The notes under the pieces: model-generated
What the model saw: the letters and a program-made list of their open reading frames with translations, nothing else
The model's database searches: none
What the model was told of the DNA's origin: nothing
NCBI RefSeq assembly: GCF_000012465.1
Contig: NC_007335.2
Span: forward strand, 1,110,001 to 1,142,000
Reading direction: 5' to 3'
DNA: 32,000 nt
Source of the DNA: Prochlorococcus marinus str. NATL2A
Lineage (GTDB): Bacteria; Cyanobacteriota; Cyanobacteriia; PCC-6307; Cyanobiaceae
Part shown: piece after piece, positions 1 to 32,000 of the stretch
Position numbering within the stretch: the first letter of the stretch is position 1
Layout of the letters: each line of letters starts with the position of its first letter
Position numbers and translations under genes: made by a program

Positions 1-925
1 TTACCCTCATTATAATTATCATCCTGTTTAGTATATATATTTATAGAAGCCTCACCATTTTCATCAGTAATAATTGAGCTCCTTCTATAAGAATATGAAA
101 TGTCGCTACTATCTATTTCAGAACCTGTTATCTCCCAGTAAAGGTAAGAAGACATTTTAACAGGATATGTTTTTACTTTAATATTAATTAACTCGGACTC
201 AACATAAGAAGGTTTATTAGTAATGATTTCATAATCATATTGTAGTGGTTGTCCTATAGAAGTATCAATCAAATAAGGCCATACTGTTTCACCAACCTGC
301 TCAGTATTTTTAGCATCCTTGAAAAGCTTTATACGAAGCAATTCATTCCCTTCAGTAGTTAAATCATTGGCAATAACATGGGAGAAAGTAAACGTTCCAT
401 CAGCACCAACTTTCCCGTATCCATCTAATAAACCAGGAGTGAAATCAGTAGAGTGAATGCCAACTCCTGAAAGATTCCAATATAGGATTGTACCCTCAGC
501 TAAGTTTGTAGTTTCAACGGTTGTCGTAAGAGTTTCACCTTCATCAAGATTCAAAGAAGAAGCCGAAATTTTATAGGTTGGAGGTAATGATGTAGAGGTG
601 TCTAAAATAGTAATTAAATCAGATTTAGCAATCTGATTTTCTCGACTTGGATCATTAAAAAGAAAAATATTGAATGTTTCCGTTCCTTCCGTCGCCAAGT
701 CATTAGCAAATTTATGAGATAAAATTATTTGATTATTAACAACACTATCTGATCCAAGCAACTCACCTAAAGAGAGATCAGAATCTTGAATATTTTCCCC
801 TAAAATAGACCAATAAAGAATAGTTCCATCAGGTACATTAAAAGTACTGATATTTGTTGTGAATGAACTACCTTCATCAGATTCTAATGTAGACGTCGAT
901 ATTGAATAAGGCTTCCTTGTTAGTG
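1..925 (-). repeat. In-frame coding repeat: at least 3 copies of a ~110-114 aa module (period about 335-342 nt)
   Basis: The conserved LYW codons recur near 815, 480 and 138. Each copy also carries the ANDL.TEG.E / DxxxxEG tail motif typical of Calx-beta-like or adhesin Ig-like modules. Confidence 0.7.
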
Positions 926-2348
926 GAGGAGAATTATACCAATCATCAGTGAGAGGATTTGCGAAACCAACTACACCACTAGTCAATTTTGCTGCAATAT
1001 CATCACTATGTGTAGTTCCTGAACCCCATGTAATTACTGACCCATCATTTTTTAAAGCTGCAAAAGAAAGTCCTGAAGCATAGATCTCAATGACATCGCT
1101 CTGAAGTAGATGTGTTGGACTTGTACCCCCAAAGTCTATATAGGGTAAATTCGGACCACCTCCCCAAGTAACTACTGATCCATCATTTTTTAACGCAGCA
1201 AAAGCACAATTATTTGGAACAATACTAACAACATCCTTAGTTAAGGAAGAAAAGACTGAAGAGCTATCTCCCCCAGAATCACTCTTGCCCCAAGTAACAA
1301 CTGATCCATCATTTTTTAACGCAGCAAAAGCATATTCAGTTGCATAAATCGTCTTAACCCCACTAGCAAGTAAATTAGCTACTGAACTACTATCTCCTCC
1401 TGCATTTTTACTACCCCATGTAATTACTGAACCATCATCTTTTAATGCCGCAAAAGCATCTCTAGACGTAAAAATATCACTAACTGCCTCTTGTAGTAGA
1501 TGTTTAACATCGCCAAATAAGATTAAATCCTCATGAAAAGTTACTCCATCAATTGGATAAGGAGTATCAAACTCAGAACCGGAAAGAGGTTCTATATCAA
1601 TACATCCCCAAACGACTACTGAACCATCATTTTTTAATGCAGCAAATGCTTGCCCTGATGTGAAAATTTTACTAACGCCTGTACTTATTAATGAGCTAAC
1701 AGAAGAACTATCACCACCATGAGTATCTCTGCCCCAGGTAACGACTGAGCCGTCATCTTTCAGCGCAGCGAATGCTTTATAGGTCGAATAAATAGATTGA
1801 ACATTACTTTTTAAAAAATTAGCTACTGAACTAATGTCTCCACCGTTTCCCTCCTCCCCCCCTGGATGAGTCCAAGCCACGACCGATCCATCATCCTTAA
1901 CTGCAGCAAATGATGAAACAGTTGAATAAACATCTCGAACACTATTATCTAGTTGAGATCCAACAGTGTCTGTATAGTTTCCCCAACTGATAACGACAGA
2001 GCCATCATCCTTTAATGCTGTGAAACCATTTCCAGAAGAAAAAATCTTTATAACACCACTATTAAGTTTTGGCTCATAAGCACTCCAACCCTCTCCACCT
2101 TTGCCCCACGTAACGACTGAACCATCATTTTTCAAAGCAGCAAATGCTTTGTCACTTGAAAAGAGCTGAATTACTCCATTATTAATCTGATCACTAACAG
2201 AACTACTATCTCCACCATGTGCGCTACTTCCCCAAGTAACGACTGAACCATCATTCTTTAAAGCGGCAAAAGCCTGATTATTTCTAAATTCACTATGTGA
2301 TTTTCCACTAAAAGCAAGGATATTTTTTTCTACACTATGGCTTGTCAT
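1..2348 (-). CDS. Giant repeat-rich protein, probably cell-surface or secreted. Only the N-terminal ~782 codons are here; the gene continues past the window start.
   Basis: Missing from the ORF track because it runs off the edge. I translated the minus strand by hand from the ATG at 2348..2346, and the frame stays open to position 3. It begins MTSHSVEKNILAFSGKSHSEFRNNQAFAALKNDGSVVTWGSSAHGGDSSSVSDQINNGV... It contains ten ~40-45 aa repeats with core [AS]FAALK[ND]DGSV[VI]TWG, which resembles an RCC1-like beta-propeller blade. These are followed by at least three ~110 aa modules (..LxEG....T.V.T.N...GT.LYW...G..I...D... ANDL.TEG.E...I.LF.D). No N-terminal signal peptide is visible. Confidence 0.85.
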   Translation of the reverse strand, partial: MTSHSVEKNILAFSGKSHSEFRNNQAFAALKNDGSVVTWGSSAHGGDSSSVSDQINNGVIQLFSSDKAFAALKNDGSVVTWGKGGEGWSAYEPKLNSGVIKIFSSGNGFTALKDDGSVVISWGNYTDTVGSQLDNSVRDVYSTVSSFAAVKDDGSVVAWTHPGGEEGNGGDISSVANFLKSNVQSIYSTYKAFAALKDDGSVVTWGRDTHGGDSSSVSSLISTGVSKIFTSGQAFAALKNDGSVVVWGCIDIEPLSGSEFDTPYPIDGVTFHEDLILFGDVKHLLQEAVSDIFTSRDAFAALKDDGSVITWGSKNAGGDSSSVANLLASGVKTIYATEYAFAALKNDGSVVTWGKSDSGGDSSSVFSSLTKDVVSIVPNNCAFAALKNDGSVVTWGGGPNLPYIDFGGTSPTHLLQSDVIEIYASGLSFAALKNDGSVITWGSGTTHSDDIAAKLTSGVVGFANPLTDDWYNSPPLTRKPYSISTSTLESDEGSSFTTNISTFNVPDGTILYWSILGENIQDSDLSLGELLGSDSVVNNQIILSHKFANDLATEGTETFNIFLFNDPSRENQIAKSDLITILDTSTSLPPTYKISASSLNLDEGETLTTTVETTNLAEGTILYWNLSGVGIHSTDFTPGLLDGYGKVGADGTFTFSHVIANDLTTEGNELLRIKLFKDAKNTEQVGETVWPYLIDTSIGQPLQYDYEIITNKPSYVESELINIKVKTYPVKMSSYLYWEITGSEIDSSDISYSYRRSSIITDENGEASINIYTKQDDNYNEG
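940..2280 (-). repeat. In-frame coding tandem repeat array: 10 copies, period about 115-140 nt with one ~190 nt spacer
   Basis: The plus-strand motif ccatcat(t/c)tt(t)taa(a/c)gc(a/t)gcaaa(a/t)gc recurs near 1039, 1180, 1308, 1431, 1624, 1751, 1888, 2002, 2119 and 2249. It encodes FAALKxDGSV on the minus strand. Confidence 0.85.
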
Positions 2349-2744
2349 TGTTAACTAATAGAAATCAAGAAAAAACAAAGCATATTAATCTTTCAATATT
2401 ACTATTTTGTATAGAAGACTATAAACGAACAAAGGTATCCCTTTAAACCCAAGGGTAATAAATGAGCAAATGAGATGGCTAAGCAGAAAAAAGCAATTAA
2501 TACTTTTATGGGCTACTGATGAACGATTTCTTGCTATTAGCCCTTATTAAATAAAGAAGATTGACAGCCGATTGCAATCAAAGCAAGTGAAACTGACTTA
2601 TTTCAGTACTGATTAATTTAATGCCTCATTGAACTAGATCAACTATTAAAAAGCTAAAAGGTCTCTATGACAGAAGAAAATTATGCCAAAGCCACCCAAA
2701 GATACCCATAGGATCGCTCACTGATCGCTCAGTCTAATTTCCCA

Positions 2745-2774
2745 TTAAAAAAGCAAGGGCTGGGAACCCTTGCT
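2745..2774 (-). terminator. Rho-independent terminator downstream of tRNA-Pro
   Basis: An 8-bp GC-containing stem pairs AGCAAGGG (2752-2759) with CCCTTGCT (2767-2774) around a 7-nt loop. On the minus strand it is followed by a TTTTTT run (plus-strand A-run 2747-2752). It lies 9 nt past the tRNA 3' end. Confidence 0.65.
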
Positions 2775-2782
2775 ATTACTGA

Positions 2783-2856
2783 TCGGGGCGACAGGATTCG
2801 AACCTGCGACCTAGTGCTCCCAAAGCACCCGCGCTACCAAGCTGCGCCACGCCCCG
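2783..2856 (-). tRNA. tRNA-Pro (anticodon UGG)
   Basis: The reverse complement is CGGGGCGTGGCGCAGCTTGGTAGCGCGGGTGCTTTGGGAGCACTAGGTCGCAGGTTCGAATCCTGTCGCCCCGA (74 nt). It folds as a cloverleaf: 7-bp acceptor stem, D arm GCGC/GCGC, anticodon loop TT-TGG-GA, T loop TTCGAAT. CCA is not encoded. Confidence 0.95.
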
Positions 2857-3274
2857 CAACTATTTAATCTTAAGGCTTCAAAGGTGCTTAATTACGAGGA
2901 TTAAAAAAATATTTCCAAATCAACCCCTTCGAAAAACCATTATTTATATTCTTGGTATTGTAAAAACATGCAGCTAGAACAACCAGAAAAAAATCAATAT
3001 CAAATAAAAAGCAGCCTAAAACAATATGAACTCGTGGGAATTCCTCCTAATAGCTAGGATTGAATTCATTCACAGTGAACCCATTGGCCCCTCATTTAGA
3101 TCACCCTTTTTTAATATTGACTTGGCACTTACTTGTTGGTTACCTTCTTACTGTTAGTTGTGACTGGAACTGGATTCCTTTGACTAAAGAGGAAAAAAAG
3201 AGAGGTCCATCTCTAGATCAAGTTAGAGGTAGAATATTTGGCTGAAAAGTCAAAATATGATAGACATTTATTCG

Positions 3275-3325
3275 AAATCTAAATGTATTAAATCATGAGG
3301 AATTTAATACACTTTTTTTAGATTT
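3275..3325 (+). terminator. Extended stem-loop with T-run; looks like an intrinsic terminator with no annotated gene upstream
   Basis: Inner 9-bp stem: GTATTAAAT (3285-3293) pairs with ATTTAATAC (3302-3310) around the loop catgagga, followed by TTTTTTT (3313-3319). Outer 9-bp stem: AAATCTAAA (3275-3283) pairs with TTTAGATTT (3317-3325). Confidence 0.5.
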
Positions 3326-3800
3326 GCCTTGCAAATAAAGAGACTACGAAAGACAAAAAAGGAATAAAATATTCGAAAATAGTTTTCATTAATTACTACG
3401 AAAAAATTTCAATGATTTTGTCAAAAATCAAAGTTAAATCAACTGGACTTCAATGAGTTGGGATTAATGAAACTCAAAATCCAAACATAAATTTTTATGG
3501 TATCTATAACAAAACCAATAAGAAAAAAAAAAGCTAGTGAAACACATATTTTTAAATGTTACGAATACTAGAGGTAGAGCAATTAAAACCTTTACTTAAA
3601 TTTTTCTATAAATGGGTTAGCTAATTAAAAGCAGTTTTTTTAATTGATTTTAAACTGACTAATTTTTAAAGACTTCTTATTTAAAAATTTAATAGATTCT
3701 TTTAAACACATTTAAAATATTAGTCATAGTTCACTCCTTTTTTATTCACGGAAAGGATAAAAATCTTTCATAATTTGAATATATATACTTAGGCCGGTCA

Positions 3801-4199
3801 GTGAAACTGATACCAAATTTTGCGGAGTTACTGCATGAGGTAAAGCTGCCTGCGGCTGAAAAATGCTTTTCTATTGAAGAAGGCGATGAAAAGTACATCG
3901 AGCAATGGATAAAGGATGGAGAAATAACATGTGAATTGGAAAAACTCTTCAATTGGATAAACCTAGAATACAAATTAAAGAGAACAGATCTAAATGATGA
4001 GGAAAGACAACTTGCTGAAGAAGTAAAAAAGAGATTCCCTGTAGACCAATGGCGTGTTATTAAAATTTTTAGTGATCATCAAAAGAAATATCGTTACTAC
4101 AAAAAGGCAATTGAAGATGTAAAAAGACGAACAACACCTCGAATGAACGAACAAGCAATTATGACCATTTTCAGCCCTGGCTGGGGTATAAATACCTAG
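3801..4199 (+). CDS. Hypothetical soluble protein (132 aa), island ORFan
   Basis: A long ORF in very stop-rich AT DNA with a charged, helical-looking sequence. It has a GTG start, because the frame opens only at 3774 and has no in-frame ATG. I recognise no family. Confidence 0.5.
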   Translation: MKLIPNFAELLHEVKLPAAEKCFSIEEGDEKYIEQWIKDGEITCELEKLFNWINLEYKLKRTDLNDEERQLAEEVKKRFPVDQWRVIKIFSDHQKKYRYYKKAIEDVKRRTTPRMNEQAIMTIFSPGWGINT

Positions 4200-4225
4200 C
4201 GTGGTATAATTACCTATAAGTCGTA

Positions 4226-4333
4226 ATGGATTCTAATCTCATGATCAAAGACTACCCTTTGCTTCCTTTCCTTATTTTTGCAGGAGCATTAGTCAGCACA
4301 GCAACAATTGGTTTGCCTGTATTTGCCGGATAG
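4226..4333 (+). CDS. Mini membrane protein (35 aa), paralog of 8047..8190
   Basis: Hand translation gives MDSNLMIKDYPLLPFLIFAGALVSTATIGLPVFAG plus stop. It is below the ORF-track length cutoff, has one hydrophobic helix, and shares the LPFLxFA...ATIxG core with the 47-aa ORF at 8047. Confidence 0.4.
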   Translation: MDSNLMIKDYPLLPFLIFAGALVSTATIGLPVFAG

Positions 4334-4467
4334 ATAAAAAACACCACAAATTAAATTGGCTAACCTTTAACTTAAAGAAATAAAGTTAAAACAAATAAGT
4401 ATTTGCGGGTATATTTTGAAATTAATAAGAATATATTTTAATAAAGCCCTTTTATTCAGTATTAAAA

Positions 4468-4578
4468 TTATTTTTCTAAAATTGCAGACCAATAATTAAA
4501 AAGAAAATAAGAAGAGTATAAAAACATTCCGAGGTAAACCCAGTTAAGCCATGCTGGACGCTTATTACCGGTAGTCAT
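4468..4578 (-). CDS. Mini membrane protein (36 aa)
   Basis: Hand translation gives MTTGNKRPAWLNWVYLGMFLYSSYFLFNYWSAILEK plus stop. It has an ATG start, sits in a locally GC-richer patch inside AT-rich spacer, and contains one aromatic-rich transmembrane segment. Confidence 0.35.
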   Translation of the reverse strand: MTTGNKRPAWLNWVYLGMFLYSSYFLFNYWSAILEK

Positions 4579-4703
4579 CAACTCTATCAATATATTATCA
4601 ATATATTATACTTATACATATGAGGTTTGACTGAAGGATTCTAAAGCTTTACGTTAATTCTAAAAGTTCAAAACCAAAAGTAATTACATAAGGGGAGGTA
4701 TTT

Positions 4704-5204
4704 ATGAAAAAACGATATAAGTTTCTCCAAAAGCATATGAATGAATTCATCACAACTTTCAATAGTTTAAGAGGAAACATATGGTCATTAAACTTTCCAG
4801 TTTTTCTTTTTGATAGAGATTGGTTTAGGCTCAAAAAAGTCACCCTTTATGATTTAGCCAAAGAACTTAAGCCGGACAACTCTCAAGAGGCCCCTGAATT
4901 AATTCAATATCAACAATTACTCAAAGATGGTCACGAACATTTGCTTGCAATTCAAGAATGTTGGAACGAATTTGGAATAGAAGATTTTCACAGATCCCTT
5001 AGAAACTCGTCTGAATGGAAATCAAAAGGAAACAATGGATGGACATTCAAAAAATACGCTGAACTTCTAACTGGATATAGAAATATTATTGAAAACAAAG
5101 AAATTCGTATACCAATAATTATTTTAGGCAGGAACCCAAATGAAGATCATCAACTTGAATGGATAAGCGAAGAATTCATTTCTGAACTAACATTCGCGGA
5201 TTAA
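4704..5204 (+). CDS. Hypothetical protein (166 aa), island ORFan
   Basis: ATG start preceded by an unusually strong Shine-Dalgarno, AAGGGGAGGT (4690-4699), 4-5 nt upstream. I recognise no family. Confidence 0.6.
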   Translation: MKKRYKFLQKHMNEFITTFNSLRGNIWSLNFPVFLFDRDWFRLKKVTLYDLAKELKPDNSQEAPELIQYQQLLKDGHEHLLAIQECWNEFGIEDFHRSLRNSSEWKSKGNNGWTFKKYAELLTGYRNIIENKEIRIPIIILGRNPNEDHQLEWISEEFISELTFAD

Positions 5205-5234
5205 AAAATATAAATCAGCTCTATAAAAGATCGA

Positions 5235-5432
5235 TCAAGCAATAGTTAAATCATCCGATCTAGTACCCCACTCGGTATCTTCTAAAAGATCAGAGTAGCA
5301 AGAGGCATTTACTAGGTTATATTTTTGAAATTTCCAATCTGAATCTTCGAGATAATCTGAGTACTCAAATGTTTTGGCAAGAAGAGAGAATTCCTTACTA
5401 AAAGGGCACATAGAGATTATGTATTTTTTCAA
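5235..5432 (-). CDS. Small acidic hypothetical protein (65 aa) with an internal duplicated motif
   Basis: Contains YSDYLEDSDW and YSDLLEDTEW about 21 aa apart. The listed start is TTG; an ATG eight codons in (MCPFSKEF...) is an alternative. It is convergent with 4704..5204. Confidence 0.35.
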   Translation of the reverse strand: MKKYIISMCPFSKEFSLLAKTFEYSDYLEDSDWKFQKYNLVNASCYSDLLEDTEWGTRSDDLTIA

Positions 5433-5583
5433 TCATTCACACTACTAAGGATAAAAGCAACTAAATATAATAATTCCTAAAGATTTAGATAGAAAAAATA
5501 AAGTAGCAAAATAAGAAATGACATCCATTTAGATAAAAACCTGTCATAGAATATTAAAACGAGAAAAGGCTTAGTAAAAACGA

Positions 5584-5874
5584 ATGGGTTACATCAAAAA
5601 GGAAAAGGAAGGAGAATTTGATTTCGACAAGCTCCCAGAAGGGATTTATTTCTTTTCAGGTCAAGAGGGATTTGTGAAAATCGAAGTAAATAAAGATGGA
5701 CATCAGTCTTGGGATCTACAAAATTGGTTTGCCTCTTTAGATCCAGACAAAGATGAGGCGCAACATCAAAAAACAATTGAAGACATCAAAAAAAGATTAA
5801 ATGCAGATACTGGAATAATTAATCCTTCTAAAAAACAAGAGAAAAGAAATTTTTTAAACATTTTTAGCCAATAA
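5584..5874 (+). CDS. Hypothetical soluble protein (96 aa)
   Basis: ATG-start ORF with a charged sequence. Its C-terminal motif HQK-TIEDIKKR...NIFS resembles the C-terminus of the 3801..4199 product. Confidence 0.5.
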   Translation: MGYIKKEKEGEFDFDKLPEGIYFFSGQEGFVKIEVNKDGHQSWDLQNWFASLDPDKDEAQHQKTIEDIKKRLNADTGIINPSKKQEKRNFLNIFSQ

Positions 5875-5887
5875 GCAAAATCTAAAC

Positions 5888-6229
5888 CTATTCAAAAAAT
5901 ATAATTACTCGATTTACTGCGAATCCAATTAGAAAATATCTTAACAACGTACACCAAGCATATAAATATACACATTCATAATCTGTCTTTGAGACTTCCT
6001 CTCCTTTATGTATTAATAAAAGATTAAATCTATAATTTGAATTATTTTTAATAATAAGAGCGGCACATAATACTAATGATAGAAATACATTACTATTCAA
6101 AAAGAAAATGAAAGCAATAAAAAAAGAAATATTTGAAATCAAGTCAATTGAGGGAATTAATATAGCAGGCAAAACAAACAGATTAGAGAATATATATACA
6201 ACTCTGCTATGTTTTAGCCAAGAGGACAT
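5888..6229 (-). CDS. Hypothetical integral membrane protein (113 aa, ~3-4 TM)
   Basis: ATG-start ORF with several long hydrophobic stretches. It is convergent with 5584..5874. Confidence 0.45.
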   Translation of the reverse strand: MSSWLKHSRVVYIFSNLFVLPAILIPSIDLISNISFFIAFIFFLNSNVFLSLVLCAALIIKNNSNYRFNLLLIHKGEEVSKTDYECVYLYAWCTLLRYFLIGFAVNRVIIFFE

Positions 6230-6483
6230 GTTCTAAAATATATATATTTATATTTAGCAAACAATTAAGGTTATGGCAATTTTTAAGTCAAAATTGATTA
6301 AAAGAGAAATCAAAAGCCTATAAATAATCTAACCTATTAAGAAAAGGCTGAAGATCATATTCGGAAATAAAAGGTATGAACAGAAATATAAGTTAATTAT
6401 CTAGTACGTCTTTATATATTTTTTTTTCATATATCTAGAAAAGCCATCAAAGAAGTTAAGATTAAAGAGAAATACCTAAAAGA

Positions 6484-6723
6484 ATGAGAATATTTTTGCT
6501 TCTTTCTTTAATCATTTTAACGATTTTTTTGGTTTTCAAAAAAGTTTTTTATTCGGCAAAAAGAAATCTTTTCAAGGATCAAGCTGAATGGTTTAGCAAA
6601 GATATAAAAATAAAATACAGTAAATCGAAAGAAAATTCGACATCAGACAAACATGATAACTATCTAAAAATAATTGCTGACGAATCAAAATTCTATCTAG
6701 AAGAGCAATCAAATCAAGATTAG
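6484..6723 (+). CDS. Hypothetical single-pass membrane protein (79 aa)
   Basis: N-terminal helix MRIFLLLSLIILTIFLVF followed by a charged tail. Confidence 0.45.
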   Translation: MRIFLLLSLIILTIFLVFKKVFYSAKRNLFKDQAEWFSKDIKIKYSKSKENSTSDKHDNYLKIIADESKFYLEEQSNQD

Positions 6724-6779
6724 GAGTACAACCAATTAAATAACCTATAAAAAAATAGAAAGTCTTAAATTAATTAAAA

Positions 6780-7016
6780 ATGTACTATCAATTATTATTC
6801 ATTAATAATATTTATTTCCTTTTAATAAAGGACATTTTACTTGATATGACGATAAATAATCCAATTTTTATTTTTGCCCTAATAACAGTTATTTGGTTCA
6901 TTCCAGGAATTTTAGTTAGAAGGATTAATGAATTAAAACAGATAAAGAAATCAAAAAAGAGACAAGCTGATGCTATTAATAAGCTATATCCCAATTCCAA
7001 AGATTCCTCTAATTAA
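6780..7016 (+). CDS. Hypothetical small membrane protein; the likely true start is the ATG at 6846 (56 aa)
   Basis: MTINNPIFIFALITVIWFIPGILVRR followed by a basic tail. The upstream extension is low-complexity AT-rich sequence. Confidence 0.4.
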   Translation: MYYQLLFINNIYFLLIKDILLDMTINNPIFIFALITVIWFIPGILVRRINELKQIKKSKKRQADAINKLYPNSKDSSN

Positions 7017-7196
7017 CAAAAAATATAGGATTTATTAAGTTTATACTATATATAAACTTATTCTTAGATTATTAGATCTTTTTATAAGTCACTTTTGTTA
7101 ATTATAAATTAAAGCCAAGTCATCAAATAAATATCTTTTAATATTAGAAGTATTATTTTGATATAATGAGTTAATATTAGAAAAAAAAGAGAACCA

Positions 7197-7475
7197 TTGA
7201 TGATTATAAGGAAGCTAGGACAATATGGTGGCTACTTACTTAGTGGAATATTAATTGCATGGCTAATAAATCCAATAGCAGCGCTAGGTTTTCTTGAGAT
7301 CTTTTTTAAAATGACGTTATTAATATCAATTCCCATCTCAGGAGCTTATTTTTTAGATAAGATTATACTATTAAAGTATCAAAAAGTATGGAATATAATT
7401 CTACCTCCGTGGATAATATTAAGTATCTATTTTAGTTTTAGGCTAGTTAAATTACTAGAAAGCCTTATTAATTAA
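7197..7475 (+). CDS. Hypothetical membrane protein (91-92 aa, ~3 TM)
   Basis: TTG at 7197 is immediately followed by ATG at 7200. The sequence is hydrophobic throughout. Confidence 0.45.
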   Translation: MMIIRKLGQYGGYLLSGILIAWLINPIAALGFLEIFFKMTLLISIPISGAYFLDKIILLKYQKVWNIILPPWIILSIYFSFRLVKLLESLIN

Positions 7476-7666
7476 ATAATTTTATCATTTATTAGAATTA
7501 TTGAGGAATTATGTTTTATAAATCGATACTTAATTTATTTGGCGATTATAGATTTCTTCTAATTTAATGAGCCACATTACCCCAAAAAAAGTTTTCCATA
7601 AAATCCTTAGCATTTCTAGAAGTTAAAATATCAGACCTTGTAGAAAGAATTCGTGCTTTATGGATA

Positions 7667-7942
7667 ATGATTAATAGAGTAAAAAATTTGAACAACATGG
7701 TGCTTCCTTTTCTTACTGCAATATTTTTCCCTGATTATGGTTATCAGGGTATTCCTTGGGACTTGTACTTACTTCATTTTTTCTTCTTTGCAATTGTAAT
7801 TCCATTTCATGTAATTATTTTTGCTGCCCGTAGTGCTCAGATCGTCAAGCCAAACGGAGTTAAGGACTGGCTTAAGTGGGAATCCAAGGCAACTAAAGAC
7901 GACTTAGATTCAATGTTTCCAAACGATTTCCCTACCGCTTAA
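7667..7942 (+). CDS. Hypothetical membrane protein (91 aa, 2 TM)
   Basis: ATG-start ORF with two hydrophobic segments and an acidic C-terminal tail. Confidence 0.45.
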   Translation: MINRVKNLNNMVLPFLTAIFFPDYGYQGIPWDLYLLHFFFFAIVIPFHVIIFAARSAQIVKPNGVKDWLKWESKATKDDLDSMFPNDFPTA

Positions 7943-8046
7943 CTCTCTAAAAAGCCTTTTAAAAATGTCCGAATTTATCAAGGTGCTACAACTTCATTAA
8001 ATTTGGGCAATTTTAGGTTTATATAGATACCTGCATCTAAAAAAAA

Positions 8047-8190
8047 ATGCTTCATTTGCCATTCTTAACCTTTGCTTTAGGAGGGGGAAGCCTCTCAGCA
8101 ACAATTGTCGGCGTTGGATCCCTTGTTCTCTTTGCACTAGTTGGTGTAATTGCTGGGCCAAATCTTTCTAAATTTGATTCTGAAGCTTAG
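8047..8190 (+). CDS. Mini membrane protein (47 aa), paralog of 4226..4333
   Basis: Hand translation gives MLHLPFLTFALGGGSLSATIVGVGSLVLFALVGVIAGPNLSKFDSEA plus stop. It is below the track cutoff. A plus-strand terminator lies ~110 nt downstream. Confidence 0.45.
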   Translation: MLHLPFLTFALGGGSLSATIVGVGSLVLFALVGVIAGPNLSKFDSEA

Positions 8191-8298
8191 GAAGATAGCC
8201 ATTAGTCAAAAGTCTTTTAGCTAAACTTCCTAATATAGAAAATATTTCTAGATTTTAAAAATCTATTTATTGAATCAAATTATTTAACCAAAACCTTT

Positions 8299-8336
8299 TT
8301 CCACCAGAGTTTTTAACCTTGGTGGAATTTTTATTT
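8299..8336 (+). terminator. Rho-independent terminator
   Basis: Stem TTCCACCA (8299-8306) pairs with TGGTGGAA (8320-8327), followed by TTTTTATTT. Confidence 0.55.
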
Positions 8337-8630
8337 AAATTTGAAAAAAACAAATACTTCAAAATTCATTACAAAAATCACTGAAAATCTAGATTAAAAT
8401 GAATATTGCAGAGATATTCAAAAAGAGCGCTATAGATTAGTAAAACTTATAGCTTGTATGATCATCCACTATAAGGCTTGATTAGTTGCAGCTTTGGCTT
8501 ATAAATTCTTATGAAATAAATTTTACAAAGTTTAGTCAAATGGAAATGAATCCTTATAAACCTTTGATACAAGCTTTAAAAAAAATCTACAAAAACTTTA
8601 AGTAAAAGGTCAGGAAAGTTTAAAGCGCTG

Positions 8631-10214
8631 TTAATGAGCCGATTTAAACTCCCCACCTCTTCCTCCAGCTTCTGATGCTTGTCCTATTCGAGAAAATAAA
8701 TTCAAGCTTTCATCATTTAAATTAATCACTTCAACCTCAGACCCCCCTAGTTTTATTCTTCTGATTACTTGGTCTAGAACCGTTACGCCGCTTTGATCCC
8801 AAATATGAGCTTCGGCCATATCTATTGTGATTTTTTTAGGATGTTCATGCAGTTCAAACCCTTGTCTAAAGTAAATGCTACTAACAAAAAATAATTGGCC
8901 TGAAACTTTATAAATCCTGTGGTCTTTCCCATTCAAAGAAGACTCAACCTTAATAACTTTTGCGACCTTTCTACTAAATAATATTGCTGCAAGTCCAACA
9001 CCAGAAAGAAGACCAAGAGCTAAATTATGTGTAATAACAGTTACGAATACAGTCAAAATCATAACTGAGCTATCGCTTCGAGGAATTCGGCGAATATCTT
9101 TAATTGAGACCCAACTAGCAGTATTTATAGCAATCATTATCATAACTCCAACCAATGTTGCCATTGGTATTTGATTTACCCAATCCTTAGCCGCAAGAAT
9201 CATTGCTATTAAACAAACACCAGAGCTTAATGTTGAAAGACGAGTTCTTCCCCCATAACCAACATTCATAACCGATTGTCCAACCAAAGCGCATCCAGCC
9301 ATACCTCCAAAAAGCGAACTAACAATATTTCCTATACCTTGCCCTCGAGCCTCAACATTTTTATTTGTACTTTTATCAGTCATATCATCAAGAATATCTT
9401 GAGTGAGAAATGTCTCCATAAGACCAACCAAAGAAATTGCTAGTGCTGTTGGAAGTATCAAACCAAGTGTTTCGAAATTAAATGGAACTTTTGGAATACC
9501 AAAGCTAGGTAATCCATTTGGGAGAATCCCTAAATTCGATACAGATGGAACATTTAATTTAAATACAATTGAAATCGCTGTACAAATAAAAATCGCGACC
9601 AATGCTGATGGCAAAAGCTTGGTAAATTTTGGTAGCAAATAGATAATTAACAACGTAAGTATGGTCAATCCCCAAACAGCAGGTAGCTGGACCGCAGTAA
9701 CAACTTTCTCAGAATGAGCTATGTCAATCCCCAAATGAGGCAATTGAGCAAGGAAGATCAATATTGCTAAACCATTTACAAAGCCATCCATAACAGGTTG
9801 AGGTACAAATCTCATCTGATGAGCAAGTCTTAAATACCCCCAAGCAATCTGAAGAACTCCCGTAAGCAATCCAGCAGCCAAAAGATATTGAAGACCAAGG
9901 CCAGGGCTAATATTTTCACCCTGTTGAACAATCCCAGTCATCAAAAGAGCAGTTGAACCAGTTACTGAGGTAATCATGGCCATTCTGCCCCCAAAAATTG
10001 CAAGGGTGACAGAAAGCAAAAAAGCACCAAACAGCCCAACTCTTGGATCAACGCCTGCGATACCAGAAAAAGCTATCGCCTCTGGGATCATTGCGAATGC
10101 AACCACAAGACCAGCAATAACATCGCGGGAAGGAGAGATAATTCTTTCCTTTGCCAATAAATTTTTCAATTTCAAAACTACGCTTCTACCATCCTGCCTT
10201 ATTAGACATGCCAA
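8631..10214 (-). CDS. SulP-family inorganic anion transporter with C-terminal STAS domain (sulfate permease / BicA-like bicarbonate transporter family)
   Basis: 527 aa. The N-terminal motif is [26 protein letters not shown], followed by ~10-12 hydrophobic segments and a C-terminal STAS-like region ([13 protein letters not shown]...[23 protein letters not shown]...). The start is uncertain because only TTG candidates exist: an in-frame TAA sits two codons upstream of the TTG at 10214. Confidence 0.9.
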
Positions 10215-10251
10215 TTCATATTAGTAAGAAGATCTTCTTACTAATATGAAT
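10214..10251. repeat. 38-bp perfect palindrome (19+19) abutting the SulP start codon
   Basis: The sequence is ATTCATATTAGTAAGAAGA|TCTTCTTACTAATATGAAT, checked base by base. It fills most of the 47-nt gap between the stop of 10262..10450 and the SulP TTG. Confidence 0.9.
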
Positions 10252-10261
10252 AAATGAATGA

Positions 10262-10450
10262 TTAATCAGACTCCTCTTTCCTTTCAATAAATGAATCCAT
10301 CAATTTTTTATATTCATTCTCTCTTGAGCTTTTTGCAAAGCCGACAATAAACACGATAGATGAAACGACTATCAATGCAAGTATTGTTGGACTTAGACCC
10401 ATTTCACTAGCAGTTAAAGCAAAGAATAAATGAGTTAGCATTAAATGCAA
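10262..10450 (-). CDS. Small membrane protein (59-62 aa)
   Basis: One transmembrane helix (LSPTILALIVVSSIVFIVGF) plus an acidic tail. The listed start is TTG, with an ATG at the 4th codon. It lies directly upstream of SulP on the same strand. Confidence 0.45.
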   Translation of the reverse strand: MHLMLTHLFFALTASEMGLSPTILALIVVSSIVFIVGFAKSSRENEYKKLMDSFIERKEESD

Positions 10451-10556
10451 AGATAATTTTAAAAAGACTAAGTTGAATAGGACAATCTTGAAAGATTTTT
10501 AGACAGAAGTTTATTTTTTACATAAATTAAAACCAATAATAGGAAAATAATTAAAT

Positions 10557-10853
10557 CTATTTTTCTTTTATTAAACGAACAAACTCTTCAGTAGTTAAGG
10601 CAGGTTTATACTCCCAAGTCATTCCAAATTTATCTCTCCAGGATCCAAAAACCTTAAATAAAATTGATGCACTTGAAGCTCTGCAAATGATCACACCTGT
10701 TCCATCTTGTGGCGTGTGTGCCCAAGTAATTCTCTCATAGCCATCAATAAGATCCTCAGATTTTCCACTTTCAACATAATCTACAAATGCTTCCGATGAA
10801 TAATTTTGATCCTCAGAAGATTCGAATTTCCAAGTAACTATATACAGCTGCAT
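10557..10853 (-). CDS. Conserved-looking small soluble protein (98 aa), function unknown
   Basis: Clean ATG-start ORF with globular composition (MQLYIVTWKFE...WAHTPQDGTGVIICRASS...). It might belong to a DUF family, but I cannot name one reliably. Confidence 0.6.
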   Translation of the reverse strand: MQLYIVTWKFESSEDQNYSSEAFVDYVESGKSEDLIDGYERITWAHTPQDGTGVIICRASSASILFKVFGSWRDKFGMTWEYKPALTTEEFVRLIKEK

Positions 10854-10889
10854 TGTTTTTTTTTGTAGAGATTTTATTCTATCTGAAAA

Positions 10890-11213
10890 TTATTTTTTAT
10901 CCCTGAAACCTGGCTCAAACTGCCTTCGTGCTGCCTGTGTTCTGAGTATTAACTGCCTTCCAGAACTAGAAAGAGTAAACCTCAAAGCTTTTCCAGACTT
11001 AAACATTGCCTCTCCAATTGCCCTCGTTCTTGATAATTCAATTTGGTAGGCCCTAGTAACGGCTCTCTCTGCATCAACATTTGCCAACTTTGCCTGTTGG
11101 GCCAAACGTTTAGTTTTTGATTTCGGAATTACTGAGAGTTCGCTTTCAGGTTCTGCCCACCTCCATAACCAATTAGAATTGGATTTTGTAATCGAAGAAG
11201 ATTTCTTAACCAT
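10890..11213 (-). CDS. Hypothetical basic protein (107 aa)
   Basis: ATG-start ORF that is Arg/Lys/Ala-rich, with GC content locally higher than the surrounding spacer. Confidence 0.55.
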   Translation of the reverse strand: MVKKSSSITKSNSNWLWRWAEPESELSVIPKSKTKRLAQQAKLANVDAERAVTRAYQIELSRTRAIGEAMFKSGKALRFTLSSSGRQLILRTQAARRQFEPGFRDKK

Positions 11214-11654
11214 ACCCCCATTCCCATAAAACGAAGAGTCATTTGATGACTCATAAAGACCTTAACCGCTATAGGCAAGAAAAAAGGATTAAAAATGCAA
11301 AAAAAAATGAAAGTTAAAAAAGTGCTTGATAATCAAAAACTAAAAAACTACTTTTTTAAAAAATGAAAATATCGTCTACCTACGATCATAAGAACAATTG
11401 TTGAAATCTAAAAAATAAAGTTCTTAAAAATTTAAAAAGATAGCTATGTAAATAAAATTATTGTCCTTTTTTCCTAATCAAAATTTAAAGGGTAACTCCA
11501 TTAAAGCCCAAAAATACAAAGATAAGTTAATTGCAATTGCAGCTCCTACTGTAAGTTTTTTCATACAAGGAAAAATTACTATATTTACAATTCAGCAACA
11601 AACTTTAATTTGAGAAAGTATTTATATTCTCATCAACACATTAGTCCTATATCT

Positions 11655-12011
11655 TTATAGGTTTTCAGGTAGAAAAAGTAGTCCTGACCTGCAATCATCA
11701 AGAAGTTCTCTGATTTTAACTAATTTTGAATCAAGTACTTGGTTAGCCTTTACAGAGATCCAAATAGGTTCTATCAATTCATTTTCTGGTCCAAGTCTTA
11801 CGCGAGCTCCAAACCAATTTGCATGTGAAGGTATTGATGCTCTGCATTGTGTCTCATTAATAGTTAAATCAACCTTTCTCTCTATAAGCCAATCATCAAC
11901 AAAAATCAAATTAGTAAACTTATTCAACCCAGCATTAACTGAATTAGTAAGACACGAAATCAAGAGGGCCCAAAAAAAATAGTTCTTCAAAAACTCAGAA
12001 GTGCTTATCAC
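11655..12011 (-). CDS. Hypothetical secreted/periplasmic protein (118 aa)
   Basis: GTG start. It has a signal-peptide-like N-terminus (FFWALLISCLTNSVNA|G) and two Cys residues in the mature part. Confidence 0.5.
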   Translation of the reverse strand: MISTSEFLKNYFFWALLISCLTNSVNAGLNKFTNLIFVDDWLIERKVDLTINETQCRASIPSHANWFGARVRLGPENELIEPIWISVKANQVLDSKLVKIRELLDDCRSGLLFLPENL

Positions 12012-12043
12012 TTCAGTTTATCTAGAAATAGTCTTAAAAAAAA

Positions 12044-12115
12044 TGGGTCGCCTGAGATTCGAACTCAGGACCAGCCGGTTAAAAGCCGGATGCTCTACCA
12101 CTGAGCTAGCGACCC
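12044..12115 (-). tRNA. tRNA-Lys (anticodon UUU)
   Basis: The reverse complement is GGGTCGCTAGCTCAGTGGTAGAGCATCCGGCTTTTAACCGGCTGGTCCTGAGTTCGAATCTCAGGCGACCCA (72 nt). The anticodon loop is CT-TTT-AA and the T loop is TTCGAAT. A T8 run immediately follows the 3' end on the minus strand. Confidence 0.95.
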
Positions 12116-12327
12116 CTTTCAGACCAATCTAATAGTCCAATATGAAAAATATCATGTTGGCGAAGCATTAATGACTTTAATGTTCCTTTTTGAGGACTAT
12201 AAAACAATAAAAAGATATTTTTTTTCCTTCCTCATTGATTTTTAAGATATTTCTGAAGTCTTAATAAATAGTTGAGGGACATGAGAATATTATTTAATTA
12301 AGCTTCTAAAAAGAAAAACACGACAGC

Positions 12328-13731
12328 TTGAAAGAATATCCATCGGTAACGGTAATAGGCGCTGGTCTAGCAGGATCAGAGGCAGCATGGCAAATAGCAA
12401 GCGCAGGAATAAAAGTAACCCTCTTCGAAATGCGCCCAAAGAAGAAATCCCTAGCTCACCACACATCAGAATTTGCAGAATTAGTTTGCAGTAACAGTTT
12501 TGGAGCGCTTAGTAGTGATAGAGCAGCAGGGCTTTTACAAGAAGAGTTAAGAACATTACAGTCCATTGTTATTAACAATGCTGATAAATACTCTGTCCCT
12601 GCAGGAGGGGCACTTGCAGTCGATAGAAGTCAATTCAGTCTGTCCATCACAAATGAAGTATCTTCTCATCCCCTAATAACAATCATTAGAGATGAGTGTC
12701 CTTGTCTACCGAAGGCTCACCAGATAACAATTTTAGCCACAGGTCCTTTAACAAGCGAGTTGCTTGCGAAAGACATCAAAGAATTTACAGGTGAAAAAGA
12801 ATGTCATTTTTTTGATGCCGCTAGTCCAATAATTACTGGGGAAAGTATTGATTTTTTAACAGCATTTCGGGCAAGTAGATACGACAAAGGCGATGCTGAT
12901 TACGTTAATTGTCCGATGAATGAAGACTCATATATAAAATTTCACTCTGAATTAATCAAAGCTGAACAAGCTGAATTAAAAGATTTTGAAAAAGAGTCTG
13001 CTAATTTTTTTGAAGGTTGCCTTCCCATAGAACAACTTGCAAAAAGGGGAATAGAGACTATGCGTTATGGGCCATTAAAGCCAATAGGAATTTGGGATCC
13101 TAGATGGGGTGATGTGAATGACAAAAGTATTCGTAGGCTTAAAAGAGCCCATGCGGTCGTTCAATTAAGACAAGAAGACAAGGCTGGTAAATTATGGAAT
13201 CTCGTTGGATTTCAAACAAATTTAAAATGGGGAGAACAAAAACGTATATTCAGGATGATTCCAGGCTTATCAAAAGCAGAGTTTATTCGTTTTGGTGTTA
13301 TGCATAGAAATACTTTCATTGAATCTCCAAAACTCATAGAACCAACGCTCCAGTTCACAAATAGAAAAACGTTGTTTGCTGCTGGACAACTTACTGGCAC
13401 AGAAGGTTATGCTGCTGCTGTTGCGGGAGGTTGGTTGGCAGGAACCAATGCCGCATTGTTAGCCAAGGGATTAGATACAATTACTTTGCCATCGTCTACA
13501 ATGATTGGAGCATTGACAAATTTTGTAAGTAATAGTCAAGCAAGTTTACGAGTTAAAAATAAAAAGAACTTTCAACCAATGCCAGCCAATTTCGGAATAC
13601 TACCTGAACTCGATATTAGAGTTCACAACAAACGTGAAAGATATAAAGAATATCGAGATAGAGCCTTGAGACAAATAAAGAAGCTTCGGGAAACTTTATT
13701 GGATAAAAGCTCTTCTCCTACGAACATTTAA
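12328..13731 (+). CDS. trmFO: Methylenetetrahydrofolate--tRNA-(uracil54-C5)-methyltransferase TrmFO (Gid)
   Basis: 467 aa. The N-terminal FAD motif [18 protein letters not shown], plus CSNSFG and [20 protein letters not shown], are typical of TrmFO. TTG start. Confidence 0.92.
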
Positions 13732-13746
13732 TTTTTTTCGCACATT

Positions 13747-15309
13747 ATGACTCAATTATCAAATAAAACAAAAGATTCTTGTAATTGGGATTCGATAGTT
13801 ATTGGTTCCGGTCTGGGTGGTTTAGTAACTGCAAGTCAACTAGCAAGCAAAGGTGCAAAAGTGCTTGTGCTGGAACAGTATAAGATTCCTGGTGGAAGTG
13901 GTGGATCATTTAAAAGAAAAGGATTTACTTTTGATGTTGGAGCATCAATGATCTTTGGGTTTGGTAATAAGGGATACACAAATTTACTAACGCGAGCTCT
14001 TAAAGATGTTGGTCAAAAATGTGAAACGATCCCTGACCCAACACAATTGGCATATCATCTACCCAATCAATTAGAAATTTCAGTTGATAGAGATTATCAA
14101 AAATTTATTACCAAGCTAATAAATTTATTTCCCCATGAAGAGAAAGGAATAAAACATTTTTACGAAACATGTTGGGATGTATTTAATTGTCTAGATTCAA
14201 TGCCTTTACTTTCAATAGAGGATCCTGCATATCTTATGAAAGTTTTTTTTAAATCACCTTTATCTTGTCTTGGATTGGCTAGGTGGTTGCCAGTAAATGC
14301 AGGTGATGTTGCCATGCGATATATTAAAGATCCTGATCTTTTAAGATTTATAGATATTGAATGTTTCTGCTGGTCAGTTATGCCTGCCAACTTGACTCCT
14401 ATGATAAATGCAGGAATGGTCTTTTCTGATAGGCATTATGGAGGTATTAACTATCCCAAAGGAGGTGTAGGAGTTATTGCAGAAAAGTTAGTGAAGGGAA
14501 TTAAAAATCTGGGGGGGGAAATCAGATATAAATCCAGAGTAAAAAAAATAATTTTTGAGAAAGGAAATGCCATAGGTGTTTCCCTTGAAAATGATGAAGA
14601 AATTTTCAGTAAAACAGTGGTCTCTAATGCTACAAGATGGGATACTTTTGGTGGTCAGGGGATTAAGAGTCCACTTGTAGCAACAGAGAACAAACCAACT
14701 TCTGAGAAAAAATGGGAAAACAGATACATCCCCTCCCCCTCATTCTTATCTCTACATTTAGGAGTAAATGTAGACTCTATACCTGCTAACACACATTGCC
14801 ATCATCTACTTCTCGATAAATGGGAAGAAATGGACAAAGAACAGGGAGTTACTTTCGTATCAATACCAACTCTCTTAGATCCCACATTGGCACCTTCAGG
14901 TAGCCATATTGTTCATGCTTTTACTCCTTCTTCAATAGATAACTGGGATGGATTAAGCAATAAAGAATATCTTGCAAAGAAAAAAGAAGATGGGGACAAA
15001 CTTATTTCAAAGTTAGAGCGATTATTTCCTAACCTAAGTCAAAATATTCTTCACAAAGAGATAGGAAGTCCAAGAACACATAAAAGATTCCTTGCAAGAA
15101 ACAAAGGAAGTTATGGACCAATTCCATCAATGAGATTACCAGGCCTTCTCCCTATGCCATTCAACACTACTAAGATTAATGGACTTTATTGTGTTGGAGA
15201 TTCGTGCTTCCCTGGTCAAGGTTTAAATGCCGTGGCTTTCAGTGGATATGCATGTGCTCACAAGATCGGCACAAAGCTTGGTATGAACAAATGGGAGCTA
15301 CCAGAATAA
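13747..15309 (+). CDS. crtH: Carotenoid (prolycopene) cis-trans isomerase CrtH / CRTISO family FAD oxidoreductase
   Basis: 520 aa. From memory, DSIVIGSGLGGLVTASQLASKGAKVLVLEQYKIPGGSGGSFKRKGFTFDVGASMIFGFGNKG closely parallels the CRTISO/CrtH N-terminus. The gene starts 15 nt after trmFO, so co-transcription is likely. Confidence 0.85.
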   Translation: MTQLSNKTKDSCNWDSIVIGSGLGGLVTASQLASKGAKVLVLEQYKIPGGSGGSFKRKGFTFDVGASMIFGFGNKGYTNLLTRALKDVGQKCETIPDPTQLAYHLPNQLEISVDRDYQKFITKLINLFPHEEKGIKHFYETCWDVFNCLDSMPLLSIEDPAYLMKVFFKSPLSCLGLARWLPVNAGDVAMRYIKDPDLLRFIDIECFCWSVMPANLTPMINAGMVFSDRHYGGINYPKGGVGVIAEKLVKGIKNLGGEIRYKSRVKKIIFEKGNAIGVSLENDEEIFSKTVVSNATRWDTFGGQGIKSPLVATENKPTSEKKWENRYIPSPSFLSLHLGVNVDSIPANTHCHHLLLDKWEEMDKEQGVTFVSIPTLLDPTLAPSGSHIVHAFTPSSIDNWDGLSNKEYLAKKKEDGDKLISKLERLFPNLSQNILHKEIGSPRTHKRFLARNKGSYGPIPSMRLPGLLPMPFNTTKINGLYCVGDSCFPGQGLNAVAFSGYACAHKIGTKLGMNKWELPE

Positions 15310-15330
15310 TTACAAAGATAATTCTAGAAA

Positions 15331-16095
15331 TTATGTCGGCAAATTATCAAGACTAAACCTATAGCCATGCTGGCGAACAGTTGTAATTCCTCCGCCATCA
15401 CCTAGACCTGCTTGTTCCAGTTTTCTTCTAAGCGTCAAAACCTGCGTATCAACTGAGCGAGGACCACCGCTAAACGGTGGCCAAGCCATTCGAAGCAGCT
15501 CATGACGGCTTCTTACCATGCCAGGCGGCATCAACAAGGCACACAACAAAGCAAATTCCCTTGGACTTAGTTCTACAGGTTTCTCGCGCAAGGTGACCTG
15601 TCTGAGAAGAAGATGAACCTCAAGAGGACCAACGGCGACACGTTCTTGTAAACCAATTCTTCCTCTCTTAAGTAAAGTCCTGCACCTTGCAGCTAGTTCT
15701 TCCAAGCCAAAAGGTTTCCTTAAAACATCATCAGCGCCATCATCTAAAAGGCCTACAACAGGTTCAACTCCTGTTCTTGCTGTTAGAACAATCACTGAAC
15801 ATCCCAATTGTTGTGCCAGTCGGAGAGCAGAGCTTTTTTCTAATAGCTCTGCACTAACTAATAAATCAGGTGATTGGTCTCGACATAGGTCAACGGCCTC
15901 CTCAGCTGAACCTACTGCTGCGGCCAGCTGTCCATCTTGCCTAAGCCTTTGAACCAAAACAGTTCTGAGAGTTGGATGTGGTTCTACAACAAGCACCTTG
16001 GATGGTGATTGTGTGGTTGCTTGAATAGGAGAAGAACCTGTGGGAGATCCTTGGATTTGCTCAGTGGCAAGCTGATCTGCAGGTATTAATGTCAC
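15331..16095 (-). CDS. OmpR/PhoB-family response regulator with a degenerate (pseudo-)receiver domain; orphan, with no adjacent kinase
   Basis: 254 aa, GTG start. The C-terminal winged helix is LSPREFALLCALLMPPGMVRSRHELLRMAW...SVDTQVLTLRRKLE...TTVRQHGYRF. The receiver keeps VLTAR and RKPF, but has VVEPH instead of VVDDD/VVEDE and PDLLVSAELL instead of PDLxLLDxxLP. GC content is markedly higher than in neighbouring genes. Confidence 0.9.
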   Translation of the reverse strand: MTLIPADQLATEQIQGSPTGSSPIQATTQSPSKVLVVEPHPTLRTVLVQRLRQDGQLAAAVGSAEEAVDLCRDQSPDLLVSAELLEKSSALRLAQQLGCSVIVLTARTGVEPVVGLLDDGADDVLRKPFGLEELAARCRTLLKRGRIGLQERVAVGPLEVHLLLRQVTLREKPVELSPREFALLCALLMPPGMVRSRHELLRMAWPPFSGGPRSVDTQVLTLRRKLEQAGLGDGGGITTVRQHGYRFSLDNLPT

Positions 16096-16183
16096 AACTT
16101 AGAAAAGTAGACCCTTAGACTGGAAAAGATATTAAAGCAAACTGTTCGCTGACTATCAAGAATAGTCTCTGTCTTAGCAAACC

Positions 16184-16453
16184 ATGACATCTTTTGATTC
16201 TCCAGAGAGCATAAAACACTTCCAATCAATTTGTGATGCCTGTCAAGAGTTAACAAGCCGATACTATAGTCCATCTGAGCTAAGGATCTATGCAGATGGA
16301 TATTTGCATTCCCTCAGGAATTGCAAGCGATTAGACTCTAGGGATCAAGAGAAGTTAGAAGCATTAATTGATAGATGGATTATGGATCCTTCAAGCTTTG
16401 TTGGTCCTGATGGCGACATTAATAACCTCTTTTTCAAAAAAGAACAAGGATAA
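16184..16453 (+). CDS. Small conserved-looking hypothetical protein (89 aa)
   Basis: ATG-start ORF transcribed divergently from the response regulator. The sequence is soluble and includes CDAC. Confidence 0.6.
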   Translation: MTSFDSPESIKHFQSICDACQELTSRYYSPSELRIYADGYLHSLRNCKRLDSRDQEKLEALIDRWIMDPSSFVGPDGDINNLFFKKEQG

Positions 16454-16470
16454 AAATCAAAAGTCACAAG

Positions 16471-16794
16471 TTATGAAGCTAGTGCAATTTCTAATTTTTC
16501 TTTCAATTCTCCAGAGTTATACATGCTTATCAAAATATCTGACCCTCCCATAAATTCTCCTTTTAAATAGACTTGGGGTATTGTCGGCCAATTTGAATAT
16601 TCTTTTATACCCTCTCGGATTTCCATATCAGAAAGGACATCAAACGTTTCAAAGCTCATCCCCAATGAATTTAGAATTTGAACAACATTGTTAGAAAAAC
16701 CACATTGTGGCATCAATTTATTGCCTTTCATAAAAACAAATATTGGTTTTGAATTAATTAAGCTTTCAATCTTTGAGCGAGTGTTGGAATCCAT
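16471..16794 (-). CDS. grxD: Monothiol (CGFS-type) glutaredoxin, Grx4/GrxD family
   Basis: 107 aa. The active site is PQCGFSNNVVQILN, with WPTIPQVYLKGEFMGGSDI downstream. Confidence 0.93.
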   Translation of the reverse strand: MDSNTRSKIESLINSKPIFVFMKGNKLMPQCGFSNNVVQILNSLGMSFETFDVLSDMEIREGIKEYSNWPTIPQVYLKGEFMGGSDILISMYNSGELKEKLEIALAS

Positions 16795-16804
16795 AACGAG
16801 AAAA

Positions 16805-17041
16805 TTAATGAGGTGTTGAGGTTTTCAAGGCCAAAGCATGAATTGTTTCGGTTCTCAATTCATTTTTTAACGCACCATAAACAAGTTGATGTTGCTGTAC
16901 AAGAGATAAGCCGGCGAATTTTGCAGATACTACATTTACTTCAAGATGATCACCTCCTCCCATATCTATTACATCAATTTGAGCATCTGGAAGTGATTGC
17001 TTTATTAAAAGAGTAACTTCTTTGGCTGTAATCATTTTCAA
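16805..17041 (-). CDS. bolA: BolA-family protein
   Basis: The sequence [31 protein letters not shown]...IHALALKT matches the BolA fold signature. The likely start is the ATG at 17035. It lies 10 nt upstream of grx, which is the classic BolA-Grx pairing. Confidence 0.85.
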
Positions 17042-17113
17042 ATAAAAAATTAAAGTGAATTAGGAGGTAATAAATTCAATGTGAATGCTAGAGAATCAAT
17101 TAAATAAATTATA

Positions 17114-17962
17114 TTATCTTCTACCAACAGCTAACAAAGCCGATTGCTCGGCACTTCTCATACTTTTGGAAAGTTCAATATTAAAGTCATTTGTAGGTTG
17201 CTTAAAATCCCTCGAAATAATTATTGGTTTAGAGAAACAAATTGATGCAGATCCATAAAACTTTGGGATAACGTCACTATAGGCCAAACCTACAGGAACA
17301 ATTTTAATTTCCAATCCTTTGTTAGAGGCTAGTTGAGCTAAGCGAATCAGGCCTTTTTTAAGTTTTACAGGCTCGCCAAGTCGATTTATCTTTCCTTCTG
17401 GGAATACAACTAATTGCTGACTTGAAATCAACAAATCCACTGCATATCTAAGAGTAGTTAAAGAAGGTCTTCCTTGATCAATTGGGAAACAACCCAACCT
17501 GTTTAAGAACCAACCTTGTACCCCTCTCATTTCTGATCTGGTGACCATGTATCTACAATCTCTATTTGTAATCCTTCTCCCAGCAGCCATAGTCAACATC
17601 AAAGCATCCCATCTAGATCTATGAGTAGGAGCAAGTACAACAGAACCACTTAAAGGTAAATTTTCACCACCAATAACTATTCTTCTTCGAAAAAAATTGT
17701 TCAAAGCAATATCCTGAGTCGCAACCATAGCCAAGCGACTCCAGAAAGGATCAACTCCAAGGCAGATTTTTTTTTCTCTATGAAGAAGGGGCAAAAAATC
17801 CCTCTTTATCAAACTATGTAATGAAGTTAACTCCGAAAGCTTTATTATTAACAGTTGGACTGGGCAGTTACTCCAGCGGCTAAACCTTATTTTGCTTTTG
17901 ATGAATACAATCAAAGTATATTTTAAATACCTATGGCAAGTCTTGGCGTAAACATTGATCAC
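17114..17962 (-). CDS. plsC: 1-acyl-sn-glycerol-3-phosphate acyltransferase family (PlsC-like)
   Basis: HX4D motif [11 protein letters not shown] and FPEGK motif VVFPEGKI are present. The maximal ORF (GTG at 17962) overlaps pdxJ by 30 nt on the opposite strand. A TTG at 17812 ([10 protein letters not shown]...) would give ~232 aa and no overlap, and is probably closer to the true start. Confidence 0.85.
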
Positions 17963-18670
17963 ATAGCAAATGTCCGAGAAGCTCGTAAGACATTTGAACC
18001 TGACCCAGTAAAAATGGTTCTTTTAGCGGAATTAGGTGGTGCTGACGGAATAACTGTTCATCTAAGAGAAGATAGAAGGCATATTCAAGATAGAGATCTA
18101 AATCTTCTAAAAGAGACTGTACATACTCGACTAAATCTTGAAATGGCTGCAACTGAAGAAATGACTTCAATAGCACTTAATCTCAAGCCAGATATCGTTA
18201 CATTGGTTCCTGAAAAAAGGGAAGAGGTCACGACAGAAGGAGGACTCGATGTCATTAAAAACAAAAGAAAATTAAAGGAAATAATTCAACGTCTGTCAGG
18301 TGAGGACATTCCAGTTAGCCTTTTTGTTGATCCAGTCCAAGCTCAATTAGAAAATTGCGCTGAAGTAAAGGCCGCCTGGGTTGAACTACACACAGGTAAA
18401 TATGCAATCACAAAAAAAAAGGCAAGAGATTTGGAATTATCCATTCTCAAAGAGAGCACAGCTAAAGCAAAATCATATGGATTGAGAGTAAACGCAGGGC
18501 ATGGATTGACATATCAAAACGTTGAACCAATTGCAGCAATTGAAGGGATTGAAGAATTAAATATTGGCCATACAATTATTTCTAGAGCCCTTTCAGTAGG
18601 TCTATCTCAGGCAGTAAAAGAAATGAAAAGCCTAATTATCAATCCAAGAAAAGACAACTTCTTACTTTAA
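17933..18670 (+). CDS. pdxJ: Pyridoxine 5'-phosphate synthase
   Basis: 245 aa. [15 protein letters not shown]...EPDP...[20 protein letters not shown]...GHGL...ELNIGH are PdxJ signatures. Confidence 0.95.
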
Positions 18671-18695
18671 AGATTTTTAAATCGCATTTTGACTC

Positions 18696-21600
18696 TTGCT
18701 AACAATTTATCGAAGTAATAAAGCTGAATGGTTAGCAGAGATACTTGGACAGGAACTCCGATTAAACCCTCCTGAAATAACAGAAGAAGTTAATATTATC
18801 GTAAGTACATGGCCTTCAAGCAGATGGCTAAGTGAAAAACTTTCAATAATTAATAATATCAATGCATTAGTTAAATACCCTTTCCCTGGTACATATTTAA
18901 AAAGATTAGTCAAGAGAATTATTGGTATTGATCCTGATGAAAAAGATCCATGGGAAAAGAATCAACTTGTTTGGAATATTTTAGAATTATTACCAGAATT
19001 AATGAAAGTGGAAGAAGCCCAAGTAATTCGTTCCTGGCTAGAAATAAGCGATAAAAAAGATACGCAAATTAATCTGAAGTTATGGGATCTAGCAAACAAT
19101 ATTGCAGAGACATTTGATGATTACATACTTTATAGACCTGAAATTATCAAACAATGGTTAAGCAAGAAAATGAAGAAAAAATCTAGAGAAATTAGTGTTA
19201 ATAAAAATATCCTTTGGCAAGAAATATTATTTAATTTATTATATAAAAAGATAAACAAAGATCCGTTCTGCATCCAAGTCGAAAAAGCTATTAAACGTTT
19301 AAAGAAAGATGATATTTCTAAACTAGATTATCCAAAAAATCTATACGTCTATGGACTTAGTAGTCTTGCACCATTGCAAATAGATTTAATTCAAGCATTT
19401 TCAAAGGTAATAAATATAAAAATTTATATAATTTCCCCTTGCAATGATCTTTGGCAAAGATGTGAAGCGAGAAGACTGCAATTTAGAAACACATGGAATA
19501 CTCCTCCCGACAGGCAATGGTTACTAGAATCTCCAAGACTTGAAGCCTTCCTTGGACGGATGGGGGCTGAATATCAACAGTTACTAGAAGGGAGTGGTGA
19601 ATATCAATTGGGAGATAGAAACGAGGAAGATATTTTTTCTCTTACAGCAGATATCGCCACTAATAAAGGGAACAAACCAAATTTATTAGAACAACTACAA
19701 CAAGAATTATTATCAACAAAAAGTGAAAATATTTTAACTAAAGAAAAATCTGACAAATCACTCCTTTTCCTTAAATCTCCAGGAAAGTATCGACAAGTGG
19801 AATTAATAAGAGACCATATATTACAGCTCTTCAGCGATGACATAAAAATTCAACCTAGAGACATTTTAATAATGACACCACAAGTTGATAGCTATGCGCC
19901 AATAATTACCTCAGTATTTAATAATATAGATAAAAATACTACTCAGCTACCCTGGGTAATCACAGATAAAAGTCAAGAAGATAAAGTAGGTTTAATACAT
20001 TTTGTGTTAAATCTGTTTGAGATTTCCGTATCTCGTCTAACCGCATCAATTTTTGAAAACTTATTAATTAATCCAGCATTACGAACGCAACAGAATATAA
20101 GTATTGACGAGGTGAGTGACATAATCAAAAGCCTTCAATCCGCTGGGTTTACTTGGGGACTTGATTCCTCAGAAAGATATGGGGAAGAAACTCATAGCCT
20201 ATGTTGGTGTCTAGAAAGGTTTCTACTTGGTCTTGTTTTACCAGATAATCCAATTAATGGAATAAGCCATATCTCCCCTTATTCCGAAAATATTTCAAGT
20301 GCAGAGTTTACAAAAGCTTGGAGTATACTTTCAAAACTTTGCAATTATATCGATGCGATTCGTAGTAAACGTTCATGTAAAGAATGGATAAAACTTATAA
20401 CATCGCTCGTAAAGGATTTATTTGGAGATGGTGGAGAATGGGCATGGGAAGAGCAACAACTACTAACTGTTGTTAATAATTGGGGTCTCATAACAGATAA
20501 TTGTGAACTAGAAATTGATTGTCTAGTAGTTAAAGATATTATCACCAAGGCATTAAGTTCTACAAATAGCAAATTTGGTCATAGAACAGGGAAAATTACG
20601 ATCAGTGCCTTAGAACCAATGAGAGCAATCCCTCATAAAATCATTATCATCATGGGACTAGAAAGTAGAACTTTTCCAAGAATAGAGAATAGAAGAAGTT
20701 TTAATCTCCTAGAAAGAAAAAGAGAGCTTGGAGATCCAAATCAATATGATAAAGACCGCTATTCATTGTTAGAAGCTTTAATCTCAACTCGTCAAAATCT
20801 TTTGGTTTCTTGGAATTCAAAAGATGAAAAGACAGGAGAAGATCTTGAACCTCCAAGCCCTATTCAACAATGGCTGAATTACTTAAAAATTAAATTAGGA
20901 GACAATACCTTTAAAGATATTCTCATTGAGCCACCAGCAAATCCTCTTGATCATTTCAACTTTATAAAAACAGAAAATTCACAAATCATGAGTTGTGATA
21001 GGAAGAATCTAGAAGCTAGAGAATGGCTTGAAAAAGCAATCCCGACTAAAAATATCTCACTAGCATTACCGCTAAAGATGAAAGAAATAAACGTAAGCAA
21101 ATTAAAATCTTATTCCTTCGAGAAAACCAAAGAATGGTTACTCAATCCGCAAATAACATGGTTAAAAGAGCATGAAATTCAATCAAGAGAATTTGTCAAT
21201 CTTATTGAAGACAATGATTTTCTGGAGCTTTCAGAATTAGAAAGATATAAACTTCTAAAACATCGACTTCAAAGTAGTGATCTCTTAAATATTAACCATA
21301 CAAAAAATGACTCTAACCACTGGGAAGAGAACTATTCTGGCAAAGGTGTTTTCCCCCCAAAAGGCTCTGGATTAATAGAGAAGGATCTTCTTCAGGAGCG
21401 GTGGAATAATTTAATATCAGCAATATACGCTACCGGGCAAATCACGAAAAGGAGTATTGAGATGCAAGAGTTAGAGGGTGAATTCTACTTTGGAGGGAAG
21501 AATTTAATACAGATTGAAGTTGGAAGTTTAAAATATAAAACCCTTATGAATGGATGGCTAAATCATTTATATTTATCTGCAAATAGTTCATTTAATTATA

Positions 21601-21989
21601 AAACACTGATAATTTCTAAAAAAACAGATCATAGAAAAACAATTCAATTCGAAGTAAGCAAGGAGATATTACCAATCAATACAAAAGAAGCGAAAAAAAT
21701 TTTAAGCCAAATACATCAATTAGCAACCGTAGGAAGAAATAATTGTTGGCCCATACCACCAGAAAGTGGCATGGATTATGCCCTTGCTACAAAAGACAAT
21801 AATAAGAATGAGCAAGATTTATTTCAAAAAAAATGGGAAGGTGATTTATATAGGCAAGGAGAAAGAGAGACACTAGCGATGGAACTTTGTTTTGGCAAAA
21901 AATGCAAAGCCTCTACTTTTTTAGACTTTGAATCATTTAATGATGTGTTGATGACTCTCTATGAACCAATCCTCAAAAACACCACCTAA
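18696..21989 (+). CDS. recC: Exodeoxyribonuclease V gamma subunit RecC
   Basis: 1097 aa. The N-terminus MLTIYRSNKAEWL parallels E. coli RecC (MLRVYHSNRL...). TTG start. The gene lies in an operon context with recB and recD. Confidence 0.88.
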   Translation: MLTIYRSNKAEWLAEILGQELRLNPPEITEEVNIIVSTWPSSRWLSEKLSIINNINALVKYPFPGTYLKRLVKRIIGIDPDEKDPWEKNQLVWNILELLPELMKVEEAQVIRSWLEISDKKDTQINLKLWDLANNIAETFDDYILYRPEIIKQWLSKKMKKKSREISVNKNILWQEILFNLLYKKINKDPFCIQVEKAIKRLKKDDISKLDYPKNLYVYGLSSLAPLQIDLIQAFSKVINIKIYIISPCNDLWQRCEARRLQFRNTWNTPPDRQWLLESPRLEAFLGRMGAEYQQLLEGSGEYQLGDRNEEDIFSLTADIATNKGNKPNLLEQLQQELLSTKSENILTKEKSDKSLLFLKSPGKYRQVELIRDHILQLFSDDIKIQPRDILIMTPQVDSYAPIITSVFNNIDKNTTQLPWVITDKSQEDKVGLIHFVLNLFEISVSRLTASIFENLLINPALRTQQNISIDEVSDIIKSLQSAGFTWGLDSSERYGEETHSLCWCLERFLLGLVLPDNPINGISHISPYSENISSAEFTKAWSILSKLCNYIDAIRSKRSCKEWIKLITSLVKDLFGDGGEWAWEEQQLLTVVNNWGLITDNCELEIDCLVVKDIITKALSSTNSKFGHRTGKITISALEPMRAIPHKIIIIMGLESRTFPRIENRRSFNLLERKRELGDPNQYDKDRYSLLEALISTRQNLLVSWNSKDEKTGEDLEPPSPIQQWLNYLKIKLGDNTFKDILIEPPANPLDHFNFIKTENSQIMSCDRKNLEAREWLEKAIPTKNISLALPLKMKEINVSKLKSYSFEKTKEWLLNPQITWLKEHEIQSREFVNLIEDNDFLELSELERYKLLKHRLQSSDLLNINHTKNDSNHWEENYSGKGVFPPKGSGLIEKDLLQERWNNLISAIYATGQITKRSIEMQELEGEFYFGGKNLIQIEVGSLKYKTLMNGWLNHLYLSANSSFNYKTLIISKKTDHRKTIQFEVSKEILPINTKEAKKILSQIHQLATVGRNNCWPIPPESGMDYALATKDNNKNEQDLFQKKWEGDLYRQGERETLAMELCFGKKCKASTFLDFESFNDVLMTLYEPILKNTT

Positions 21990-22001
21990 CTAGCAACTAA
22001 A

Positions 22002-22559
22002 ATGAAGCTTAAAAGAAATCTGTTTAAGGATATTATAAATCTCTTATCAAAATGGGGATTTAGTAAGCAGGGGCTATTTAATAATTCAAAAGGAGAGTGG
22101 TATTTATTTTCTCAAATCGTATTAATTCTCCTACATTTAATACCTCCCTACCCAGAAATAAAGCAAATCCCATTTTCAATAAATGCTTTTTGTATAATTA
22201 TTGGATTAGCAATTTCAATTCTAGGTCTATTCATTGTCATTAAAGCATTCATAGATTTAGGAGAAAATCTAACACCGCTACCTTACCCAATGAATGAAGC
22301 GAGTCTTATAAAAAATAATTCATATCAAAATGTTCGGCATCCACTTTATAAGGGATTATTATATATTTCATTAGGAATATGTATTTTTTCATTGAGTCTA
22401 ATACATCTATCTCTACTCTTATCATTAGCTTACATTTTAAAAATAAAAGCCTTGAAGGAAGAAGAAAGGTTGAAAATTAAATTTCCTGAATACAAAAAAT
22501 ATATCAAAGAAGTGCCAGCTATTATAAAAACAATAAAATATTTAGACTGGAGATCCTAA
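22002..22559 (+). CDS. ICMT/PEMT-like integral membrane methyltransferase family protein
   Basis: 185 aa with ~4-5 TM segments. It carries the RHPLYKG motif and the C-terminal EEERLKIKFPEYKKYIKEVP typical of isoprenylcysteine carboxyl / phospholipid methyltransferase-like proteins. It starts 12 nt after the recC stop. Confidence 0.7.
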   Translation: MKLKRNLFKDIINLLSKWGFSKQGLFNNSKGEWYLFSQIVLILLHLIPPYPEIKQIPFSINAFCIIIGLAISILGLFIVIKAFIDLGENLTPLPYPMNEASLIKNNSYQNVRHPLYKGLLYISLGICIFSLSLIHLSLLLSLAYILKIKALKEEERLKIKFPEYKKYIKEVPAIIKTIKYLDWRS

Positions 22560-22654
22560 ATGTTAGTTATAAACAATTTAAAACATCAATATCAAGGAAT
22601 AATTGAAAGCGAAATGGTTAGTTCTTATTTTATTATTATACCTAAGAAATAAAT

Positions 22655-25600
22655 ATGACTAATATAGAATTTTTTCAACCGAATAAATATCCTTTATCGA
22701 ATGGAATACGTCTAATAGAAGCAAGTGCTGGAACAGGGAAAACATTTTCTCTTTCTCATCTTGTCTTAAGGTTATTAACTGAAAAAGAATATTCAATAAA
22801 CGAAATACTAGTTGTTAGCTTTACAGAAGCAACAGCATCAGAAATAAAAGCAAGAATTATTGAAAGATTAATTCTTGCTTTAAAAATAATTGAATCAATA
22901 AATACAAACGTAAAGCCCTATAAGATAGATAATGTACTAAATGAATGGGTTGACTTAAATATAACATCTAAAGAAAAAGCCTTATATATAGCATCACTAC
23001 TCTTAGAAGCATTAGAGAGAATTGACAATGCAGATATCACAACAATTCATGGATTTTGCAGTAAAACACTTCGTAGAGAAGCTATTGAGAATGGAAATAA
23101 TTTAAACCCAACCATCGAAAAAGATTCATACTCACTAATAAATGAAATTGTTGAAGAATATTGGAAAAAAGAAATATTAGAAATAGAAATTTCAGAATTG
23201 AAAGGTTTATTTAAAAGTAATTTTAATCGTAAGAATTTGATTGATGTTCTTAGTTCATTGGATAATGACCCAAATAATAGTTTTAAACAAACTTTTAATG
23301 ACTTAAAAATAGAAGAAAGTCTTTCAAGTCAATTAAACAACTATAGTGAATCATTATGGATAAAATTTACGACTATATGGGAAGAAAAGGGCCAGGAGCT
23401 TGAAGATAGCTTCAGAGAGATTGCTAAGGATCTAAGATCTCAGGGTATCAAAGATACTAAGCCATACTCATCCAAGCCCAGAAAAAATCGTTATGAGCTT
23501 TTAAGTAACTGGATTGAAGAATATAAAGAGAAAAAGCGACCATCATATGAAGATATTCAAAATCAAAAACTTATAAATGAATATTTTCATCCTAAAAATA
23601 TTTACCAACTAGATATGAAGCATAAAATTAATGCTTGTTCAAAAGAAATGGAGCCAATTCTTGATATTATAGGAGATTTATATGATAGTCCAGGGGAATT
23701 AGTTTGGGAGCATGCTTTATTATGGACTAAAAGAGAACTTGAAAAAAGAAAATCTAAAAAGGGTTTAATAAATTATTCTGATCTACTTAAATTATTAGAT
23801 CCTAAAAACCAAAATAGTAATGCAATTAAAGATAAAGTTAATCATAATAATATCTATAAAAATCTAGAGCAAAGATATAAAGTAGCCTTAATTGATGAAT
23901 TCCAAGATACTGACCCAGTCCAATTAAGATTACTAAAAAAAGCCTTTGGTAACCGATCATCGCATCTATTACTAATGATTGGAGATCCAAAGCAAGCAAT
24001 CTATAGTTTCAGAGGTGGAAGCTTAAATACCTATATGAAAGCAAGAGAAGCTTGTGATCAAATTCATTTAATGAATGCTAATTATAGAAGTACAAAATCT
24101 CTAATTTTAACACTCAATAAATTATTCCTTGATGGTTTAATAAGATCAAATCTATCAACTCAAGAACTTAATCCATGTTCACAAGAAGATCTACTAGAAC
24201 TAAATGGAATAAAAGAACCTTTTAAGATATTAAATCTAATAGATACTAATCAAAAGGTAAAAGATCAAAGAATAAAATTAGATTCAAAAAGCAAAATAGA
24301 GGATAAAATTCCGAAAGTTATTGGATCTTATTTGTTAGAGCTATTAAGCAATAATCCCAAAGATTTAAACCCCTCAGATATTTGCATATTAGTCAATAGA
24401 CACGATCAAGCTAAAAACATCCATAGCTATTTATCAAAAATAAGAATCCCTTCGCAACTCTTGAGTAATGAAAATATATTTACTAGAGAGGGTGCTCAAA
24501 TCCTACAGATTTTCATTAACTGTATCGTCAGCCCGCATAATCAACAAAAACTTGCTCTACTAGCTTGTTCTGAGCTAATGCAATGGACAAAGGAAAAACT
24601 TATCAAATCAAAAATTGATGGCGATTTTGATTCATTATCTTCGAAGTTCTATGAACTTTCAAAATTATTTCCAACGATTGGATTATTAGGCTGTTTGTCT
24701 AACTTTCTTGAAGGGAAATCAATAGCTGATCTTTCTAATAGAGGAACTTTATTAGGTGATCTTTACCAAAGCTCTCAGTTAGTAGATGAGCAAATCCATC
24801 GACAGAAGTTTAATGCATTAAGAGCATCACAATGGCTTAGTAGTCAAAGGTTCCAGTCAATTGAGCAAATACCTGAAGAATATCAACCTAACAGTGCCAT
24901 TAGTAATAGCTCTGTAAATATAATTACAATTCACAAGAGTAAAGGACTTCAATTTAAAATAGTGATTTGTCCATACTTGTGGCAAAAGCCTCCAGATAGA
25001 AAAAGTCTTTTATGGAAAGATAATCAAAATCTATTGATTTCTAAAAAGTATAAATGGAATAAAAAATATAGTTCATACCAAGATTTTATTAGAAAAGAAT
25101 CCTTAAATGAAGCAGAGCGGATAGCTTACGTTGCTTTTACAAGAGCTAAAAAACAATTAATAGTCCTGTGGGCAAATGCTGCTGGTCAAGAAGGGAACCC
25201 TCTTTCAGGATTTTTATTTGGCTCTGAATCAATAAATCTAAAGATAGAAGACCATACAAAGGAAATGATGGAAAATTCATTCATGAAAAGAGAACTAAAA
25301 GTTGATATTCAAGATATAAAAACAATTGAAACAAGTAAGACATGGTCTCAACCTAAAAGTGAAGTCAAATTATCGCTTGGAGCCATTCCTACCCATCAAT
25401 TTGAAAATAGTTGGGGAAGGTATAGTTTTTCAAAATGGATAACACAAAAAAATGACGAATTAATTCTAAAAGACTTATCGGATGAGTTAAATGAAGATCA
25501 TGCATTTAAGGGTGAAATTGAGGATATGTCTTTCCAAGAAATTGATCACTTACTTGTAGACAAAGATCAAAGTATTGACAGATTAGAAGATCAAGGATGG

Positions 25601-26440
25601 TCTAAAGAAAGTCCTATTGGTGATTTTCCAAAGGGACCTATAGCAGGGACTTGTCTTCATAAAATACTTGAAAGAATAGATTTCAATGATATTGAAAATC
25701 AACTAAAAGTTTCAACTATAATAGAAGAAGAATTAAATATAGTTAATATAAGTAATTCATTTATTGAACCAATTAATATTTTATTAAAGAGAATTGCAAA
25801 TATCCCTTTAGGAGGTCCTTTAGGTAAATTTAAAATGAAAAATTTAAATACTAAAAGCTCTATCAAAGAATTAAAATTTGATATTCCGATTTGTCATGAA
25901 GCGAATCCAATTAATACTCTCGAATTATCATCAATATTTAAAGAAGATGTTCAAAATAAATATGGCTCAGACTACATAAATAAACTGATAGATCTAAAAA
26001 TCCATAGCAGCGGTTTCCTAACCGGATCCATAGACCAAGTTTTTGCAGACAATCCAAATCATGAAATAGCTAAATGGTGGGTTTTAGATTGGAAAAGTAA
26101 CTGGATAGGAAGTTCACTATCAAAAGAGCATCGTTCTTCATGTGGTCCCTCAAATTATTCAATTTCCAGAATGGATGAAGAAATGTACCATCATCACTAT
26201 CCACTACAAGCCCACATATATTTACTTGCTTTACATAGATTTTTAAATTGGAGGCTCCCCGATTATTCACCTCAAAAACATCTTGGAGGTTACATTTACG
26301 TATTTTTGAGAGGGCTTCCAGATAAAGAAGAGTTAGAAGAAAAGAATTTTCCTCAATGGACTCCAGGCTTAATTGTTGAACCTGCTCCTATTGAAAGAAT
26401 AAAAAAATTAGATTTGTTGATTAAAAGACAACAGAAATGA
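22655..26440 (+). CDS. recB: Exodeoxyribonuclease V beta subunit RecB (SF1 helicase plus PD-(D/E)xK nuclease)
   Basis: 1261 aa. Walker A is IEASAGTGKTFSL, with helicase motifs LIDEFQDTDP and GDPKQAIYSFRGG. The C-terminal nuclease motif is GFLTGSIDQVFADN...WWVLDWKSNWIG. Confidence 0.93.
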   Translation: MTNIEFFQPNKYPLSNGIRLIEASAGTGKTFSLSHLVLRLLTEKEYSINEILVVSFTEATASEIKARIIERLILALKIIESINTNVKPYKIDNVLNEWVDLNITSKEKALYIASLLLEALERIDNADITTIHGFCSKTLRREAIENGNNLNPTIEKDSYSLINEIVEEYWKKEILEIEISELKGLFKSNFNRKNLIDVLSSLDNDPNNSFKQTFNDLKIEESLSSQLNNYSESLWIKFTTIWEEKGQELEDSFREIAKDLRSQGIKDTKPYSSKPRKNRYELLSNWIEEYKEKKRPSYEDIQNQKLINEYFHPKNIYQLDMKHKINACSKEMEPILDIIGDLYDSPGELVWEHALLWTKRELEKRKSKKGLINYSDLLKLLDPKNQNSNAIKDKVNHNNIYKNLEQRYKVALIDEFQDTDPVQLRLLKKAFGNRSSHLLLMIGDPKQAIYSFRGGSLNTYMKAREACDQIHLMNANYRSTKSLILTLNKLFLDGLIRSNLSTQELNPCSQEDLLELNGIKEPFKILNLIDTNQKVKDQRIKLDSKSKIEDKIPKVIGSYLLELLSNNPKDLNPSDICILVNRHDQAKNIHSYLSKIRIPSQLLSNENIFTREGAQILQIFINCIVSPHNQQKLALLACSELMQWTKEKLIKSKIDGDFDSLSSKFYELSKLFPTIGLLGCLSNFLEGKSIADLSNRGTLLGDLYQSSQLVDEQIHRQKFNALRASQWLSSQRFQSIEQIPEEYQPNSAISNSSVNIITIHKSKGLQFKIVICPYLWQKPPDRKSLLWKDNQNLLISKKYKWNKKYSSYQDFIRKESLNEAERIAYVAFTRAKKQLIVLWANAAGQEGNPLSGFLFGSESINLKIEDHTKEMMENSFMKRELKVDIQDIKTIETSKTWSQPKSEVKLSLGAIPTHQFENSWGRYSFSKWITQKNDELILKDLSDELNEDHAFKGEIEDMSFQEIDHLLVDKDQSIDRLEDQGWSKESPIGDFPKGPIAGTCLHKILERIDFNDIENQLKVSTIIEEELNIVNISNSFIEPINILLKRIANIPLGGPLGKFKMKNLNTKSSIKELKFDIPICHEANPINTLELSSIFKEDVQNKYGSDYINKLIDLKIHSSGFLTGSIDQVFADNPNHEIAKWWVLDWKSNWIGSSLSKEHRSSCGPSNYSISRMDEEMYHHHYPLQAHIYLLALHRFLNWRLPDYSPQKHLGGYIYVFLRGLPDKEELEEKNFPQWTPGLIVEPAPIERIKKLDLLIKRQQK

Positions 26441-28158
26441 GATATTCCTTGGAAAAAATTTTTTCAACTGATTTAAATAAAGCATTATTAGCTACCCTAA
26501 TTCGCTATTACCCACCCATAGAGTCTAATGAAGCTTTAATAGATATTGTAAATGTATTAATGGATGGATTATCAAGAGGCGATGTTTACATAGACATGAA
26601 GAAAATCCCTGAAAATCTTGAACTTAAATATAAAGATTGGCCCAGCTATCATATGAAAGCATTATTAGAGAGTGGCTGGACTAAAGGAGATAACTCCCCA
26701 ATAGTTTTAAATGGAGATTTGATTAGTTGGCGGCGTACACATAATGAGATAGTTGAGACCATTCAAAAAATATTATTAAGGAATCAACCTATTAATCACC
26801 TATCTAAAGAATTACCTGTTCGAATTGAAGCTAAGAATCTAGAGCATCTAAATATTCAACAAATAGATGCTGTTAACCTTGTTAAGAGTGAACAAATCAT
26901 CTTATTAAGTGGTGGCCCAGGCACAGGCAAGACTAGTACCATACTTCAAATGCTTTTAGAAGCACTAACAAGAAATCCAACTCTTAGTATTGCAATGGCT
27001 GCTCCAACAGGGAAAGCCGCAAAAAAACTAAAAGATACTATTCAGGCAGGAATTGAAGATTTTGATGATCCTATAAAGGATAAGCTTTCTAACATTCCTT
27101 CTAAAACATTACATAAATGGTTAGAAGCAGGACCAAATGGCTTCAGAAGAAACTCTCAACGTCTATTAAAATTAGACCTAATAGTCATAGATGAGATGTC
27201 AATGGTTGATTTATCAACCATTAATGGTTTGCTCGATGCATTAACAAAATCATGTCAAATAATATTAGTAGGTGATCCTGACCAATTATTACCAATAGGA
27301 AGTGGTGGCATATGGCAAATTTTGCAAGAGAAAGAAACTAAAACAAACTTTCAATCTAACTCAGTCAAACTAACAAAGTCATACCGAAATAAAGGAGATA
27401 TCGCTTTATTAAGAAATATACTAAAAGATAAAGGAGTAGACGCCTTTTGGCAGCTGCTTTCAAAGAAAGAAGATTCAACAAATACACTTCATTACCTTTC
27501 ATCCATAAAAAGTATTCCAGATCCTGTCGTAAGGACTCTTGTAAGCTATAGAAAGAAGCTTAAAGAATTAACAGAAAATTGTATCAATTATATTCCAGAT
27601 GAAGCCTGGCAATCAAGCATGATTGAGGTAGATCAATCAGTTGAGATACAAAAACTCTTTAAATTCATAGATAATCTTCTTATACTTTGTCCGCAAAGAT
27701 ATGGGCCTTGGGGTGTAAAAAAAATCCACGAGTTCCTTTTAGGAAAGAGATTTGAGAAGGAAGTACATAAGTGGGGGGAGGCAACACCAATAATGGCAAA
27801 AAGTAATCAACCTGAAATAGGTTTAGCGAATGGAGACGTTGGGGTAATTATTGGCAACGGTGAGAAAAGACGTTTTTTATTTAATGTTTTTTCTGAGGAA
27901 CAAAGGCTAGTAACTCGACTAATAAACCCATCAAGGTTAAATAGATATGATGCGGCATATGCAATGACAATTCATAAAGCACAAGGGAGTGAAGCTGATC
28001 AAGTTCTTTTACTTTGGCCAACGACCTCAAAAGTTTCAGAAGAGAAGACTTCCAATAAATTTTATTCTGATGATTATGAAAAAAGAATGCTTTACACAGC
28101 AATAACTCGCGCAAAAAAACAATTAATGGTAATTACCAATAAAGAAGAAGACTTTTAA
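26437..28158 (+). CDS. recD: Exodeoxyribonuclease V alpha subunit RecD
   Basis: 573 aa. Motifs present: LSGGPGTGKTST, VIDEMSMVD, LVGDPDQLLPIGSG, AMTIHKAQGSE. Its ATG overlaps the recB stop (ATGA at 26437-26440). Confidence 0.92.
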   Translation: MRYSLEKIFSTDLNKALLATLIRYYPPIESNEALIDIVNVLMDGLSRGDVYIDMKKIPENLELKYKDWPSYHMKALLESGWTKGDNSPIVLNGDLISWRRTHNEIVETIQKILLRNQPINHLSKELPVRIEAKNLEHLNIQQIDAVNLVKSEQIILLSGGPGTGKTSTILQMLLEALTRNPTLSIAMAAPTGKAAKKLKDTIQAGIEDFDDPIKDKLSNIPSKTLHKWLEAGPNGFRRNSQRLLKLDLIVIDEMSMVDLSTINGLLDALTKSCQIILVGDPDQLLPIGSGGIWQILQEKETKTNFQSNSVKLTKSYRNKGDIALLRNILKDKGVDAFWQLLSKKEDSTNTLHYLSSIKSIPDPVVRTLVSYRKKLKELTENCINYIPDEAWQSSMIEVDQSVEIQKLFKFIDNLLILCPQRYGPWGVKKIHEFLLGKRFEKEVHKWGEATPIMAKSNQPEIGLANGDVGVIIGNGEKRRFLFNVFSEEQRLVTRLINPSRLNRYDAAYAMTIHKAQGSEADQVLLLWPTTSKVSEEKTSNKFYSDDYEKRMLYTAITRAKKQLMVITNKEEDF

Positions 28159-28262
28159 ATATGTGCTCAACTTTTTCCTAAAAGGATTTTTGAAATGATA
28201 AAGTGAATTTATATCCCTTTAACAAGGCGAGTCAGCAAAGCACGGTTATACACCGATCGGAA

Positions 28263-28296
28263 GTTGCCTGCCTAATTTGAAGGACAAAAAGGCAAC
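28263..28296 (+). promoter_or_regulatory. 5'-leader stem-loop immediately upstream of the DEAD-box helicase start
   Basis: GTTGCCT (28263-28269) pairs with AGGCAAC (28290-28296) around a 20-nt loop containing GAAGGA. The stem ends 9 nt before the ATG. It sits inside a GC-richer patch (about 28224-28300) of an otherwise AT-rich spacer. Confidence 0.4.
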
Positions 28297-28305
28297 CATT
28301 ATTAG

Positions 28306-30075
28306 ATGACAAATAAAAATCCACATGAGGATTCCTCATGTCCAGTAGAACAAGATGTTCTCGAGGAATCTTCTGAGGAAATATTAGAGGAAATTGAGCA
28401 AAATTCAGAAAATGGATTTTCTGAATTTAATTTTAGTGAAGAACTAATTCAAACAATCTCTGATAAAGGCTACTCATCGCCTACTCCGATTCAAAAAGCT
28501 GCAATTCCTGAATTGCTTCTTGGTAGAGATTTAGTTGGACAAGCTCAAACCGGTACAGGGAAAACCGCCGCATTTGCGTTACCAATCCTAGAGAGGTTGA
28601 AAAAGAATGTAGGACATCCACAAGTTTTAGTACTTGCTCCAACCCGCGAGTTGGCTATGCAAGTAGCTGAATCATTTCGAACATATTCGGCAGGTCATCC
28701 GCATTTTAAAGTGCTTGCAATATATGGAGGCTCTGATTTCCGAAATCAAATCAACACTCTCAGGAGGGGAGTCGATGTAGTCGTAGGGACTCCGGGACGA
28801 GTCATGGATCACATGCGTCAAAAGACTCTAAATACTAGTCATCTGAGTTGTTTAGTTCTAGACGAAGCTGATGAAATGTTAAGGATGGGGTTTATTGATG
28901 ACGTTGAGTGGATTTTAGAACAATTGCCAGAGGAGAGACAACTAGTTTTATTCTCAGCGACAATGCCATCTGAGATCAGAAGATTATCAAAAAAATATTT
29001 AAATAGTCCTGCAGAAATAACTATAAAAGCAACTGAATTGAAAGAAAGGCTTATCAGGCAAAGGTATATAAGCGTTCAAAATGTTTATAAAGTTAATGCA
29101 CTTCAAAGAGTACTTGAAGCTGTATCAGAAGAAGGGGTAATAATATTTGCTAGAACAAAAGCTATTACAATCGTAGTAGCTGAAAAATTAGAATCATATG
29201 GATATAACGTAGCTGTTTTAAATGGAGATATTCCTCAAAATCAAAGGGAACGAACTGTTGAAAGATTAAGACAAGGATCTATCAATATTTTAGTAGCTAC
29301 AGATGTCGCAGCAAGAGGTCTTGATGTAGATCGAATTGGTTTAGTAATAAATTACGATATGCCATTTGATCGCGAAGCATATGTTCATAGAATTGGCAGA
29401 ACTGGACGTGCAGGAAGAAATGGTGAAGCAATTCTTTTTGTTAATCCAAGAGAAAGATCATTTTTAAGTAATCTTGAAAGAGCGGTAGGTCAGCCAATTG
29501 AAAAAATGGATATTCCAGACAATGACCTTATCAACAATAACCGAATTAAGAAATTACAAGCAAAATTAATAAAAGCCGCCTCAACAGAGAGAGACAACCC
29601 AGAAGAAGCAAATATTTTAGAAGAATTAATAAAAAATGTTGAAAAAGAATTAGATATAGATCCAAAAGACTTAACACTTGCCGCATTAAATTTAGCAGTT
29701 GGTTTTAATGCACTCCTTGAGAAAGGGAATGAGGATTGGATCAGACAATCAGCTCAAAGGAATACAAGAAATGATCGCAGAGATAATAATAAATTCAAGC
29801 AACGTAGAAGAGGTGATTTTGATAACAACAGGCTTGAAGATGAAATGGACAGATTCAGGGTTGAAGTTGGACACCGAGATAGGGTTAAGCCTGGAAATCT
29901 AGTTGGAGCAATTGCCAACGAAGCAGGACTGAAAGGGAGATCAATAGGAAGAATAAGAATATTTGAAAATTACAGCCTAGTAGATCTGCCAAAACAAATG
30001 CCTGATAAAGTTTTTCAAGCCCTAAAAAAAGTCAAAGTAATGAATAGAGAATTACAGATAAACAGAGCAGACTAA
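28306..30075 (+). CDS. deaD: DEAD-box ATP-dependent RNA helicase (DeaD/CsdA-like) with C-terminal DbpA-type RNA-binding domain
   Basis: 589 aa. Motifs present: Q motif PTPIQ, AQTGTGKT, PTRELA, DEAD, SAT, HRIGRTGRAG. The C-terminus RFRVEVGHRDRVKPGNLVGAIANEAGL...IGRIRIF...SLVDLP is DbpA-RBD-like. There is an acidic ~40-aa N-terminal extension. Confidence 0.93.
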   Translation: MTNKNPHEDSSCPVEQDVLEESSEEILEEIEQNSENGFSEFNFSEELIQTISDKGYSSPTPIQKAAIPELLLGRDLVGQAQTGTGKTAAFALPILERLKKNVGHPQVLVLAPTRELAMQVAESFRTYSAGHPHFKVLAIYGGSDFRNQINTLRRGVDVVVGTPGRVMDHMRQKTLNTSHLSCLVLDEADEMLRMGFIDDVEWILEQLPEERQLVLFSATMPSEIRRLSKKYLNSPAEITIKATELKERLIRQRYISVQNVYKVNALQRVLEAVSEEGVIIFARTKAITIVVAEKLESYGYNVAVLNGDIPQNQRERTVERLRQGSINILVATDVAARGLDVDRIGLVINYDMPFDREAYVHRIGRTGRAGRNGEAILFVNPRERSFLSNLERAVGQPIEKMDIPDNDLINNNRIKKLQAKLIKAASTERDNPEEANILEELIKNVEKELDIDPKDLTLAALNLAVGFNALLEKGNEDWIRQSAQRNTRNDRRDNNKFKQRRRGDFDNNRLEDEMDRFRVEVGHRDRVKPGNLVGAIANEAGLKGRSIGRIRIFENYSLVDLPKQMPDKVFQALKKVKVMNRELQINRAD

Positions 30076-30086
30076 AAGCCCCAGAA

Positions 30087-30362
30087 ATGCTCTACAAATT
30101 AATATTCAGCAGCATAACTACATTACTTATCTTAGAGATGAGTAACCTTTTAGAGATTCAAGCAGAGCACAAAAATACTCTGATTAATAAATTCTGCATT
30201 GCATCCTTAAAATCAAAACTTGATTTTAAGGATGCACAAAAGATAGATGAAATTAGTCATTTTACCTGTGAGTGTTTTTTAGAAAAATTTAATTCTGGCA
30301 ATTCAATAAAAGACTCACGTATTTACTGCAAAAATAAAACTGCAGATAAATACAATCTCTAA
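30087..30362 (+). CDS. Small hypothetical protein with hydrophobic N-terminus and 5 Cys (91 aa)
   Basis: ATG 11 nt after the helicase stop, and 21 nt before the ABC gene. It has a signal/anchor-like N-terminus (LIFSSITTLLIL). Confidence 0.45.
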   Translation: MLYKLIFSSITTLLILEMSNLLEIQAEHKNTLINKFCIASLKSKLDFKDAQKIDEISHFTCECFLEKFNSGNSIKDSRIYCKNKTADKYNL

Positions 30363-30383
30363 AAGAATCACACTAAAAATAAG

Positions 30384-32000
30384 ATGTATAAATCTAAATC
30401 AAAAAAAGGAAGAATCCCATTAGCAAGACTTTTAAGTAATCTTAAAAGTCAAAAGCGTCTAATTTATTCAGCTATTATTTGCTCTACATTAAATAAATTT
30501 TTTGATCTCGCACCACCTGTACTAATTGGAATATCTGTTGACGTAGTAGTACGAAAAGAAAGTTCATGGCTTGGATCAATTGGCTTTAATACTGTCCCAG
30601 ATCAGTTAATTGCGCTCTCAATCATTTCCTTTTTGATCTGGACAGCTGAATCATTCTTTGAATATTTATATGGATTAATGTGGAGAAATTTAGCTCAAAA
30701 GACACAGCACTATTTAAGAATCAAAGCATATGACCATTTACAAAAATTAGAGATGACATTCTTCGAATCAGATAATACAGGAAGGCTTATGACTGTACTA
30801 AATGATGATATTAATCAACTGGAAAGATTCTTGGATGAAGGAGCTAATAAAATTATTCAATTAATAATTACTGTTTTTATAGTTGGAGGGGCAATGATTT
30901 TATTAGCTCCCGGAATTGCATTGCTAGCATTCATACCTATTCCATTTATTCTTTGGGGCTCGATTAGATTCCAGAAGAACCTAGCTCCTCGCTATCGTGA
31001 AGTCAGAGATAGGGCTGGAGATCTTGCTTCAAGACTTAATAATAATCTCAGTGGAATGCTAACTATTAAAAGTTTTGCTACTGAAGATTGGGAACTAGAA
31101 AGATTAAGACTAGATAGCAATTTATATCAAGAAAGTAATAGAAAAGCGATTAAGTTATCAGCAGCATTTATCCCCTTAATTAGATTCGCGATACTATTTG
31201 CATTTCTTGCAATATTAATTGCTGGGGGCTTCCAATCTTGGAAAGGATTAATGCCTGTGGGAACTTATAGTTTTTTAGTATTTATAACTCAAAGATTATT
31301 ATGGCCCTTAACGACATTAGGTCATATCCTGGATGATTATCAAAGATCAATGGCCTCAACAAATAGAGTATTAGATTTAATAGATACTCCAATTAAAATT
31401 AAAACTGGCAAAGTCAAGTTAGATCCATTTAATGTTAAAGGTGCAATCACATTTAACAATATTGATTTTACATATGAAGGAAGGTCTCAAGTCATAAAAA
31501 ACTTTAATTTAGATATTAGTCCTGGGAAAAAAATAGGTATTGTAGGTGCCACTGGTTCTGGCAAAAGTACACTTATAAAACTCTTGTTAAGGCTGTATAA
31601 AATCAGTAAAGGTTCAATAGAAATTGATAATAATTCAATTGAATCATTGGATTTAAAAAGTCTACGACGTTGTATTGCATTAGTAAGCCAGGAAACATAT
31701 TTGTTCCAAGGTACAATTGAAGAAAATATTTCTTATGGATCGCAAAATATTGATAAATCAAAAATAAAAAATGCTGCAGATATTGCTGAAGCAACTGAAT
31801 TTATTAATCAACTTCCACAAGGCTTAAACACAATAGTGGGAGAAAGAGGACAAAAGTTATCTGGTGGCCAAAGACAAAGAATTGCAATCGCAAGAGCAAT
31901 CCTAAAAAACGCCCCTATTTTAGTATTAGATGAGGCAACAGCCTCTGTAGACAATGAAACTGAAGCCGCGATTCAAAGGTCTCTAAAGAAGATAACAACT
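30384..32000 (+). CDS. ABC exporter, fused permease-ATPase (MsbA/MdlB-type); the C-terminus lies beyond the window end
   Basis: Missing from the ORF track because it is edge-truncated. Hand translation from the ATG at 30384 is open for 539 codons: MYKSKSKKGRIPLARLLSNLKSQKRLIYSAIICS... It has six-TM-type ABC membrane domain features, Walker A GATGSGKST, signature LSGGQRQRIAIARA and Walker B ILVLDEATAS. Confidence 0.9.
   Translation, partial: MYKSKSKKGRIPLARLLSNLKSQKRLIYSAIICSTLNKFFDLAPPVLIGISVDVVVRKESSWLGSIGFNTVPDQLIALSIISFLIWTAESFFEYLYGLMWRNLAQKTQHYLRIKAYDHLQKLEMTFFESDNTGRLMTVLNDDINQLERFLDEGANKIIQLIITVFIVGGAMILLAPGIALLAFIPIPFILWGSIRFQKNLAPRYREVRDRAGDLASRLNNNLSGMLTIKSFATEDWELERLRLDSNLYQESNRKAIKLSAAFIPLIRFAILFAFLAILIAGGFQSWKGLMPVGTYSFLVFITQRLLWPLTTLGHILDDYQRSMASTNRVLDLIDTPIKIKTGKVKLDPFNVKGAITFNNIDFTYEGRSQVIKNFNLDISPGKKIGIVGATGSGKSTLIKLLLRLYKISKGSIEIDNNSIESLDLKSLRRCIALVSQETYLFQGTIEENISYGSQNIDKSKIKNAADIAEATEFINQLPQGLNTIVGERGQKLSGGQRQRIAIARAILKNAPILVLDEATASVDNETEAAIQRSLKKITT

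Follow-up and report, generated by a model that had tools for sequence, protein, structure and literature searches.

The 32-kb window analysed here, a stretch of 32,000 nucleotides from Prochlorococcus marinus str. NATL2A, contains on the minus strand (positions 15331-16095) a coding sequence with a GTG start whose 254-aa product is an OmpR-family regulator. Pfam detected a Response_reg domain at residues 34-137 (46.2 bits; cut-off of PF00072, 30.2) and a Trans_reg_C domain at residues 172-247 (56.4 bits; cut-off of PF00486, 26.2). From the AF2 model, fold superposition and conservation, we place the receiver at residues 34-146 (15658-15996, minus strand); Pfam and conservation place the winged helix at 15355-15582 of the same strand. 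Pfam, AF2 and Foldseek agree on an N-terminal receiver fold followed by a C-terminal winged helix, which is the architecture of the OmpR/PhoB class. The AF2 model has a mean pLDDT of 81, reaching about 90 in the receiver, which keeps a (beta-alpha)5 fold with five strand-helix units and superposes on the receivers of PhoP, DrrD, ArlR and VicR at an rmsd of 1.7-2.1 Å; the Foldseek matches of the model were OmpR-family chains.

Upstream of the gene, a divergent promoter region of 88 bp (16096-16183, unstranded) with a TAATAT -10-like box is shared with a plus-strand gene for an 89-aa DUF6761 protein (16184-16453; Pfam PF20547, 109 bits). This protein, a candidate partner of the regulator, has a CxxC motif (C17, C20). 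Its gene is followed on the minus strand by genes that Pfam identifies as encoding a monothiol glutaredoxin (16471-16794) and BolA (16805-17041). A consensus scan of the locus for promoters and terminators gave nothing usable. Pfam scans of all large open reading frames of the window retrieved neither HisKA nor HATPase_c domains, in agreement with the original prediction that it is an orphan.

The regulator did not pass any NCBIfam model. The best-scoring named model was the PhoB equivalog TIGR02154 (115 bits, cut-off 296.2), and the RpaB (91.9 bits, cut-off 330) and NblR (73.8 bits, cut-off 300) equivalogs were likewise rejected. We found no description of the gene in the literature searched. 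An abundant orphan PhoB-like regulator, PMT9312_0717, is reported to have a DedA gene at a distance of five genes (Held et al. 2019, PMC6365647); this regulator is probably a different gene, as no DedA-like gene was evident within five genes on either side of ours, either in Pfam scans of the window neighbours or in the high-light II locus, where genes were assigned by similarity to window genes or read as open reading frames without Pfam.

The original prediction also described a 33-residue S/T/Q/P-rich extension ahead of the receiver (residues 1-33; 15997-16095, minus strand), and comparisons among 80 picocyanobacterial loci bear this out. Upstream, the frame stays open in every one of them, and a GTG located 33 codons before the core is conserved in low-light Prochlorococcus and marine Synechococcus, while high-light strains have instead an ATG 26 codons before it. 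RefSeq starts the protein at an internal GTG, giving a 221-aa model that we rejected because, in contrast to the conserved upstream start, this GTG is absent from several loci. The tail is thus, as judged from these comparisons, translated. It is also predicted to be disordered, with pLDDT values below 50 for residues 1-28 in the AF2 model, and its identity between lineages is only 6-36%, versus 79-93% for both domains.

The active site of the receiver has lost key residues for phosphorylation. The position of the phospho-acceptor (D53 of PhoB) is occupied by Ala82, encoded by a GCA codon (15850-15852, minus strand, read directly) and adjoined by Glu83; this was found both in a MAFFT alignment with what we take to be the E. 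coli PhoB sequence and in phmmer alignments with the PDB chains of MtrA and BaeR. Among 121 representatives of the family, the acceptor position is Ala in 118 and Ser in three, and never Asp. Of the Mg2+-binding pair, Glu38 (E9 of PhoB) is retained, and the D10 position is Pro39 (codon 15979-15981, minus strand) in 121/121 members, all of which also have His40. Thr105 (T83 of PhoB; 120/121) and Lys127 (K105; 121/121) persist. The degenerate receiver had been proposed from an alignment by eye, including the change of VVEDE to VVEPH and the persistence of the Thr and Lys, and each of these points stands; to them we can add that the switch residue Tyr102 of PhoB is Val124 in the whole family (121/121), and that helix alpha3 is some seven residues shorter than in PhoB. 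On these grounds, the regulator fits the definition of a pseudo-receiver, or ALR, as a computationally recognised receiver that lacks the phosphorylation-site Asp (PMC12632262, PMC4395418), and would join this known class as a new member. Phosphorylation at the canonical site would be impossible, although phosphorylation elsewhere, for instance in the Ser/Thr-rich tail, may be conceivable. With its phosphorylation site lost, the regulator would have to be switched in some other way, and its aspartate-less receiver and orphan status make phosphorylation-independent activity, as originally suggested, the most likely mode of action.

Searches for homologues of the regulator yielded 476 at E<=1e-5, the best 120 of which are 79-98% identical to it and come from picocyanobacteria wherever the source names the organism. 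We found one full-length cluster among 1.84 billion representatives at 50% identity, after which identity drops to 43% or less. All picocyanobacterial genomes examined contain the regulator, which corresponds to protein AAQ00128 in strain SS120 and CAE21272 in MIT9313; viral contigs yielded no cyanophage copies. The DNA-binding domain retains 90-93% identity over the range from Prochlorococcus to freshwater Cyanobium, with 81 of the 104 positions in residues 147-250 invariant among the 121 representatives, and the receiver is 79-87% identical, with a highly conserved alpha4-beta5-alpha5 face.

The loss of catalytic residues, the lack of a partner kinase in the window and the shortened helix alpha3 would be expected of a decaying or functionless two-component remnant of genome streamlining. 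We consider this extremely improbable, because the regulator ranks first in conservation among the genes around it, its 80-86% identity equalling or exceeding that of grxD (77-86%) and lying above the 46-70% of recC, plsC, bolA, DUF6761, pdxJ, crtH and trmFO; besides, its frame is intact in 80/80 loci, its DNA-binding domain is largely invariant and the active-site substitutions are themselves fixed in the family. Nearly as improbable is its acquisition from, or conversion against, a high-GC relative, which had been offered to explain its composition along with unusually strong constraint. The compositional anomaly is real: the hand counts of G+C that first revealed it (64/120 at 15421-15540 and 58/120 at 15841-15960) were reproduced exactly, and the gene as a whole has a GC content of 0.469 (359/765) in a window of 0.335, or 3.0 standard deviations above the 16 other long open reading frames (mean 0.345, sd 0.042, maximum 0.410). 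The reported bias in amino acids was also confirmed (23 Arg, 6 Lys, 1 Asn and 6 Ile), with a FYMINK fraction of 0.083 versus a neighbour mean of 0.320 (z = -4.0) and an R/(R+K) ratio of 0.79 versus 0.40, a composition typical of high-GC genomes. However, the excess sits in the first two codon positions (GC1 0.639, GC2 0.467), and the GC3 of 0.302 is within the range of the neighbours (0.19-0.34; z = 1.0). Across the 80 loci, whose genomes range between 29% and 70% GC, GC3 tracks the host, from 0.18 to 0.85, while GC1 (0.60-0.78) and GC2 (0.44-0.50) are nearly constant, and in high-GC relatives the gene equals its flanks (e.g. 0.62 vs 0.58 and 0.65 vs 0.64). The same gene order extends from high-light Prochlorococcus to Cyanobium, and Pfam scans of the window frames detected no flanking mobile-element genes. 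These results refute a recent horizontal transfer and leave very strong purifying selection, the second of the original options, as the correct explanation. The high G+C results incidentally from a frozen protein rich in Arg, Gly, Ala and Pro within a genome that drifts to A+T; the gene looks aberrant because the proteins of its neighbours drifted to AT-rich codons and this one could not.

The order recC-pdxJ-plsC-bolA-grxD-DUF6761-regulator-crtH-trmFO is kept in Prochlorococcus, marine Synechococcus and Cyanobium. Of the 80 picocyanobacterial loci, 79 have the DUF6761 gene next to the regulator, always in divergent orientation, and the exception is a short contig with only 32 bases of upstream flank. 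The pair formed by DUF6761 and a response regulator also occurs in four lineages of other cyanobacteria, including loci L082-84 and L109, and the full bolA-grx-DUF6761-regulator block was found outside picocyanobacteria in loci L110 and L111. This block is therefore conserved across cyanobacteria, which is reported here for the first time, and its components have diverged unequally. Compared with other picocyanobacteria (HLII Prochlorococcus, marine Synechococcus and Cyanobium), the window proteins show identities of 79-81% for Grx, 56-61% for BolA, 60-66% for DUF6761 and 83-90% for the core of the regulator; with other cyanobacteria, the corresponding values are 66-69%, 48-58%, 34-37% and 35-37%.

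The regulators found at this block outside picocyanobacteria constitute a pan-cyanobacterial sister family, of which we infer, from position, that ours is the picocyanobacterial orthologue. They retain D53 in 119/120 members and never have an Asp at D10, and their genes are preceded by an NtcA box, GTA-N8-TAC. The most probable identity of this sister family is NrrA/Rre37, which activates glycogen and sugar catabolism in an NtcA-dependent manner. Rre37 is the orthologue of NrrA and its promoter is bound by NtcA (PMC4295605, PMC8042125, PMC5714215); homologues of Rre37 were found in 17/17 thermophilic cyanobacteria surveyed (PMC9953108). Also, the N-terminus of Rre37, MNPVYI as deduced from a published primer (PMC4361706), fits the M-x-x-V-C-I-Q-I of the sister family, whereas the starts of the nine other OmpR-type regulators with primers in the same work do not. 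A scan of metagenome contigs with the Rre37 forward primer returned 24 matches, all of them by chance.

It could be argued that our gene is not an NrrA orthologue and that, in the ancestor of picocyanobacteria, NrrA gave way at this locus to another regulator of the OmpR type. Identity between the regulator and the sister family is low (0.30-0.34 in the receiver and 0.41-0.42 in the DNA-binding domain), several generic OmpR regulators are equally close, and a neighbour-joining tree grouped both families in 0/200 bootstraps, although the method is weak on such a long branch and the test is, for this reason, either uninformative or negative. Thus, neither tree nor identity values favour NrrA over other OmpR regulators. 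NrrA was reportedly described, by Ehira et al. in 2017, as conserved in beta-cyanobacteria, which would also speak for a replacement. Nevertheless, we consider a replacement rather unlikely, since the regulator has the same position, orientation and divergent pairing with DUF6761 as the sister family, and DUF6761 diverged in parallel with it. Moreover, the three representatives of the sister family (117.5-123.7 bits) were, together with an unrelated protein of 499 aa (124.5 bits), the best full-length matches outside the regulator family in an exhaustive search. Finally, an NtcA-type box at class II distance from the -10 box survives in the Synechococcus and Cyanobium relatives, as GCA-N8-TAC-N22/23-TAGCGT at a fixed position upstream of the gene; neither this remnant nor the GTA-N8-TAC box is recognisable in the 88-bp promoter region of the window.

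If the pan-cyanobacterial family is NrrA (all4312 of Anabaena, and Rre37, sll1330, of Synechocystis), the picocyanobacterial regulator shares with it, besides being an orphan of the OmpR type, the locus next to bolA-grx and a divergent DUF6761 gene, the previous absence of the second acidic residue of the pocket and, in its Synechococcus relatives, the NtcA-type box. It differs in being only about 36% identical, in the changes of the acceptor Asp to Ala, the switch Tyr to Val and a Ser to Thr, in its shorter helix alpha3, four new Cys and disordered N-terminal tail, and in the loss of the NtcA box in the Prochlorococcus of the window.

The new residues Cys71, Cys99, Cys138 and Cys185 are near-invariant in the regulator family (115-121 of 121), and the sister family has F, S, V or Y in their place. 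Similarly, DUF6761 has a CxxC motif in 78/79 picocyanobacterial loci and T-D-x-F in other cyanobacteria. On the picocyanobacterial stem, the regulator thus appears to have gained four conserved Cys and DUF6761 a CxxC motif, which is also new here. Both proteins might therefore form a thiol- or metal/Fe-S-responsive switch that replaces phosphorylation and controls dimerisation or DNA binding, possibly with glutaredoxin and BolA as relays. Besides these family-specific Cys, such a switch would agree with the divergence jump shared by the regulator and DUF6761, and not by Grx and BolA, with the proximity of the four genes across the phylum, and with the existence of redox-controlled aspartate-less regulators such as RitR and Hp1021 (PMC12632262), RitR chains being among the fold matches of our model. 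Conversely, the DUF6761 model is weak (pLDDT 66), the adjacency of grx and bolA is weak evidence because these genomes tend to keep their gene order, and Cys138 may be structural, since it replaces a Val or Ile at a position that general receiver topology predicts to be buried. Additionally, an assay in E. coli showed no interaction of Rre37 with thioredoxin (PMC4361706). On balance, we view a thiol switch as rather unlikely. The broader scenario, in which an NrrA-type regulator lost its acceptor in the picocyanobacterial ancestor and control passed to a switch of regulator Cys and DUF6761 CxxC, linking redox or iron status reported by glutaredoxin/BolA to carbon-catabolic expression, would be just as unlikely.

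Several atypical regulators offer precedents. Dimerisation and DNA binding independent of phosphorylation have been reported for HP1043 (HsrA) of Helicobacter pylori and ChxR of Chlamydia trachomatis (PMC8345958, PMC5253667, PMC3960148). Our regulator resembles them in architecture, degenerate receiver, orphan status, very high conservation and a small streamlined genome, and 2hqr was among the fold matches of its model, with about 23% identity. However, there is no specific sequence relationship, and the lineage and the substitutions differ. RitR of Streptococcus is an aspartate-less OmpR-type regulator that became a redox sensor through one Cys (PMC12632262). Both proteins combine an aspartate-less receiver with a winged helix and with conserved Cys acquired in a family that lost phosphorylation, and the RitR chains 5u8m, 5u8k and 5vfa were among the fold matches, but identity is only 21-24% and the Cys of RitR sits in the linker. 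NblR keeps its Asp. Like our regulator, it is a cyanobacterial orphan of the OmpR type, and in Synechococcus elongatus its activation does not need phosphorylation (PMC12632262), although it belongs to another family, as reflected by the score of our protein far below the cut-off of the NblR model. With PhoB and RpaB from the same genomes, whose NCBIfam models were its best-scoring named ones, the regulator shares the fold; it differs from them by lacking the phospho-acceptor and a Mg2+ ligand and by scoring far below the equivalog cut-offs.

In all, we consider it quite probable that the product of this gene is a core transcription factor which picocyanobacteria (Prochlorococcus, marine Synechococcus and Cyanobium) have inherited vertically, and that it belongs to the OmpR/PhoB class and has an aspartate-less pseudo-receiver. 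Its ancestor would have been an NrrA-type regulator with the acceptor Asp and the NtcA box, and already without the second acidic residue of the pocket. On the picocyanobacterial stem it would have diverged sharply, to about 36% identity, losing the Asp and the Tyr and gaining four Cys, to be frozen afterwards. The present protein most likely acts as a phosphorylation-independent dimer, formed through the conserved alpha4-beta5-alpha5 surface and predicted to bind repeated DNA sites. Its activity would probably be set by its amount, by a partner or by both, the best candidate partner being the co-diverging, divergently transcribed DUF6761 protein.

For genome scans, the gene provides a caution, because a GC anomaly limited to codon positions 1 and 2 is a mark of constraint and not of foreign DNA. 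It also offers an uncomplicated example with which to ask how pseudo-receivers are switched. The set of regulators in Prochlorococcus is very small, so that any conserved member probably governs a major programme, and the present one surpasses most neighbouring housekeeping genes in conservation. Should it be the counterpart of NrrA/Rre37, it would illustrate a natural stepwise degeneration of a two-component regulator, in which the Mg2+ pocket was affected before the acceptor Asp and the switch Tyr, and it would supply the regulator of glycogen and sugar catabolism that had been missing in alpha-cyanobacteria. Should the putative thiol switch prove true, it would operate in the most abundant phototrophs of the ocean.

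The regulator gene at 15331-16095 (minus strand) encodes 254 amino acids, with Response_reg (residues 34-137) and Trans_reg_C winged-helix (residues 172-247) domains that both exceed the Pfam cut-offs, and it passes none of the NCBIfam equivalogs, reaching 115 bits for PhoB (cut-off 296), 92 for RpaB (330) and 74 for NblR (300). The window is from an LLI-type Prochlorococcus, and the regulator is 98% identical in strain MIT 0916 and in several single-cell genomes. Genes follow the order trmFO, crtH, regulator, DUF6761, monothiol glutaredoxin, BolA, acyltransferase, pdxJ and recCBD; Pfam scans of the large ORFs detected no histidine kinase domain in the whole 32 kb, within which the regulator is an orphan, in line with the original prediction of no kinase nearby.

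We aligned the receiver with E. coli PhoB and, independently, by phmmer with the MtrA and BaeR chains of known structure, with concordant results. The Mg2+ ligand D10 of PhoB corresponds to Pro39 and the phospho-acceptor D53 to Ala82, followed by Glu83; the conserved Thr/Ser T83 and Lys K105 correspond to Thr105 and Lys127. These alignments place Ala82, and no Asp, at the acceptor site, in agreement with the degenerate receiver of the original prediction, which had overlooked that the switch Tyr102 is replaced by Val124. Among 121 family members, the Pro and His of VVEPH and the switch Val are universal, the acceptor position is Ala in 118 and Ser in three, and the Thr and Lys, rightly expected to persist, are found in 120 and 121, respectively. 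These substitutions are fixed features of the family and do not reflect decay. As PMC12632262 and PMC4395418 define the terms, the receiver is, judged from its sequence, a pseudo-receiver of the aspartate-less receiver (ALR) subclass, predicted to be devoid of canonical phosphorylation chemistry. Its AlphaFold2 model (mean pLDDT 81, receiver about 90) retains the five strand-helix units, matches OmpR-family chains in Foldseek and superposes on the receivers of PhoP, DrrD, ArlR and VicR at about 2 Å. The alpha4-beta5-alpha5 segment GADDVLRKPFGLEELAARCRTLLKRG, corresponding to the dimerisation face of OmpR-class regulators (PMC12632262), is nearly invariant in the family.

Orphan OmpR regulators of the same kind, also without the acceptor Asp, are already known, for example HP1043, ChxR, RitR and GlnR; in cyanobacteria, NblR too is active without phosphorylation (PMC12632262, PMC4395418). 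Our literature search found no paper describing the picocyanobacterial regulator, which is a new, uncharacterised OmpR regulator of the ALR type. PMT9312_0717, an abundant and uncharacterised orphan PhoB-like regulator of Prochlorococcus that correlates negatively with phosphate across Pacific metaproteomes (PMC6365647), was considered and rejected; it is probably a different gene, because the DedA gene given as its neighbour is at odds with this locus. Separately, a 2.4 kb metagenome contig (L112, ERZ8733618 NODE_38175) encodes at 777-1805 a 342-aa fusion protein that joins a DnaQ/RNase_T-type exonuclease to a regulator-derived receiver, with DNA 73-77% identical to high-light Prochlorococcus regulator genes over about 340-380 nt. 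The fusion lacks the DNA-binding domain and shows Asp-Asp at the acceptor position, versus Ala-Glu in the family; such fusions occur on two short low-GC contigs, adjoining an acidic hypothetical protein, and may represent either a decoy of the host regulator borne by a mobile element or no more than a rare rearrangement.

The predicted N-terminal extension before the receiver is real: the upstream start is conserved and the frame upstream of the core is open in all loci. RefSeq models of several orthologues (e.g. WP_225866420.1) comprise 221 aa, starting at the GTG of Val34 and omitting the conserved tail. We rejected this start, as the internal GTG is absent from several loci. Low-light Prochlorococcus and marine Synechococcus instead share a conserved GTG (MT-S/L-x-P) 33 codons further upstream; high-light strains have an ATG at -26, and Cyanobium has one at -15. 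Comparative sequence evidence thus favours the longer form. The tail is rich in Ser, Thr, Pro and Gln, with only 6-36% identity between lineages, and the model shows disorder over residues 1-28.

The regulator has a GC content of 0.469 versus 0.335 for the window (z = 3.0 relative to 16 other long ORFs) and a FYMINK fraction of 0.083 versus a mean of 0.320 (z = -4.0); the earlier hand counts of 64/120 and 58/120 GC, and of 23 Arg and 6 Lys, were reproduced exactly. The excess resides in GC1 (0.639, z = 3.2) and GC2 (0.467, z = 2.0), and GC3 (0.302) is within the range of neighbouring genes. Across 80 orthologous loci, from host genomes of 29% to 70% GC, regulator GC3 (0.18-0.85) tracks the host, with GC1 (0.60-0.78) and GC2 (0.44-0.50) steady; in flanking genes GC shifts at all three codon positions, and in high-GC relatives the composition of the regulator is unremarkable. 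The order recC-pdxJ-plsC-bolA-grxD-DUF6761-regulator-crtH-trmFO is kept in all Prochlorococcus clades, marine Synechococcus and Cyanobium. Within this block the regulator is the best conserved product (80-86% identity, 83-90% without the tail), approached only by grxD (77-86%), with the remaining neighbours at 46-70%. Residues 147-250 of the window's regulator share 90-93% identity with Cyanobium-like sequences from fresh water, and at 81 of the 104 positions all 121 cluster representatives have the same residue. The fold, dimer face and DNA-binding domain are under extreme constraint, and the regulator is vertically inherited. Of the two origins first proposed for its composition, strong constraint therefore holds, and transfer or gene conversion from a high-GC relative does not, given the native GC3 that follows the host and the conserved synteny: the protein is unable to follow the genome towards A+T.

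Several other features of the window were observed. crtH and the regulator are convergent, with stop codons 21 bp apart (15310-15330), and their transcripts may overlap, because no terminator-like hairpin was found in this gap. The longest acyltransferase ORF (17114-17962, minus strand) is divergent from pdxJ (17933-18670, plus strand) and overlaps its start by 30 bp; as the Pfam acyltransferase match covers residues 96-225 and leaves out the first ca. 95, the true start may be further downstream. A tRNA-Pro gene (2783-2856, minus strand) is followed at 3500-8000 by DNA of 23-31% GC containing only short ORFs, several hydrophobic by eye and, among those tested, none with Pfam matches; this region resembles a tRNA-flanked hypervariable genomic island. 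At 1-2354 (minus strand), a large ORF of at least 784 aa with RCC1-like repeats extends past the left edge.

Using an exhaustive search of 1.84 billion representatives at 50% identity, we retrieved the family as one full-length cluster, followed by fragments and then by matches of at most 43% identity. Beyond this cluster, the best full-length matches were P0144, P0148 and P0149, all three cyanobacterial, and one unrelated protein of 499 aa. The P0144 family spans cyanobacterial orders (63-75% identity among the 119 best matches), and its genes are divergent from DUF6761, as in the window, also adjoining glutaredoxin and BolA in two distant lineages. This sister family has the acceptor Asp in 119 of 120 members and keeps Tyr102 and the Lys; the D10 position is G, A, N or S and never Asp (n = 120), so that by the same published definition it already qualifies as a pseudo-receiver. 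Its genes are preceded, 40-100 nt upstream, by a canonical NtcA box, GTA-N8-TAC. Rre37 (sll1330), the reported orthologue of Anabaena NrrA, is induced by nitrogen depletion and its promoter is bound by NtcA (PMC4295605, PMC8042125, PMC5714215), and a survey of 17 thermophilic cyanobacteria recovered Rre37 homologues in every one (PMC9953108). MNPVYI, the N-terminus deduced from a published Rre37 primer, fits the sister-family start M-x-x-V-C-I-Q-I, which none of the other nine Synechocystis OmpR-type regulators with listed primers does. From the box, the distribution and this fit, we consider it likely that the sister family is NrrA/Rre37.

Upstream of the regulator, marine Synechococcus and Cyanobium contain GCA-N8-TAC-N22/23-TAGCGT at a fixed position, about 162 nt from the core in three loci (L032, L036 and L070). 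GTA-N8-TAC lies at L082:644, L109:3901, L110:3926 and L111:3930 in other cyanobacteria, and no NtcA-type box is recognisable at 16096-16183 of the window or in high-light Prochlorococcus, a series that reads as stepwise decay of the box. Three of the four loci from other cyanobacteria have a conserved TGACA-N7-TG(T/A)TA after the box, and in several Synechococcus TGCCA follows it and then, six bases on, TGGCA or a looser variant; this repeat may be an autoregulatory site. Overall, the regulator seems a fairly probable positional orthologue of NrrA/Rre37. Its identity to the sister family is only 35-37%, with some generic OmpR regulators equally close, and a neighbour-joining tree, in which the picocyanobacterial branch is long, joined both families in 0 of 200 bootstraps; neither gives the sister family any preference, as expected if another regulator had replaced NrrA in place. 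We regard such a replacement as unlikely, because the divergent pairing with DUF6761 and the GCA-N8-TAC-N22/23-TAGCGT promoter of Synechococcus and Cyanobium would both have had to survive it.

In comparisons of the window with other cyanobacteria and with other picocyanobacteria, respectively, identities are 66-69% and 79-81% for glutaredoxin, 48-58% and 56-61% for BolA, 34-37% and 60-66% for DUF6761 (16184-16453, plus strand), and 35-37% and 83-90% for the regulator core. The regulator and DUF6761 thus share a divergence jump on the picocyanobacterial stem that is absent in glutaredoxin and BolA. Four Cys arose in the regulator on this stem (71, 99, 138 and 185; 115-121 of 121 members), at positions that are F, S/A, V and Y in the sister family, and DUF6761, modelled as a low-confidence three-helix bundle (pLDDT 66), gained a CxxC (C17, C20) in 78 of 79 picocyanobacterial loci, with T-D-x-F in four other cyanobacteria. 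The shared jump, the new Cys and the new CxxC suggest that the two proteins may act jointly and that phosphorylation may have given way to a thiol or metal input.

Three points go further than the original prediction: catalytic residues were lost stepwise, the regulator evolved in a burst and then froze, and its CxxC neighbour changed along with it. The regulator would act on repeated DNA sites in dimeric form and without phosphorylation, its activity being set by abundance and/or a partner, for which DUF6761 is the first candidate. NtcA may still govern how much of the regulator is present in Synechococcus and Cyanobium, a link that Prochlorococcus has apparently lost, and by descent the regulator may control glycogen and sugar catabolism.
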